In this document: in pieces, positions 1 through 64,000 of the stretch | Numbering within the stretch: the stretch's first letter is position 1 | Layout: the number at the start of each line of letters is the position of its first letter | Origin: Desulfomonilia bacterium | Lineage (GTDB): Bacteria > Desulfobacterota > Desulfomonilia > UBA1062 | Direction: 5' to 3' | Length of the DNA stretch: 64,000 nucleotides | Assembly: GCA_050014195.1 (NCBI GenBank) | Contig: JBEKDT010000003.1 | Coordinates: 206,204-270,203 of the forward strand | Notes under the pieces: model-generated | The model's database searches: none | What the model was told of the DNA's origin: nothing | The model's input: the letters and a program-made list of their open reading frames with translations, nothing else | Made by a program: the position numbers and the translations under genes

Positions 1-39
1 TTCTTATATATGTTGGTTAACCCGACACAAGGTGATCTC

Positions 40-618
40 ATGGATAAGCGGAATGCATTTTCATCAAATCATGTTGCCAAGGCGTTGAATATTGAGCCGG
101 AGAGGCTGCGTCAATGGATAAGGCTTGGGTTTGTCACGCCGAATACCCCGGCGAAAGGCCAGGGCAGCCGGGGGATCTTTACGCGTGGAGATGTCTACTC
201 TGTGGAACTTTTCAGGCGGCTTTTGGACTTGGGAATAGCGAGATCGTTCGCGGCATCGCTCTCCCGGGTGTACTCTGTCCCCCGTAGATATTTTAGCCTC
301 AGCGAGGAGACGGGACGGCCCATTGAAAAATCTAAAGAAGATGATGCTTCTGAAGAGAGTTTGATTGAGGCCGGGGATATCCTCTGCATCGTCTTTCACA
401 ATGATCCGAAGTTCCCGGAAGTCAAGCTGTTGACCCCGACCGCGATCCTGGCTGTTGTTGGGACCAAGATCCTGAAAAAGGAGCAGAGGGAAAAAACAAC
501 TTTCGAGGACCTGATTTCCTCGAAGAGGGATCTGCTCGGCAAGGGAGAGTGGACGCGCATGCTCGCTGTGAACTTGAAAAAATTGCGTGATGAGATCGAT
601 GCAGGATTGCCGGACTAA
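40..618 (+). CDS. MerR-type helix-turn-helix DNA-binding protein with unrecognised C-terminal region
   Basis: N-terminus FSSNHVAKALNIEPERLRQWIRLGFVTP...GSRGIFTRGDV fits the MerR/excisionase-like HTH pattern; ATG at 40 preceded by AAGGTG. Confidence 0.65.
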   Translation: MDKRNAFSSNHVAKALNIEPERLRQWIRLGFVTPNTPAKGQGSRGIFTRGDVYSVELFRRLLDLGIARSFAASLSRVYSVPRRYFSLSEETGRPIEKSKEDDASEESLIEAGDILCIVFHNDPKFPEVKLLTPTAILAVVGTKILKKEQREKTTFEDLISSKRDLLGKGEWTRMLAVNLKKLRDEIDAGLPD

Positions 619-848
619 GGATTACGGGAGGATATTTTTTGATTATTGCCGTCATCCCGGCATTAGGCATGCAATCTATCCGGACCTTTTAAATATTTGC
701 AGTGACGGCGAAATGACTGGTGGCAAATTTTTCTTACAAAGCCAGGTATAATCTGCGATTCCGCTCGATTTCTTTGATGAAAAAAAGGCAGATCTTTTTT
801 CTGTGCATGCAAGTGAATCTCTTTTATATGAAGAATTGCCGTCTGTCT

Positions 849-1349
849 TCATCCCTTACCCTCGTTCTCCTGATGGGCAGCCTCACTGCGTATTTCCTGC
901 TGCCTGAGCTCCCTGCGCGCCTGAGCCTCCTTGCAACGCCTAGCCTGTTCGTTGTTCTCGACGATCAGAGGCGGGACCTTCATGGGCTTTGAGCCGGAAT
1001 CCAGGGCAACATAGGTCAGGTAGGCCGATGCCGTATGCCGCACCTCTCCAGTCAGGAGATCTTCGGCCTCCACCCGCACGCCCACCTCCATGGATGTTTT
1101 GCCGACCATGTTTATGCTTGCCTTGAGCGTAATGAGGTTCCCGATGTAGACCGGGTTGTGGAAATGCAGACGGTCGATGGATGCCGTGACGACATTGCTG
1201 CGGGCATGCCTTGCTGCAACCGATCCCCCGGCATTATCGATGAGTTTCATGATTACCCCGCCATGGACATTCCCGGCGGGATTGGCGTCTTCCGGGGTCA
1301 TCAGCTGCGCCATCGTAATCATGCTTTCACTTACCGTTTTTCCCTTCAT
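849..1349 (-). CDS. Acyl-CoA thioesterase, hotdog fold (YciA-like)
   Basis: DANPAGNVHGGVIMKLID, VVTASID, VGKTSMEVGV motifs; start moved to MKGK with GAGG upstream. Confidence 0.9.
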   Translation of the reverse strand: MKGKTVSESMITMAQLMTPEDANPAGNVHGGVIMKLIDNAGGSVAARHARSNVVTASIDRLHFHNPVYIGNLITLKASINMVGKTSMEVGVRVEAEDLLTGEVRHTASAYLTYVALDSGSKPMKVPPLIVENNEQARRCKEAQARRELRQQEIRSEAAHQENEGKG

Positions 1350-1533
1350 AGCATTTACCTCTCTGTCCAATAGGTGCTTAGGTTTATTCCCGCAAAGCAG
1401 CCGGGTCAAGCATTGCTTTTTTTATCGGGAATTTGACTTAAGGCATCTCACGAGGGTATCATTACCCTGGGAGAAATAGAGGCATGTTTGAGATACTATC
1501 CCCAATGGCGGGGATGAAAGCGTGAGGAGGAAC

Positions 1534-1605
1534 ATGTGTAAAGGCCGATATGGGGGCATTTCGTATGGTGAAACCGCCGGTTCATCTCTGATTGATCTTC
1601 CATGA
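1534..1605 (+). CDS. Putative 23-aa leader ORF MCKGRYGGISYGETAGSSLIDLP
   Basis: GAGGAGG at 1524-1530, ATG at 1534, TGA at 1603-1605 overlapping the glycosyltransferase ATG (ATGA). Confidence 0.4.
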   Translation: MCKGRYGGISYGETAGSSLIDLP

Positions 1606-2978
1606 GCAGGGTCATCTTCCTCACACACCCGACCATGGGACACCTGAACAGTCTTCTGTCAATCGCCCTGAAGCTCAGGGAGAATGGGCATGATGTGCAG
1701 TTCATCGTGCCAGGGTCAAACCTCGCGGACCCAAGGATCAAGATGTTCAAGGTGTTCTATAATGGGAAAGTCGTTCCGGAGAAGATCCGTTCACATGGCA
1801 TCCCCATCCGCCTGCTTTTCCCCCCGCTGCCATACATATACTTTGCAGCAAGGCTTCCATCGACCAAGAGATTTGAAGAGACAAAAATGGCGCTGCGTCT
1901 TTTCAGCTCTGGACTGAAAAGCTACACAAGACGCGTAAACAGGCTTGTACAAAAATTCCGGCCCGATATGATAGTGGCCGATTTCTTTTTCTATGCCGCG
2001 CCATTGGTGGCTGAAATGAATGCGTTACCCTATGCTGCCATCTACCACTGCGGGCTCCCCTTTGCAGGGAAAGACGTCCCGCCGTTCGGCAGCGGCCTCC
2101 CGGTATCCGCTCAGGATACACCGCTGATGAGATCATACAAGAAAAAGGAGCAGGAGCTGTGCGGCAGGCTCAATGCGACGATCAACAGGGCGAGACAAAC
2201 CTTTTCCCTGAGGCCTGTCGTCAATGACATGCTGAAGTCGCCGCATTCCCCATGGCTCAACCTCATCGTAACCCATGAGTCCATTGACATCCCGCGTGAC
2301 GGACTCGATCCCCACACGGTCTACGTAGGGCCCATATTCATGAACATGGGGATGAACAGATCCTCCTTCCCTTATGAAGACTTGAGAAATGACCAGTACA
2401 AGATCTATGTCTCTTTAGGGACGGTGTTCAATGACAAGCCGAAGACCTATCTCGAAATCATCGAGGCCCTGCAGGGGAATCCGGACTACCAGATCATCGT
2501 GAGCGCAGGAGGCTCTTACGAAGCGGTTGCCAAGAAGGACCATAACAGGAATGTCATGCTCTTTCGGTCCGTCCCCCAGGCCGAGCTGCTGAGCCGTGTG
2601 GATCTTGTCATCAGTCATGGGGGCAACAACACCCTGAATGAAACGCTCTATCATGGCAAGCCGGTCATTGTTCTCCCGGTGGGTGGTGAGCAGCATGACA
2701 ATGCATCAAGGATCGAGTTTCTCAGGCTGGGATGCCGCCTTGACATGGACTCGCTGAGCGGTGAGGCTCTCCGCAGCACAGTCGAGAATATCAGGAACAA
2801 CACGGAAATGAGCCGGCGTCTCAAGGATGTAAGCGAAGAGCTCATGAAATCGGACGGCACAACATCTTCAGTGCGGTTGATCGAGTGGGTTATGGAGCAC
2901 AGGAGGCCCTTTGCAAGAAAACATCATCTGCCCCGAACCATCCCCAAACTCATGCTCGATCAATATCTTGAGGATTGA
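1602..2978 (+). CDS. GT1 UDP-glycosyltransferase, MGT/macrolide-glycosyltransferase-like
   Basis: N-terminal PTMGHLN catalytic His; YVSLGTVFN; VPQAELL...ISHGGNNTLNE...GGEQHDNA nucleotide-sugar signature. Confidence 0.9.
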   Translation: MSRVIFLTHPTMGHLNSLLSIALKLRENGHDVQFIVPGSNLADPRIKMFKVFYNGKVVPEKIRSHGIPIRLLFPPLPYIYFAARLPSTKRFEETKMALRLFSSGLKSYTRRVNRLVQKFRPDMIVADFFFYAAPLVAEMNALPYAAIYHCGLPFAGKDVPPFGSGLPVSAQDTPLMRSYKKKEQELCGRLNATINRARQTFSLRPVVNDMLKSPHSPWLNLIVTHESIDIPRDGLDPHTVYVGPIFMNMGMNRSSFPYEDLRNDQYKIYVSLGTVFNDKPKTYLEIIEALQGNPDYQIIVSAGGSYEAVAKKDHNRNVMLFRSVPQAELLSRVDLVISHGGNNTLNETLYHGKPVIVLPVGGEQHDNASRIEFLRLGCRLDMDSLSGEALRSTVENIRNNTEMSRRLKDVSEELMKSDGTTSSVRLIEWVMEHRRPFARKHHLPRTIPKLMLDQYLED

Positions 2979-3064
2979 AAGTTATATTTCCCCTCATACA
3001 CAAAAAAATACGGTATAATAATTGATGGGCGCCAGGCTTTATAATCAACGCGAAAGGACGTTTT

Positions 3065-3598
3065 ATGCGCACAAACATCGTTCTCACCCTTACCGGTACC
3101 GACCGGACCGGGATCGTAGAAGAAATCACGAAATTACTGCTCGATCTCGGCGGCAATGTGGAAACCAGTCGCATGGCCCGGCTGGGTGGCGAGTTTGCCG
3201 TTTTGATGCTGGTATCCATGCCTGCAGAGAAACTGGCCGACCTGGACAAACGCATACAGGCCCTTATACGCCAGGGATTCAAGGTGACAACCGTGCGCAC
3301 AGAATTTACCTATGCCGAAGCCCATGCCGGCTGGTTGCCTTACCAGATTGAAGTCCTTGGAGCGGATCACGAAGGCATCATCCACGAGATTGCCCACACC
3401 CTTTCACAATGCGGCATTAATATTGAGTCCATGGATACGGAGACGACCCGGGCACCGAACAGCGGTGCCCCGTTGTTTTCCATGACCGCTCTTGTCGTTG
3501 CACCGCCAAACCTGACGCGCAAAAACCTGGTGGCTGCCCTCAAAGATGCGGGACATCGTCTCCAGGTGGACATCAAGGTGTCGGCTGCAGCAAGGTAA
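3065..3598 (+). CDS. Tandem ACT-domain protein, GcvR-like
   Basis: LTGTDRTGIV...SRMARLGGEFA and LGADHEGII...GINIESM ACT repeats. Confidence 0.85.
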   Translation: MRTNIVLTLTGTDRTGIVEEITKLLLDLGGNVETSRMARLGGEFAVLMLVSMPAEKLADLDKRIQALIRQGFKVTTVRTEFTYAEAHAGWLPYQIEVLGADHEGIIHEIAHTLSQCGINIESMDTETTRAPNSGAPLFSMTALVVAPPNLTRKNLVAALKDAGHRLQVDIKVSAAAR

Positions 3599-3619
3599 TG
3601 ATAGTGGGGGGATGAGCCG

Positions 3620-3660
3620 ATTTCCCGGGTGGAATAAAGGGTATCATTTTATCCGGAAAT
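3620..3660 (+). other. Intergenic stem-loop
   Basis: ATTTCCCGGGTGGAAT pairs with ATTTTATCCGGAAAT (15 bp, 1 bulge, 3 G-U pairs), 10-nt loop. Confidence 0.4.
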
Positions 3661-3689
3661 AAGGTGCTGATCGCAGTACGAAAGACACG

Positions 3690-4580
3690 ATGAACAAAGG
3701 AACCTGGTATGCCATTGGGGCATATGCCCTCTGGGGCCTGCTGCCCATATATTGGAAGTGGCTGCATCATGTCCCGGCAACGCAGGTGCTCTGCCATCGG
3801 ATCTTCTGGTCGTTCCTGACCCTGTTCATCATCATCCTTCTCTTGCGCCAGTGGAACGCATTCCGGCTGGCCCTTGCCAACCCGCGCGTGTTGTGCGCAT
3901 ACACCGGAGCTGCATGCCTGATAAGCATCAACTGGCTCACCTACATCTGGGCAGTGGGGGCCGGGTTCATCATAGAGACCAGCCTGGGGTACTTCATCAA
4001 CCCATTGCTCAGTGTTCTCCTGGGTGTCGTCATCTTCCGTGAACGCCTCAGGACGTGGCAATGGATCTCTATCACCCTGGCGGCTGCAGGCGTTGTGTAT
4101 CTGACAATCGTCTATGGATCCCTGCCCTGGATTGCATTAACCCTTGCCGTCACCTTCGGCCTCTATGGCCTGGTCAAGAAGATTTCCCCGCTCGGCTCGC
4201 TCTACGGCCTGACCCTGGAGACAGGCGTCCTACTTCTGCCGGCATTCATATTCCTGCTCTATTCCGACAAGGCCGGGAATGGATCGTTCCTTCATGCCGG
4301 TATTATCTCCGATATCCTGCTTGCAGGAGCAGGGGTCATTACCGTTGTGCCCCTGCTGCTGTTCTCGTCGGCAGCCAGGCGCATCCCGCTCTCGCTCATC
4401 GGCATATTGCAGTACATTGCCCCTACACTCCAGTTCCTCCTTGGGGTGTTTGTTTATAGTGAACCCTTTACAACCGCAAAGTTCATCGGCTTTGGGATTG
4501 TATGGATCGCGCTCATCATCTATGGGGTGGAAGGCCTCATGGTCTACAGGGAACAGATGTTTCCCGTAGTGTCGGAATAG
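3690..4580 (+). CDS. rarD: EamA/DMT transporter RarD
   Basis: LWGLLPIYWK, SLGYFINPL, ERLR, GILQYIAPTLQF RarD motifs; about 10 hydrophobic segments. Confidence 0.9.
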   Translation: MNKGTWYAIGAYALWGLLPIYWKWLHHVPATQVLCHRIFWSFLTLFIIILLLRQWNAFRLALANPRVLCAYTGAACLISINWLTYIWAVGAGFIIETSLGYFINPLLSVLLGVVIFRERLRTWQWISITLAAAGVVYLTIVYGSLPWIALTLAVTFGLYGLVKKISPLGSLYGLTLETGVLLLPAFIFLLYSDKAGNGSFLHAGIISDILLAGAGVITVVPLLLFSSAARRIPLSLIGILQYIAPTLQFLLGVFVYSEPFTTAKFIGFGIVWIALIIYGVEGLMVYREQMFPVVSE

Positions 4581-4677
4581 GCTGGCGTATGTTCCTTCTC
4601 CTTGGGACGGATCTTATTACATGGGTTATTCACCGTGGAGTCGACAACCGCGAACGACAATCCCAATGGGCTTTTTC

Positions 4678-5490
4678 CTATACAATGCCCTTAAGGAAGC
4701 CCACTGCATTGTCGAAGATGGCCATGCCCTCGCCCCTATCCGGCAGGGTTTTCATCCTTGTCCAGCAGGGGTGGTTTGTTGCATGGGTATAGGCCTCGGG
4801 GTGCGGCATGAGTCCGAAGATCCGGCCTGTCTTGTCGCAGATGCCGGCAATGGCGGATATTGCCCCGTTGGGGTTAAAGGGATATTCCATGGTAGGGGAG
4901 AATTGATCATCGGCATACTGAACCGTTATCAGGTTGGCCTTTGTGATCTCTGAGAGCGTTTCCTCGTTGTCACACACAAACTTGCCCTCGCCGTGACGGA
5001 CCGGCACGGGTAGATGGTCAATCCCTTTTGTAAATACACAGGGGCTTAACGGGTTCACCTTCAGGGTTATCCAGCGGTCCTCGAACTTGGCAGAGTCGTT
5101 GAAGGTGAGCGACACCCTCCTCTTTCCGAGCGGGTTGCCGGGCAGGATGCCCGACTTCACCATGGCCTGGAAGCCGTTGCAGACCCCCAGGATGAGCATA
5201 CCCCGGCTTATGAAGGTCTCGATCTCCTCGAACAGGGTCTTTCTGGATGTCTTTACACGCGCATGTTTCAGGCGGACACTTTCCACCTGGGCGGAGCCGA
5301 GGTCATCGCCGTCGAGGAATCCGCCGGGGAGGTTGAGGAAATGATAATCATTGATTTTATAGGTGCCGCTCAAGACCTCGCTGATGTGGGCGATATCGGT
5401 CCGAGCGCCTGCGAGCCTGCAGGCGTAAGCCATCTCCATCTCGCAGTTGGTTCCGTATCCGGTTATGACAAGCGCCTTTATCGTAGCCAT
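4678..5490 (-). CDS. purQ: FGAM synthase glutaminase subunit
   Basis: GTNCE, PGGFLDGD, LGVCNGFQ nucleophile, HGEGKF, NPNG, MPHPE. Confidence 0.95.
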   Translation of the reverse strand: MATIKALVITGYGTNCEMEMAYACRLAGARTDIAHISEVLSGTYKINDYHFLNLPGGFLDGDDLGSAQVESVRLKHARVKTSRKTLFEEIETFISRGMLILGVCNGFQAMVKSGILPGNPLGKRRVSLTFNDSAKFEDRWITLKVNPLSPCVFTKGIDHLPVPVRHGEGKFVCDNEETLSEITKANLITVQYADDQFSPTMEYPFNPNGAISAIAGICDKTGRIFGLMPHPEAYTHATNHPCWTRMKTLPDRGEGMAIFDNAVGFLKGIV

Positions 5491-5491
5491 A

Positions 5492-8440
5492 TCAGAAATC
5501 CAGACGAGCCTTCCAGGCGGCCTTCAATGTGCCTAAGTCTTCCCGGATGAGGGCAGCCCCTGCTATCGATCTGACGGAAAGAAGTGTATCTGCTGTTGAT
5601 TGCCCGATGCAAGCCGCATCCCTGCCGAAGAGCTTTTCTATTTTTTTAGCGTCTCTCGGGCTCACCTCGATAATGATCCTGCTCTGTGACTCGGAATACA
5701 GGATCTCCGTATCGTTCATACCGGTCTCGGAGGGGACCTTGCCCAGGTCGACGGCAAGACCGAATCCGCCGGAAAAGGCCATCTCAGCCAGACACACGGC
5801 AAGCCCGCCGTCCGAGCAGTCATGGGCCGACAGGATGAGGCCCTCTGTTATGGCCCTGTGGAGCGAGCGGTATCGCTTTAAGGCCTTTTTTGCATCCACT
5901 TCTGGTACGAAAGCGCCTTTTCTCCCGAAGGAAGCAAGATACTCGCTCCCGCCGAGCTCGTTCTTTGTCTTGCCCAGGATGTAGATGAGGCTGCCTTCGC
6001 GCTTGATGTCCATGGTCACGGCCTTCGTGATGTCAGGGATCTTGCCGATGACCGAGATCAGTATGGTAGGCGGTATGGAGATCTTGACGTCTCCGCCGAT
6101 GTAATCGTTCTTCATGCTGTCTTTACCCGAGATCATGGGGCAGGAATAGGCAAGGGCATAGTCATAGAGCGCCCTGTTCGCCCTCACGAGCTGGGCGAGC
6201 TTGAATGAGCCGTCTTTGTTCCTTGCACTGACCACCGGGTCGCACCAGCAGAAGTTGTCGAGAAAGGCCCAGTGATCAGGGTTGCCGCCTACGCAGATGT
6301 AGTTCCTGAGGGCCTCATCCAGGGCACAGGCAGCCATGTGATAGGCATCCAGGTCCGAATACCTGGGGACAATGCCGTTAGATACTACAACGCCCTCGTT
6401 GGAATCCAGCAGGGGCTGTATAACCCCGGCATCAGAAGGTCCGTCGCAGCATACGCCCACCAGGGGTTTGACGACAGAGCCGCCCTGAACCTCATGATCG
6501 TATTGCCTTACCACGTATTCCTTGGAGCAGATGTTGAGCCTGCCGAGCATCTCCTTGAGCTTGGCTGCGTGGTCGGAAGGCTCCGGCGTCGGGCTTTTGT
6601 CCGCCGAAGGCGGTGTCCAACGGGCTGTAAGCTTCATGGTAGGAAGACCGTTGTGGAGGAAATCCAGGCTCAAGTACGCCACGGTCTTGCCGGCATAGGT
6701 GCAGTGGAAGAACCCTGAATCCGTGAAGGTGCCGATTACCGTGGATTCAACACCCATTTCCTGCGACAGGCCAAGGAAGGCCTGAATGTTCTCTTGGGGT
6801 ACGGCCAGTGTCATACGCTCCTGCGCCTCGGAAAGAAGGATCTCCCACGGGCTCAGTCCGAGATATTTCACGAGCGGCTTTTCCAGCTCGATGTGGCACC
6901 CGCCGCAGGAAGTAGCCATTTCACCCACGGATGAAGACAAGCCTCCCGCCCCGTCATCGGTGATAGCGTGGTAGAGGCCCTTATCACGGGCGACGAGCAG
7001 GAAGTCGGTGAGCTTCTTTTGGGTGATGGGGTCGCCTATCTGTACTGCGGATGTCGGGGACGATTCATGGAGTTCTTCAGAGGAGAATGTTGCACCGTGG
7101 ATGCCGTCCTTGCCGATCCTGCCGCCAGACATAACGATTGAATCGCCGGGGATGATCTTTTTGATGTGGGATGGCTCTCCATTGATGATGGCGGGCATGA
7201 TGCCGGCTGTGCCGCAATAGACAAGGGGTTTCCCGAGATAGCGCTCGTCAAACACGATGCAGCCGTTGACTGTCGGGATTCCGGACTTGTTGCCGCCGTG
7301 CTCGACACCTTCCCTTACGCCCTCAAATATCCTCAAGGGGTGAAGGATTTTGGGCGGCAGCTTGCCCGTGTGGAACGGGCTTGCGAAGCAAAATACATCC
7401 GTGTTGAAGATGAGCTTGGAGCCCATGCCAGTGCCGAAGGGGTCGCGGTTGACGCCCACGATGCCGGTGAGCGCACCGCCGTACGGGTCAAGGGCAGAGG
7501 GGGAGTTGTGGGTCTCCACCTTGAAGACCAGATTATGATTATCATTGAACCTTATAACGCCTGCATTGTCGGAGAAGACACTCACGCATATGTCATTTTT
7601 CCCGGCGGCCTTGCGGATTTTCGATGTGGCGCCCTTGATATAGGTTGAGAATAATGAAAAGATCTCTTCCGATTTTCCGTCTTCCTCGTAGGTTATATGT
7701 GCATTGAAGATCTTGTGCTTGCAGTGCTCGGACCAGGTCTGGGCCAGACACTCGAGCTCCACGTCCGTTATCTTTTCGCCGAGTCCAAAAGCAGATCGCC
7801 TTTGCAGTGTCTCAGGGTCTTTCATATACCCTATAATTGTCTTCATCTCATTAAGGTTCAACGCCAGGGTCCGTTCCTGGGACAGCCGCAGCAGGGCATC
7901 ATCAGTAAGGTCCAGGGACAACTCTTCCACCACCGGCTCATGGAGCCCTGTAACCGTGGGGATAGAAGGTTCGATGGTCCCGCACTCGGGGTAACGCAGG
8001 ACTTTAAGGGTATGGATGAGCGGGTTGGCCAGGCATTCATCTGCAATTGCCTGCGCGGTGTCTCTCTCAAGGTCGCCCTGAAGGAGGTACCCCCGTGCGG
8101 AATAGACATTTACGGTGCTGCCGGAGATGAGCTCCAGGGCGTACCTCGCACTGTGCCCCACGTTGTCGGTGACCCCCGGCTTGAACCCGACCTCGATATA
8201 CCAGCCGCTCTCTGTTCGCAACAGAGTGCCTATGGCGATATCTTGGATGACCGGGTCACAGAAGGCCTCTTCAATCCATTCTCTTTTCAGGTCCTCTGCG
8301 GCGATATGATAGATATCAAAACAAAAGATTTGTCCGAGAGTCGTTAATTGTGGAAAGGCATGGAGGATCTGCCTTTTTACCCGTGCTCCCCGGGCATCAA
8401 AGAGGTGCGGCTTGAGCCCGACCTCAACCCGCAAACCCAT
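5492..8440 (-). CDS. purL: FGAM synthase synthetase subunit with N-terminal PurS-like extension
   Basis: QTWSEHCKHK, KVETHNSPS, GIHGATFSS, DDGAGGLSS, SEAQERM, QYDHEVQ, GKDSM, HDCSDGG. Confidence 0.95.
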   Translation of the reverse strand: MGLRVEVGLKPHLFDARGARVKRQILHAFPQLTTLGQIFCFDIYHIAAEDLKREWIEEAFCDPVIQDIAIGTLLRTESGWYIEVGFKPGVTDNVGHSARYALELISGSTVNVYSARGYLLQGDLERDTAQAIADECLANPLIHTLKVLRYPECGTIEPSIPTVTGLHEPVVEELSLDLTDDALLRLSQERTLALNLNEMKTIIGYMKDPETLQRRSAFGLGEKITDVELECLAQTWSEHCKHKIFNAHITYEEDGKSEEIFSLFSTYIKGATSKIRKAAGKNDICVSVFSDNAGVIRFNDNHNLVFKVETHNSPSALDPYGGALTGIVGVNRDPFGTGMGSKLIFNTDVFCFASPFHTGKLPPKILHPLRIFEGVREGVEHGGNKSGIPTVNGCIVFDERYLGKPLVYCGTAGIMPAIINGEPSHIKKIIPGDSIVMSGGRIGKDGIHGATFSSEELHESSPTSAVQIGDPITQKKLTDFLLVARDKGLYHAITDDGAGGLSSSVGEMATSCGGCHIELEKPLVKYLGLSPWEILLSEAQERMTLAVPQENIQAFLGLSQEMGVESTVIGTFTDSGFFHCTYAGKTVAYLSLDFLHNGLPTMKLTARWTPPSADKSPTPEPSDHAAKLKEMLGRLNICSKEYVVRQYDHEVQGGSVVKPLVGVCCDGPSDAGVIQPLLDSNEGVVVSNGIVPRYSDLDAYHMAACALDEALRNYICVGGNPDHWAFLDNFCWCDPVVSARNKDGSFKLAQLVRANRALYDYALAYSCPMISGKDSMKNDYIGGDVKISIPPTILISVIGKIPDITKAVTMDIKREGSLIYILGKTKNELGGSEYLASFGRKGAFVPEVDAKKALKRYRSLHRAITEGLILSAHDCSDGGLAVCLAEMAFSGGFGLAVDLGKVPSETGMNDTEILYSESQSRIIIEVSPRDAKKIEKLFGRDAACIGQSTADTLLSVRSIAGAALIREDLGTLKAAWKARLDF

Positions 8441-8444
8441 GGAA

Positions 8445-8834
8445 TTAGCCTTTTTCCTCTACATACAGAGGGGCAGCGGGCCCTTCAAGGCTTTCCCTTT
8501 CCGATTTGCATTTCACGCACAGTGTTGCAAAGGGCATGGCCTTGAGTCTTCCGGCAGGGATATTTTCGCCGCAGTCCTCGCAGAACCCATATTCACCATG
8601 CTCCATCCGGGTAAGGGCGCTCTCTATTTGGTCCAACTTCTGCCGTTCACGGGTGCCGAGCAGGAGGTTGAACTCCCTTGTCTGCTCGAGGTCGGCGTCG
8701 TCAAAGATATCGCCGATCTCACGCTGGGCTGTAATATCATTGGATTTGATTCTCTCAGCAAGGGTCTTTAGGATGTCCTTCTTCATCTGGAGAAGGATCT
8801 CTTTGATCTCGAGAAGCTCATTTTTTCTTAACAT
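8445..8834 (-). CDS. dksA: DksA/TraR C4 zinc-finger protein
   Basis: DIFDDA (DxxDxA) coiled-coil tip; YGFCEDCGENIPAGRLKAMPFATLCVKC; GGAGGA before ATG 8834. Confidence 0.8.
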   Translation of the reverse strand: MLRKNELLEIKEILLQMKKDILKTLAERIKSNDITAQREIGDIFDDADLEQTREFNLLLGTRERQKLDQIESALTRMEHGEYGFCEDCGENIPAGRLKAMPFATLCVKCKSERESLEGPAAPLYVEEKG

Positions 8835-8902
8835 CCTGTCCTCCACTGAAAATTTAAAAGTAGGCTACTTATACTTATTACATCCGCTCTGTCAACCATC
8901 AA

Positions 8903-10111
8903 TTAAAAGAAATATCCCCCTTGGAAGATCTCGCATTCTACAAATGATCCTTGTTCCAGAGATGCAGCCATTTTGGGCAAGACAATGAAGCAGTTGCCTC
9001 TTGCCATGGAGGTGAGGATGCCCGAGCCCTGGGGGCCTGTGGGGCTGACCACAAGATCATCGCCTATGCGCTCCAGAATACCCCTTAGGTAATGGGGCCT
9101 GTCGCCCTTGTTCTCCAGGGCCTCCTTGATCCGGGCGCGTACCCGGGGTAAGAGGATGTCATGACTGCCTTGCATCTTGAGGATGGCAGGCCTTGCAAAT
9201 TGATAGAACGAGGTCATGGCGGACACAGGATTCCCGGGAAGGCCGATGGCGGGGACACCGCACAGGGACCCAAATGCCAATGGCTTACCGGGCTTCATGT
9301 CTACAGTCCAGAATTCAAGGGCATTGCCTTCTTCGTGCATGATAGTCCTCACCAGGTCAAAATCCCCCATGGAGACCCCGCCGGAGGTAAGGATCAGATC
9401 AGCCTTATGCGCCGAGGCAAGTTTTGCGTTAAGGTCCGCCTTGTTGTCCTTGGCTATGCCCAGATAGAGAGGTATGGCGCCTACTGCCTTGATGAGGCCT
9501 ATCAAGGTATAGGAGTTTGAAGATATGATTGCCTGCGGGAAAGCTTCCTCACCGAGTTCTATAATTTCATCACCGGTGGCCAGTACAGCCACCACAGGTC
9601 TCTGGTAGACCTGCACCATGGGTCGCCTTATGGATGCCAGTACCCCGATCTGTGCGGGTCCAAGGAGCGAGCCTTTGGTAATGACGATCTGGCCCTCCCC
9701 GATGTCCTCCCCTTTGAAGCGGATGTTTTCTCGTTTTTGGGGCACCTTGTTGATCTTGACTCGTTGCCCATCCTCGTCGGTTTCCTCTCGCTTGACCACT
9801 GCATCTGCGCCCTCAGGGATAATCGCGCCGGTCATGATTTTGACGGCATGACCCTTGATCATGGGTTGGCTGGGCAGTACACCGGCGGGCAGGATGGAAT
9901 CGATCACCAGAGTTGTCCCAACCGAGGGCACATCTTCAGTGCGGATCGCATATCCGTCCATAGCGGAATTATCACAAGGGGGGATAGCACGTGTTGAGGT
10001 AATGTCCTCGGCAAGGTATCTTCCCAAAGAGTTTTCCAGTGAGACCCGTTCAGGAGGCAGGACCGGAATCTTTGTGAGGATAGTCTCTCTCGCTTTTTCA
10101 ACGCTCAGCAT
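8903..10111 (-). CDS. moeA: Molybdopterin molybdotransferase
   Basis: SAMDGYA, IMTGA, ATGDE, TSGGVSMGDFD, MKPGKP, LPGNPVSA. Confidence 0.95.
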   Translation of the reverse strand: MLSVEKARETILTKIPVLPPERVSLENSLGRYLAEDITSTRAIPPCDNSAMDGYAIRTEDVPSVGTTLVIDSILPAGVLPSQPMIKGHAVKIMTGAIIPEGADAVVKREETDEDGQRVKINKVPQKRENIRFKGEDIGEGQIVITKGSLLGPAQIGVLASIRRPMVQVYQRPVVAVLATGDEIIELGEEAFPQAIISSNSYTLIGLIKAVGAIPLYLGIAKDNKADLNAKLASAHKADLILTSGGVSMGDFDLVRTIMHEEGNALEFWTVDMKPGKPLAFGSLCGVPAIGLPGNPVSAMTSFYQFARPAILKMQGSHDILLPRVRARIKEALENKGDRPHYLRGILERIGDDLVVSPTGPQGSGILTSMARGNCFIVLPKMAASLEQGSFVECEIFQGGYFF

Positions 10112-10242
10112 GAACCCACCATAATACAATCGAAGATTATTTGGAGCGGCTTTAGCCGCAAAACTAAACAGTACCCACGAAAAAAATGTACACACTATGC
10201 CGCGCCCGGTGTCTTTAAAGAAATGTATCCTAATTTAATGCC

Positions 10243-11721
10243 TTGATCCAAGTCAAGATTCGATTCCGTATTGTCGATAGAGCCGTTATGGAACTCAGGG
10301 ATATCCTTGCGCCCCTGGATATTGAGATCAAGAAGGTTTCGATCCTTGGAGGCAGCATGGCAATTGTAGTGATCCCGCGTGAACACGCGGATATGGCGTT
10401 GCGGGCAAAGCGGGAGATGGACACCGCACTCACCTATGGAGATTATCTTATCCTCGGTATTTTTGGCATGGGTGCGGATGAGGCCTCGGCCCAGTTCCTC
10501 TCTATCCCAAAGGGTATTGCCGTATATCCTCATGAAGGCGCTGATATTCAGACCCTGTTCTTCGAGGCGGTAGAACGGTTCAACACAAGCAAAGGGAACT
10601 CCCCCTGGGTCAAAAGTCTGTGGGAGAGTATCAGAGAGACAGCCGCATTCGAAAAAGATGGAGATGGAGAGGCGAAGTTCCTTGGCAATGCATTCTATCA
10701 ATTCTATGCATTCATGGCATCTAGGCCCCAGGAGGTCGGCCAGGTTCTTGCTCAGATAAGCCAGGCCGACCGGCACTGGATCGAGGACCTCCTCCCCTTC
10801 GGTGTTGTATCGACACTTCAACCAAATGGAATCGCCAAAGATAGTGATATCGAACTGCTCATGCAGCAGTGGGGTTATCAAGAAAGGCTCGAGAAAAAGC
10901 GGGATATCGGAAAATTGACATTGCGGAAATTTCGCCATGTAGAGAACCTCTTTACCCTGCCTTCTATCTCCAGGGAGATCATCGAGCTTGCCGGAGATCC
11001 GATGGCCGCAGCATCCAGGATGGCAAAGATCATTGAGAAGGACCCGGTGCTCACATCCCGCCTGCTTAAGGTGGTGAATTCGGCCTTTTATGGGTTTCGG
11101 CGGCAGATCGTATCCGTGGAAAACGCAGTAGTGATCCTGGGCAACGACGAGGTCGTCAATCTCGCATTTTCCATTGCCATACACCAGGTCATGGAGCGGA
11201 TTGCTCCGAAAAAGGCAAGGCTCCTCTGGGAGCATTCTCTCATGGTGGCCCACCTGGCCCATTGGCTTGGCATTCTGTTGGGCTGTAGTGCGGGTAGTGC
11301 CTTGTATACGCTGGGACTCCTCCATGATTTCGGCAAGATCATTTTTCTTCAGCGGGGATACTGCCTGGGTGACCTGTCGGTCTTGTCTGGTCTTGATGAC
11401 CTGGCAAATGAGGAGATTGAAACAGGCCTTTCCCATGCAGAGATGGGGGCATATGTGGCTGAGAGGTGGAACCTCCCCGAAGACATTGTGGATGGCCTGT
11501 TAAACCACCACCTGCCCGGTAAGGCAAAGGATATCTGCCTGGCCGTGACGGCCCATCTCGCGGATATCATCGCGCATAAGCGAACAATAGCGCTGGATGA
11601 GGTAAATACCGCTGCTGCACGGATCCTCACGCCTGACAAGCTGGCGCTGCTGAGTGAAGATGTTGTTGCCAAGCGGTATGAGGATATGGAATTGAGGGTA
11701 AAGGCCCTTCTCGATATGTAG
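10243..11721 (+). CDS. HDOD-domain protein with unrecognised ~230-aa N-terminus
   Basis: IEKDPVLTSRLLKVVNSAFYG, WEHS, GLLHDFGK, HAEMGAYVAERWNLP..IV....NHH; start uncertain. Confidence 0.85.
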   Translation: MIQVKIRFRIVDRAVMELRDILAPLDIEIKKVSILGGSMAIVVIPREHADMALRAKREMDTALTYGDYLILGIFGMGADEASAQFLSIPKGIAVYPHEGADIQTLFFEAVERFNTSKGNSPWVKSLWESIRETAAFEKDGDGEAKFLGNAFYQFYAFMASRPQEVGQVLAQISQADRHWIEDLLPFGVVSTLQPNGIAKDSDIELLMQQWGYQERLEKKRDIGKLTLRKFRHVENLFTLPSISREIIELAGDPMAAASRMAKIIEKDPVLTSRLLKVVNSAFYGFRRQIVSVENAVVILGNDEVVNLAFSIAIHQVMERIAPKKARLLWEHSLMVAHLAHWLGILLGCSAGSALYTLGLLHDFGKIIFLQRGYCLGDLSVLSGLDDLANEEIETGLSHAEMGAYVAERWNLPEDIVDGLLNHHLPGKAKDICLAVTAHLADIIAHKRTIALDEVNTAAARILTPDKLALLSEDVVAKRYEDMELRVKALLDM

Positions 11722-11723
11722 CC

Positions 11724-12956
11724 ATGGAACGGGATATCGTATCCATCCTGAAAGAGCGCATTGTATCCCTTGAAGAGGGTTACGAGCAAAAGATTGCGGA
11801 GCTCTCCCTTCTCAAAGAGCTCGGGGAGGCCCTCAAGGGGACAAGCCTCTCCCATTGGAACCAGCTCTTCTTACGGCAGCTCGATATCATCAAACAGGCC
11901 ACCGGTATATACAGCATCTCGGTCATGCTCATAGACGAGCAGACCCAGACCCTGCATGTCGTGAGCGCTTCATTGATGAAGAACACACCCAATAGAGCGC
12001 CCATCCTGCTCAAAAGGGGCGAAGGGATTGCCGGCAAGGTAGTGGAGACAGGCAAGACCTTTTATATCCCTGATGTGACAAAGGACACCAACTTCTCCAA
12101 CAGGGGAACAAATCAGGAAGGGTCGCTGGCATGTGTTCCCATCATTGCGGAAGGACGCTGTATCGGGGTTATCAATTTCAGAGACAACATGCCCGGGATC
12201 TTTGGGGCCAATGACCTCAGGTTCTTCGAGCTCATCGCAGATCAGCTTTCCATTACCGCATCGCTTGTGCGGACATACCAGGACCTCCTTACCCTGGAAA
12301 AAAAACGGATGAATCTGAGCAGGTACTTCTCTCGAGGGCTGGCCGAGCACCTTGTAGCCGATGACCGCATGACTGGTCTCGGTGGGCAAAGGAAAATCGT
12401 GACCGTTGTGTTTGCCGACATCACCTCCTTCACAACACTCCTTGACAGCAACCCGGTGGAGCAGGTGGTTGAGGTGCTTAACAGGTTTTTTGAGACAGTT
12501 GTCCCGGTCATTTTTAAACATGGGGGCATGCTCGACAAGTTTCTGGGTGACGGCGTTATGGCGGTCTTTGGTATCCCGGATGAGACGGACACGGACCCGG
12601 TAAAGGCGATTCAGTGTGCCGTGGATATCCAGAAAGGCGTAATGGAGCTTAAAGATAAGCTTGTGAATGATGGGCTCTTTGCCATTGAGGTGGGTATCGG
12701 GATTGCCACCGGGTTAGTGGTAGCCGGGAATATCGGGTCGGCCGAGCAGATGAACTTTACGGTCATCGGCGAGCCTGTGAACCTTGCGCAGCGGCTCGAG
12801 ACCATCAGCTCTCCGGGAGAGATCATCGTCAGCAGCCTCACCACCGACGTGATGCCCAAGCATGTTGATGAAAAATTCTGCTTCGAGCCCATGGGATGTA
12901 TTCAGGTAAAAGGCATCCAACGTGCAATCAATGCCTTGAAAGTAATATACAAATAA
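11724..12956 (+). CDS. GAF-domain class III adenylate cyclase
   Basis: GEGIAGKVV...SLACVPI GAF; FADITSFT, DKFLGDGVMA, FTVIGEPVNLAQRLE with Lys/Thr ATP-specifying residues. Confidence 0.9.
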   Translation: MERDIVSILKERIVSLEEGYEQKIAELSLLKELGEALKGTSLSHWNQLFLRQLDIIKQATGIYSISVMLIDEQTQTLHVVSASLMKNTPNRAPILLKRGEGIAGKVVETGKTFYIPDVTKDTNFSNRGTNQEGSLACVPIIAEGRCIGVINFRDNMPGIFGANDLRFFELIADQLSITASLVRTYQDLLTLEKKRMNLSRYFSRGLAEHLVADDRMTGLGGQRKIVTVVFADITSFTTLLDSNPVEQVVEVLNRFFETVVPVIFKHGGMLDKFLGDGVMAVFGIPDETDTDPVKAIQCAVDIQKGVMELKDKLVNDGLFAIEVGIGIATGLVVAGNIGSAEQMNFTVIGEPVNLAQRLETISSPGEIIVSSLTTDVMPKHVDEKFCFEPMGCIQVKGIQRAINALKVIYK

Positions 12957-13105
12957 ATTTGTGTGGAGGGAACACAAGACCGGGCCCCTTTTGCGCTTGA
13001 CTTTGTAATTTGTTTCATTTAGTCCATGTCATACCGATTAATCAGTTTCGTGGGCCCTCACACAGTAACACCCCACATCAGCTCATAAAGCCGAAAGGAT
13101 TTTAT

Positions 13106-14353
13106 ATGCACTTAGAAGATTTAAAAAAAATGGACCCCAAGGATCTTCTCGAGACTGCGAACTCGCTGGAGATCGAGGGTTCAGCCACCATGAACAAGCA
13201 GGAGCTTATCTTTGCTATCCTCCAGGCCCAGGCCGAAAAAGATGTCTCCATCTCAGGCCAAGGGGTATTGGAGATCCTGCCCGACGGGTTCGGCTTCCTG
13301 CGTTCCGCCGACTACAGCTACCTGCCAGGCCCGGATGATATCTACGTCTCGCCTTCCCAGATCAGGAGGTTCAATCTCAAGAACGGCGATGAGGTGAGGG
13401 GCCAGATCAGGCCACCCAAGGACAACGAGCGGTATTTCGCCCTGTTGAAGCTGGAGACCATCAGCAATGAGGACCCGGAGGCAGCCAAGCACCGGGTGTC
13501 CTTTGACAACCTTACCCCGCTGTATCCCCTGAAGAAGTTCAAGCTCGAGACCGGGCCGGATAATCTCACCGGGCGTGTGCTCGATCTGCTTGTTCCTATC
13601 GGCAAGGGGCAGAGGGGCATGATCGTCTCCCCGCCCAAGGCAGGCAAGACCATGATGCTCCAGAGTGTTGCCAACAGCATAACGAAAAACCATCCCGACG
13701 TGGCATTGATGGTGCTCCTCATCGATGAGAGGCCTGAAGAGGTTACCGACATGCAGCGTTCCGTCAACGGAGAGGTCGTTGCATCCACCTTTGACGAGCC
13801 GGCTGCAAGGCACGTGCAAGTGGCCCGCATGGTCATGGAGAAGGCCAAGCGTCTTGTTGAATATAAGAAGGATGTAGTGATCCTTCTGGATTCGCTCACC
13901 AGGCTTGCCAGGGCACACAACACGGTTTGCCCCCCATCGGGCAAGCTGCTCTCGGGCGGTATTGATGCCAATGCCCTGCAAAAGCCGAAGAGGTTTTTCG
14001 GCTCGGCCCGTAACATAGAGGAGGGCGGCAGCATCACCATCATCGCTACAGCCCTGGTCGATACGGGCTCCCGAATGGATGAGGTCATCTACGAAGAATT
14101 CAAGGGCACAGGCAACCAGGAGATCCACCTTGACCGGTCAATCATGGAGAGAAGGGTCTTCCCGGCCATAGACATATCGAAATCCGGCACACGCAAAGAG
14201 GAGCTCCTGCTGCCCAAGGAGCAGCTGGATCGGATCTGGATCCTGCGGAAGCTCCTGAGCCCGCTCAATCCCATCGACAGCATAGAATTTTTGCTGGACA
14301 AATTATCTAAGACGCGTGATAATGCCGAATTTATGGATTCCATGAATAAATAG
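13106..14353 (+). CDS. rho: Transcription termination factor Rho
   Basis: [41 protein letters not shown]. Confidence 0.98.
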
Positions 14354-14364
14354 GAGTAGATACG

Positions 14365-14595
14365 ATGAAGAAAGGCATACACCCAGATTACTTCGAGACA
14401 ACGGTCACCTGCGGGTGCGGGAATACCTTCACCACACGCTCTACCAAGAAGGATATCCGCGTTGAAATCTGCAGCGCCTGCCACCCCTTCTATACAGGCC
14501 AGCAGAGGCTCACCTCTACAGCCGGCAAGGCCGAGCTGTTCAAGAGGAAGTACGGCGAGTACCTGAAAAAGGACAAGCAAGGTAAAAGCAAGTAA
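14365..14595 (+). CDS. rpmE: 50S ribosomal protein L31, Zn-binding type
   Basis: [28 protein letters not shown]. Confidence 0.97.
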
Positions 14596-14610
14596 CCTTC
14601 GTAAAACGAC

Positions 14611-15678
14611 ATGCTCGACAAACTGAAGGAGATTGAGGAACGCTACCAGAAGCTCTCTGATCTCCTCGCCGATGAGAAAATCCTTGCGGATCACACCCAG
14701 TATACCGCCATTGCCAAGGAACAGGCATCTCTCGAGGAGATCATGGCCCCTTACCGGCGCCTCAAGCATATAGCGGCTGATATCGCCGAACACGAGACCA
14801 TGCTCGAGGACCCTGACCCTGATATCAGGAACCTCGTGAAGGATGAGCTCGAGGCATTGCAGGCCGAAATGGGGCGCCTCGAACAGCAGATTAAGGCCCT
14901 CTTCATACCCAAGGATCCCAATGACGGCAGGGACGTCATCCTCGAGATCAGGGCAGGCACGGGCGGAGAAGAGGCCGCACTTTTTGCTTCTGATCTCTTC
15001 CGGATGTATTCCCGTTATGCCGAAGAAAGGCGGTGGGCCATTGAGGTTCTCTCCATCAATGAGACCGGTATCGGAGGTATCAAGGAGGTCATCGCAGGCA
15101 TTAAGGGCAAGGGCGCCTACTCACGGCTCAAGTATGAGAGCGGCGTTCACCGGGTTCAGCGGGTCCCGGCCACTGAGGCGAGCGGGAGGATACACACCTC
15201 GGCGGTCACGGTTGCCGTGCTGCCGGAGGCCGAGGAGGTGGATGTGGATATTGACCCGAACGACCTGAGGATCGATACATTTCGGGCTTCCGGTGCAGGC
15301 GGCCAGCATGTGAATAAGACCGAGTCCGCGATTCGCATCACCCATATCCCCACCGGGATCGTGGTTTCCTGTCAGGATGAGAAGTCCCAACACAAGAACA
15401 AGGCGAAGGCTTTAAGGGTGATACGTACCCGTATCCTGCAGAAGAGGCAGGAAGACCAGGATCGCCAGATCGCATCCCAAAGACGCTCTCAGGTGGGTAC
15501 CGGTGACAGGAGCGAGCGCATCCGCACCTATAACTTTCCCCAAGGCCGTGTCACGGACCACCGGATCAACCTCACCGTGCATAGGCTGCCCCAGATCCTC
15601 GAGGGGGATATCGACGAGCTTATCGACGAGCTCACCACCCATTATCAGGACGAGGCGCTCAAGAAGACCGGGAGCTGA
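14611..15678 (+). CDS. prfA: Peptide chain release factor 1
   Basis: GTGGEEA, RVPATE (PxT), GAGGQHVN. Confidence 0.98.
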
Positions 15679-15681
15679 GGA

Positions 15682-16533
15682 GTGGACGCCGCCATCTCCA
15701 AAGCGCTCGGGCGTGCCAGAGCCCTTCTCGCAGCGAAGCACATAGACTCTGCCGTTATCGATGCCGACCTGCTCCTTTCACATGTTCTCCACCTCAAAAG
15801 GATCGACCTCATTATCCAGAGGGACCGCATCTTAAGCCCTGAAGAACTTGATTCCTTCAACACCCTGATCGGGCGCAGGCTCAAGCGCGAGCCCGTTGCC
15901 TATATCATAGGAGAAAAGGAGTTCTTCGGCAGGCAGTTCAAGGTGAACCCCCACGTGCTTATCCCCAGACCCGAGACCGAGCTCCTGGTGGAGCAGGCAA
16001 TCGCACTGGCTCCCAAAGGATCAACGATCTTCGAGATCGGGGTGGGTTCTGGTGCGGTAAGTATATCGATCCTTTGTGAGAGGGCCGACCTGAAAGGCTT
16101 CGGCAATGACATCAGTATGCCTTCCCTCGCAACTTCGCGAGCCAATGCCGGGGCGCATGGTGTCTCGGACAGACTCCGCCTCTTTGCAGGGAATGTCATG
16201 GCAGGCTTACGGGTATTATGGCCTTTGATCATTGCTAATCCGCCGTATATCCCCTTGGCCGATGAGACCGACCTTGATGATGATGTCAGACGCTATGAGC
16301 CCAGGGCTGCCCTTTTCGGTGGAAAAGACGGGCTTGATATTGTAAAAGAGATCATCAAAGGGCTAAAAGGACATCTCGCCCCGGGAGGCACTCTCCTCAT
16401 GGAGGCGGGCATCGGCCAGAAAGACGCCATCGACACCTTGGTGAGCAGCATTGATGTTTTGCACGTAAAAACCTGGGTGAGCGATCTTGCAGGGATAGAA
16501 AGGGTCGTGATCATAGAGAGGGTTCATGGATAA
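15682..16533 (+). CDS. prmC: Release-factor glutamine methyltransferase
   Basis: LIPRPETE, EIGVGSGAV, NPPY; follows prfA. Confidence 0.95.
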   Translation: MDAAISKALGRARALLAAKHIDSAVIDADLLLSHVLHLKRIDLIIQRDRILSPEELDSFNTLIGRRLKREPVAYIIGEKEFFGRQFKVNPHVLIPRPETELLVEQAIALAPKGSTIFEIGVGSGAVSISILCERADLKGFGNDISMPSLATSRANAGAHGVSDRLRLFAGNVMAGLRVLWPLIIANPPYIPLADETDLDDDVRRYEPRAALFGGKDGLDIVKEIIKGLKGHLAPGGTLLMEAGIGQKDAIDTLVSSIDVLHVKTWVSDLAGIERVVIIERVHG

Positions 16534-17791
16534 GTTCATCATATACGGCGGTAACGCACTACGCGGGAGCGTTACTATTTCAGGGTCCAAGAATGCTGCA
16601 CTGCCAATACTCTGCTCATCTATCCTTGCAGATGGTTTGTGCACCTTCAACAATGTTCCGCGGCTCATGGACATTAAAACCATCTGTGAAGTGCTTGCTC
16701 AACTGGGCATCAAGGCAGACAAACCTGCGCAGAATACGGTCGTTCTAGACCCGACGGGCATCACTTCATATGAGGCCCCGTATGACCTGGTCAAGAGCAT
16801 GAGGGCGTCCATCCTGGTGCTGGGTCCATTGCTTGCCAAATATGGAAAGGCCAAGGTGTCGCTGCCCGGAGGGTGCGCCATTGGCATGAGGCCCATAGAC
16901 TTGCACCTGAAGGCCTTTGCCAAGATGGGGGCTGAAATTGAGCTTTCCCACGGGTACGTGATAGCCAATACCAAGAAATTGAAGGGCACCAGGATCGTGT
17001 TCGACAGCACCACCGTAGGCGGCACCGAGAACGTCATGATGGCGGCATGTCTGGCTGATGGAACCACCGTTATCGAGGGTGCGGCCAGGGAGCCCGAGGT
17101 TGTGGACCTTGCAGAGGCCTTGAATGCAATGGGCGCCCGCATCGAGGGCGTCGGCGAGAGCACCATGGTTATTGAGGGTGTGAAATCGCTTTCCGGGCTG
17201 AACTATGATATTATACCCGACCGGATTGAGCTGGCGACATTTCTGGTTGCAGCAGCCATCACCAAGGGGAAACTCACCATCAAGGGCGGCAGGGCCGGTC
17301 ATGTATCAGCCGTCATTGATAAGCTCATGGAGATGGGCATTCAGATTGAAGAAAGATCCGGCGGCAATATCCAGGTGAATGGTGATTGTGATCTGAAGCC
17401 TGTTGATGTACAGACCGTTCCCTACCCAGGGTTCCCCACTGATATGCAGGCGCAGATAATGTCTTTGGCCTGTATCGCTGATGGGGCCTCCAGTATCACG
17501 GAGAACATCTTCGAGAATCGTTTCATGCATGTGCCCGAACTCATGCGCATGGGGGCCAAGCTTGAGGAGAAGGGCACAACCGTGATCGTACGCGGTATCG
17601 ATCGATTCCAAGGAGCTTCCGTCATGGCAACCGACCTGAGGGCCTCAGCCAGTCTGGTGCTTGCTGCCTTGAACGCCAGCGGATACACCGAGATCAGGAG
17701 GATCTACCATCTGGACCGGGGTTATGAAGGCCTGGATCAGAAGCTCATCAAGCTCGGTGCGGAAGTATCCCGGGAGAAGGGCGGTCTGTGA
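16526..17791 (+). CDS. murA: UDP-N-acetylglucosamine 1-carboxyvinyltransferase
   Basis: GSKNAALP, LPGGCAIG.RP, PGFPTDMQ, ATDLRA. Confidence 0.98.
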   Translation: MDKFIIYGGNALRGSVTISGSKNAALPILCSSILADGLCTFNNVPRLMDIKTICEVLAQLGIKADKPAQNTVVLDPTGITSYEAPYDLVKSMRASILVLGPLLAKYGKAKVSLPGGCAIGMRPIDLHLKAFAKMGAEIELSHGYVIANTKKLKGTRIVFDSTTVGGTENVMMAACLADGTTVIEGAAREPEVVDLAEALNAMGARIEGVGESTMVIEGVKSLSGLNYDIIPDRIELATFLVAAAITKGKLTIKGGRAGHVSAVIDKLMEMGIQIEERSGGNIQVNGDCDLKPVDVQTVPYPGFPTDMQAQIMSLACIADGASSITENIFENRFMHVPELMRMGAKLEEKGTTVIVRGIDRFQGASVMATDLRASASLVLAALNASGYTEIRRIYHLDRGYEGLDQKLIKLGAEVSREKGGL

Positions 17792-19089
17792 TGATCATTA
17801 TCCGGACATCGGAAAAGGGCTGGAAAGAAAACTTAAGATCCCTGCTTGACCGTATGAGGGATGTACCTGATGAGGTGGACAATACGGTCAGACAGATCAT
17901 CGAGCAGGTCAGGACCAAGGGTGATGCTGCCCTGTTCGAATACTCGAGAACCTTTGACGGGTTCGATCCTGAAAAGGACGGGCTTTGCTTCGGCCCTGAC
18001 GAGATTGCTCAAGCCCATAAACAGAGCCCACCCGAGATGATAGAGGCGATTACGTGCGCTGCCAAGCGCATCGAGTCGTTCCATACCCACCAGAAGGAGC
18101 AATCCTGGTTCTTTGCCGATGAGTCGGGCACCATTCTCGGGCAGAAGGTTACTGCAATCGGCAGTGTGGGCATCTACATCCCGGGCGGCATGAACGCATT
18201 CCCTTCCACGGTACTCATGAATGTCATCCCTGCAAAGATTGCCGGCGTGGAAAATATCGTAGTGGTCTCCCCCACCCCTTCAGGCAGGGTGAGCCAGGCC
18301 CTGCTGGCTGCTGCCCACATTGCGGGCGTAGAGAGGATCTTTCGTATCGGGGGAGCCCAGGCCATAGCCGCACTGGCTTACGGAACAAAGAGCATCCCGA
18401 AGGTGGACAAGGTGGTGGGCCCGGGTAACATCTATGTGGCGCATGCCAAAAGGCTGCTCCAGGGAACCATAGGGATTGACGCCTTTGCAGGCCCTTCCGA
18501 GATACTCGTGATTGCCGATTCCGGGGCGGATCCTCATGTTGTGGCGTGCGATCTGCTCTCCCAGGCGGAGCACGATACAAAGGCATCAGCCATATTGATA
18601 ACGCCTTCGGAGGTGCTTGCCGGCAAGGTGCTCAAGGCCCTCAAGAAGGCCATCACTACCCTGCCGCGGAAAGACACCATCGCTCAGGCCCTTGACAACC
18701 ATGGTGCGTGCATCCTCACCAGGGATCTGGATGAGGCCGTAAGCATAGCCAATGAGGTCGCGCCCGAGCATCTGGAGCTCATGCTGGAAAACGCCTATGA
18801 ATATCTTGGCAGGATAAAGAATGCAGGGGCCGTCTTCCTCGGATATATGACCCCCGAGGCCATAGGTGATTATATGGCCGGGCCCAATCACACCCTGCCC
18901 ACGGGGTCCACGGCGCGGTTTTATTCACCGCTTGGGGTCTATGATTTCACCAAGCGCACGAGTGTCATCGGGATCTCGAAGCAGGCCATTGACACGCTGG
19001 GTCCCATGGCGGTGCGCATTGCCCGCGCTGAAGACCTGGAGGCACATGCACGATCAGTCGAATGCCGTCTGGGCAAACAAGATACTTGA
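17788..19089 (+). CDS. hisD: Histidinol dehydrogenase
   Basis: GIYIPGG, VGPGN, AGPSE, SQAEHD, APEHL, GPNHTLPT. Confidence 0.97.
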   Translation: MMIIIRTSEKGWKENLRSLLDRMRDVPDEVDNTVRQIIEQVRTKGDAALFEYSRTFDGFDPEKDGLCFGPDEIAQAHKQSPPEMIEAITCAAKRIESFHTHQKEQSWFFADESGTILGQKVTAIGSVGIYIPGGMNAFPSTVLMNVIPAKIAGVENIVVVSPTPSGRVSQALLAAAHIAGVERIFRIGGAQAIAALAYGTKSIPKVDKVVGPGNIYVAHAKRLLQGTIGIDAFAGPSEILVIADSGADPHVVACDLLSQAEHDTKASAILITPSEVLAGKVLKALKKAITTLPRKDTIAQALDNHGACILTRDLDEAVSIANEVAPEHLELMLENAYEYLGRIKNAGAVFLGYMTPEAIGDYMAGPNHTLPTGSTARFYSPLGVYDFTKRTSVIGISKQAIDTLGPMAVRIARAEDLEAHARSVECRLGKQDT

Positions 19090-20362
19090 TAAGGTCCTGC
19101 CTCACCTGCCGCAGCAGACATATCTTGTGGGCGGGTGCGTGCGAGACCTGATCCTTGGAAACGACCCTTCTGACTTTGACCTTGTCACATTCGGCCCTCC
19201 CATGGACCTCGCCCTCCAGATCGGTGCGGTAGTAGGAGGCAAGGCCTTTTTCATCGACTCTGAACGCCAGGTGGCCAGAGTTGCTCTTAACCATGGGAAG
19301 CTGACCATCGATGTGTCTCCTCCCAGGGGAGCAGACATCGAATCAGATTTAGCTCAGAGGGATATCACCATAAATGCAATGGCCATAAACCCCGCAGACG
19401 GTACGCTTATCGACCTGCATGGCGGCAGGCAGGATCTGAAAGAAGGACGAATCCGGCTCATTGCGGAGAAGAACCTGACAGACGACCCTTTACGGGGCTT
19501 ACGCTGCCTGAGATTCTCAGTACAGCTCCGGTTCTCTATCGATTCAGGCACCATGGAACTCATTCGGAAGAATTCCCTTGCCCTTGAAAGGGTGTCCCCC
19601 GAACGGATCAAACAAGAATTTCTCAAGGCATTGGGTTGCCCCGAAGGCTCTATGTTTTTTAGTCTCCTGGCTGATGCACGCTACATCCCGATTCTCTTCG
19701 GAATGTCCATCGATAAAGATCGGCTTAAGACCGCCCTGGAATTCGCTTCAGAGATGGATCGATTATTCCATGATGTACGAACATACCTCCCCGGTACAGA
19801 GGACCATTTTGAGCATGAACTGGAACATGGTTTGACAAGGGAAGCAGCTTTGCGGTTAACAGCGTTTTTTGCAGGGATGCCCGGTTCAATGCTGCCTGGA
19901 GATGAGCCTGACCGTGTCTACTCATGGTGCAAGAGGCTCGCCTTTTCCTCTAAGGCATGCCACGTCATTGCCAAGGCCGTCTCAGGCTTAAGGATCGTGC
20001 TCAGCCAGGCCGAAAAACCTGTTCTTACAGGCAGTGAAGTGCACCGGCTTTTCTCTTCCCATGAGGAATGTATCCCTGAGATGCTCTTGCTTGCCATTGT
20101 TGCACACAGTCGGGAATCAAGAGAACAAGAGGATTCCTTCACGGTACGCGTCAGAGCACTCTGGGAATATTTCTTGACCGTTTTTACGGTCCATTCGCAG
20201 CGTCCGCTGCTCACCGGCGATGACATCATGGAAGCCTTTTGTATGCCATGCGGGCCTAAAATCGGGGTGCTGCTTCGACAGGTTGAAGAGGCGCGTGCTG
20301 ATGGTTTGATCTCGAATACCCAGCAGGCCCTTGAGTATCTCCGCAAGAATATCTCGGAATAA
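19046..20362 (+). CDS. Class II tRNA nucleotidyltransferase / poly(A) polymerase family
   Basis: LVGGCVRD, DFD, RDITINA, DDPLRGLR, SPERI; start uncertain (overlaps hisD end). Confidence 0.85.
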   Translation: MHDQSNAVWANKILDKVLPHLPQQTYLVGGCVRDLILGNDPSDFDLVTFGPPMDLALQIGAVVGGKAFFIDSERQVARVALNHGKLTIDVSPPRGADIESDLAQRDITINAMAINPADGTLIDLHGGRQDLKEGRIRLIAEKNLTDDPLRGLRCLRFSVQLRFSIDSGTMELIRKNSLALERVSPERIKQEFLKALGCPEGSMFFSLLADARYIPILFGMSIDKDRLKTALEFASEMDRLFHDVRTYLPGTEDHFEHELEHGLTREAALRLTAFFAGMPGSMLPGDEPDRVYSWCKRLAFSSKACHVIAKAVSGLRIVLSQAEKPVLTGSEVHRLFSSHEECIPEMLLLAIVAHSRESREQEDSFTVRVRALWEYFLTVFTVHSQRPLLTGDDIMEAFCMPCGPKIGVLLRQVEEARADGLISNTQQALEYLRKNISE

Positions 20363-20466
20363 CCCTTCTTGAAAGCAAGGGTAATCTCGTTGACTGCACA
20401 CATTATGAGACGGCATTGGCGGATTGTCGTTTTACATTCAAGCCAATATTTGGTATAGTTTCCTTC

Positions 20467-21066
20467 ATGAAGGTCGAATCGTGGATGGTCAAGGATGTCG
20501 TCACCATTACGAGCAATTCCGCCATCAAGGATGCGCTCATGGTGATGAAGAAGCATTCCGTGCGGCACCTGCCCGTGGTGGATCAGGGCTCTTTTGTGGG
20601 GTTAGTGGCGCTGGGGGATCTCAAACAGGCTATTATCGCCTCCATGATAGAGCAGCTCAAGGTCAGCGATGTGATGATCCGCGAGCCATACACCATCACA
20701 CGGGAGACCACACTTGAGAAGGCTGCCCAGATCATCTATGAGAAACGCATCGGGTGCCTGCCGGTCGTGGAAGACGACAAGATCGTGGGCATCCTCACGG
20801 TCAATGACATCCTGAAGGCCTTTATCGACATCATGGGGGTACTCAAAGGCGGCTCTCGAGTCGACGTCATCCTGAAGAACGTTCACGGGTCCTTTGACGA
20901 GGTGGTGTCCATCATCGAGTCCAAAGGCGGCTACATCATCAGCGTCGGCATGACTTTAAACGGCGAGGACAACACTCACCATTTCCGTATATCCGGAGGC
21001 GATGCCCCCGATATAGCCCGGGAGCTGACAAGCATGGGCTACCGCGGCGTCAAGGTTATTGACTGA
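20467..21066 (+). CDS. CBS-pair plus C-terminal ACT-like domain protein (AcuB-like)
   Basis: VRHLPVV and IGCLPVV CBS repeats; C-terminal beta-alpha-beta region. Confidence 0.85.
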   Translation: MKVESWMVKDVVTITSNSAIKDALMVMKKHSVRHLPVVDQGSFVGLVALGDLKQAIIASMIEQLKVSDVMIREPYTITRETTLEKAAQIIYEKRIGCLPVVEDDKIVGILTVNDILKAFIDIMGVLKGGSRVDVILKNVHGSFDEVVSIIESKGGYIISVGMTLNGEDNTHHFRISGGDAPDIARELTSMGYRGVKVID

Positions 21067-21347
21067 TTCTTCAGGGAGTGTTCTATCTCCTCGATGCGCA
21101 AGCCCTCGACGGCAACCAGCTTGTTCCTGCTTTTCCCCCCCCTGATGATGGATATTTTTGATTTAGAAATTCCGAGGCGTTTGGAGAGGAATTTGATGAG
21201 GGCATCGTTGGCCTTGCCCTCCACGGCAGGTGCATTCAGACGGATCACCACGGCATCATTCTTTATCTCTCCGGTACCTTCCCTGGCGGAGTTCGGTTGA
21301 ACCCTGCACGAAATGATTGCAGAGCCCCCTTTTTGGCTAACCCACAT
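21039..21347 (-). CDS. DUF167/YggU family protein
   Basis: RVQPNS, APAVEGKANDAL, GGKSRNK. Confidence 0.9.
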   Translation of the reverse strand: MWVSQKGGSAIISCRVQPNSAREGTGEIKNDAVVIRLNAPAVEGKANDALIKFLSKRLGISKSKISIIRGGKSRNKLVAVEGLRIEEIEHSLKNQSITLTPR

Positions 21348-21855
21348 TCCCCTGGTCTCTCATCCAGGACTGGTATGATTCCAGAACGGACTTGAGCTCG
21401 TTGAGGAGCGAGTCCTTTTTGGTTTTCAGGTCCGTAAGACTCCGCTCGATCTCGTTCTTTGACCGCTCTGCATCCCTAAGAATTTCACGGGCTTTCAAGG
21501 CCGCCTGTGTATACAGTTCCTGGGCCTTCTGCTCCGCCTCCACCAGTTTCTGATTGGCAGAGAGCTGAATCTCGGAGGCCTTTTTATCGGCTGTGGAGAG
21601 AATGCTGCGCGCATCGACATCGGCCCGCTTCATCTTTTCATCAGAGAACTGCTTGACCGACAGGAAGAGATCTTCCAGATCTTTCTGTCTACGCTGGACA
21701 GCCTCCATCTCGCTCTTAAGCATGGTGTTCTCCTCGATGAGCAGCTCCATGTCCTCGGCAATGTCCAGGAGGAAGGCAATCACCTCGTTCTTGTCAAATC
21801 CGGACAGCTTTACCTTGAAGCGTTGTTCCCGGATCATCTCCGGCGACAGTTTCAT
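21337..21855 (-). CDS. DivIVA-domain coiled-coil protein
   Basis: LSPEMIREQRFKVKLSGFDKNEVIAFL N-terminal DivIVA pattern, then coiled coil; yggT-divIVA-DUF167 order. Confidence 0.85.
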   Translation of the reverse strand: MKLSPEMIREQRFKVKLSGFDKNEVIAFLLDIAEDMELLIEENTMLKSEMEAVQRRQKDLEDLFLSVKQFSDEKMKRADVDARSILSTADKKASEIQLSANQKLVEAEQKAQELYTQAALKAREILRDAERSKNEIERSLTDLKTKKDSLLNELKSVLESYQSWMRDQGNVG

Positions 21856-22164
21856 TTAAAGCCCCCCTTTCAGCCTCATGCCGGTCTCGACGATGGTGCC
21901 GGCAACGGCATAGTCAAGGAACACAATTGCTGCGATTATGATAATTGGCGAGAGGTCAATCCCGCCGATTACCAAGGGGAGTCGCCTTCGCAGCCAAGAG
22001 AAGAGCGGATAGGTTGCACCCTGAAGGAAACGCACGATGGGATTATAGGGATCAGGGTTCACCCAGGAGATGAGTGCTCCGATGATGACGATCCACATGT
22101 AGGCGTTTAGGAGGATATGCAATACCTTGCCGAATCCGATGAGTATGTTGCCGAGGATATACAT
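21856..22164 (-). CDS. yggT: YggT/YlmG membrane protein
   Basis: SWVNPDPYNPIV, GGIDLSP; AGGAGG RBS. Confidence 0.92.
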   Translation of the reverse strand: MYILGNILIGFGKVLHILLNAYMWIVIIGALISWVNPDPYNPIVRFLQGATYPLFSWLRRRLPLVIGGIDLSPIIIIAAIVFLDYAVAGTIVETGMRLKGGL

Positions 22165-22311
22165 GACACCTCCCCTCCTCAGGTTATACACCTTCCTATT
22201 TGCCGGTTTCATCAAGAGAATGCAAGGGATTTTCCTGTATTTCATCCCTCTTATCACCCGAAGTCATACGGGTGCTTGCAGCGGACATCAAGCTCTGCTA
22301 AAGCGTGAGGT

Positions 22312-25300
22312 GTGAAGTTGTCCAGGGTTGAAATTAAGGGGTTCAAGTCCATTGCAAAAAAGACCGCTCTCGCCGTGGCGGGCGGGGTGACCTGCATTGC
22401 AGGTCCCAACGGGTGCGGCAAGAGCAACATCATTGATGCCGTCAGGTGGGCACTTGGTGAGCAGTCGCCCAAGTCCCTAAGGGCTACTGCCATGAATGAG
22501 GTGATCTTCTCCGGGACCCAGGAGGTAGGCCCCAGCTCCATGGCCAGCGTTACATTAGAGTTCATCAAGGATGGAGGCCATTTCCCCAAAACCCTGGAGG
22601 GGTTCGACCAGGTCTCCATCACCAGGCGGCTTTTCCGATCAGGCGAGAGCGAATACCTCATCAACAACGTCAAGTGCCGGCTTAAGGATATAACGGATCT
22701 ATTCTTAGACACGGGCCTGCACAGGAACGGCTATGCCATCATCGAGCAAGGCAAGGTCAAGGATATCATCCAATCAAGGCCCGAGGAGATCCGTTACCTT
22801 ATAGAAGAGGCAGCCGAGGTGGGCAAGTTCCGAGTAAAGCGTACCGAGGCCTTGAGAAGGCTTGAGGCCACATCCAGGAACCTTGAGCGAATCAATGATT
22901 TTCTGGGTGAGGTGACAAGGCAGAGAAACGACCTGAGATCCCAGGCGAACAAGGCCAGGAAATATCAGGAACTGCGCAAAGAAGTTAATGAGATCTCCAG
23001 GATTCTTTCTACATGCGAACTCAAGGAGATTGCCACGGTCAAAGGGGCCCAAGATGCTGAGCTTAAGGACGTGGAGGCTGGTTTGGACCATGCTGAGACC
23101 CAGCGGGCCGGTCTGGTGGAGAAGATGGGTGCGTATGAAACCGAATGTACCCGGATGAAAACCGAAATGGAATCTCTGTCTTCACGTTTAATCGCTGCCG
23201 AGTCCAAGCAGTTACTCACAAAGCAGGAGATAGAGGCATCCGAGGCGCGGCTTAAAGACATCAGCTCTACCATGTGCATGCTTACCCAAAACATGGAGGA
23301 CAGCCGCAAGTCTATTGAGGAGGAGGAGGGAAAGACTGCAACCCTTAAGCAGGAACAAAAAGACCTCACATCCGAGATAGAAGTTATACAGGCGCACATT
23401 GCACAACTACAGGCAGGGCATGACAATCTTGTGAGGGAATATGATGCGCTTGAGCGGGAATACAACGAAAAGAGGACAGGGCTCTTTGAGACTATTGGAG
23501 ATGTGCGTTCACTTGAGCAGCATATTATTGAGATCCAGGACCGCCACAAGGAGGTGACCTCCACTATTAAAAAGAGGCAGCAGGACCTTTCCGCTTCATC
23601 CGAGTCCGCTGAAACCTTGTCGCGTGAGCTTACAAATATTGAGATGGAGATTTCCCGCAGAAACGATAACATGCCGCCCCTCCGGCATCAGATCGATGAT
23701 AAAACCGGAGAAATTAATGCCGCCAAATCCCGCATTGAGGGTTGTACACAGACTCTGATTGATCTTGAAAAGACTCATGCCGAGATCCTTGCCAAGCTTT
23801 CTGTCCTCGGCAGGATCCTCGATGCGGAATCCTCTCCGGCGAAAGGCCCGGACAAAGGGCACCTAAACGGGGCAAAGAAGGTATCGGATCTTCTCAGCGT
23901 CCAGGCCGGGTTCGAGACCGCGGTCGGCAGATCCATGGGGACTGCGTTGGACTACCTGATCTTCCGTGATCATGAAGAGATCCTTGCACTTAAGGAGTTC
24001 GAAACGAAAAGCCCCGGCTTTGTGATCGAGCGACCCCATATTGATAATCATGTGCAGGGCCCGCCTCCTGGAAGCAGTGGCGTGCTGGGGCACCTTAAGG
24101 ATTTTATCAAGACCCATGACGGCTATGCGGATCTTGTGCATGCACTTTCCCAGAACATGTGGGTGGTCGAAGGGCTTGATACGGCCATCAAATTGTGGAG
24201 GCGGGGACAGCGTTCATGCAGCTTCGTCACCATGGATGGGATGATCCTGGAACCCACAGGTGTCATCAGGACCACACAGGAACACACGAAGTATGCGGAC
24301 GCGCTCAAGGCAAAGGCCGAGATGAAGGAACTGGGTGAACGAAGGCATACCACCCAGGCGGATATGGAGCAGCAGCAGCGGTTGCTCCGGCAGGCTAAAC
24401 AGGAGCTTTTCGATCTTACGGCGGAGCACGATAACGCCTGCGCCGCGTTGAGCTTCCTGGAACGGGAGATAGCGACCTTTGTCGAGAAAAAAGGGCGCAT
24501 CCTGGCCCAGAAGGAGAGGATCCTCGACCAGCAGCGCACATATGAGGCGGAACTCGCCCAGACAAATGATCTTGCAGCCAGGCTTGACACTCAGGCAGCA
24601 TCGTGTGCGCAGCAAAAGGTTACCCTTGAAGGTGAGCGGATGAAGCGGGAGGAAGCCCTCAAGGAGATTGATGAAAGAAAGAATGCATCCAGGCTTGAGC
24701 TTACCACGATGCAGACCGAGATGCAGGTAACCCGGGAGCATCTTAATGATCTGAAGGTCATCTTCGCAGAGAAGGCTGCAGCCATCAAGGCACTTCAAGA
24801 GGCTTTTGATAAGCGAAGACAGGCCATGGTAAAGGACCAGTCCAGGATCGATGAGCTTATGGAAACCAGGGTTTCCGTGGAGCAGGTTATGCTCGCAGCC
24901 GTGCAAGAGATGGAAGCGGCACAAACATCTATCGAAAGCCTCAAGATCTCATATGCAGCCCTCATGCCCGAATATGAAAAGACGCTGGGTCTGTTAAGGG
25001 CTTCACAGGAAGAGGACAGGATACTGCGCAATACCATTGATGAGATGGAGAAAATGCGTTCCGCAGTCCTCTTGAAGAGGAAAGAATTCGAGATCGCCTA
25101 TGCCATGAACCTCGAACGGATGGAAGGGAGATTCGGCCAAGGCATCCCCGAGATCCCGGATGTCTTTGATGCAGGGCAGGCTCGGCAAAGGGTCGGCGAG
25201 CTTGAGGAGCGGATAGAAAAGATGGGGCAGATCAATTTTGCCTCGCTGGAAGCCTTCGAGCAGGCGCAGAAACGATGGGAAGATCTCCACCGGCAGTATG

Positions 25301-25824
25301 AGGACATCATTCATGCAAGCACCAGGCTGAAAGAGGTGATCTCGAGTATCGAACGCCAGAGCATCAAGGCATTCACTGCAACCTTTGTTAAGGTGAAGGA
25401 GAACTTCCAGGAGATCTTCATTGCCATGTTCGGCGGAGGAAAGGCGGACCTTGTCCTGGCCGAGGGAGACGAGATAGAGGCCGGCATCGAAATCTTTGCA
25501 TCTCCACCCTTCAAGAGACTTAAGGCCATGAGCCTCCTGTCGGAAGGAGAAAAGACCCTATGCGCCATAAGCTTCATATTTGCCCTATTCAAGGTCAACC
25601 CATCGCCTTTCTGCATCCTGGATGAAGTGGACGCACCTCTTGACGATGCCAATGTTATCCGGCTCAATCGTCTCATAAGGTCTTTCTCAGACGATTCCCA
25701 ATTCCTTATTGTCACCCATAACAGGCACACCATGGAAACGGCTGATATCCTCTATGGCGTCACCTTTGATGTACCGGGGATCAGCAAGGTAGTCTCCATG
25801 GTCCTGGAGGAATTACAGGGATAA
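22312..25824 (+). CDS. smc: Chromosome segregation SMC ATPase with divergent motifs
   Basis: GPNGCGKSN Walker A, IIEQG Q-loop, long coiled coils, LDEVDAPLD, IVTHN. Confidence 0.93.
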   Translation: MKLSRVEIKGFKSIAKKTALAVAGGVTCIAGPNGCGKSNIIDAVRWALGEQSPKSLRATAMNEVIFSGTQEVGPSSMASVTLEFIKDGGHFPKTLEGFDQVSITRRLFRSGESEYLINNVKCRLKDITDLFLDTGLHRNGYAIIEQGKVKDIIQSRPEEIRYLIEEAAEVGKFRVKRTEALRRLEATSRNLERINDFLGEVTRQRNDLRSQANKARKYQELRKEVNEISRILSTCELKEIATVKGAQDAELKDVEAGLDHAETQRAGLVEKMGAYETECTRMKTEMESLSSRLIAAESKQLLTKQEIEASEARLKDISSTMCMLTQNMEDSRKSIEEEEGKTATLKQEQKDLTSEIEVIQAHIAQLQAGHDNLVREYDALEREYNEKRTGLFETIGDVRSLEQHIIEIQDRHKEVTSTIKKRQQDLSASSESAETLSRELTNIEMEISRRNDNMPPLRHQIDDKTGEINAAKSRIEGCTQTLIDLEKTHAEILAKLSVLGRILDAESSPAKGPDKGHLNGAKKVSDLLSVQAGFETAVGRSMGTALDYLIFRDHEEILALKEFETKSPGFVIERPHIDNHVQGPPPGSSGVLGHLKDFIKTHDGYADLVHALSQNMWVVEGLDTAIKLWRRGQRSCSFVTMDGMILEPTGVIRTTQEHTKYADALKAKAEMKELGERRHTTQADMEQQQRLLRQAKQELFDLTAEHDNACAALSFLEREIATFVEKKGRILAQKERILDQQRTYEAELAQTNDLAARLDTQAASCAQQKVTLEGERMKREEALKEIDERKNASRLELTTMQTEMQVTREHLNDLKVIFAEKAAAIKALQEAFDKRRQAMVKDQSRIDELMETRVSVEQVMLAAVQEMEAAQTSIESLKISYAALMPEYEKTLGLLRASQEEDRILRNTIDEMEKMRSAVLLKRKEFEIAYAMNLERMEGRFGQGIPEIPDVFDAGQARQRVGELEERIEKMGQINFASLEAFEQAQKRWEDLHRQYEDIIHASTRLKEVISSIERQSIKAFTATFVKVKENFQEIFIAMFGGGKADLVLAEGDEIEAGIEIFASPPFKRLKAMSLLSEGEKTLCAISFIFALFKVNPSPFCILDEVDAPLDDANVIRLNRLIRSFSDDSQFLIVTHNRHTMETADILYGVTFDVPGISKVVSMVLEELQG

Positions 25825-25946
25825 AACAATTCTTCATAAAGGGAAAATATTTACCGTTTTCTCTTTTTCTTTCCCGAAAAAACAGCTTACTAGAGAGGTT
25901 TGATCCGTGCACATATATTGCAAGGAAATAACAAGAGGTATGATTC

Positions 25947-26927
25947 ATGACGCGGGTTATCGCAGTTACATCCGGTAAGGGAGGAATCGGCAAGAGCAAC
26001 TTCGTGCTCAATGTAGGCATAGGGCTTGCTGCAATGGATTCGAATGTGTTGATCCTGGATGCCGATCTTGGGCTGGCGAATCTCGATGTCCTCTTAGGCG
26101 TAAGGCCTAAGAGGACACTTGAGGATGTGGTGCTGGGAAGGTCAAGCCTGAATGATATCATTATCAAGACCGATTACCGCGTCCGTCTGATACCCGGGGC
26201 CTCAGGCATACCGGACTTGGCTGATCTCGGCAAGGAAAAGATCGGTACACTCCTTGAGGCTGTCAGGGAAATATCCCAGGACACCGACTTCCTCCTTGTT
26301 GACACCTCATCGGGTATATCAAGCGGGGTTATATCGTTCCTTATGGCTGTTCCCGAGGTTGTCGTCGGGGTGAGCGATGAGCCCACAAGCCTAACTGACG
26401 CCTATGCACTTATAAAGGTGCTCAAACGTAACGGGTACGATGGCAGGATCTCGATGTTTGCAAGTCAGGTCAAGAACAGTACAGCAGGGCATGCCCTCTA
26501 CAAGAAGATATCGTCCGCGACCCAGAGATTCCTCGACATCCAGGTGGAGTTTTTGGGAAGTATCTATTCCGACGAAAAGCTCGTAAGGGCGGTAACCGAT
26601 CAGGTCCCTGCCATCGTGAGGTTCCCCACCTCCGACATCGCACGCTGCTACCGGGTCATCGCCCTGACCATGCTCGGACAGAAGGGTGTAAGTGTAGACG
26701 TTGAAAGGCTCTGGTCCCGTCTCATCAACATGATCATTAAAGGGGCAAAACCCAAGGTGGTAAGGGCGGTATCTTTCAACGGAGAAGTCCCGGGCAAGGC
26801 ACTTGAGAAGACCTTCGAAGATATCCTGGATGAGCAGCGCAAAACCCGCCTCCTTCTGGAGCGCTTACTTACGAGGCTTGAGCAGGGAGCTACCAATACC
26901 AGAAGCCACAAGGGATATTCTGCGTGA
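25947..26927 (+). CDS. MinD/FlhG(FleN)-like ATPase with C-terminal extension
   Basis: SGKGGIGKS, DADLGLAN, EPTSLTDAYALIK. Confidence 0.88.
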   Translation: MTRVIAVTSGKGGIGKSNFVLNVGIGLAAMDSNVLILDADLGLANLDVLLGVRPKRTLEDVVLGRSSLNDIIIKTDYRVRLIPGASGIPDLADLGKEKIGTLLEAVREISQDTDFLLVDTSSGISSGVISFLMAVPEVVVGVSDEPTSLTDAYALIKVLKRNGYDGRISMFASQVKNSTAGHALYKKISSATQRFLDIQVEFLGSIYSDEKLVRAVTDQVPAIVRFPTSDIARCYRVIALTMLGQKGVSVDVERLWSRLINMIIKGAKPKVVRAVSFNGEVPGKALEKTFEDILDEQRKTRLLLERLLTRLEQGATNTRSHKGYSA

Positions 26928-27409
26928 TAGCTGCCTTTGAAACAGCCCGTGGACCTTTGTGGATATCGGGCAGCACCGACACGGTAGACGGCATTTCCTG
27001 GGATCCCTTAGACGGCATGAAACATCATGGCGAATTGGATTGGATGCTTAATGCCCTCGACTCATATTTTCTGGGAAAACTCAGCAGATTCCCGGGCGGC
27101 CTTCTGTTCATGGGAATAGGCACCCTGTGGGTTCGAACCCCTCAAATTTCACGACCTTTTGTGAGCTCCCAGCAGATACTCTCGGCTATTGAACAGATAC
27201 CCTACGGCACAACCAAGACCTACTCCGATGTGGCATCGACCGTTGGAAAGCCCGGAGCTGCACGTGCCGTAGGTGCTGTGTGCAGATCGAATCCCATACC
27301 TATCCTCATCCCTTGCCACCGTGTGGTAGGACAGCGCTCTCTTGGTGGATACACCCCAGGAATTCATCTGAAAGAGTTCCTGTTAAAGCATGAGGGAAGT
27401 CTCGAATAG
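26924..27409 (+). CDS. ogt: Methylated-DNA-protein-cysteine methyltransferase
   Basis: IPYGTTKTY, ARAVG, NP...IPCHRV. Confidence 0.9.
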   Translation: MIAAFETARGPLWISGSTDTVDGISWDPLDGMKHHGELDWMLNALDSYFLGKLSRFPGGLLFMGIGTLWVRTPQISRPFVSSQQILSAIEQIPYGTTKTYSDVASTVGKPGAARAVGAVCRSNPIPILIPCHRVVGQRSLGGYTPGIHLKEFLLKHEGSLE

Positions 27410-27534
27410 ACTTCAGCATGATACGGAAAGATAAGACCGAGCGAAACCGGGGAATCCATTTGACAAAAAAGAGAGGCATGGCATAGGGAGATCATGTGCT
27501 CAAGATATATGCTGATGCCCTCGAGGTGATCTAG

Positions 27535-28533
27535 GTGAGGCCTCTTGTAGACTTGCACGAAAGGCGAATCAGGTATGTAAGGGTCTCTGTCACCGACCGG
27601 TGCAATCTGAGGTGCAGGTACTGCATGCCTGAGGGTGGTATAGAGTGGGTCCCCCATGAGCAGATCATGACCTATGAAGATCTTTATCGCATCCTGAAGA
27701 TATGCATCGGCAGGGGTGTTGAGAAGGTCAGGATAACAGGCGGGGAACCCCTGGTCCGCAAGGGCATAATCGATTTCATCGAGAAGGTGAGTACGATATC
27801 CGGCCTTGCAGATCTATCCCTCACTACCAATGGTATCCTCCTGGAGGATATGGCACACAAGTTGAAACAGGCAGGTCTGAAGAGGATTAATGTGAGCCTC
27901 GACACCCTTGATAAGAAAAAGTTTGCCTATATTACCAGGATCGATGCCTTTGACGAAGTCATCAAGGGTATCAGCCGCGCCCTTACGTATGATCTGAGCC
28001 CGGTCAAGATCAATGTGGTGGCGATCCGCGGTTTCAATAACGACGAGATCCCCGAGTTCGCCGGACTCACCCGGGCGCTCCCCGTAGAGGTACGCTTCAT
28101 AGAGCTCATGCCCATCGGATGCATTACCAAATACCCTGGGCATGAGGGCATCAGCGCCTCGGAAATCAAGGATTCCATAGAAAATGTTTATGGGCCTATG
28201 GAAAAACTCAAGGGGGGGCTTGGCCCTGCCAGGATCTATCAAATACCAGGCGCTCAAGGGAGGATAGGCCTTATCGGGTCTTTGAGCGAACGCGATTTCT
28301 GTGGGGCATGCAATCGAATACGAATAACTGCCAGGGGGTACCTGAGACCGTGCCTTTTTTCCGAGGACCTGATCGATCTGCTTACACCCATGAAGGGCGG
28401 AATATCAGATGAAGGACTGGAAGGGCTTATCGAAGAGGGCGTCAGGAGAAAGCCTCCCTCCCACGGCATCTGCAGGGGTATGGAACTGGTCCACGAAGGT
28501 CCAAGGACAAAGATGTCTGATATCGGAGGATAA
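27535..28533 (+). CDS. moaA: GTP 3',8-cyclase
   Basis: CNLRCRYC, CGACNR...RPCL second cluster, C-terminal IGG. Confidence 0.97.
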   Translation: MRPLVDLHERRIRYVRVSVTDRCNLRCRYCMPEGGIEWVPHEQIMTYEDLYRILKICIGRGVEKVRITGGEPLVRKGIIDFIEKVSTISGLADLSLTTNGILLEDMAHKLKQAGLKRINVSLDTLDKKKFAYITRIDAFDEVIKGISRALTYDLSPVKINVVAIRGFNNDEIPEFAGLTRALPVEVRFIELMPIGCITKYPGHEGISASEIKDSIENVYGPMEKLKGGLGPARIYQIPGAQGRIGLIGSLSERDFCGACNRIRITARGYLRPCLFSEDLIDLLTPMKGGISDEGLEGLIEEGVRRKPPSHGICRGMELVHEGPRTKMSDIGG

Positions 28534-28538
28534 AGAGA

Positions 28539-28895
28539 TTAGGGTTGTAAATGGGCCTGCACAACTTCCAGGAGTTTATTGAAGGAGACGAGGTCTTTCT
28601 TGAAGAGGACCTTGTTGGTGTTCAGAAAAGACAGCCCTGAAAATTTTTCCTTTTTGGTCTCTTCAGAAGCCCATACTACTTTGCAATAAAGCGATATCTC
28701 TCCGACGTCATGGAGATCGTCTATGGCCAGCCTCACCACCGATCCCACCGGGATATGTACCCCTGAGATGCATACACCCTCTGCACTCGCATTCACTACA
28801 GTGATGGGCTTCACGTTCTCGCTGATATCCACGGAGCCCTTCACCTCGGGAAAGGGTATTCTTTCGTATATTCTCTTTTCCTTTTTGGTGGGCAT
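28539..28895 (-). CDS. Stand-alone PilZ-domain protein
   Basis: RIYER (RxxxR) and NASAEG (NxSxxG). Confidence 0.8.
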   Translation of the reverse strand: MPTKKEKRIYERIPFPEVKGSVDISENVKPITVVNASAEGVCISGVHIPVGSVVRLAIDDLHDVGEISLYCKVVWASEETKKEKFSGLSFLNTNKVLFKKDLVSFNKLLEVVQAHLQP

Positions 28896-29042
28896 GGTTG
28901 CAAAAAAATACATCGTAGATGTATGTATGTCAAGACCGTATACTTGGTCTCGATTACAATTGCGAAAAGAGGTAAACTATCCGCCATTGGAATAACTCAA
29001 AGGCTTTACAAAAGGCATATGCGTTTTATGAACGGAGGGGCT

Positions 29043-30191
29043 ATGGACTTCGATCTTTCCGAACACCATCTGATACTCAAGGAAACCATCCGGCGGTTTG
29101 CCGCACAGGAAATTGCTCCAAGGGCCGCAACCATGGACCGAGACGAGACCTTTGATGAACATCTCTGGGAAAAGGGCAGGGAACTGGGGTTTGTCGGAAT
29201 GGGCATAAGCCAGGAGTATGGGGGCAGTTTCATTGATTTTCTATCGCTCGGCATCATGGCAGAAGAGGTGAGCAAGGTCGATCCGGGTGTTGCCGTTGTC
29301 TTCGGTGCCCATTCGGTCCTGTGCGGCAATAATATCGAGCGCAACGGCACGGATGAACAGAAGAATAAATACCTCCCGCTGCTTGCATCGGGCAAGATGA
29401 GGGGTTGCATGGGTATTACAGAGCCGGGCGCAGGTTCTGATGCGCTGTCCATACGCACCAGGGCGCGTAAAGTTGGCAAAGAATATGTGATCACCGGCAG
29501 CAAGATGTTCATATCGAACGCCCCATTTGCGGATGTGGCCCTCATCTATGCCACCACCGACCCTTCTCAGGGACCCAAGGGGCTCAGTGCCTTTATCGTT
29601 GAAGAGACATTCCCCGGCTATACGAGGGGCAAGAAATTGTCCAAGATGGGGCTCCGCTCATCTCCCACAGGCGAGATCATTCTGGAAGATTGCCGTGTGC
29701 CGGAGGAAAATCTCTTAGGCGGGATTGAGGGTACGGGTCTTTCCGTCATGTTTTCAGGGCTTGACGTAGAACGTATCCTTTGGAGTGCTCAGGCCATCGG
29801 CATCGCACAGGCGGCCTTTGACGCTGCGCTCAAGTATGCAAAGGAACGGCAGCAGTTCTCACAGCCCATCATCACCTTCCAGATGATCCAGGACAAGCTC
29901 GCAAGCATGCTCGTAGAGATCGAGGCCGCACGCCTGCTTGCATACAAGGGCCTTGCCTGCCTTGACAGCGGAAAGAAACGTCAGACCAGGATGATAGCTG
30001 CACAGGTGAAGCTCTATGCCTGTGAGATGGTGAACAGGATCACCTCGGAAGCCCTGCAGATCCACGGCGGATACGGATACATGAAGGAATTCCCCCTGGA
30101 GCGGTACCTGCGGGACGGAAGGGCCTATGCAATCGGTGCCGGCACGAGTGAGATCCAGAAGCTCATCATCGGGGGTTATCTCATGGCCTGA
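29043..30191 (+). CDS. Acyl-CoA dehydrogenase, isovaleryl-CoA dehydrogenase-like
   Basis: TEPGAGSDA, GLDVER, IHGGYGY, IGAGTSEIQ (IVD-type catalytic Glu position). Confidence 0.9.
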   Translation: MDFDLSEHHLILKETIRRFAAQEIAPRAATMDRDETFDEHLWEKGRELGFVGMGISQEYGGSFIDFLSLGIMAEEVSKVDPGVAVVFGAHSVLCGNNIERNGTDEQKNKYLPLLASGKMRGCMGITEPGAGSDALSIRTRARKVGKEYVITGSKMFISNAPFADVALIYATTDPSQGPKGLSAFIVEETFPGYTRGKKLSKMGLRSSPTGEIILEDCRVPEENLLGGIEGTGLSVMFSGLDVERILWSAQAIGIAQAAFDAALKYAKERQQFSQPIITFQMIQDKLASMLVEIEAARLLAYKGLACLDSGKKRQTRMIAAQVKLYACEMVNRITSEALQIHGGYGYMKEFPLERYLRDGRAYAIGAGTSEIQKLIIGGYLMA

Positions 30192-30340
30192 GGCCGTCGG
30201 GTAACCTTGATAATGGCAGGCCTTAAAAAGGCCCTGTGATTTGCATACAATCATCTGCCTATTATTATTTGATAGATAACTGTTCTGTTGCGCTATCCCA
30301 TGGAGACGAGGGCACGTAAGACACTTGTGTGGAGAAGGCT

Positions 30341-31984
30341 ATGATCAGAGATATCAAGAAGATGGCAGGGACGAACTATGATGTGTTGGTGATCGGCGGA
30401 GGCATCACCGGTGCCTTCATTGCCTGGGACTCTGCTCTGAGGGGGCTGAAGGCGGCCCTCATCGACAAGGGTGATTTCGGGGCAGCCACCTCGGCGGCTA
30501 CGTCAAAACTCATCCATGGAGGCTTGCGCTATCTAAAGACATTTGAAGTAGGCCTGGTGAGGGAATCACTCCAAGAGCGCAGGATCATGGAGATCATCGC
30601 CCCACACCTCGTCTACCCCCTGCCCTTTGTTTTTCCGGGCTATGGCTGGGGTATGCGGGGCATGCCCGCCGCCATTTCCGCCATGGTCTTTTATGACACG
30701 CTCTCCTATGACCGGAAGTGGATCAATGACGATGACAAGAAGATCCCCGGACATGAAAAATTCTCCGCCGACCAGATCCTTGCCATGGAGCCCATCCTTG
30801 ACCCGGCAGAGCTCAAGGGCGGGGTCATCTATTATGACTGCCAGATGTACAGCCCCGAGCGGCTTACTCTGGAGCCCATCCTCTCGGCCGCGGAATACGG
30901 GGCCGATGTCGCCAACTATGTGAAGGCTGAAGACCTCATCATGGATGGGAACCGGATTACAGGAGCGCACGTAGTGGAGCTGTTGACCGGCTCTGAATAC
31001 GACATCAAGGCTTCCATCACGGTGAACGCTGCAGGCCCATGGGCCGACCTCATCCTGGGAAAGATCAGGGGGAGGAAGCACCACGGCCTCATCCGCTCCA
31101 AAGGCATTCACATCATCACAAAACCTCTGCATAAGGATCATGCCCTGGTCCTTCAGACGAAGACCGGCAGGCATTTCTTTATCATACCTTGGAGGGGATT
31201 CAGTCTCATCGGCACAACGGATGACGTCTATAAGGGCCACCCGGATGACTTTAAGGTTACTGAGGCTGATATTACCGATTTCTTAGGCGAGATCAATGCA
31301 ACCGTCCCTGCCGCCAGGCTCACCAGGCAGGATATCGTGTATCAGTATGGGGGGCTGCGTCCCATTGTTGAGAAGGAGACGAGTGTCGAGGTGGAGGTCT
31401 ATGACGCCTCTCGTAAGTACGAGCTCTACGATCATGAACTCGACGAAGGGGTCAAGGGGTTCGTCACCGCCATCGGCGGCAAATACACTACCTCCCGCAA
31501 CATGGCCAAACAGCTTGTTGATATGATCTTCACCAAGCTTGGAAGGGATGCTGTGCCCTGCCAGACCCATACAACGCCCCTCTATGGTGGAGAGATGGGG
31601 AGGTTTGCCAGTTTTGTTGAGCGGGCCAAGATCCTTAGGGCTGGAGATCTCGATGATACTGTTATCGAGAATCTGTGCCGCAACTACGGCAGCCGCTACC
31701 AGAATGTCATTCAACTTGCGGAAAAAAAGAAGTACGTATCCGCTATCTGTGAGTCCTTCCCGGATATCTGGGCCGAGGTAGTCTATGCCATCAGGGCTGA
31801 GATGGCGGTTTCCTTAAGTGACGTGCTCTTCCGCAGGACCGGGCTATGCACGCTCGGCAACCCGGGTACTTCTATCATTGAAGAGGCTGCGGATGTGATG
31901 GCCAAAGAACTCAAGTGGAAGAAGGCCAAGAGAAACCAGGAGATTGATAAGGCCTTGGACGTCTTTACCATCAGAGCTGAGTGA
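30341..31984 (+). CDS. FAD-dependent glycerol-3-phosphate dehydrogenase/oxidase family
   Basis: IGGGITG, SKLIHGGLRYL, NAAGPW, IGTTD, GGKYTT, RRTGL. Confidence 0.88.
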   Translation: MIRDIKKMAGTNYDVLVIGGGITGAFIAWDSALRGLKAALIDKGDFGAATSAATSKLIHGGLRYLKTFEVGLVRESLQERRIMEIIAPHLVYPLPFVFPGYGWGMRGMPAAISAMVFYDTLSYDRKWINDDDKKIPGHEKFSADQILAMEPILDPAELKGGVIYYDCQMYSPERLTLEPILSAAEYGADVANYVKAEDLIMDGNRITGAHVVELLTGSEYDIKASITVNAAGPWADLILGKIRGRKHHGLIRSKGIHIITKPLHKDHALVLQTKTGRHFFIIPWRGFSLIGTTDDVYKGHPDDFKVTEADITDFLGEINATVPAARLTRQDIVYQYGGLRPIVEKETSVEVEVYDASRKYELYDHELDEGVKGFVTAIGGKYTTSRNMAKQLVDMIFTKLGRDAVPCQTHTTPLYGGEMGRFASFVERAKILRAGDLDDTVIENLCRNYGSRYQNVIQLAEKKKYVSAICESFPDIWAEVVYAIRAEMAVSLSDVLFRRTGLCTLGNPGTSIIEEAADVMAKELKWKKAKRNQEIDKALDVFTIRAE

Positions 31985-32007
31985 GCGTGCATGACGTGAA
32001 GCATTGA

Positions 32008-33342
32008 ATGAAAGGCAAGAGGGTCCTCCTCGTCAATCCATGGATCTATGACTTTGCTGCCTATGACCTGTGGGCAAAGCCTCTGGGGCTGCTCTTCATC
32101 GGCGCCCTTTTGAGAAAGAACGGGTGCGGGGTGGACTTTATTGACTGCTTGAAGGCAGACAATGATCTTATTAAGAAACCGGGCGGGCATGGAAGATTTC
32201 CTCGTAAGATCATACCCAAGCCGCCTGCCCTCAAGACAATTCCGAGGAATTACGCAAGGTATGGTATTACACCCGAGGCATTCCTCCATGAGCTTGAGAA
32301 GGTAGCTAGGCCCGATGTAGTAATGGTCACATCCATGATGACCTACTGGTACCCGGGGGTGTTCGAGGCCATAGGGATTATCAAGAGATACCTCCCCGGA
32401 GTCCCTGTAATCCTGGGCGGTGTATATGCGACCTTGTGCACAAGGCATGCCGAGAATTTCTCCGGGGCGGATTATGTTTTGACTCATAAGGGGGAGTTCA
32501 AGGTCCTTAAGCTTTTAGAGGAACTTTTGGGTCATACCCCTGTGTATGTCCCTGACATGAACGATCTGGATATGATGCCCTACCCCTGTTTTGACCTTGT
32601 CCCGGATCTGCGTTATGTATGCATCAGAACTTCCCGAGGATGTCCGTACCGCTGCACCTACTGTGCCTCCCATTATCTGTGCGGATCTCAGCACCTGAGG
32701 GACCCGGTCAGGGTGGCAGATGAAATCGAGTTCTGGAACCGTGAACATGGGGTGCATGATGTTGCCTTTTATGATGATGCCCTGCTTACACCTCTCCCCC
32801 ATGCCCAAGCCCTGCTCCATGAGATCGCATCCAGAAACCTCGGCGTAAGGTTCCATTGCCCCAACGGGCTTCATGCGAGGGAAATCACCCGGGAGACAGC
32901 CATGCTTATGAGGCAGGCAGGGTTTGCCACCATCAGGCTCGGCCTTGAGACGACAGACCCATTGAGGCAGCGCACAAGCGGCGGCAAGGTGACAAACAGA
33001 GAATTCATCCGTGCTATGGAGAGCCTGCACAAGGCAGGGTATGATTCGGAAGAGATCGGGGTTTACATCCTTTGCGGGTTGCCGGGCCAGGAGGCCTCAG
33101 AGGTGATGGATGCGGTACGATTTGTCAAAGAATACGGCGGCAGGCCCAGGCTCTCTGAGTATTCACCCATACCTCATACGCAGCAGTGGGAGGAGGCGAA
33201 GAGAGCGAGCCCGTACCCCATAGAAGAGGAGCCCCTGTTCCAGAACAATACACTGCTACCCTGCAGGTCGGATCGATTCACCTACGAGCAGTACCAGGAT
33301 ATCAAGATATCCCTCAAGGAATTTGATACGAAGGTCTCTTGA
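32008..33342 (+). CDS. Cobalamin-binding-domain radical SAM protein
   Basis: KPLGLL, ILGGVYAT N-terminal B12-type domain; TSRGCPYRCTYC; FYDD; PNGLH. Confidence 0.88.
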   Translation: MKGKRVLLVNPWIYDFAAYDLWAKPLGLLFIGALLRKNGCGVDFIDCLKADNDLIKKPGGHGRFPRKIIPKPPALKTIPRNYARYGITPEAFLHELEKVARPDVVMVTSMMTYWYPGVFEAIGIIKRYLPGVPVILGGVYATLCTRHAENFSGADYVLTHKGEFKVLKLLEELLGHTPVYVPDMNDLDMMPYPCFDLVPDLRYVCIRTSRGCPYRCTYCASHYLCGSQHLRDPVRVADEIEFWNREHGVHDVAFYDDALLTPLPHAQALLHEIASRNLGVRFHCPNGLHAREITRETAMLMRQAGFATIRLGLETTDPLRQRTSGGKVTNREFIRAMESLHKAGYDSEEIGVYILCGLPGQEASEVMDAVRFVKEYGGRPRLSEYSPIPHTQQWEEAKRASPYPIEEEPLFQNNTLLPCRSDRFTYEQYQDIKISLKEFDTKVS

Positions 33343-33347
33343 TATGT

Positions 33348-34289
33348 TCAGGCAGACATTGCCTGGAAACCCTTGATGATGGCAGTGAGCACGTCATTGA
33401 CCGGTGTCGGGATGCCATGCTCCCGACCGTATCTGCAGATGGCCCCATTCAGGGCATCTATCTCGGTGAGCCTGCTGCCCTTGGCCATGTCCTGGAGCAT
33501 GGAGGACCGATGTGTTGCTGTGGGAGGGAGCTGAATCTCTGTCAGGATCTTATAATATGCATCAGCGTTTTCATAGGGCAGCTTCACCCCCTTTGCGAGG
33601 GCAACTCCAAAGATCTCATGGATGATCTGCCGCATGACTTCCATCACTTCGGGGGCTTCCCGCAGGTGGCCGTAAGGCACATTCAATATGGCGCCCAGTG
33701 CATTCAGGGAGCAGTTATAGAGTACTTTTCCCCAGAGGAACGATGCGATATCATCACAGAGTGCACTGGGGATCCCTGCATCATTAAGGTGGTCACAGAC
33801 GAGTTTGATCGGGGCGAGGGGTGCAGTTCCGGATGGCGAGCCTAAGAGCACCTTGTCGGCATATACTGTCACCCGAGCTGTGCCGGGCCTTTCGACCTCG
33901 GCTCCGAAGATGACACGGGCCCCCACGGTCCTTTCCCACCCGACGGCTTGGGCAATGGCCTCCCAGTTTCCCAGCCCGTTCTGGATGGAAAAGACGAGCG
34001 TCCCTTCATGGATGAAGGGAAGTGTCTGAGAGATGACCTGGGCTGTGTGGTATGACTTCACGCTGAGCAGCACGACATCGAAGCTGCCGGACAAACCTTT
34101 CGTTCCATAATATGCCTTTACGCTGTCGAGCCTATGCTCTCCCCAGATGCCGGTAATCGAAAGGCCCTGCTTCTGCAGGGCAAGCAGATGATCGTCCGTA
34201 CCTACAAAGGTCACATCATGGCCGTGTTCTGCGAGCAACCCCCCGAATATACTCCCGAGGGCGCCTGCGCCCATCACCAAGTATTTCAT
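33348..34289 (-). CDS. panE: 2-dehydropantoate 2-reductase family
   Basis: GAGALG, QNGLG, WGK..YN..LN, SSMLQD, TEIDALNG. Confidence 0.88.
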   Translation of the reverse strand: MKYLVMGAGALGSIFGGLLAEHGHDVTFVGTDDHLLALQKQGLSITGIWGEHRLDSVKAYYGTKGLSGSFDVVLLSVKSYHTAQVISQTLPFIHEGTLVFSIQNGLGNWEAIAQAVGWERTVGARVIFGAEVERPGTARVTVYADKVLLGSPSGTAPLAPIKLVCDHLNDAGIPSALCDDIASFLWGKVLYNCSLNALGAILNVPYGHLREAPEVMEVMRQIIHEIFGVALAKGVKLPYENADAYYKILTEIQLPPTATHRSSMLQDMAKGSRLTEIDALNGAICRYGREHGIPTPVNDVLTAIIKGFQAMSA

Positions 34290-34299
34290 TGCAGCCCTC

Positions 34300-35754
34300 T
34301 CATCCGGCCATAGCGAGAATTTGCCCGTGTGCCGGATATTCCATACCAGAGGCGGCCGTGTGCTGCAACCGCCACTTCAGGTATCCATGGATGGAAGCAA
34401 TGGCATCCTGGGGGGTCCGGTAGACCGCAAGTCCGGCATCTCTAAAGATCGAGAACATCCTGATCCGCACCTCCTCGATGTCAAGGATATTTTCCGTAAA
34501 CTGTGAGAGGATGGGGATGACCGGTTTGTCGATCTTCAGCGCCGCCTCGACGATGGCATGGGGACCGCTCTCGATCTGGTCTTTCTGGAATGATGTTATG
34601 AAGTCCAGTGAGAAATAGGGGATAATGGCATCGATGTTCTCATCTTGGGCCATGGCCTCGATGGTATGGGCCATGATGGTGAAATCGAAGCCGTAAAACC
34701 CAAGATCCACGGGGTTCGTGGTGCTGGTGTTCACGTTGCTTATGCGCTCGCTGATACGCCTTTGGACTCCATCTGAGAGCTCCGGAAGCGATAAAGCGGC
34801 CAGAGAGGATATATCGGTGAAGAGCACGGATGTCCCTCCGCCTGCACCCAGGAAGCCGAGTCTGGACCCGGCCGGTGTCCTCTCGGCAATGGCCATCATG
34901 GTGAGGTCCACCATCTGCTCGAAATTAACTGCCTCGATACCGTGATTTTGCCTCATGACAGCGGTCCAAATTTCATGGCTTGCTGCCATGGCCCCTGTGT
35001 GGGAGGCCGCGGCCCTTGCCCCCTGTTCGGTGATCCCGCCCTTGAGGATAACCACAGGCTTTTTTGCAGTAGTCTTTTTCAAGGCCTCAATAAAGCGCCT
35101 GCCGTTCTTGATGTCTTCAATGTAGGCTGCAATCACCCTGACGGTATCATCATCGGCCAGGTACTCCAGATAATCCTCCACCTTCAGGTCGATTTGGTTC
35201 CCGTATGATACCACCTTGTTCAACTCAAGTTTGCGGGAATTGGCCATGCGCATAAAGTTGTGCGTCATGCCGCCTGATTGCCCGAGAAAGGCCACCTTGC
35301 CGATCCCGGTTAAAGGCGATTTGGGGACGTCACAGGTAACGGCGGACCCGGTGCAATGAACCCCGATGCAGTTGGGACCGATGATCCTGGTCCCTCCCTT
35401 GTGTGCTGCTTTAAGCATGGCCTTCTCAAGTTCCACATTTCCGATCTCGGAAAAACCGGAGGTGAAGAAGTGAATGAATTTGATGCCCTTGCGTGCTGCT
35501 GCCTCTACCGTCTCCAATGCTTTGCCGGCAGGTACGCCCACAATAGCTAAATCTACGGGTTCCGGGATATCATCCAGGGTGGGATACACCTTGACCCCAC
35601 TGATCTCTGTATACTTGGGATTTACCGGGTATAGCCTTCCCTTATAGCCTGCCATCTGGAATATTTGGTAGTACGGCATCTTGCCGCCCCCCAGATGGGG
35701 AGATGCACCGACTACCGCGACGCTCTCAGGGGAAAAAAGCCTTTGAAGATCCAT
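34300..35754 (-). CDS. NDP-forming acyl-CoA synthetase alpha-type (CoA-binding) subunit
   Basis: SVAVVGAS, YPVNP, IIGPNC, GQSGG, SYGNQID, ASHTG phospho-His, NPVD; no ATP-grasp domain. Confidence 0.85.
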   Translation of the reverse strand: MDLQRLFSPESVAVVGASPHLGGGKMPYYQIFQMAGYKGRLYPVNPKYTEISGVKVYPTLDDIPEPVDLAIVGVPAGKALETVEAAARKGIKFIHFFTSGFSEIGNVELEKAMLKAAHKGGTRIIGPNCIGVHCTGSAVTCDVPKSPLTGIGKVAFLGQSGGMTHNFMRMANSRKLELNKVVSYGNQIDLKVEDYLEYLADDDTVRVIAAYIEDIKNGRRFIEALKKTTAKKPVVILKGGITEQGARAAASHTGAMAASHEIWTAVMRQNHGIEAVNFEQMVDLTMMAIAERTPAGSRLGFLGAGGGTSVLFTDISSLAALSLPELSDGVQRRISERISNVNTSTTNPVDLGFYGFDFTIMAHTIEAMAQDENIDAIIPYFSLDFITSFQKDQIESGPHAIVEAALKIDKPVIPILSQFTENILDIEEVRIRMFSIFRDAGLAVYRTPQDAIASIHGYLKWRLQHTAASGMEYPAHGQILAMAG

Positions 35755-35920
35755 ATGTACTCCTCTTCTATGTTGCACAGGATGTGTTATGATCATAGCA
35801 TAATACCAAAACAATGATAGGACTACCAGTATTTTGTCTTGTGCATTGAGATAGCGATGAACACACAGGAACGTGAAAAGGGCTTGAATCTTTCTTGGCG
35901 AACCTCTAGATCTTACACCA

Positions 35921-36550
35921 ATGTATCAGAGACCAGTCCATTTTATGACTATTCGCATAACGTTACCCGTCAGGTCCATTTATGCACGGCTTGGCTTCAA
36001 GAAAGGGGTGACCGAACTCAAACCTGCTGAGAAGGAGAAGGTGGACAAGACCATTGAGGAAGCAAAAGATATTGTTCATCTCAAGGGGGCTGCCCACATA
36101 ATTGGTATATTGCAGGTTGATCATGTTGGGATCGAACTCGAAGGCGGGATTATCCTCTCAAGCAGTTCTCTCGCCCGGATGCTTTCAGGATGTACTCAAG
36201 TCCTGCTCATGGGGGCGACTGCAGGGCAGAATATTATGGATGCCATTGCTCAAGCCACATCATCAGACAATCTTACCCGTGCAGTAATGCTCGATGCGGT
36301 TGCCAGTGAGATGACCGATGGAGCACTGGACTGGATTATGGATTATGTAAATCAGGATCTTATGAGGCGGGTGCAACATCTCACAAAAAAGCGATTTTCC
36401 GCCGGGTATGGTGATTTTTACCTGGAGAACCAGAAAGCCATGTATGATCTGCTCCGAATGGGGACCATCGGGGTGTCTATTACGGATAGATGCATCCTCA
36501 TCCCGGAAAAGAGCGTTACCGCCGTAGCTGGAGTGGCTGCACTGAGATAG
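35921..36550 (+). CDS. Stand-alone methionine synthase activation (AdoMet) domain
   Basis: RFSAGYGDF..ENQ, LIPEKSVTA; directly upstream of MetH. Confidence 0.85.
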   Translation: MYQRPVHFMTIRITLPVRSIYARLGFKKGVTELKPAEKEKVDKTIEEAKDIVHLKGAAHIIGILQVDHVGIELEGGIILSSSSLARMLSGCTQVLLMGATAGQNIMDAIAQATSSDNLTRAVMLDAVASEMTDGALDWIMDYVNQDLMRRVQHLTKKRFSAGYGDFYLENQKAMYDLLRMGTIGVSITDRCILIPEKSVTAVAGVAALR

Positions 36551-36580
36551 ATTATGCAGGTTTGCAAGTGAGGTTTTTGC

Positions 36581-39007
36581 GTGAACACAAAACTCAAGAT
36601 TCAAAAGAAGATGCGGGAAGGGCTGGTCATTCTGGATGGGGCTACCGGCACTCAGCTTCAGGCGTTGGGCATGCCCGATGGGGAGTCGCCGGAGATATTC
36701 GGCATCAAAAACCCGGATGCCATCAAGGCCGTGCATCAGGGTTACCTGGAAGCCGGCTCGGATATTATCTATACCTGCACCTTTGGTGCGAACCGGTACA
36801 AGCTCCCACAGTATGGTCTCACCGATGTTCATGAAGTGAACAAAAGACTTGCTGCCATCGCCAAGGAAGCGGCCGGAAAAAGGGCGCTCGTGGCAGGAGA
36901 TATCGGCCCTACGGGCCGATTTGTAGAGCCATTCGGGGACTTAAGTTTTGAGGATGCCGTTGTCTGCTACAAGGAGCAGGTACAAGGGCTTCTGGAGGGC
37001 GGCGTTGATCTCTTTGTGATCGAGACCATGATCGACATCCAGGAGACCAGGGCAGCGCTGATTGCCATAAAGGAGGTCTCGGACCGGTTCACCATCTGTT
37101 CCATGACCTTTGATGCCTCCGGCAGGACGCTGAACGGTACGGATCTTTTATCAGCGCTTATCACATTACAGGCCCTCGGAGCGGACGTGGTAGGGTGCAA
37201 CTGTTCGGCAGGGCCGAAAGAGATGATCTCGCTGATCAGACAGATGAAACCCTATGCAAAGGTACCACTCGTTGCAAAACCTAACGCAGGGCTACCCAAA
37301 CTTAAAGAGGGAAAGGCGTTTTTTGAAATGGGTGCAGAAGAATTTTCCAGCTTCGGACCTGCATTCGTGGATGCCGGCGCCAGACTGCTCGGTGGTTGCT
37401 GCGGTACGACTCCGGAGCATATCAGGATGCTTCGAAAGAATTGTGACGGTCTGAAGCCGCAACCACCTCAGGTAAAATCCATAGGCGCAGTAAGTTCGCA
37501 TGCAAAGACGGTAATGTTTGAAAGAGGCGGTCCGCTCATCATCATCGGCGAGCGTATAAACCCGACAGGGAAGAAGGATCTCCAACAGGAACTCCTGCAG
37601 AGGAAGTTTTCTCTTGCGGGTTCATATGCCAGGGACCAGGTAAAAAAGGGTGCATCCATCCTTGATATAAATGTCGGCATGCCGGGACTCGATGAAAAGG
37701 GCGCTTTGAGGGAGGTTGTGAAGCAGATTGCACTGACCACCGATGCCCCCTTGTGCATCGATACATCGCGTGTCGATGCCCTTGAGGCCGCACTGAGAGT
37801 TTATCCGGGACGCGCGCTGATCAATTCCATTTCAGGAGAGGAGAACACCCTTGATGAACGGTTGAAGCTTGCTGCATTCTATGGGGCCATGTTCATCCTC
37901 CTGCCCATCGCCGGCAGGGCGGTGCCGAAGACATCATTTGAGCGCAGAAAGATCATCAAGGACGTCTATGCCAAGGCTCTCCGGTATGGATTCACGAAAG
38001 ATGATATCATCGTGGACGCACTTACCATGGCTGTATCCGCCGATGGTGGGGCTGCCCTGGAGACACTCAAGACGATTGACTGGTGCAACACTACATTCGG
38101 CTCAAAGACCGTTGTGGGACTCTCGAATGTTTCCTTCGGTCTGCCTGAGAGGAAATGGGTAAATGCATCGTTCCTGGCTATGGCGATCAGTGACGGCCTG
38201 ACGTGCGCCATAGCGAATCCGGAAAGTATCGAGCTCATGAGCATCAAAAAGGCCTCAGATGTACTTGCAGGCAGGGACAAGGATGCATCTGCCTTTATCA
38301 GCTTTTTCAGCGGCCCCAAAGGGCAGGTGCCGGGTCCTGAGAAAGAAGTGCGGGATAAAACCTCCAAAGAAAGAATCTACCAGGCAGTTATTGAAGGGGA
38401 TAGGGATGGGATTCAGACCCCTATTGATAAAGCTATTGCTGAAGGGTTGAGCGCCCGAGCTCTGGTGGATGAGCTCATGGTCCCTGCCATCCGGAAGGTC
38501 GGGGAGCTCTACGAGAAAAAGACTTACTTTCTGCCTCAGCTCATCGCCAGCGCCGAAACCATGAAGCGCGGCTTCGAGCACCTGGCGCCCCGTCTCAATG
38601 AGGAAGGGATATCTTCTGCCGGAAAAGGAACGGTCATGCTTGCAACAGTCAAGGGTGACATCCACGATATCGGGAAGAATATCGTTGGGTTGATGCTGAA
38701 AAACAATGGGTTTCATGTGATCGACCTAGGCAAGGATGTGGATCATGAGGCATTACTTGAAGCCGCAAGGAAACATAATCCCGACATTATCGGCCTTTCG
38801 GCCCTCATGACCACCACTATGGTAAATATGCAGGAGGCCGTGCGAAGCATAAAGGATTCCGGGCTGGTTTGCGACTTCCTTGTAGGAGGTGCCGTGGTGA
38901 CAGCAGACTATGCTGAATCCATAGGTGCCAATTTCGCCAAAGACGGTGTTGAAGCGGTCCGGGTTGCAGAATATTTAATCAGCTTGAAGCGGAATACGAA
39001 CATTTGA
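36581..39007 (+). CDS. metH: Cobalamin-dependent methionine synthase (Hcy, pterin, cap and B12 domains)
   Basis: LDGATGT, GCNC, GGCCGT, IGERINPTG, GLSNVSFG, GDIHDIGKN, SALMTTT. Confidence 0.93.
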   Translation: MNTKLKIQKKMREGLVILDGATGTQLQALGMPDGESPEIFGIKNPDAIKAVHQGYLEAGSDIIYTCTFGANRYKLPQYGLTDVHEVNKRLAAIAKEAAGKRALVAGDIGPTGRFVEPFGDLSFEDAVVCYKEQVQGLLEGGVDLFVIETMIDIQETRAALIAIKEVSDRFTICSMTFDASGRTLNGTDLLSALITLQALGADVVGCNCSAGPKEMISLIRQMKPYAKVPLVAKPNAGLPKLKEGKAFFEMGAEEFSSFGPAFVDAGARLLGGCCGTTPEHIRMLRKNCDGLKPQPPQVKSIGAVSSHAKTVMFERGGPLIIIGERINPTGKKDLQQELLQRKFSLAGSYARDQVKKGASILDINVGMPGLDEKGALREVVKQIALTTDAPLCIDTSRVDALEAALRVYPGRALINSISGEENTLDERLKLAAFYGAMFILLPIAGRAVPKTSFERRKIIKDVYAKALRYGFTKDDIIVDALTMAVSADGGAALETLKTIDWCNTTFGSKTVVGLSNVSFGLPERKWVNASFLAMAISDGLTCAIANPESIELMSIKKASDVLAGRDKDASAFISFFSGPKGQVPGPEKEVRDKTSKERIYQAVIEGDRDGIQTPIDKAIAEGLSARALVDELMVPAIRKVGELYEKKTYFLPQLIASAETMKRGFEHLAPRLNEEGISSAGKGTVMLATVKGDIHDIGKNIVGLMLKNNGFHVIDLGKDVDHEALLEAARKHNPDIIGLSALMTTTMVNMQEAVRSIKDSGLVCDFLVGGAVVTADYAESIGANFAKDGVEAVRVAEYLISLKRNTNI

Positions 39008-39086
39008 ATACATTTTAGTAGGTTTAATGGTCTGACTGCGCGGTTTTGTTGATTGAAGCGATTGATCGAAGACCATAGCCGATGTC

Positions 39087-39614
39087 CTACTTTCCCTTCA
39101 GGAGCTCGTCGATCTTATCTTCGGCCGAAGTGCATTGCCAGCACCCGATGTTGCCGTTCTTTGACACTACGACCTTAGTGGGCACACCCCTGACGCCGTA
39201 TGTGCGCGCAACCGTTGCGTCGTTGTCAAGGAGGATAGTGTAAGGCAGAGAATATTTCTCTGCAAAAGAGGCCACCTTTTGAGGGCTCTCCATTACATAA
39301 ATTGATATAAGCTCGAAGTCCTTGCCTTTCATGACGGTATGGAGCTTTTTCAGGTTCGGAATGTCTTTTTTACAGTATGGGCACCATGTGGTAGTGAAGT
39401 CCAGGAGTACCACCTTGCCCCGATAGTCCTTCAATGATCTGACCTTTCCGCTGAGATCCTTCAGGGAGAAGTCGGGAGCCATGGTAACGTCTTGTTTCGT
39501 ACCGATCTTTTGCTCATCCGTGTCGCTGCCTTTTACAACACCTATGTTCATGGAGAGTGCGGCTACAATAAATAGGGCGGATAAGAGAATTGCCAGACAG
39601 ATCTTCTTTTTCAT
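39087..39614 (-). CDS. TlpA-like exported thiol-disulfide reductase
   Basis: N-terminal signal/anchor; APDFSL, WCPYC, GVPT. Confidence 0.88.
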   Translation of the reverse strand: MKKKICLAILLSALFIVAALSMNIGVVKGSDTDEQKIGTKQDVTMAPDFSLKDLSGKVRSLKDYRGKVVLLDFTTTWCPYCKKDIPNLKKLHTVMKGKDFELISIYVMESPQKVASFAEKYSLPYTILLDNDATVARTYGVRGVPTKVVVSKNGNIGCWQCTSAEDKIDELLKGK

Positions 39615-39631
39615 GGTGAGAGGACTCCTTT

Positions 39632-40342
39632 TTAAAGCATGAATTTACCCGCAGTGACAAGAAAGTATTCACCCATTGCAATAAAGATGCAACCAAAGAG
39701 CTTTTGGATACGGACCATCCATGGGCCCGACTTGGGAAGGCTTGTCAAAAGGGCTGTGAACGTACCCAGGAGTATGAGGATTGTCCCCATACCGAAGGCA
39801 AATACAAAGAGCAGGGCCATGCCAAAGACGATGTTCTGTTTTGTTGCCACATAACTCAAAAGCACGGCCAGTACGGGCGCGGAGCAGGGGCTCATGATAA
39901 TACCCGATGCGATGCCCAGGAGCAGCGCCCCGAGCATGCCTTTTCTTCGGGTAGTGAATATCGGGCTGCTGAAGAAGCGTGGCAGGGGGATAAAGAAGAC
40001 ATCAAGCATGGAGAGGCCCATGAGGATGAAGATATTTGCCACGACCAGGTTTGTCCATGGGTTGGTCTGGATGGTACCGAAAAAACTTCCCGTAAGCCCG
40101 GCGATGCTGCCTAAGACCATATATGTCAGCGATGTCCCGAGTACGTATACCAATGAAAGGAGAAAGCCGTTCATACGCGACCCCCTTCCCTGGGACCCAA
40201 TGAAAGAAACAGTAATGGGGATGAGGGGATACATGCATGGGGTGAAGCTGACGAGGACACCGCCGATATATGAAGAGAGAAGGGCAAGAAGCATAGATCC
40301 TTGAAGATATGTGTCAAGGCCGCTGGTCAGATTCTCAAACAT
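39632..40342 (-). CDS. CcdA/DsbD transmembrane electron carrier
   Basis: SFTPCMYPLIP and SPCSAP cysteines, LPKSGPWM. Confidence 0.9.
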   Translation of the reverse strand: MFENLTSGLDTYLQGSMLLALLSSYIGGVLVSFTPCMYPLIPITVSFIGSQGRGSRMNGFLLSLVYVLGTSLTYMVLGSIAGLTGSFFGTIQTNPWTNLVVANIFILMGLSMLDVFFIPLPRFFSSPIFTTRRKGMLGALLLGIASGIIMSPCSAPVLAVLLSYVATKQNIVFGMALLFVFAFGMGTILILLGTFTALLTSLPKSGPWMVRIQKLFGCIFIAMGEYFLVTAGKFML

Positions 40343-40513
40343 ATGGGCTCTTTTCGTAGCTTGTCAAAAGCGCTACTTCCAGAAACGAATCTACCACAAA
40401 GCAGACCTTTAAGGAATTCGATAAGAAATAGACCCATCATATATTCACACAGCAAGCGGCCTTTGGTCCTTCATCCTTTGCCGGTTTTGCTTATATAAAT
40501 AATAATTAAAGTA

Positions 40514-40550
40514 TTGACAGGAAGATTTGTTAATAGTAATTATTATCATT
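40514..40550 (+). promoter_or_regulatory. TTGACA -35 element and 19-bp Fur/PerR-type box
   Basis: TTGACA 40514-40519; AATAGTAAT-T-ATTATCATT 9-1-9 imperfect palindrome at 40532-40550 upstream of the Fur-family gene. Confidence 0.6.
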
Positions 40551-40599
40551 AAATAAATCGTTTTTGTTATTTCTCGAGATTTTAGCTATTGGTGATCAG

Positions 40600-41016
40600 A
40601 TGATAAAAAAACAACAGAGGATGACAAGGCAGAGGATGATTATCCTTGACGAATTAAGTAAGGTGAGAAGCCACCCCACGGCCTATGAAGTCTATGAGAT
40701 GGTCAGATCGAGACTCCCTCGGATCAGCCTCGGCACGGTGTATAGAAACCTTGAACATCTCTCTGCAAACGGGCAAATCCTGAGGCTCGACCTGGGACAA
40801 GGTCAGAGGAGATTTGATGCAGTAACGGATGATCATATGCATATCAGGTGCCTTTCCTGCGGTAGGGTAGATGATGTTCCCTTGAATCCATCCATGGAGA
40901 TAACTACTATTAAGGGCATTGTGAGGAACGATAGCGGTTATGAGGTCTTGGGTTGCGGGATGGACTTCCTGGGTATTTGTCCGAACTGTAAAAAGGCTGA
41001 ACGAACAAAAGATTAA
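40600..41016 (+). CDS. Fur-family regulator, PerR-like by context
   Basis: HPTA, SLGTVYRNL, HMHIRCLSC, CPNC; adjacent to rubrerythrin. Confidence 0.9.
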   Translation: MIKKQQRMTRQRMIILDELSKVRSHPTAYEVYEMVRSRLPRISLGTVYRNLEHLSANGQILRLDLGQGQRRFDAVTDDHMHIRCLSCGRVDDVPLNPSMEITTIKGIVRNDSGYEVLGCGMDFLGICPNCKKAERTKD

Positions 41017-41074
41017 TGGATCAAAGGTCTAATCACAAACAATAAAACGAATACTACTCTTAAGGAGGAACACC

Positions 41075-41650
41075 ATGGGAAAGTTAAAGGGCTCACGGAC
41101 GGAAAAGAATCTACTGGGCTCATTTGCCGGAGAATCCCAGGCTCGCAACCGCTACACATATTTTGCGAGCCAGGCCCGGAAAGAGGGCTTCATGCAGATA
41201 GCCGACATCTTCGAAGAGACCGCAAGCCAGGAGAAAGAGCACGCCAAGAGATTCTTTAAGTTTCTTGAAGGCGGAGAAGTGGAGATCCAGGCAAGCTTTC
41301 CTGCCGGCGTCGTCGGCACGACCCTGGAGAACCTTAAAGCGGCTGCTGCAGGGGAGCACTATGAGCAGTCAGAACTCTACCCGGGATTTGCCAAGACAGC
41401 CCGCGAGGAAGGTTTTGAAGTCATTGCAAAGGTCTGGGAGGCCGTCTCGGTGGCAGAGAGACAGCATGAGAAGCGCTATAAGGATCTTGCCGCCAATATC
41501 GAGGCGGGCAGGGTATTCAAGCGGGACAAATCAGCGGTATGGAGATGCCGCAACTGTGGGTACCTCTTTGAGGGGACCGATGCCCCTGCTGCTTGCCCGG
41601 CCTGCGCCCACCCGAAGGATTATTTCGAACTCCTCGGAGAGAACTGGTAA
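41075..41650 (+). CDS. rbr: Rubrerythrin
   Basis: FAGESQARNRY, EKEH, ERQH, CRNC...CPAC. Confidence 0.96.
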   Translation: MGKLKGSRTEKNLLGSFAGESQARNRYTYFASQARKEGFMQIADIFEETASQEKEHAKRFFKFLEGGEVEIQASFPAGVVGTTLENLKAAAAGEHYEQSELYPGFAKTAREEGFEVIAKVWEAVSVAERQHEKRYKDLAANIEAGRVFKRDKSAVWRCRNCGYLFEGTDAPAACPACAHPKDYFELLGENW

Positions 41651-41661
41651 AGACAAGCGCA

Positions 41662-41713
41662 GCAAGCCAAGCCCTGAGCACATATCGAAGATATTCCTTG
41701 GGGCTTGGTTTGT
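41662..41713 (+). other. Long hairpin 3' of rbr
   Basis: GCAAGCCAAGCCCTGAG pairs with CTTGGGGCTTGGTTTGT (17 bp with G-U pairs); inner ATATC-GAA-GATAT. Confidence 0.5.
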
Positions 41714-41857
41714 CCTTAGGCTTGATACCATGCTCATCGGCATATATCCCCCTACCCTGTATGCATGGACTAGGACTATGGGCACGCTGTGGTTTCCCGA
41801 GCTTTTGGATTTCTGTCCGCACGGCAATAGGGTGTGCCTCCCGATCCGGATAGTCTC

Positions 41858-42481
41858 TCAGATCCACTTCAAAAACCCCGCAAAGACGACCAGGGATACC
41901 GCGTTGATCGCGAAGAGCGTGCCGATGAAGAGCCTTTGTTTCTTAGGCGGCCAGTCATAGGCATAGAATGCCGCGAGGAAAAACGGTATATAGACCGTGA
42001 TGAAGACCGGGAAAGCCCCCCACCAGGGCCAGACCCAGACAAAGGCGGGCGTCTTGACCAGGAAGATCTCGAGGATCGAGGCGAAGGCGGCATTCCCGAT
42101 GGCAAAGACAAGACGGTTGTTGATGCCGAGAATTTTCATATTCGGGTCTTGCGGAAGGAGCTTGCTCAAGACAAGACCCGCAATGGAGAACATAAGACTG
42201 ATCTCCACGCCAACTCCCACCAGGATCAGAAACGCAGTGCCGGTGGGAACAGTCCAGAGTGCATGCCCGGAGAAGTGCTGGATCAGCGCATTGACGATCT
42301 CCACAAACCAGTGGACCATATACAATGATAGACCCGCTGCGATCCCCTTCCAGTTTTTCTGGGAGGCTTCGTTGATATAGACATAGAGCGTCAAGGCGAG
42401 AAGCGTGATCACATACCATTGGAAAGGGTTGCCTGATCTCAGGATGGAAAGCGCCATAGCCGTTGCTTCCGGGTTATTCAT
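41858..42481 (-). CDS. Hypothetical integral membrane protein (about 6 TM)
   Basis: Hydrophobic, Trp-rich 207-aa ORF filling the gap; family not recognised. Confidence 0.75.
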   Translation of the reverse strand: MNNPEATAMALSILRSGNPFQWYVITLLALTLYVYINEASQKNWKGIAAGLSLYMVHWFVEIVNALIQHFSGHALWTVPTGTAFLILVGVGVEISLMFSIAGLVLSKLLPQDPNMKILGINNRLVFAIGNAAFASILEIFLVKTPAFVWVWPWWGAFPVFITVYIPFFLAAFYAYDWPPKKQRLFIGTLFAINAVSLVVFAGFLKWI

Positions 42482-42614
42482 ACAAACCCCATCGAATTAC
42501 AAGATGAACAAATGATATTCTTGTTCAGTCATTCAGGCAAGTATGCTCATGAAAAAATATAGTCAAAGGGTAGTTTGCCAAGGCACGAACACCGATAAAA
42601 GAGTCTTGCATGCA

Positions 42615-43133
42615 TCAGCCAATTTTTTTTAAGGTATTTAGGTATTGCTTTACGAGCTCCACATACATCTGTTTGCCTGCCAGCATGACCTCTTGGTATT
42701 TTTCATTGATGTCGCCCTTTTCTATAGCAGGAGATCCTGCATAGAGCTTATAGTCTGGGACAACCTGGTTCTTCTTTACCAGAGAGTGCTCTGCAACAAT
42801 AGACCAGCACCCTACCTGGGCATTATCACCAAGGGTGGAGTTCATACCGATCACTGCATAGTCTTTGATGATACTGTTATGTACCATTGCCAAATGGCCG
42901 ATGGTCACCTGTTGTCCAATGGTGACAATGGAAGGTGTATGGATGACGACTCCATCTTCTATGGCGGTTTCATCACCGATGACGATAGTCCCGAAATCTC
43001 CCCTGAGAATAGAACAGGGGCCGATCCAGCAGTTCTTTCCTATACGCACGTCCCCTATTATCTCTGAGCTGGCGGCAATCCATGTCCCCGCGCCCACCTG
43101 AGGGGCTTTGCCTTTGAATTCGAAGATTGCCAT
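42615..43133 (-). CDS. Gamma carbonic anhydrase-like hexapeptide-repeat protein
   Basis: IIGDVRIG, LRGD, VIH, TIGH..VH His ligands, GSPA. Confidence 0.9.
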   Translation of the reverse strand: MAIFEFKGKAPQVGAGTWIAASSEIIGDVRIGKNCWIGPCSILRGDFGTIVIGDETAIEDGVVIHTPSIVTIGQQVTIGHLAMVHNSIIKDYAVIGMNSTLGDNAQVGCWSIVAEHSLVKKNQVVPDYKLYAGSPAIEKGDINEKYQEVMLAGKQMYVELVKQYLNTLKKIG

Positions 43134-43367
43134 AACTACCCCCGTCTCATGGTAAAGGTTTTTACCTATAGTAGCCTGTTTTGATCTCTGTTGTCACTGG
43201 CCATGATAATGACAGCGCAGTGTGAGATGAAACCGTATATGTCCCATAACTGCTTTTAAAGATAGATAATAAAATGACGATAAGGATTATATTCATCATA
43301 GGTTGTATTGAATTTCATAGGAGGCATTGGAACATAATGTTCCTGAAATATAAGGAGGGTATGAGTA

Positions 43368-45656
43368 ATGTATCATCCAGACCAAGGATACAGCGAATTG
43401 GTCTTAATAGATGATCAGCATTCCCGATTCTTAAAGCCAGCTAAGTTAGATCGTCTGAATAAGACTCACGTCCAAGGGGCATTTGTCCGCTCCGGTGCCA
43501 GTGTCCTCATCTGGCTGCTCACATTGGCAGCATACTGGGTCGGTGTAATCAGCAAGGCATCTTTTGAAGGTGCAAGCGTATTTAATGCCTATATCATCCT
43601 GATGAATATCCCCATGCTTGCGATGATGAGACGCATCAGGGGGAAAATGCTCTATGAGTTTTGTTCATATCTCATAAATATCTTTGAAATAATAGGTTAT
43701 ACCGGGTTTATTTATTTTGTTGGCGGGTTTCGGTCCACCTACCTGACACCTATTTATGCAGCAATGATCTTCTACGTGGGGGTTCAGGCCCCCATGCGTT
43801 ATCCGCTCATCATGGCATTTTTTTGCTCGTTGTCATTCTCTACCATGGTGACCCTGGAGCACTTCGGCTATATCCCTCATCAGAATATTATCTTCGAATA
43901 TAACTATCAATGGAACATGGTTCTCTTTATTCTCGGTATCTTTACCGTGGTACTCTTCGTGATCGCATTGATGGCATCCTACACGTCTAAAGTCCTCAGG
44001 ACGGCAAAAATAAAGCTCAAAAAAAATATCTTGGCTCTGGAGATGGCCAACAAGAAATTACGTCAGGAGATAGATGAGCGGATCAGGGTGGAGATGGCGC
44101 TTCGGGAGAGTGAGGAGAAGCTCCATGATATCTTTGAGAATGTGCCGGATGCCCTTTTTTCGCATGACCTGGAAGGGAACTTCATCGAGGTGAATGGAAG
44201 CTTCAAAAAGTCGTTCGAATTAAATGAAGACACCCCATTCCCTGCAAAGTTGAATATAAGGGATCTTATCCCTGACAAGTATAAGGCATTGGCAGATAAA
44301 TATCTCATCGAGGTCATTCAAAAGGCCAAGAGCGAGGGACTTATCAGCATCATGACTATAAGTGGTAAGGAGCGGATCTTTGAGTACAGGAACTCGCTCA
44401 TCAGAGAAGAAAGCGGTATCCCAAGAGGGGTTCGAGGCTCAGCGCGTGATATAACAGAGAGACTGATTGCCGAACGGGAAAGGCTGAAACTCCAGGACCA
44501 ACTCCAACGGGCACAAAAGATGGAGGCCCTTGGCCTGTTAGCCGGAGGTGTCGCACATGACCTGAACAACATTCTCTCAGGTTTGGTGAGCTATCCCGAA
44601 CTCCTGTTGATGGAAATCCCTGAAGATAGCCCATTAAGAAAACCGCTGGTCACAATCCAGAAGTCGGGAGAGAAGGCCGCCTCCATTGTGCAGGACCTCC
44701 TTACCTTAACCAGAAGAGGGGTACCCATATCAGAGGTGCTGAATATAAACCAAGTCATCAACGAATATTTGGTAAGCCTTGAGCATGAACGCATCATGAC
44801 CATGAACCCCTGCATAGATGTCGAGGTATCCTTAGGACCTGATCTGATGAACATTATGGGATCACCGGTACACCTGTTCAAGTCCGTCATGAACCTGGTG
44901 GCTAATGCCGTGGAGTCCATGCCTTATGGCGGTACAATCACCATAGCTACAGCGAATAAATATATCGACAGACCTTTGCAGGGATACGATACCGTTGAAA
45001 AGGGCGATTACGTCATCCTGACCATTACTGATACAGGAACAGGTATGAGCGAACAGGATCGGCTACGCATCTTTGAGCCGTTCTATACCAAGAAGGCTAT
45101 GGGTAGGAGCGGCACCGGACTGGGCATGTCGGTTGTATGGGGCACGGTAAAAGATCATCATGGGTACTTGGAAGTACAGAGTGAACCTGGGATCGGTTCC
45201 ACCTTTACCCTATACTTCATTTCTACATCGGAGCAGATTTCGCAGCATGATGATCAATTCCCCATTGATGAATATAAGGGCAATGGCGAAAAGATTCTTG
45301 TGGTGGATGATGTGAAGGAACAGCGGGAGATTGCCACAAAGATCCTTGAACGTCTTGGGTATCATGTAGAGACGGTTTCGAGCGGCGAAGAGGCCCTGGA
45401 ATTCATCAAAGATAATGGTGTTGATCTGCTGGTCCTGGATATGATCATGAACCCTGGAATCGACGGGCTTGAGACCTACAAGCGGGTCCTCAAGATCAAC
45501 CCATCCATGAAGGCAGTGATCGCAAGCGGATATTCCGAGACCGACAGGGTGAAAGAGGCCATGGAGATGGGTGCGGTTTCGTATATCAAGAAACCCTATC
45601 TCTTCCAGAAGATCGGCGTGGCAGTAAAAGAGGCACTTGCCCGTAAGGCGGCTTGA
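43368..45656 (+). CDS. Membrane hybrid sensor kinase (TM-PAS-HisKA-HATPase-REC)
   Basis: AGGVAHDLNN, NLVANA, DTGTGM, FEPFYTKK, GTGLGM, LVVDD...LDM...KP. Confidence 0.93.
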   Translation: MYHPDQGYSELVLIDDQHSRFLKPAKLDRLNKTHVQGAFVRSGASVLIWLLTLAAYWVGVISKASFEGASVFNAYIILMNIPMLAMMRRIRGKMLYEFCSYLINIFEIIGYTGFIYFVGGFRSTYLTPIYAAMIFYVGVQAPMRYPLIMAFFCSLSFSTMVTLEHFGYIPHQNIIFEYNYQWNMVLFILGIFTVVLFVIALMASYTSKVLRTAKIKLKKNILALEMANKKLRQEIDERIRVEMALRESEEKLHDIFENVPDALFSHDLEGNFIEVNGSFKKSFELNEDTPFPAKLNIRDLIPDKYKALADKYLIEVIQKAKSEGLISIMTISGKERIFEYRNSLIREESGIPRGVRGSARDITERLIAERERLKLQDQLQRAQKMEALGLLAGGVAHDLNNILSGLVSYPELLLMEIPEDSPLRKPLVTIQKSGEKAASIVQDLLTLTRRGVPISEVLNINQVINEYLVSLEHERIMTMNPCIDVEVSLGPDLMNIMGSPVHLFKSVMNLVANAVESMPYGGTITIATANKYIDRPLQGYDTVEKGDYVILTITDTGTGMSEQDRLRIFEPFYTKKAMGRSGTGLGMSVVWGTVKDHHGYLEVQSEPGIGSTFTLYFISTSEQISQHDDQFPIDEYKGNGEKILVVDDVKEQREIATKILERLGYHVETVSSGEEALEFIKDNGVDLLVLDMIMNPGIDGLETYKRVLKINPSMKAVIASGYSETDRVKEAMEMGAVSYIKKPYLFQKIGVAVKEALARKAA

Positions 45657-45726
45657 TCTTTGGTAGTATATTCCCACCACGATATATCTAAATGATGCCT
45701 GGATCCCTCCCTGAATTGAGACCATG

Positions 45727-46704
45727 TTAAAACAAGCTTCTCATAAGTGAGAAGCCCTTAAACTCATCGATCATAATGGGTATGAATGTAGTGAGATCCT
45801 CCACGATGCAGTAGTGGGCCACACGGAAGATGGCTGCATTCGGATCACTGTTGACGGCCACGATGTTCTGGGATTTCTTCATACCCGAGACATGTTGGAT
45901 GGCACCCGAGATGCCGCAGGCGATGTAAAGCTTCGGCGAGACGGTCTGTCCTGTGGTGCCGATCTGGTGAGAGTATTCGAGCCATCCCGAATCGCATACC
46001 GAACGAGAAGCCCCCACTGCAGACCGAGGGAAGATCGCTGCCAATTCATTTATCAGAGATACGTTTTCCTTTTTCCCCACACCCCTGCCTGCGGCAACGA
46101 TCACCTCGGCATCCTTAAGATTGCTGTCGCGGTGTTCGACTTCCTTGATACCCAGCGTCTTGGACTTCAGGTGAGGCACAGATGCCTGAAGCATTTGTAT
46201 TGATCCCGGAGAGTTGCTTTCCGAAACAGAAGCAGGGAACGCTCCAGGGAGAACGGTGACAACAATGGAGGGGGTCTCCGGGATGATGTCAGCCATGAAT
46301 CGCCCTTGGCATAAGGCCCGGCTCAAGATATTTCCCTGAATCTTTTCCACGGAAGTGATGCACGCAGCATTGAGTTTTACTGCAATCCTCGGGGCGAGAT
46401 CATATCCCGTGGATGTATGGGCCAGGCATATCCAAGATGGGTTGTCTTTGGGGAGAATAGCTAAAATTGCATCTGAGTAGGCTTGGGTATTGTAGAGATT
46501 CAGGTGGTCGCTCGTAACGGATAGTACGTTGCATCCGGTTTTTTCTGCGAGCTCTTTGGCCTGGGTCTCATTATTCCTCCCAAGGATAATGACTGTCGGC
46601 AGCCGCCCTCCTGATAGTTCTTCGGCAAAGGTAATGAGCTCGTAGGTTTCCGGAGTAATGCAGCCCTGGTCTGATTCAGCGATGAGATAGATATCCTTTT
46701 TCAT
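45727..46704 (-). CDS. etfA: Electron transfer flavoprotein alpha subunit
   Basis: VAAGRG, QIGTTG.TVSPKLYIACGISGAIQH. Confidence 0.95.
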   Translation of the reverse strand: MKKDIYLIAESDQGCITPETYELITFAEELSGGRLPTVIILGRNNETQAKELAEKTGCNVLSVTSDHLNLYNTQAYSDAILAILPKDNPSWICLAHTSTGYDLAPRIAVKLNAACITSVEKIQGNILSRALCQGRFMADIIPETPSIVVTVLPGAFPASVSESNSPGSIQMLQASVPHLKSKTLGIKEVEHRDSNLKDAEVIVAAGRGVGKKENVSLINELAAIFPRSAVGASRSVCDSGWLEYSHQIGTTGQTVSPKLYIACGISGAIQHVSGMKKSQNIVAVNSDPNAAIFRVAHYCIVEDLTTFIPIMIDEFKGFSLMRSLF

Positions 46705-46715
46705 AGACTTTTCCG

Positions 46716-47495
46716 TTAGAGGAGCAATGATTTCTCATGGAGAGCTTGAAGGAGCTTGCGGGCTTTTTCACGCGAAGACCCTTCGATGAATATCCCCAAA
46801 GAAGTGGAATCCGGAAGCCTCACCCCCTTGCATCGCTCCCTTGTCTCCGATAAAGGAAGATCTTCTGATCTCATGACCTCCTGCTTCTGGATTCTTGCCC
46901 GCATGACGTTTGAGAGAGATGGGTATCTGGGTGTATTGATCCCGGGTTGAATGGTCAGCACCGCAGGTATTTCGAGCCGGACGGAAAGCCTTCGGCCACC
47001 TTCAATCTCTCGATCTACCATGATCGTGCTGTCTTCAGGCCGGATCTGCGTTTTGATAACAGAAGTAGCACAGGGCTTGTCCAGGAGCGCTGCAATGAGC
47101 TGGCCGGTCTGGCACGCCATATCATCCTCGGCCATGACGCCTGTCATGATCAGGTCATAGCCTTTATCGCGAGCATAGGCAGCAATGAGGGATGCAACAG
47201 CAAAGGGGCTGATATAGCCTTCGGATGGGTCTAAAATGTGGATGCCGTAATCAGCGCCCATCTCCAGGGCCCGCCGTATGGTGGAGCCCACACGTTCCGG
47301 CCCCACAGACAGTGTATGGACAACGGTCCGAACATAGTGCTCCTTGATAAGGAGTGCTTCTTCAAGGGCGAACTCGTCGAACTTGTTCATCCTGAATACT
47401 GTTAGGGGCTTGTACGATAGCCATCCGGTCCGCTCATCAAGAGCAAGTGTATCGCCTGAATCAGGGACCTGTTTGACGCACACAAGGATCTTCAC
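46716..47495 (-). CDS. etfB: Electron transfer flavoprotein beta subunit
   Basis: KILVCVKQVPD, ALEEAL, ALEMGAD, NTPRYPS; GTG start with GAGGAG. Confidence 0.93.
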   Translation of the reverse strand: MKILVCVKQVPDSGDTLALDERTGWLSYKPLTVFRMNKFDEFALEEALLIKEHYVRTVVHTLSVGPERVGSTIRRALEMGADYGIHILDPSEGYISPFAVASLIAAYARDKGYDLIMTGVMAEDDMACQTGQLIAALLDKPCATSVIKTQIRPEDSTIMVDREIEGGRRLSVRLEIPAVLTIQPGINTPRYPSLSNVMRARIQKQEVMRSEDLPLSETRERCKGVRLPDSTSLGIFIEGSSREKARKLLQALHEKSLLL

Positions 47496-47623
47496 CCTTT
47501 TAGATCTCCTCGGTTTTATTGTAGTATGAAATAGCTCAAGGGGAATGAGAATGCAAGTTAAAATAACGAGCGCTCGCTCTTTAATTCCTTGACAAAGATT
47601 CTCCCTCTTGCTATCGTTTCGGT

Positions 47624-48334
47624 ATGAGCATGATTTATCTGATCCGCCACGGCCAGGCATCCTTTGGTCATGACAACTACGACAGGCTTTCTCCCCTTGG
47701 CATCAGGCAGGCCCGTATCCTGGCCCGACACCTCTTCGATACCGGCTTTCAACCCGATGCGGTTTATTCAGGGACCATGGCCCGCCAAAAGGATACGGCA
47801 GAAGAGATGCTTGCCATCTACCGGTCAGGTGGTGGAAATCTGCCGGAACCGGAACAAGTGGGTGGTTTCAACGAGTATGATACCACCGCCATTGTGACCG
47901 CCATGTTTCCTTTTATGGTCAATGATGACCCATCTTTAAACGAGGAGCTGCCGAAGATGTATGCCAGCAAGGCATCATTCAAGAGGGTCTTCGAGACTGC
48001 CATGCTCAGGTGGGTAACCGGGAAATTTGACACATCTGAGATAGAGAGCTGGAAAGAACTCAAGGCCCGTGTTGGTGAGTCCCTGAAAGCCGTCATGGCC
48101 AGGCACGGTAAGGGCAAGACAATCGCGATTTTTACCTCGGGCGGCGCGATTGCCGCATCGCTGGCCTATGTGCTTGGCATCCCCGGTGATTATGCCATGA
48201 GGCTGAACTGGCAGATCATCAATACCTCGATATCGCGTTATATGTATAACGAAGAAAGGATCACCCTGGCGGGGTTCAATTCCATTGCCCATCTTGAGCT
48301 CACCCGTGATCCAGCACTCATCACCTACCGGTGA
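47624..48334 (+). CDS. Histidine phosphatase (phosphoglycerate mutase family)
   Basis: YLIRHGQASFG..NYD.LS..G..Q, FNEYD, FTSGG. Confidence 0.9.
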   Translation: MSMIYLIRHGQASFGHDNYDRLSPLGIRQARILARHLFDTGFQPDAVYSGTMARQKDTAEEMLAIYRSGGGNLPEPEQVGGFNEYDTTAIVTAMFPFMVNDDPSLNEELPKMYASKASFKRVFETAMLRWVTGKFDTSEIESWKELKARVGESLKAVMARHGKGKTIAIFTSGGAIAASLAYVLGIPGDYAMRLNWQIINTSISRYMYNEERITLAGFNSIAHLELTRDPALITYR

Positions 48335-48362
48335 TGAATTAAACTTATAAAGGAGTGCGCCC

Positions 48363-49571
48363 ATGGATTTCGAAGTCCCGGATAAGATAAAGGCCATAAC
48401 AGGCATGATGGACGAGTTTGTGGACAAGGAGCTTATCCCTCTGGAACCGGAGTTTCTCCATAAGACCTTCAGGGAGATGCTGCCGGTGCTCAATCAAAAG
48501 AGGGAGATGGTTAAAAAGATGGAGCTCTGGGCCCCGAACCATCCGAAAGAGTACGGTGGAATGGGGCTTGACCTCGTGGAGCATGCCTTTGTCTCCGAGT
48601 CGCTCGGCAGAAGCCCGATCGGGCACTTTGTCTTCAATTGCCAGGCCCCGGATGCAGGAAACATCGAGATCCTCCACCTGCACGGATCTAAGGAGCAGAA
48701 AGAGAAATATTTAAGGCCGCTGATCGAGGGCAAGATCAGGAGCTGTTTTTCCATGACCGAGGTGGAGATGCCCGGCTCCAACCCCGTGATGATGGACACT
48801 ACTGCAGTCAAGGACGGGGATGACTATATCATCAATGGACAGAAGTGGTACTCCACTGCTGCCGACGGCTCAGCCTTCTCCATAGTCATGGCTGTGACCA
48901 ACCCGGAAGCCCCTGCGTACATGCAGGCGAGCATGATTATCGTGCCGACGGATACCAAGGGGTTCAATCTGGTCAGGAATATCCCGGTCATGGGACATGC
49001 GGGTGATGATTATGCCTCCCACGGCGAGATCCTGTTCCAGTCGTGCCGTGTCCCGCAGAAGAACCTCCTGGGACCGGAAGGTTACGGCTTCATCATTGCC
49101 CAGGAGCGCCTTGGCCCCGGCCGAATCCATCACTGCATGCGATGGATCGGCATCTGCAACCGTGCATTTGACCTCATGTGCTCCCGGGCACAAAAACGCA
49201 TCATCCAGCCCGACGGCAAGACTCTGGCAACCAAGCAGATCATCCAGGCATGGATTGCCGAGTGTGCGGCAAATATCCAGGCCGCCCGCCTCATGACGCT
49301 CAATGCCGCATGGAAGATAGATAAGCTCGGCGCAAAGGCAGCCCGCTATGATGTGTCTTTCATTAAATTCTTCGTGGCGAATGTCATGCAGGAGGTCATC
49401 GACAAGGCCTTGCAGGTTCACGGCGGCATGGGCATGACGGATGACACCATCATCGCATATTTCTACCGCCATGAGCGCGCTGCCCGCATCTATGACGGTG
49501 CGGATGAGGTCCACAAGATGTCCGTGGCCAAGAGGATCCTCAGGGATTATGAGGGAAAGACTGTCCGTTAG
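48363..49571 (+). CDS. Acyl-CoA dehydrogenase, ACAD10/11 or LvaC-like
   Basis: NCQAPDAGN, RSCFSMTE, QERLGPGRIHHCMR, RIYDGADEVH (Asp in place of the usual catalytic Glu). Confidence 0.9.
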   Translation: MDFEVPDKIKAITGMMDEFVDKELIPLEPEFLHKTFREMLPVLNQKREMVKKMELWAPNHPKEYGGMGLDLVEHAFVSESLGRSPIGHFVFNCQAPDAGNIEILHLHGSKEQKEKYLRPLIEGKIRSCFSMTEVEMPGSNPVMMDTTAVKDGDDYIINGQKWYSTAADGSAFSIVMAVTNPEAPAYMQASMIIVPTDTKGFNLVRNIPVMGHAGDDYASHGEILFQSCRVPQKNLLGPEGYGFIIAQERLGPGRIHHCMRWIGICNRAFDLMCSRAQKRIIQPDGKTLATKQIIQAWIAECAANIQAARLMTLNAAWKIDKLGAKAARYDVSFIKFFVANVMQEVIDKALQVHGGMGMTDDTIIAYFYRHERAARIYDGADEVHKMSVAKRILRDYEGKTVR

Positions 49572-50270
49572 ATGGAAAAAGATCTGAAGTTTGATGCATT
49601 CAAAGATGTTCTCTCTTTAACCATGGAGGACATGTCCCGGGAGCTCTTCCAGGGCAACAGGGAAACCATCAAGATCAAGAAGGAAGGGGTGGCGGTCAAG
49701 AACCTCGTCAAGATACTGAATGCAGCCCTGAATCTGAGTAACGAAAAGGGCTTTGCAGCCATGAGCCTGAGGGATTTGAGTGCAGCGGCGGGCTTAAGCA
49801 TGGGTGCTCTTTACACCTACTTTACCAGTAAGGAAGAGCTTCTTCACATGATCCAGCGACAGTCAAACGTTGTTGCACAGGTACTCTTGGACCAGATAAA
49901 GGGCATTGATAATCCGCGCATGAAGCTCAGGCGTGTGATCCAGGCCCATCTCTACTTGAGCGAGGTCATGCAGCAGTGGTTCTACTTCGCCTATATGGAA
50001 GCCAAAAACCTGGCCAAGGAAGAGCAGAAGAAGGCTATCGAATCCGAACTCTTGACGGAAAAGATCCTCATCGACATCATGAAGGAAGGCCAGGAGAAGG
50101 GGGTCTTTAAGGCAGCCAATATAGAGCTTACCGGGGCAGTGATCAAGGCCATGCTCCAGGACTGGTACCTGAAACGGTGGAAATACGCACGGAGAAAGGT
50201 TACGGTTGAAAAATACGCCGCGTTCCTTGTTGATCTCATTGAGTCGTACCTTACAGCACCGCAATCATGA
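49572..50270 (+). CDS. TetR-family regulator
   Basis: GFAAMSLRDLSAAAGLSMGALYTYFTSKEEL. Confidence 0.92.
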   Translation: MEKDLKFDAFKDVLSLTMEDMSRELFQGNRETIKIKKEGVAVKNLVKILNAALNLSNEKGFAAMSLRDLSAAAGLSMGALYTYFTSKEELLHMIQRQSNVVAQVLLDQIKGIDNPRMKLRRVIQAHLYLSEVMQQWFYFAYMEAKNLAKEEQKKAIESELLTEKILIDIMKEGQEKGVFKAANIELTGAVIKAMLQDWYLKRWKYARRKVTVEKYAAFLVDLIESYLTAPQS

Positions 50271-50287
50271 GGCAGAAAGGGGAGCCA

Positions 50288-51352
50288 ATGGACTTTATTG
50301 ACAGGCCAACAAAGATACGGCAGGGAGAAGAACTCGACCTGAATGTGGTTGAGGGGTTTTTGAAGGACACTATACCCGGATTATCCGGGGACCTCATGGT
50401 GGAGCAGTTTCCGAGCGGTTTCTCAAACCTTACATACCTCATCAGGGTGGGGAACACGGACCTGGTACTGAGGAGGCCGCCATTCGGCCGCAAGGCCAAG
50501 ACCGCCCACGACATGGGCAGGGAGTACCGGATACTCAATGCCCTTCATCCTGTCTATCCCTATTGCCCGAAACCGCTTCTGTATACCGAGGACGAGTCCA
50601 TCATGGGCTGCCCATTTTATGTGATGGAGCGCATCAACGGGATCATCCTGAGAAAGAAGCTTCCCAAAGGTCTTGCGTATACCCCGGATCAGATGCGCAC
50701 CCTGTGCGAGAATCTATTGGACGTGCACTACCAGCTCCACGCCATCGACTACAAGGCAATAGGCCTGGATGGGTTTGGAAGGCCTGAAGGTTATGTGAAG
50801 AGGCAGGTGCAAGGATGGTCGGAGAGATACAAGGGGGCCTGGACACCGGACGCGCCGACCTTTGAGAAGGTTATACAATGGCTTTATGACAAGATGCCCC
50901 CTGATTTTGAGAAACCCGCCGTTATCCACAACGACTACAAGTTTGACAATGTGGTGCTCTCACCCGATGATCCTCTCAAGATCATAGGGGTTCTCGACTG
51001 GGAGATGGCAACTATCGGCGACCCGCTTATGGATCTGGGCAACTCGCTCGGTTACTGGGTTCAGGCCGATGACACCCCCGAGGTACAAATGGCAGGTATG
51101 CTCCCCACCAATCTGCCCGGCGCCCTTACCCGCGCAGAGATGGTCAAGCGGTATGCGGACAAGGCGGGCATCACCATCGACAACTTTGATTTCTATCTCT
51201 TCTTCGGGTTCTTCCGTATTGCAGTGATTCTCCAACAGATCTATTACCGCTCCTATCATGGGCAGACCAAAGACGAGCGATTCAAGGTGCTCATCTTCGC
51301 CGTGCATATCATTGACGCAGAATTCAAAAAGCATCTCTCGGGCTATGTATGA
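50288..51352 (+). CDS. APH-like phosphotransferase, ACAD10/11 kinase or LvaA-like
   Basis: GFSNLTY, VLRRPP, HDMGRE, FYVME, HNDYKFDN, LDWEMATIGDPLMDL. Confidence 0.9.
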   Translation: MDFIDRPTKIRQGEELDLNVVEGFLKDTIPGLSGDLMVEQFPSGFSNLTYLIRVGNTDLVLRRPPFGRKAKTAHDMGREYRILNALHPVYPYCPKPLLYTEDESIMGCPFYVMERINGIILRKKLPKGLAYTPDQMRTLCENLLDVHYQLHAIDYKAIGLDGFGRPEGYVKRQVQGWSERYKGAWTPDAPTFEKVIQWLYDKMPPDFEKPAVIHNDYKFDNVVLSPDDPLKIIGVLDWEMATIGDPLMDLGNSLGYWVQADDTPEVQMAGMLPTNLPGALTRAEMVKRYADKAGITIDNFDFYLFFGFFRIAVILQQIYYRSYHGQTKDERFKVLIFAVHIIDAEFKKHLSGYV

Positions 51353-51377
51353 TACATGGCTGCCGGCTTGAATGAAT

Positions 51378-51409
51378 AAGGCGGAGCATGCTGCCCCGCC
51401 TTTTCTTTT
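51378..51409 (+). terminator. Intrinsic terminator between convergent genes
   Basis: AAGGCGGAGCA-TGC-TGCCCCGCCTT followed by TTCTTTT. Confidence 0.65.
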
Positions 51410-51465
51410 AAGACCTGTCTATTCTTTATTCCTTGGGATACATCGCTTTGATCAGTGGTGGAGGC

Positions 51466-52956
51466 TTACAGCTTGGTGAGAGTACCCGGCTTCAACTTTT
51501 CCACGCCTGCCAAGTAATTCACCAGGTGTTCGCGTGACTTGATATCGTACTGTGAGGTGATGGCGATCTCCTCCATGATGGGCGATCCGCCGCCATGATA
51601 GTTCCCGTAGTTCATGGGGCCGGTGAAGCCCGAGCATGAGTAGTCTATAAAGAGCATCCAGAATTTGATCTGATCCTCTACGGATGCGCCTGGGTTGCGG
51701 TTGAGGTACTTCTCCAGGAGAGGCTTGAGCTCCGGGTTCAGGAGGTCGCCTTCGTTGGGGAAGGTGGCGGGTAGACCGCCTGCAATACTGCAGAGCATCT
51801 CCTGCTCTTCGAACACCGCCTCGCCGGTGAGGCACCTGCCCACATTGGCATAGATGGAATTCGGTATGCAGCTGCCCGGGCCATAGGGCACCGGACCCAG
51901 GCCCGGGATATAGACCTCGGGCTTTCCAAAAGCCGATGCCGTATAGCCGGCGGCATAGCCGAGTTCGGTGATCTTGATGAACTCGGCGAGCATCGTCCTG
52001 ATGTGGCCGGTCTTCCTAATGCCGTTGTGCCGTGCGGCCATAGATGCCATGCCGGTCAGCACATCGCCGATCGCCGGCTTGCAGCCCGAGTAGCTGTGGC
52101 GGTGGAACAAGGCGAACAGGAGTGCGCAGATACCGCCGTGGTCGTTCTCGCCACAGAGGAAGACCCTGTCCCAGGGAACAAAGACGTCATCGAAGATCAG
52201 GTATGAATCCGTGTAGCCGCCGGCGAATCCTTTGTGATAGTGCTTGCGCTTCCGGAAATTGTGGATGGACAGTACCTGCTTGACGCCCTCATGATCGGCC
52301 GGGACCGCGAATGCCACGGCATAATCCTTTTCGTCCGGACCGAGCGCCCTGGTGGGGATGACCAGGATCTCGTCGGCTATGGATGCCTCTGATATATGGA
52401 GCTTGCAGCCCCTTACCACGATGCCGTCGCTCCTTTTCTCAACCACATGCAGGTACATGTCCGGATCGGTCTGTTCAATGGGCCTCTTCAGCCGTTCGCC
52501 CTTGATGTCGGTCTGGGCGCAGCAGCCCACAAGGTCATTTTCCTGGAAGTTGGTAAGCCATTTCAGGAAGTTCTTGTGATACTCTGTCTTCCCGCCGTTC
52601 AGCTTGTCGGCTTCGAATGAAGCCGCGTTGACGGCGTTGATGGAGTCTATGCCCATGCAGCGCTGGATGCAGAAGCCGACTTTGCGGCACAGGGCGCGTG
52701 TCATGTTCTGCTTTTTATGGAGATCCTCCGTATTCTGATGGACATGACAGAAGCGGTTGATGGTCTTGCCCGTAAGGTGTGACTTCGCGGTGCATAGATC
52801 CTTGAGCTCCGGGTCTGTGGCAGCATCAAAGGTGACGCCCATGACCTCAAGGGTAGGCATCTGCAGCTCGTCATCACGGTCAATGATTGACCCGTTGTAG
52901 TAGAGATTCCTGCGCATCTTCCCTAACCCTTCGATGTATTGTTTCTTTGTTCTCAT
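51466..52956 (-). CDS. 4-hydroxybutyryl-CoA dehydratase/vinylacetyl-CoA isomerase (AbfD/HpaB-fold) homologue, divergent
   Basis: INRFCH, CIQRC, AQTDIKG, FDDVFVPWDRVFL, HRHSYSGCK, HGGGSP. Confidence 0.85.
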   Translation of the reverse strand: MRTKKQYIEGLGKMRRNLYYNGSIIDRDDELQMPTLEVMGVTFDAATDPELKDLCTAKSHLTGKTINRFCHVHQNTEDLHKKQNMTRALCRKVGFCIQRCMGIDSINAVNAASFEADKLNGGKTEYHKNFLKWLTNFQENDLVGCCAQTDIKGERLKRPIEQTDPDMYLHVVEKRSDGIVVRGCKLHISEASIADEILVIPTRALGPDEKDYAVAFAVPADHEGVKQVLSIHNFRKRKHYHKGFAGGYTDSYLIFDDVFVPWDRVFLCGENDHGGICALLFALFHRHSYSGCKPAIGDVLTGMASMAARHNGIRKTGHIRTMLAEFIKITELGYAAGYTASAFGKPEVYIPGLGPVPYGPGSCIPNSIYANVGRCLTGEAVFEEQEMLCSIAGGLPATFPNEGDLLNPELKPLLEKYLNRNPGASVEDQIKFWMLFIDYSCSGFTGPMNYGNYHGGGSPIMEEIAITSQYDIKSREHLVNYLAGVEKLKPGTLTKL

Positions 52957-52967
52957 ACAAACCTCCG

Positions 52968-53684
52968 TTAGTGATGCTGTTTTTGCATGCGGCGTGTTAT
53001 GGTTTTTTTCGTCTCCTGAGGGGTGTCCGATTTTTCCAATGAGATCCCGTCTTCTCCGATATGCAGGTGTAGCGTGATGCTCTTCGGATGTCTTTGAACC
53101 TTTATGCCGTCGAGTATCAGATCCATGAGCGGGTCGACATGCTCCATGAGATTGGATGGGGTGCCCATAAGATGCATCCTGGTGCAGATGTGTTCGATGG
53201 TCCCTAAGATCATGGACCTGACCAGAAAGGGGTCAATGTCCTTTTTGAAAGTTCCGTCTTCGATGCCTTCCTTGATGCAGGCCAGCAGCATGCGTGCAGC
53301 GCTGCGCACTACCGTGTAGGCCTTGGTTTTCAGAAAGTTCCTGTTGCACTTCAGGTGAAGCATTATGAGATTTGCATACTGCGGGTTTGTTTCGTAGGTG
53401 GCCACGTAGCTCTGCACAATGGCCCTGAGCTTTGACTCGGCCCCGCGCAGGTAAGGCAGGACCTTCTCGGTTTCCCTGATGGAATTCTCCGTAATCTCCT
53501 CGGGAATAGCAAAGAGCAGTTCTTCCTTGCTCTTGAAATACTCATATACGGTTGCATCAGAGACCCCCGCAGCCTTGCTTATCTCAGAGATGGTTGCATC
53601 CTGGAAACCTTTTTCAGCAAAGATCCTCAAGGCGGATTCGATGATCCGGACTCTTCTTGCAGCCTTGGGGTTTATCTTTGTCAT
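52968..53684 (-). CDS. TetR-family regulator (FadR-like)
   Basis: FAEKGFQDATISEISKAAGVSDATVYEYFKSKEELL. Confidence 0.92.
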   Translation of the reverse strand: MTKINPKAARRVRIIESALRIFAEKGFQDATISEISKAAGVSDATVYEYFKSKEELLFAIPEEITENSIRETEKVLPYLRGAESKLRAIVQSYVATYETNPQYANLIMLHLKCNRNFLKTKAYTVVRSAARMLLACIKEGIEDGTFKKDIDPFLVRSMILGTIEHICTRMHLMGTPSNLMEHVDPLMDLILDGIKVQRHPKSITLHLHIGEDGISLEKSDTPQETKKTITRRMQKQHH

Positions 53685-53760
53685 GATATGCTTTGTTTAT
53701 AGTATGACTCTATATTTGTCAAGATAAAATTGACTTCAACTATTTTTTCATGTATGAGAA

Positions 53761-53777
53761 TCATAGTGCAACTATGA
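53761..53777. promoter_or_regulatory. Candidate TetR operator
   Basis: Perfect 7-3-7 palindrome TCATAGT-GCA-ACTATGA in the AT-rich divergent promoter region. Confidence 0.5.
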
Positions 53778-53829
53778 ATTATCCATAATTAACGTATTTT
53801 CAATTTTTGAATTATGAGCACAATGGAAT

Positions 53830-56800
53830 ATGTGTAAGAATATGGTTATGCAAAAGATGAAGCTCCTCATCGCAAACAGGGGCGAGATAGCCATTCGCAT
53901 CGCCCGTGCGGCAGCGGGACTCGGCATACGTACCGTGGCCGTGTATTCGGCTGATGATGCCCAGTCACTGCACACGCGAGCTGCGGACGAGGTTTACGCC
54001 CTGAAAGGCACCGGTACCCCGGCTTACCTTGATAGAGAGCAGATCCTTGCAATGGCCCTGAAGGCCGGCTGCAACGCTGTTCACCCGGGGTACGGATTTC
54101 TCAGCGAGAGTGCAGTCTTTTCCCGTCGATGTGCCGAGGAGGGGCTGACGTTCGTCGGCCCCAGCGTGGAAGTGCTTGAGCTGTTCGGCGACAAAGCAAA
54201 AGCGAGAGCATTTGCCGTGCAGTGCGGTGTTCCCGTACTCCCTGCTACATCGGGAGCCACAAGCCTTGAGGAGGCAAAGGCCTTCTTCTCATCGCTCGGC
54301 AGCAATGCCGCAGTCATGATCAAGGCCCTTGCAGGCGGTGGCGGACGAGGTATGCGGCCGGTCTACAGCCTTGCAGATCTCGATGAGGCCTATGAGCGCT
54401 GTGTCTCAGAGGCGCGTGCTTCCTTCGGGCTTGGTGATGTCTATGTCGAGCGGCTTATCCGGCAGCCCAGGCATATCGAGGTTCAGATTATAGGTGACGG
54501 TACACGGGTGATTCATCTCGGCGAGCGCGAATGTACCCTCCAGCGGCGCAACCAGAAGCTCATCGAGGCGGCCCCGAGCCCGACCCTTTCTCAGGGGCTC
54601 CGGAAAAAGATAACCGATGCGGCGCTGCGTCTCGCACAGGAGGCCCGCTATAAGAGTCTTGGCACCTTCGAGTTCCTCGTCGATTCTACAACCACGGATG
54701 AGGATGCATTCACCTTTCTGGAGGTCAACCCGCGGCTCCAGGTGGAGCACACGGTGACCGAGGAATCAACCGGTGTCGATCTCGTCATGACCCAGATTGA
54801 GATCGCCTCCGGCAGATCGCTCATGGACCTCGGTCTCGCTGAAGGAGTTGCGCAGCCCCGCGGCTATTCGCTCCAGCTTCGCATCAACATGGAGACTTTC
54901 GATGCGAGCGGCAGCGTCAGTCCGGCCGGCGGTACCTTGAAGGTCTATGAGGTGCCGTCAGGGCCCGGCATACGGGTCGATGGATATGGCTATGCCGGAT
55001 ACACGGCCAATCCCGCCTTTGATTCGCTGCTTGCCAAGCTGATCGTCACTTCACGCTCACCTCGATATGAAGACGTGGTTGCAAAGGCCTACCGGGCGCT
55101 CAGGGAATTCCGGATCGAAGGGATCGAGACGAACAGAGAGTTTCTGTCCGGCCTGCTGCGTATGCCGGAGGTGGCCCGGAATGAGGTCTACACACGCTTT
55201 ATCGAAGACAATATCGCTGAGCTTAGGGTGGCTTCCGAAGAGTATCAAACAGGTATCTTCGAGGGGCTGGTGAAAGAGGCCCTCTTAAAAAGCGAAGAAC
55301 CCGCACAAGCGGCACCCGAGGGCACCATCCCGGTGAGGGCGCCCATGCAGGGCCGTGTGGTAAGCCTTGAGGTGGCTGACAATGATGCTGTTGCAGCCGG
55401 ACAGAGGGTGGCGGTGCTCGATGCCATGAAGATGGAGCACGTCATAACCGCAGATCGGAGCGGGTATGTGAGACGCGTGTGCGTGACGCCCTTTGAGGTT
55501 GTCCTCAAAGGGGCCCCGCTTATCTTCCTCGAAGAGGCGCAGATAGAGGCGGGTTTGTCGGATTGTGAGGAGGATTTTGACCTTGATGCGATCCGGCCCG
55601 ACCTTGCCGAGGTCATAGAACGCCACGCATTCGGCCTCGATGAGAAAAGGCCCGAGGCGGTTGCGCGACGGCGAAAGAAGAATCAGCGCACCGCCCGTGA
55701 GAATATCGAGGACCTGTGCGACCCCGGCAGTTTCATCGAGTACGGGGCGCTCCTCCTCGCTGCACAACGGAGGCGCAAGCCGTTGGATGAGCTCATCAGG
55801 ACGACACCTGCCGACGGATTGATCACCGGCATCGGGACGGTCAACGGCCCTTTGTTCGGAGAGGATAAGGCCCGCTGCATGGTTATGGCATATGACTATA
55901 CCGTGCTGGCCGGGACCCAGGGTTTGATGAACCACAAGAAAATGGACCGCATGCTGAGCGTGGCGCACGAATGGCAATTGCCGCTGGCCCTGTTCGCCGA
56001 AGGCGGGGGGGGAAGGCCGAGTGACACCGATGCAAATGTGGTTGCGGCCCTCGATATCACTACGTTCAGCCGGTTTGCGGGCCTCAGCGGGAAAGTCCCG
56101 CTCATAGGCATTGTGTCCGGACCGTGTTTTGCGGGAAACGCTGCATTGCTTGGCTGTTGCGATGTGATCATTGCCACCGAGAATTCCAATATCGGCATGG
56201 GCGGACCCGCAATGATCGAAGGCGGGGGGCTCGGCGTGACCAAGGCTGAAGATATCGGTCCGATTGATGTTCAGACACGTAACGGCGTCGTCGATATTGC
56301 CGTGGCCGATGAGGCCGAAGGGGTGGCAGTCGCGAAGAAATATCTCTCGTATTGCCAGGGCCCGACATCCCTCTGGGAAGCTGCGGACCAGCGCCTGCTT
56401 CGAAGGGTAATCCCGGAAAACAGGGTACGCGTTTATGACATGCACGCTGTTATCGAGATGCTCGCTGATATTGGTTCGGTGTTGGAGCTGCGGCCACATT
56501 TCGGGCCGGGGATGATCACTGCGCTTCTTCGGATCGAAGGGAGGCCCTTCGGCGCAATAGCAAACAATCCCATTCACATGGGCGGGGCTATAGAGGCGGA
56601 AGCGGCGGACAAGGCCGCACGATTCATGCAGCTCTGCAATGCACATGGACTGCCTATCATTTCTCTGTGTGACACACCGGGGTTCATGGTCGGTCCCGAA
56701 ATAGAGACACGTGCTCAGGTCCGGCACGTATGCCGGATGTTTGTTACTGGGGCACATGTACAGGTCCCGTTCTTCACGGTCGTCTTGCGCAAAGGCTATG

Positions 56801-57144
56801 GTCTTGGAGCGATGGCCATGGCGGGCGGCGGCTTCCATGACTCTTTCTTTACCGCTTCCTGGCCCTCGGGTGAATTCGGCGCCATGGGTCTCGAAGGGGC
56901 TGTTAAGCACGCCTTCAGAAAAGAGCTCGCGGCAATTAACGATCCGGCGGAGCGTGAAGCAACCTTCAAGTTTCTCGTAGGCCAGGCCTATGAAGGGGGT
57001 AAGGCCATCAATACGGCTTCTTACCTCGAGATCGACGCCGTGATCGACCCGGCGGATACCCGCATGTGGATCATGCGCGGTTTGAAGTCACTTCCTGCCG
57101 GGTCAACCCCCAAGGCCGGTCGCCCGTTTATCGATACCTGGTGA
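53830..57144 (+). CDS. Single-chain biotin-dependent acyl-CoA carboxylase (BC-BCCP-CT)
   Basis: LIANRGEIA, HPGYGFLSE, GGGGRGM, LEVNPRLQVEH; AMKM biotin site; CT motifs LAGTQG, GGGGRP, DTPGFMVG; start may be 53848 or 53857. Confidence 0.93.
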   Translation: MCKNMVMQKMKLLIANRGEIAIRIARAAAGLGIRTVAVYSADDAQSLHTRAADEVYALKGTGTPAYLDREQILAMALKAGCNAVHPGYGFLSESAVFSRRCAEEGLTFVGPSVEVLELFGDKAKARAFAVQCGVPVLPATSGATSLEEAKAFFSSLGSNAAVMIKALAGGGGRGMRPVYSLADLDEAYERCVSEARASFGLGDVYVERLIRQPRHIEVQIIGDGTRVIHLGERECTLQRRNQKLIEAAPSPTLSQGLRKKITDAALRLAQEARYKSLGTFEFLVDSTTTDEDAFTFLEVNPRLQVEHTVTEESTGVDLVMTQIEIASGRSLMDLGLAEGVAQPRGYSLQLRINMETFDASGSVSPAGGTLKVYEVPSGPGIRVDGYGYAGYTANPAFDSLLAKLIVTSRSPRYEDVVAKAYRALREFRIEGIETNREFLSGLLRMPEVARNEVYTRFIEDNIAELRVASEEYQTGIFEGLVKEALLKSEEPAQAAPEGTIPVRAPMQGRVVSLEVADNDAVAAGQRVAVLDAMKMEHVITADRSGYVRRVCVTPFEVVLKGAPLIFLEEAQIEAGLSDCEEDFDLDAIRPDLAEVIERHAFGLDEKRPEAVARRRKKNQRTARENIEDLCDPGSFIEYGALLLAAQRRRKPLDELIRTTPADGLITGIGTVNGPLFGEDKARCMVMAYDYTVLAGTQGLMNHKKMDRMLSVAHEWQLPLALFAEGGGGRPSDTDANVVAALDITTFSRFAGLSGKVPLIGIVSGPCFAGNAALLGCCDVIIATENSNIGMGGPAMIEGGGLGVTKAEDIGPIDVQTRNGVVDIAVADEAEGVAVAKKYLSYCQGPTSLWEAADQRLLRRVIPENRVRVYDMHAVIEMLADIGSVLELRPHFGPGMITALLRIEGRPFGAIANNPIHMGGAIEAEAADKAARFMQLCNAHGLPIISLCDTPGFMVGPEIETRAQVRHVCRMFVTGAHVQVPFFTVVLRKGYGLGAMAMAGGGFHDSFFTASWPSGEFGAMGLEGAVKHAFRKELAAINDPAEREATFKFLVGQAYEGGKAINTASYLEIDAVIDPADTRMWIMRGLKSLPAGSTPKAGRPFIDTW

Positions 57145-57249
57145 CACGGGAATGGTGCACTATGGTGAAGATGGATGGGCCGAGGTGATGTCGGCATAAA
57201 CACGACGAGGGTCTTCTAGCCCTCACAGAAATACATAGAGGAGACGATC

Positions 57250-58014
57250 ATGGACAAGGTGGATTTCAGCTTAAAGGGAAAGACAGCAGTAGTGACAGGG
57301 GCCAGCAGGGGAATAGGAGAGGCCATAGCCGTAACTTTGGCCGATTACGGGGCGCACTGTATCCTCGTGAGCCGGAAGGCGGATGCGCTGGCAGGGGTAG
57401 CGGAGAAGATCGCAGCCCGAGGGGGCAAGGCTGAGGTAATGGCCTGCCATGTGGGTGACCTCAAGCAGATAGAGGGTCTGTTCGGCCGGATCAAGGAGAA
57501 ACACGGCAAGCTCCATATCCTTATTAACAATGCAGCCACCAATCCCTATTTTGGTGAGATGCTGGGGGCGGATGAGGGGATCTGGACCAAGACCTTTGAT
57601 GTGAACCTGAAGGGGCCGTTCTTCCTGATACAGCATGCAGCCAAGCTCATGGCGGAATCAGGCGGTGGATCAATCGTGAACGTATCCTCTGTCAACGGGG
57701 TGAAGCCTGCGCTGCTCCAGGGGATCTACTCAATCACCAAGGCCGGGCTCATTTCCATGACACAGGCCTTTGCCAAGGAGCTGGCCCACAAGAACATCCG
57801 GGTGAATGCGCTGCTGCCCGGGTTGGTGGACACTCACTTTTCCAAGGCGATCATGGATAATGAAGCCATCCACGACATAGCCGTGAAGATGATCCCCATG
57901 GGGAGGCATGCCCAGCCCATGGAGTTAGCAGGAGTGGTGCTCTACCTGGTATCGGATGCGGCATCGTTTACGACCGGAGCGAGTTTCGTGGTGGACGGCG
58001 GGGCCCTGGCATAG
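57250..58014 (+). CDS. Short-chain dehydrogenase/reductase (DHRS4/FabG-like)
   Basis: TGASRGIG, NNAATNPYFG, YSITK, VDGG. Confidence 0.93.
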   Translation: MDKVDFSLKGKTAVVTGASRGIGEAIAVTLADYGAHCILVSRKADALAGVAEKIAARGGKAEVMACHVGDLKQIEGLFGRIKEKHGKLHILINNAATNPYFGEMLGADEGIWTKTFDVNLKGPFFLIQHAAKLMAESGGGSIVNVSSVNGVKPALLQGIYSITKAGLISMTQAFAKELAHKNIRVNALLPGLVDTHFSKAIMDNEAIHDIAVKMIPMGRHAQPMELAGVVLYLVSDAASFTTGASFVVDGGALA

Positions 58015-58079
58015 CATCAGCGTGCAGATTTATACGATGTACACATACGAGACTAACCAAAACTTAAGAGGGGAACCAT

Positions 58080-59003
58080 ATGAAGATTGAAGACATCAAA
58101 CGAGTGCTCATCCTTGGCGCAGGGACTATGGGCCAGCAGATCGGGCTGCAGTGCGCCATGAACGGATACGAGGTTGTGTATTATGATATCTCACAGGATG
58201 TTCTGGATGACGCGATAAAACGTGTGACCAAGCTCGCCTCCTGGTATGCATCCACCGGACGCCTCACCCAGGAGCAGCTCAAAGAGACCCTTGCAAGGAT
58301 AACCTCAACGATCGACCCGGTAAAGGCGGCCCACGAGGTTGATTTTATCAGTGAGTCGGTGCCGGAAGATCCGGCTCTGAAAGGCAAGGTGTTCGCCCAG
58401 TTCAACAAGCTCTGCCCCGAGCGAACCATCTTTACCACCAATACCTCCTATCTCGTACCCTCCATGTTTGCAGAGGCCTCAGGCAGGCCTGAAAAATTGG
58501 CAGCGCTCCATTTCCACGACCTGAGGATCAGCAATGTCGTGGATGTCATGCCGCATCCGGGAACCGCTCCCGAGGTGACTCGGCTCGTCCATGACTTTGC
58601 CGTGAGCATCGGTCAGATCGTCATCATGCTCCACCGGGAAAACTATGGGTACGTGTTCAATACTATGATCTCGAGCCTCTTCTTCTCGGCCATGACCCTG
58701 GCATCCAAGGACGTCAGCTCTGTTGAGGATATCGACAGGGCCTGGATCGGGATCACCCATATGCCCATCGGCCCCTTCGGCCTCATGGACCAGATAGGTC
58801 TGAAGACGGTATGGACCATCACCGACTACTGGGCCAAGAAGGCGGGAGACCAGCAGTCCCAGCAAAACGCCGATTTCCTTAAACAGTATGTAGACAGGGG
58901 CGAACTCGGTTATAAGACGAACAAAGGCTTCTATTCGTATCCGAAACCTGCATATCAGGATGCGAATTTCCTCACAGGGGAGACAAAGAAGGAGAAATCT
59001 TAA
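58080..59003 (+). CDS. 3-hydroxyacyl-CoA dehydrogenase family
   Basis: GAGTMG, ESVPE...K, TNTS, LHF, GPFGLMD.IGL, G.LGYK..KGFY. Confidence 0.88.
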   Translation: MKIEDIKRVLILGAGTMGQQIGLQCAMNGYEVVYYDISQDVLDDAIKRVTKLASWYASTGRLTQEQLKETLARITSTIDPVKAAHEVDFISESVPEDPALKGKVFAQFNKLCPERTIFTTNTSYLVPSMFAEASGRPEKLAALHFHDLRISNVVDVMPHPGTAPEVTRLVHDFAVSIGQIVIMLHRENYGYVFNTMISSLFFSAMTLASKDVSSVEDIDRAWIGITHMPIGPFGLMDQIGLKTVWTITDYWAKKAGDQQSQQNADFLKQYVDRGELGYKTNKGFYSYPKPAYQDANFLTGETKKEKS

Positions 59004-59017
59004 AAGTCTAATGGTTG

Positions 59018-59052
59018 AGGGACAGGGGGCCCGGATGTGGTTCCCTGTCCCT
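59018..59052 (+). terminator. Hairpin after the dehydrogenase gene
   Basis: AGGGACAGGG / CCCTGTCCCT perfect 10-bp stem; weak U-tract. Confidence 0.45.
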
Positions 59053-59142
59053 TAAACCGTACGCAATAAAATTTTTCACCTCGCATCCGCACCACTACTC
59101 TGCTACAATTTCATTTATTGATTGCATTGAGAAGGGGGCGCT

Positions 59143-59424
59143 ATGCTCAAGAGCAAGGGGTTCTGGTATTTGATGATGGCTGGGGCCGTTTGTGGATGGA
59201 TCTTCACCGTAGCCGGCCTGGTCAAGCCTTACAAGAATGAGACACTCAAGAAGCTCTGGAAATCCATAGCATTCACCTGGTTGTTCGGTCATCCCCTCGA
59301 GCTTCTCGTGTCACGCGGGGTTTGTGCGGCGGCAGGTATCACCCCCCGGAAGGTCCTCATCAAGACTATCGTCTACGGCATCACCTGGTGGCTGCCCATC
59401 AAGCTTGGCGTATTCAAGTCCTAA
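59143..59424 (+). CDS. Small hypothetical membrane protein
   Basis: 93 aa with hydrophobic segments; GAAGGGGG before ATG. Confidence 0.65.
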   Translation: MLKSKGFWYLMMAGAVCGWIFTVAGLVKPYKNETLKKLWKSIAFTWLFGHPLELLVSRGVCAAAGITPRKVLIKTIVYGITWWLPIKLGVFKS

Positions 59425-59491
59425 AGGGGGCTGTTTTCCCAATGACTTTATGTTCTTTACCGTTTAATAACTTCACATGAGGAGCAGCACA

Positions 59492-60652
59492 ATGAACAGC
59501 ATGCTCTATATTGTCTATGGTATCGGGACGGATTCAGTGGGGCTTGTGGGGGCCATCACCTCCCCTATCGCCCAGGTCAAGGGCAACATCGTGGATCTGC
59601 GCCAGGATGTGCTGCATGGGCTCTTCACCATCTACCTTGTGGTGGACCTGTCCAAGGCTACAGTATCCGTCAAGGAATTCAGAGGTCTGGTGGACAAGAT
59701 CGCCTCTGATACCGGCCTGAAGCTCTCCATCGAGAAATACACCCCGGTCCCCCGCGGTCTTGAAAAGAAGAACATGCTGGTGACGCTCGTGGGCAAGGAC
59801 AAGGCGGGCATCATTGCCGCCATTACGGAAAAGCTCGGCACATACAATATCAACATAGAGGTATCCGAGGTGGTGGCGCGCGAGAATATCTTTCTCATGG
59901 ATCTCATGTGCGACGTAAGCCACAGCGCACTCCCCACGGAGAACCTGAAGGCGGCCATCCGCGACACCATGCTCTCCATACAGATCTCCAGCATGTTCCA
60001 GGCCGAGGACGTATTCAACAAAAAGAAGAAGATCATCATGTTCGACATAGCGCACAGCTTCATGGACAGCACCACCATGCGCGAGGTCATGAAGCAGGCC
60101 CTCATCAAGCCTGAGGCGTTGATGCGCTCACGCAGCGACGAGACGGACCTCGCCTATATGCATGCAACCGCCTCGCTGCTTGAAGGGCTGCCCCTGTCGG
60201 TTATCGATACGGTCATGAACGCAACCGATACAAGCCAGGGTACCCAGGAGCTTCTGCAGACGCTCAAGATCATGGGGTACAAGATCGGCCTTATATCAGG
60301 TGGTTTCAGCTTCTTCACCAATGCCCTGAAGAAAAGGCTTGGTATCGACTATGTATACGCCTTCGAGCTCCCTATTGACGATGACTCCCAGGCCGTTATC
60401 GGCGACCTGCCCGCAGGGCTTATGCAGCCCGTCGAGAGGGCCAAGATCATCGCGGGTATCATGAAGGCCGAGCGGATCGACGAGGAAGACATCACGATCA
60501 TTTCCGACAAGGATATCGACTATCCCTCGACACCCGGCATCAGGCTTATCTTCAACATGAAGGTGATGCTCGACCTCGTTAACCAGCATGCCCTGAGCAA
60601 GGACTCGCTCACGGGTCTGCTCCGGGGTTTCGGGATACCCCGGCCCCTCTAG
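59492..60652 (+). CDS. ACT-ACT-HAD SerB-like protein with degenerate catalytic motifs
   Basis: Two ACT domains (GTDSVGLV; GKDKAGII); HAD part FDIAHSF, ISGGFSFF; GAGGAG before ATG 59492. Confidence 0.8.
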   Translation: MNSMLYIVYGIGTDSVGLVGAITSPIAQVKGNIVDLRQDVLHGLFTIYLVVDLSKATVSVKEFRGLVDKIASDTGLKLSIEKYTPVPRGLEKKNMLVTLVGKDKAGIIAAITEKLGTYNINIEVSEVVARENIFLMDLMCDVSHSALPTENLKAAIRDTMLSIQISSMFQAEDVFNKKKKIIMFDIAHSFMDSTTMREVMKQALIKPEALMRSRSDETDLAYMHATASLLEGLPLSVIDTVMNATDTSQGTQELLQTLKIMGYKIGLISGGFSFFTNALKKRLGIDYVYAFELPIDDDSQAVIGDLPAGLMQPVERAKIIAGIMKAERIDEEDITIISDKDIDYPSTPGIRLIFNMKVMLDLVNQHALSKDSLTGLLRGFGIPRPL

Positions 60653-60674
60653 TTCTAAGGATTGAGCACCGGGA

Positions 60675-62300
60675 ATGATGATGAAATCAGATATCGAGAT
60701 CGCCCAGGGCATCGATATTAAGCCCATCTTCGAGATCGCGGCATCTTTGGGCCTGAGCGCGGAAGATATCATCCCCTATGGCAGGAATGTCGCCAAGATT
60801 CCCCTATCCGTCATGGAGCGCCTCTCAGAGGCGAAAGACGGCAAGCTCATCCTGGTGACGGCCATGTCGCCCACCTCTATGGGTGAAGGCAAGACCACGA
60901 CGACCATCGGTCTTGGCCAGGCGTTGAACCAGATCGGGAAACGCGCCGTCATGGCCATACGGGAGCCGTCGCTCGGCCCGTGCATGGGGCTCAAGGGCGG
61001 GGCCGCCGGGGGCGGATATTCCCAGGTGCTGCCCATGGAGGACATCAACCTCCACTTCACCGGCGACCTCCATGCAATCACCGCTTCCCACAACCTGCTG
61101 GCCGCAGTGGTGGACAACCACCTCCATCACCGTCAAACGCCGGAGGTGAACCCCCGCCATGTGGTCTGGAAGCGTGTCATTGACATGAACGACCGGTCGT
61201 TACGCAGCATCATCCTGGGGCTTGAGGACAAGGGCATAAACGGTGTCATGCGGGAAGACGGGTTCGAGATCACCGCAGCCTCCGAGATCATGGCGATCCT
61301 CTGCCTGTCGAGGAATCTCAAAGAGCTTAAAAACAGGATAGGTAACGTGATCATCGGCTATGACTACCTGCGTAAGCCCGTATTCGCACGGGACATAGGC
61401 GGGGCAGGGGCAATGGCCGCCTTGCTCAAGCATGCCATCAACCCCAACCTCGTCCAGTCAGTGGAAGGCATTCCGGTGCTCGTGCACGGAGGCCCCTTTG
61501 CAAACATCGCCCACGGCTGCAACTCGATTCTGGCGACAAAGATGGCCCTCAAGCTCGCGGACTATACCATCACCGAGGCCGGGTTCGGGGCAGACCTCGG
61601 GGCGGAGAAGTTCTTCCACATCAAGTGCCGCATTGCCGGTCTCAAACCTTCGGCCGCTGTCCTTGTGGTGACCCACAGGGCATATGCCCTTCACGGCATC
61701 GACAATATCAGGAAGCACCTGGATACCCTGTCCCGGTTCGGTGTGCCTGCGGTCATCTCCATCAACCGCTTCCTCACCGACAGCGAGGCTGACCTTAAGG
61801 GCCTGTTGGCCCGCTGCAATGACCTTGGGGTGCCGGGCATCATCACCGACTTCAGGGAGTCAGGAGGGGCAGGCGGCCTGGAGCTGGCGGAGAAGGTGGC
61901 GGAAGCATGTGAACACCCGAACAACTTCCGCATGCTCTACGACCTTGCGCAACCCATTGCCGAAAAGGTCCGCACCGTGGCTACAGAAGTCTATGGCGCA
62001 GGCGGGGTTGAATTCTCTGCACAGGCTGCAACCGAGATCAAGAACATCGAGAACATGGGCTACGGCAATCTGCCCGTGTGCATTGCCAAGACGCAAGCCT
62101 CCTTGACCGATAACCCCAAGATCCCGGGCTTTCCCAAACAGCCCTTCACTATCAACGTGTCGTCCGCCCGCGTGTCTGCCGGGGCCGGTTTCGTGGTGAT
62201 CTACACCGGCAAGATCATGGCCATGCCGGGCCTTCCCAAGACCCCGGCGGCCCTGGCCATAGACGTGGACGAGGACGGCACCATCAGCGGGCTGTTCTAG
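60675..62300 (+). CDS. fhs: Formate--tetrahydrofolate ligase
   Basis: GEGKTTT, REPSLGP, NLHFTGD, HGGPFANIAHG, EAGFGADLG, CIAKTQ, MPGLP. Confidence 0.97.
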   Translation: MMMKSDIEIAQGIDIKPIFEIAASLGLSAEDIIPYGRNVAKIPLSVMERLSEAKDGKLILVTAMSPTSMGEGKTTTTIGLGQALNQIGKRAVMAIREPSLGPCMGLKGGAAGGGYSQVLPMEDINLHFTGDLHAITASHNLLAAVVDNHLHHRQTPEVNPRHVVWKRVIDMNDRSLRSIILGLEDKGINGVMREDGFEITAASEIMAILCLSRNLKELKNRIGNVIIGYDYLRKPVFARDIGGAGAMAALLKHAINPNLVQSVEGIPVLVHGGPFANIAHGCNSILATKMALKLADYTITEAGFGADLGAEKFFHIKCRIAGLKPSAAVLVVTHRAYALHGIDNIRKHLDTLSRFGVPAVISINRFLTDSEADLKGLLARCNDLGVPGIITDFRESGGAGGLELAEKVAEACEHPNNFRMLYDLAQPIAEKVRTVATEVYGAGGVEFSAQAATEIKNIENMGYGNLPVCIAKTQASLTDNPKIPGFPKQPFTINVSSARVSAGAGFVVIYTGKIMAMPGLPKTPAALAIDVDEDGTISGLF

Positions 62301-62334
62301 CAGGAAACGGACCTGTAGCCCGGCTTAAAAAAGG

Positions 62335-62412
62335 TGTCACCCCCGCGAAACTCGTCCTCGACCTGATCGGGGAGCGGGGGTCCAGAAATTCTTGAAAGAT
62401 GGAAAGATGACA
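62335..62412. repeat. Degenerate REP-like palindromic element, copy 1
   Basis: TGTCACCCCCGCGAAA[23-nt insert CTCGTCCTCGACCTGATCGGGGA]GCGGGGGTCCAG; partner arm collapsed to ...ATGACA. Confidence 0.75.
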
Positions 62413-62447
62413 CAAGTTAGGTTATAATAGATTTTAACGGAGGAGAG

Positions 62448-62669
62448 ATGGGATCATTTGCAAAGAAGGACATCCTAGCCCTTAGCGTTTCTGAGCGGAT
62501 TCAGCTTGTTCAGGATATTTGGGATAGCATTGCTCAGGTCCCCGAGTCTGTACCTCTTACCGAAGAAGAAAAGGCAGAAATTGATCGCCGACTCGACGCA
62601 TATCATAGCAATCCAAACGCAGGGTCACCATGGTTACTGGTTCAAGAGCGGATTAAGAAGCGTGCATGA
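62448..62669 (+). CDS. Putative addiction-module antitoxin (TIGR02574-like)
   Basis: LSVSERIQLVQDIWDSI...AEIDRRL...SPW..V; GGAGGAG RBS; ATGA overlap with a toxin-like ORF. Confidence 0.85.
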   Translation: MGSFAKKDILALSVSERIQLVQDIWDSIAQVPESVPLTEEEKAEIDRRLDAYHSNPNAGSPWLLVQERIKKRA

Positions 62670-62800
62670 ATCTTGAGCTGATCATCCGTCCGGAGGCTGA
62701 AGTAGATATTGCAGAAGCCTTTGATTGGTATGAAGATCGTGTGCCTGGTCTTGGTAAAAAGGTGTCACCCCCGCGAAAGCGGGGGTCCAGAAGCTCTTGA
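62666..62800 (+). pseudogene. Truncated RelE/ParE-family toxin
   Basis: MNLELIIRPEAEVDIAEAFDWYEDRVPGLG (30 aa ParE-type N-terminus), then reads into REP sequence and stops at 62798-62800. Confidence 0.8.
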
Positions 62801-62833
62801 ATAGACTGGATTCCCGCTTCCGCGGGAATGACA
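62763..62833. repeat. REP doublet (REPIN/RPE/dRS3-like), copy 2
   Basis: TGTCACCCCCGCGAAAGCGGGGGTCCAG ... CTGGATTCCCGCTTCCGCGGGAATGACA inverted pair; second arm is ATTCCC-N8-GGGAAT. Confidence 0.85.
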
Positions 62834-62979
62834 ATCTTGGACTTTTGCAATTGGCACAACTATCAATTATAATGCCTTGCATTGATATTCTGATATTGTA
62901 CACTTTTACTTCGGTTAATGAGATAACCATTGCAAAAGTGCAATATAGTTATATTTATGTGTCAAACGAGGAACCCCCT

Positions 62980-63855
62980 ATGACTGAAATAGAAGGCCAG
63001 AAAGCTGAGTCATGGACACACTTAATGGAGCTTCTCTACGCCGACTCTTGGGTACCTGGATTGAACCGGTATCGCTCGCCATTCGCGTTTAGGGGCGTAG
63101 CCGATGCTTCTTGGTCACTCGAAACTTCATTGATCCGCCTTGGAGGTCCGATAGACCTACTCGAAAGACACCTCCTGCGCAACTTTCGGAAGTATGCTTA
63201 TTCTCATGTGAAAGAGCGTGATTCACTTTGGTTCTGGCTCACATTTGCCCAGCATCACGGACTCCCAACGAGGCTTCTAGACTGGACATACTCCCCTTAT
63301 GTTGCCCTCCATTTTGCCACTGACAACCTTCGGCACTATGACCGTGACGGAGTAGTGTGGATGACAGACTTTGTCGAATTGCATAAGTTTCTTCCAAGTA
63401 TTCTTTCAGGGGCACTTGATCTTGAGGGGTCTAATGTTTTCACTACTGAAATGCTCACGCGTTTTGAAAAACCTGAGATAGAGATGTCGCTTAGCGTGCT
63501 TGTGGCAAGCGTAAAGAAAAAGTTTGGAGGCACTAAAACAATAAGGACCCTCCAAGATTTTGATAGACTGCACGAGAATGATTTTCTCTTGTTCTTCGAG
63601 CCCCCTTCAATTGACGATAGAGTAGTGAATCAATTCGCGCTATTCTCCGTTCTATCGAATCCTAAGCTGATAGTTGACCAATGGCTCGCTTCCCACAAAG
63701 AACACGTCCGGAGGATTATTATTCCTAAAGAACTTAAACCTGAAGTGCGTGATAAACTCGATCAAGCCAACATTACAGAGAGGGTTTTGTTTCCCGGCCT
63801 TGATGGACTTAGCAGATGGTTGAGAAGACACTACAGTACCTATCCAAACGCCTAA
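62980..63855 (+). CDS. FRG-domain protein
   Basis: FAFRG, AQHHGLPTRLLDWT.SP.VALHFA, ITERVLFPGLDG; visibly more AT-rich than flanking genes. Confidence 0.9.
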   Translation: MTEIEGQKAESWTHLMELLYADSWVPGLNRYRSPFAFRGVADASWSLETSLIRLGGPIDLLERHLLRNFRKYAYSHVKERDSLWFWLTFAQHHGLPTRLLDWTYSPYVALHFATDNLRHYDRDGVVWMTDFVELHKFLPSILSGALDLEGSNVFTTEMLTRFEKPEIEMSLSVLVASVKKKFGGTKTIRTLQDFDRLHENDFLLFFEPPSIDDRVVNQFALFSVLSNPKLIVDQWLASHKEHVRRIIIPKELKPEVRDKLDQANITERVLFPGLDGLSRWLRRHYSTYPNA

Positions 63856-63876
63856 CCACGCGCTTCAGGCGGGCGG
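63850..63876 (+). other. Possible 5' half of an integron attC site
   Basis: GCCTAAC (RYYYAAC) contains the FRG stop codon, followed by CACGCGCTTCAGGCGG; cut off by the IS. Confidence 0.45.
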
Positions 63877-64000
63877 GGGACTTCCCCAGAAAAAGTGGAC
63901 ACTAAGACCTAACTAAGGAGGAGGTGTCCAAGTGGGAAAGATGAAGGGTCCGAGGAAGGCACATCGGTATTCAGACGAGTTTAAGGTGAAAGCGGTATGT
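63877..64000 (+). mobile_element. Left end of an IS3-family insertion sequence with start of OrfA
   Basis: GGGACTTCCCCAGAAAAAGTGGACAC IS3-like IRL (GG rather than TG); TGGACAC/GTGTCCA hairpin over AGGAGG; GTG 63932 reads MGKMKGPRKAHRYSDEFKVKAV. Confidence 0.75.

Follow-up and report, generated by a model that had tools for sequence, protein, structure and literature searches.

In the lvaABCDE operon of Pseudomonas putida KT2440, a kinase, an acyl-CoA dehydrogenase-fold enzyme (ACAD) and a short-chain dehydrogenase (SDR) are described as converting 4-oxo/4-hydroxy acids through 4-phosphoacyl-CoA into enoyl-/3-hydroxyacyl-CoA (Rand et al. 2017). The available account of lva cluster 2 of Pseudomonas citronellolis LA18T describes genes for an LvaA homologue, a histidine phosphatase family protein, and LvaC and LvaD homologues, which are up-regulated on levulinate (PMC6692424). 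Homologous kinase and ACAD domains occur in mammalian ACAD10/ACAD11 (8v3u, 8v3v, 2wbi; PMC12440821, PMC11342911), and B. pseudomallei orthologues are reported to stand in for the ACAD10 domains in vitro (PMC11342911).

The locus studied here lies in a 64,000-nucleotide stretch of DNA from a Desulfomonilia bacterium (the window). It consists of cassette A, in which etfBA is divergent from a histidine-phosphatase-like gene, an ACAD gene, tetR1 and a kinase gene, and cassette B, in which tetR2 and an abfD-like gene are divergent from genes for a carboxylase (LCC), an SDR and a 3-hydroxyacyl-CoA dehydrogenase (HADH). Likened by gene content alone, the locus shares with the P. citronellolis cluster, as described, an APH kinase, a histidine-phosphatase homologue, an LvaC-type ACAD and an SDR. 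No LvaB appears in the account of that cluster or at this locus, where the cassette A genes abut or overlap and thus leave no room for a gene of the 12-kDa LvaB of P. putida. The regulator is an operon-embedded TetR here and the sigma54-type LvaR in P. citronellolis; unlike in the described cluster 2, a dedicated divergent etfBA is present, the SDR gene is part of the neighbouring cassette B, and the host is an anaerobe-type deltaproteobacterium. Relative to the published lvaABCDE, the phosphatase homologue and ETF are additions and an acyl-CoA synthetase is absent, whereas the orthologous operon of genome G024 has one. All catalytic and phosphate-binding residues named in the accounts of ACAD10/ACAD11 are kept, although the genes are split here and fused in mammals. 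The partner has a histidine-phosphatase fold here and a HAD fold in ACAD10, where the domain is reported to be degenerate (PMC11342911); the incomplete catalytic set of the partner here is a parallel to this.

Gene content of the locus

ORF and domain analysis recovered every gene of the original prediction, in the predicted order, within a 13-kb stretch (Table 1). Domain E-values across the locus range from 1e-15 to 1e-230, far past chance. The flanking genes are unrelated: a gene for a hybrid histidine kinase borders the locus to the left, and genes for a SerB-like ACT-HAD protein and for FTHFS border it to the right.

Table 1. Features of the locus, in window coordinates
Feature	Position	Strand	Evidence
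etfA, electron-transfer flavoprotein alpha subunit	45727..46704	-	ETF_alpha 2e-33, ETF 2e-25
etfB, beta subunit	46716..47495	-	ETF domain 3e-28; start revised, GTG at 47495
Candidate TetR1 operator palindrome ACGAGCGCTCGCT	47566..47578	.	12 bp upstream of TTGACA
Histidine-phosphatase-superfamily protein, atypical	47624..48334	+	His_Phos_1 1.6e-21
ACAD10/11/LvaC-type acyl-CoA dehydrogenase-fold enzyme	48363..49571	+	ACAD11 structures are best matches
TetR-family regulator 1 (TetR1)	49572..50270	+	TetR_N 8e-15, TetR_C_24 1e-8
LvaA/ACAD10-type APH-fold kinase	50267..51352	+	APH 3e-47
Terminator-like GC-rich hairpin, then TTTTCTTTT	51378..51402	+	between convergent kinase and AbfD-like genes
AbfD-like FAD/[4Fe-4S] enzyme	51466..52956	-	HpaB_N 4e-85, HpaB; 1u8v 2e-91
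TetR-family regulator 2 (TetR2)	52968..53684	-	TetR_N 4e-17, TetR_C_4 2e-12
Candidate TetR2 operators: TGTCAAG-N6-TTGAC inverted repeat (53717-53734) and ATCATAGTGCAACT (53760-53773)	53717..53773	.	
Single-chain BC-BCCP-CT biotin carboxylase, LCC type	53830..57144	+	six domains
Classical SDR, DHRS4/carbonyl-reductase-like	57250..58014	+	NF005446 392.5 bits
3-Hydroxyacyl-CoA dehydrogenase (HADH)	58080..59003	+	3HCDH_N, 3HCDH; NF006143 346 bits

Cassette A

Comparison of the ACAD with solved structures revealed ACAD11 as the best match (2wbi, 6e-84; 8v3u, 3e-82), the best ordinary ACAD reaching 3.5e-48. The protein carries the motifs GPGRIHHCMR (residue 251) and YDGADEVH (residue 377), and its signature residues R249, H256-C-M-R259 and the catalytic Asp378 are all kept. 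It is single-copy in the genome, no other ACAD there exceeding 31% identity to it, and is predicted to be a 4-phosphoacyl-CoA phosphate eliminase. The kinase, likewise single-copy and present in 30 of 41 relatives, contains LRRPP at residue 68, HNDYK at residue 221 and DWE at residue 244; its HxDxK, DWE, beta3-Arg and alphaC-Glu motifs are all present and of the ACAD10 type. Its best structural match is 9o56 (2e-98), which we identify provisionally, by name, fold and length alone, with the C. thermarum structure described in a recent preprint (10.1101/2025.09.10.675409); the ACAD11 kinase domain scored 8e-51. A 4-hydroxyacyl-CoA kinase activity is predicted. The signature residues of both proteins bear out their assignment to an LvaA/LvaC (ACAD10/11)-type pair.

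The tetR1 gene is embedded in the operon; a 4-bp overlap joins its stop to the start of the kinase gene. The etfA gene is a dedicated copy; the genome has three others, none more than 35% identical to it. The 314-amino-acid ORF of etfB is over-long, the NCBIfam alignments starting at residue 56-57; AGGAG precedes the revised GTG start at 47495, from which the N-terminus reads VKILVCVKQVPD. Among 20 kinase-centred loci drawn from the genus, the family and the sister family, the ACAD gene was found in 20, the phosphatase homologue and etfB in 19 each, and tetR1 and etfA in 18 each (etfA counted within 10 kb of the kinase). ACAD10/11 do not need an external electron acceptor, yet ETF is conserved, which counts against the explanation of cassette A favoured below.

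The phosphatase homologue keeps RHG, R54 and E84, and Ser172 replaces the second catalytic His, as alignment to 9mmh, with Ser at the family's His position, also revealed. The S172-G-G sequence is invariant in all 19 aligned orthologues (20 of 20 rows), so that this His is missing throughout. A proposed role of the phosphatase as proofreader is not supported by this replacement.

Cassette B

The best solved structure for the AbfD-like protein was Clostridium aminobutyricum AbfD (1u8v; 2e-91, 310 bits), with which a canonical paralogue scored 668 bits. Like 1u8v and Nitrosopumilus 4HBD (6vjr), it has the AbfD fold and keeps the [4Fe-4S] ligands C99, C103, H292 and C299 (1u8v numbering), Y296, K300 and R90, as does its subfamily. 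It differs from both at five positions: M149 is Gln, E257 is Asp, E455 is Gly, A460 is Gly and Q466 is Glu. Across 94 subfamily rows the characteristic residues are Q149, D257, G/A455, G460 and E466, and position 455, where the Glu is reported to be important for the dehydratase activity of AbfD, is never Glu. Its gene also differs in having neither abfT nor 4hbD beside it. The genome has three canonical abfD genes at other sites, one of them in an abfD-abfT-4hbD cluster; the 668-bit copy is followed by genes for an AbfT-like CoA-transferase and an Fe-ADH. As judged from its sequence, the protein belongs to a distinct, widespread AbfD subfamily, for which no characterised member was found in literature searches. 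Its reading as a canonical 4-hydroxybutyryl-CoA dehydratase failed on the absence of E455, the E257-to-Asp exchange and the three canonical copies.

TetR2, encoded by the first gene of the tetR2-abfD-like operon, resembles Bacillus FadR/YsiA, although its score with the FadR model NF053878 (121 bits) is under the cut-off of 200. Of the 80 AbfD-centred loci, 16 have tetR2 beside the AbfD-like gene, 12 of these upstream and on the same strand; among the 12 loci centred on an AbfD-like gene set apart from the kinase, tetR2 lies upstream in 9. The carboxylase aligns over its full length (residues 11-1083, 1135.6 bits) with the single-chain BC-BCCP-CT long-chain acyl-CoA carboxylase of Mycobacterium avium subsp. 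paratuberculosis (4rcn) and shares its AMKM biotin site (Lys534 in the window protein). Its placement ahead of SDR-HADH, unlike that of 4rcn, is specific to this lineage: LCC was found at the present locus only in G000, G001, G003 and G008, and the 63% identical copies of four other genomes have no SDR, HADH or AbfD gene nearby. LCC is a lineage-specific addition to the locus.

The SDR scored above the NF005446 cut-off of 373 and is the only copy of its type in the genome; its closest solved structures are DHRS4 (3o4r, 2e-47). It is a candidate oxoacyl-CoA reductase, possibly in an LvaD-like role. Synteny agrees with this role, as predicted: an orthologous SDR-HADH pair lies directly 3' of the kinase in 6 of 20 relatives, and the described P. 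citronellolis cluster includes LvaD. The HADH exceeded the NF006143 cut-off of 312. In the HADH tree, the window protein falls in an AbfD-linked clade (SH-aLRT 97) that is sister to a kinase-linked clade.

Operator-like motifs

A palindrome like ACGAGCGCTCGCT (CGARCGYTCG) was found at the same place in the spacers of 8 of 16 relatives; 5 had none and 3 slices were too short. The window contains a single site of this type, a candidate for the TetR1 operator and the promoter of the hisPhos-ACAD-tetR1-kinase operon. Upstream of tetR2, the TGTCAAG-N6-TTGAC repeat is visible in 11 of 15 regions, the window counted in. The window contains one copy each of this repeat and of ATCATAGTGCAACT, and scanning the whole genome revealed just one further site of the repeat; both are candidate TetR2 operators, in a region that is also a candidate promoter of LCC-SDR-HADH. 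The motifs are conserved, differ between the cassettes and are each private to one of them.

Conservation of the two cassettes

The neighbourhoods were compared in draft assemblies, in which contig ends hide some neighbours. The kinase gene adjoins the AbfD-like gene in 1 of 80 AbfD-centred and 2 of 20 kinase-centred loci. Of 41 genomes, 13 have both genes, 17 have the kinase without the AbfD orthologue, 5 have the orthologue without the kinase, and 6 lack both; where both are present they are adjacent in 5 genomes, apart in 7 and undecidable in 1. In genome G003, synteny is preserved for cassette B and tetR1, but the kinase, ACAD, phosphatase homologue and etfBA are absent. The order abfD-like, tetR2 and divergent SDR-HADH is found again at other sites in the genomes of G002, G008, G006 and G018 and in MAG loci L003-L006, of which L003 is identical with the G018 locus; L022 and L023 have the cassette B genes in other orders. 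In several genomes of the same genus, cassette B sits elsewhere with its own SDR-HADH pair. The separate motifs, the rare adjacency, the gene content of G003 and the terminator-like hairpin after the kinase gene indicate two cassettes rather than one island. Neither the expected co-conservation of the three transcription units nor a single co-inherited island is supported by these counts and the distinct motifs.

Against separateness, the adjacency in 5 genomes of the genus, together with another arrangement in L005 (AbfD-like, SDR, then convergent kinase), could reflect selection for co-location. In G001, G008 and G006 an acyl-CoA synthetase gene lies on the downstream side of the AbfD-like gene, and in G024 one separates the kinase and SDR genes. 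Sister SDR-HADH pairs and acyl-CoA synthetases occurring with either cassette suggest a closer functional kinship than that of mere neighbours, and only these attachments in relatives hint at parallel routes. Genome G000 has a single SDR-HADH pair, so both cassettes may depend on it.

Proposed functions and alternative explanations

The locus probably, if not confidently, represents two acyl-CoA catabolic cassettes under separate regulation that lie side by side in this lineage, with an added carboxylase, and that serve as parallel entries to beta-oxidation. Cassette A would be a split bacterial form of ACAD10/ACAD11, i.e., the lva route: the kinase would phosphorylate 4-hydroxyacyl-CoA and the ACAD-fold enzyme would eliminate phosphate, giving 2-enoyl-CoA and partly 3-hydroxyacyl-CoA for beta-oxidation. 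TetR1 would repress its operon at the palindrome beside the -35 box. Cassette B would be controlled by a FadR-like repressor, probably responding to fatty acyl-CoA. The most likely reaction of the AbfD-like enzyme is the dehydration or isomerisation of a hydroxy- or enoyl-acyl-CoA, though not of 4-hydroxybutyryl-CoA; the SDR may supply keto reduction, and HADH would oxidise the resulting 3-hydroxyacyl-CoA. The cassettes would not be steps of one pathway and would not be inherited jointly. The sequences directly show which genes and signature residues are present, how often the genes are syntenic and how far the motifs are conserved; we infer every substrate, the pairing of each repressor with its operator, and what the SDR, ETF, phosphatase homologue and carboxylase do.

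That both enzyme sets convert 4-hydroxyacyl-CoA to 2-enoyl-CoA, the AbfD-like one by ATP-free radical chemistry and the kinase/ACAD pair in an ATP-driven, oxygen-tolerant manner, with substrates split by chain length or stereochemistry and with the SDR (as 4-oxo reductase) and HADH common to both, appears rather unlikely. The lack of co-conservation, the distinct motifs, the loss of E455 in all subfamily rows and the lack of a characterised subfamily member in the literature searched argue against it. The sister-clade SDR-HADH pairs, the acyl-CoA synthetases found with both cassettes in relatives, the one SDR-HADH pair of G000 and the retained [4Fe-4S] ligands, Y296, K300 and R90 are in its favour. 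Moreover, E455G and A460G swap bulky or charged pocket residues for Gly and could make room for a C4 substituent, the ACAD10 kinase favours the R isomer about fourfold, which leaves a niche, and the subfamily has a beta-oxidation context elsewhere (thiolase and MaoC hydratase in L076, ACAD in L024). It is less probable still that cassette B is unrelated to 4-hydroxy acids, its AbfD-like enzyme being a 3-enoyl/vinylacetyl-CoA isomerase or converting another hydroxyacyl-CoA as part of a pathway linked to carboxylation or decarboxylation. Canonical AbfD is also a vinylacetyl-CoA isomerase (the 6vjr entry is so titled), the loss of E455 fits altered chemistry, and AbfD homologues of A. fulgidus and D. 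alkenivorans have been proposed to act in alkene degradation, in the account available (PMC3949148). Carboxyl-transferase (CT) genes adjoin AbfD-like genes in L030 (ACAD, AbfD-like, CT and SDR on one strand), L109 and L110, as LCC does here. However, carboxylase neighbours are confined to 3 of the 80 AbfD-centred loci, two family-f2 loci and 3 genus loci with LCC; the cassette B copies in G002, G006, G008 and G018 have no LCC, and the 63% LCC copies lie apart from the cassette.

For cassette A, salvage of ether or other lipids is highly improbable. In this reading the kinase would act on 1-O-alkylglycerols, and a lipid phosphate would be the substrate of the phosphatase homologue, as has been claimed for ACAD10. 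Phosphorylation of 1-O-alkylglycerols by several prokaryotic kinase homologues, reported together with the C. thermarum crystal structure, favours this reading and weighs against the lva-type explanation, although the preprint, as far as available, itself leaves the relation of the two activities open (10.1101/2025.09.10.675409). A phosphatase-type partner is also kept in nearly all kinase-centred loci, but it is without the second catalytic His. The context points instead to acyl-CoA: the kinase is translationally coupled to an ACAD with a phosphate pocket and accompanied by TetR and ETF, relatives add SDR-HADH and acyl-CoA synthetase, and levulinate is reported to induce the same gene set in P. 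citronellolis (PMC6692424).

Gene organization of the locus

ORF and domain calling recovered every gene of the original prediction, in the same order and on the same strands. The genes are treated here as two groups. Cassette A (45727-51352) consists of etfBA and the divergent genes for a histidine phosphatase homologue, an acyl-CoA dehydrogenase (ACAD), TetR1 and a kinase. Cassette B (51466-59003) consists of tetR2 and the abfD-like gene and the divergent genes for a carboxylase (LCC), an SDR and a 3-hydroxyacyl-CoA dehydrogenase (HADH). The start of etfB was corrected from the top of a 314-aa ORF to a GTG codon, which leaves a spacer of 128 bp between etfB and the phosphatase homologue gene. 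The four remaining genes of cassette A are closely packed (phosphatase homologue/ACAD, 28 bp; ACAD/tetR1, 0 bp; tetR1/kinase, 4-bp overlap), and a GC-rich hairpin with a T-run is located 3' of the kinase gene. The flanks are unrelated to the cassettes and encode a hybrid histidine kinase, a SerB-like protein and FTHFS, with SMC, MoaA and MetH upstream. The genome (G000) comprises 4.2 Mb in 29 contigs, and the closest entries in public databases are MAGs that bear the label Desulfomonilia or Deltaproteobacteria.

Features of the two cassettes and AbfD family members elsewhere in the same genome (C1, C2 and C6 are its contigs)
Feature	Position	Strand	Remark
etfA	45727-46704	minus	
etfB	start GTG at 47495	minus	next to etfA
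His_Phos_1 protein	47624-48334	plus	divergent from etfBA
ACAD	48363-49571	plus	
TetR (tetR1)	49572-50270	plus	
APH kinase	50267-51352	plus	
AbfD homologue	51466-52956	minus	convergent with kinase
Second TetR (tetR2)	52968-53684	minus	upstream of AbfD homologue
Carboxylase, 1104 aa	53830-57144	plus	BC-BCCP-CT; divergent from tetR2
SDR	57250-58014	plus	
HADH	58080-59003	plus	
Canonical abfD	C1:219005-220471		within L117; followed by AbfT-like CoA-transferase and Fe-ADH genes
Canonical abfD locus L117	C1:216765-223241		outside the window
Canonical abfD locus L116	C1:3980-8834		outside the window
Canonical abfD locus L118	C6:201081-207437		outside the window
Fifth AbfD family member	C2:251076-252482		cluster-less

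Cassette A resembles a split ACAD10/11 module

Comparison of the ACAD with known structures revealed ACAD11 as the nearest match (2wbi, 6e-84; 8v3u, 3e-82); ordinary ACADs matched at 3.5e-48 or weaker. An upstream Arg, the HCMR motif and a catalytic Asp are named as specific for ACAD10, ACAD11 and LvaC in the available text of PMC12440821. According to the same text, mouse ACAD11 has R626, H634 and R637 as the Arg and HCMR residues and D753 in place of the usual catalytic Glu. Alignment with 8v3u revealed the complete signature in the window ACAD, in which ERLGPGRIHHCMR occupies residues 247-259 and YDGADEVH residues 377-384. On these residues, the enzyme is predicted to turn 4-phosphoacyl-CoA into 2-enoyl-CoA with no need of an external electron acceptor.

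The best structural match of the kinase was 9o56 (2e-98); against the ACAD11 kinase domain it scored 8e-51. We presume that 9o56 is the structure of a C. thermarum "ACAD10 kinase" described in a preprint available in part (10.1101/2025.09.10.675409). By the motif definitions in that text, all features of the LvaA/ACAD10 type are present in the kinase, namely, an HxDxK catalytic loop, a metal-binding Asn, a DWE motif and a beta3 Arg that pairs with an alphaC Glu (HNDYKFDN at residue 221, DWE at 244, LRRPP at 68, HDMGRE at 81). It is predicted to be a 4-hydroxyacyl-CoA kinase; alkylglycerol is a rival substrate reported for homologues in the available part of the same preprint. The nearest relationship of the ACAD to ACAD11, its full signature and the kinase motifs bear out the original assignment of these two genes to a kinase/ACAD pathway.

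The conservation of cassette A was determined in 20 kinase-centred loci of 10 to 20 kb, each from a different genome, which cover the genus, the family and a sister family. The ACAD gene was present in all 20 loci, the phosphatase homologue in 19 and tetR1 in 18, and the adjacent etfBA pair was kept in 18 to 19 (etfB in 19, etfA in 18); the absences lay mostly at contig ends. An SDR gene was positioned directly 3' of the kinase gene in five of the 20 relatives and after an acyl-CoA synthetase gene in a sixth. The fullest lva-like operon seen was that of locus L086 (5740-13115, genome G024), with genes for the phosphatase homologue, ACAD, TetR1, kinase, acyl-CoA synthetase, SDR and HADH on one strand and etfBA divergent; its acyl-CoA synthetase scored above the NF004837 cut-off.

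Whereas the P. putida lva type has a small LvaB gene beside lvaA, no LvaB gene adjoins the kinase gene of cassette A, and its run of four genes leaves no ORF-sized gap. As far as it is described in the available text of PMC6692424, the P. citronellolis LA18T cluster that is induced by levulinate likewise has no LvaB; its products are homologues of LvaA and LvaC, a member of the histidine phosphatase family and an SDR of the LvaD type. The kinase, phosphatase homologue and LvaC-type ACAD of that cluster also stand together in the window, so the combination of kinase/ACAD and phosphatase homologue is already in print. B. pseudomallei orthologues of the kinase and ACAD are described in the accessible part of PMC11342911 as standing in for the ACAD10 domains in vitro. 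By sequence, cassette A is a predicted split ACAD10/11 (lva-type) module, and it extends the known lva/ACAD10-11 route to an anaerobe.

The phosphatase homologue and the private ETF

Branch 1 histidine phosphatases have a catalytic core of an Arg-His pair (RHG), a second Arg and a second His. Alignment with 9mmh revealed that the window homologue keeps RHG, R54 and E84 and has no second His, its place being taken by Ser172. The S172-G-G sequence was invariant in 20 of 20 orthologue rows and in 19 of 19 rows of a second alignment. This invariant replacement weakens the earlier suggestion that the protein acts as a proofreading phosphatase. A comparable phosphatase-fold partner with an impaired active site is the HAD domain of ACAD10, which, in the source text available, has an incomplete DxD motif, shows almost no phosphatase activity and holds the kinase back. 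By analogy, the window homologue may be a partner protein that is altered or lacks catalytic activity.

Genome G000 encodes four ETF pairs, and the pair of cassette A is at most 35% identical to the other three. The ACAD10/11 reaction requires no external electron acceptor. Cassette A sharpens two questions, namely, what use a redox-neutral enzyme has for a dedicated ETF and what role is played by a phosphatase-fold partner whose active site is impaired.

The AbfD-like protein belongs to a subfamily with an altered active site

The AbfD-like protein of cassette B has the HpaB-type fold and all four [4Fe-4S] ligands of AbfD (4-hydroxybutyryl-CoA dehydratase). Residues were compared in 1u8v (C. 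aminobutyricum AbfD) numbering over 94 subfamily rows of at least 45% identity, which include a few genes in duplicate. The cluster ligands C99, C103, H292 and C299 were kept in 93 to 94 rows, Y296 and K300 in all 94 and R90 in 93. Other positions were changed throughout most of the subfamily: M149 to Gln (94/94), E257 to Asp (82/94), A460 to Gly (92/94) and Q466 to Glu (92/94). At E455, 92 rows have Gly, Ala or Ser, two have a gap and none has Glu. T190, E257, Y296 and E455 are reported to be important for 4-hydroxybutyryl-CoA dehydratase activity; of these, the window protein keeps Y296 and has Ser, Asp and Gly at positions 190, 257 and 455, respectively. Glu466 might represent a relocated acid or base.

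Five AbfD family members are encoded in G000, three of them with the full canonical residue set. One canonical gene lies in a classical 4-hydroxybutyrate cluster, and its product scored 668 bits against 1u8v versus 310 bits for the window protein. The other two lie in an ACAD, HADH, AbfD, thiolase row and in an ACS, patatin, ECH, AbfD, thiolase row. The classical cluster consists of sigma54-activator, abfD, AbfT-like CoA-transferase and Fe-ADH genes. No 4-hydroxybutyrate CoA-transferase or 4-hydroxybutyrate dehydrogenase gene is clustered with the window copy. Given the three canonical paralogues, the window protein is unlikely to be the 4-hydroxybutyryl-CoA dehydratase of the cell, and the "AbfD" label it originally received needs correcting in light of the E455 and E257 replacements, the lower score and the canonical copies.

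The subfamily, with more than 592 loci in the contig collection searched, ranges over Desulfobacterota, Chloroflexota, Bacillota, Archaeoglobaceae, Bathyarchaeota and Asgard archaea. The Asgard proteins are 62 to 65% identical to the window protein, which suggests inter-domain transfer of the subfamily. Proteins in this identity range come from MAGs of Promethearchaeota and Hermodarchaeota and from one MAG labelled only "uncultured archaeon" (loci L031 to L037, L039, L040, L044, L046 and L052); the two archaeal loci checked (L033 and L037) have the same altered active-site pattern. According to the available text of PMC3949148, it has been proposed that A. fulgidus and D. alkenivorans use AbfD homologues for alkene degradation. 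No characterised subfamily member, and no AbfD acting on 4-hydroxyvaleryl- or 4-hydroxyacyl-CoA, was found in the limited literature collection searched.

The genomic contexts of the subfamily are those of acyl-CoA metabolism. A FadD11-like acyl-CoA synthetase gene is positioned downstream of the abfD-like gene in three relatives (G001, G006 and G008), thiolase and MaoC hydratase genes occur beside it in L076, and an ACAD gene occurs in L024. A gene for a 516-aa carboxyl-transferase directly adjoins it in L030 (5430-9288), L109 (9269-12399) and L110 (6149-11894). L030 has a one-strand row of ACAD, AbfD-like, carboxyl-transferase and SDR genes, and L109 and L110 also have a sigma54 activator gene. 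The Asgard and Chloroflexota loci revealed no common partner beyond occasional ACAD, thiolase and MaoC genes.

The carboxylase of cassette B matches the M. avium LCC (4rcn) over the full length (1135.6 bits), carries the AMKM biotinyl-Lys motif and has BC, BCCP and CT on a single chain, by which it is assigned to the single-chain LCC type. Only four genomes carry it at the locus. In three of them (G000, G001 and G003) it stands between tetR2 and SDR; in G008 it follows the kinase-linked HADH gene. It is read as a lineage-specific addition. A role as a general SDR-HADH partner was rejected; the 63% copies in G006, G009, G012 and G024 have no SDR, HADH or AbfD neighbours. Horizontal transfer of the LCC gene was considered and dropped, since its GC content (0.589) is not exceptional compared with FTHFS (0.600) and AbfD (0.564).

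The two cassettes are separable

The original prediction placed both cassettes in a single candidate catabolic island. Among 80 loci of the closest relatives of the AbfD-like protein (47 to 91% identity), in which counts are lower bounds because many contigs are short, the kinase gene was found in one (L005) and the LCC gene in none. tetR2 lay beside the abfD-like gene in 16 loci (upstream on the same strand in 12), and orthologous SDR and HADH genes (at least 50% identity) were present in 7 and 10, respectively. A survey of 41 genomes (AbfD-like orthologue threshold, at least 66% identity) revealed 13 with both kinase and AbfD-like orthologue, 17 with the kinase only, 5 with the AbfD-like orthologue only and 6 with neither. 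Within the 13, the two genes were adjacent in five (G000, G001, G004, G007 and G011) and apart in seven (G002, G006, G008, G009, G012, G013 and G018), and one (G010) was unassignable on its 3.3-kb contig. Cassette B also persists without cassette A: the locus of G003 (L107, C1:1-19900) keeps the window synteny of FTHFS, LCC, tetR2, abfD-like, tetR1 and left-flank genes and has no kinase, ACAD, phosphatase homologue, etfBA or histidine kinase genes. In that locus, tetR1 (70%) is left beside the abfD-like gene, and an additional abfD paralogue (35%) lies between LCC and tetR2.

The promoter regions differ as well. The etfB/phosphatase homologue spacer contains the palindrome ACGAGCGCTCGCT 12 bp upstream of TTGACA; a similar palindrome was present in the spacers of 8 of 16 relatives, none was seen in 5, and 3 slices were too short. 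The tetR2/LCC spacer contains TGTCAAG-N6-TTGAC, visible in 11 of 15 tetR2-upstream regions, and ATCATAGTGCAACT. Neither cassette's motif was found in the promoter region of the other, and the motifs are candidate TetR1 and TetR2 operators. TetR2 is similar to Bacillus FadR/YsiA, with a score below the cut-off of that family. Given the single kinase-bearing locus among 80, adjacency in 5 of 13 genomes and the separate motifs, a reading as one co-inherited and co-regulated island does not hold.

Closely related SDR-HADH pairs and an acyl-CoA synthetase occur with either cassette. In G002, G006, G008 and G018, the abfD-like gene, tetR2 and a divergent SDR-HADH pair lie on contigs other than that of the kinase gene, and G006, G008 and G018 have an extra SDR-HADH pair directly 3' of the kinase gene. 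A HADH tree of 26 rows placed the window HADH within an AbfD-linked clade (SH-aLRT 97) with a kinase-linked clade (SH-aLRT 95) as its sister; kinase-linked HADHs of the sister family branch further out. The SDR tree was poorly resolved. In G000, a single SDR-HADH pair of this type is present. The previously suggested LvaD-like role of the SDR as a 4-oxo reductase is plausible from its position; the protein itself is DHRS4-like.

What is left of the island, as a hypothesis suggested by the shared SDR-HADH kin and acyl-CoA synthetase neighbours, is that the cassettes could offer two solutions to the same step. In its specific form, which we consider rather improbable, the subfamily defined by Q149, D257, G/A455, G460 and E466 would be an ATP-independent radical dehydratase of 4-hydroxyacyl-CoAs longer than or substituted beyond C4, interchangeable in this genus with the kinase/ACAD pair before sister SDR-HADH pairs. 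If so, anaerobes would have two mechanistically unrelated routes from 4-oxo/4-hydroxy fatty acids to beta-oxidation. Cassette B points to a large branch of AbfD-type radical enzymes, so far uncharacterised, whose members in anaerobes and Asgard archaea are commonly annotated as 4-hydroxybutyryl-CoA dehydratase. The branch is without a residue needed for that reaction, and where its members are concerned, name-based reconstructions of 4-hydroxybutyrate cycles or butyrate routes may be in error.

Two loci have unusual arrangements. In the G007 locus (L114, C2:163000-182900), the kinase and AbfD-like genes each match in two pieces, which may reflect frameshifted or decaying copies or an assembly error. 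On the MAG contig of L005 (592-9748), two tetR2, two HADH and two SDR genes surround one abfD-like gene and the kinase gene, an arrangement that reads as a patchwork of both cassettes.
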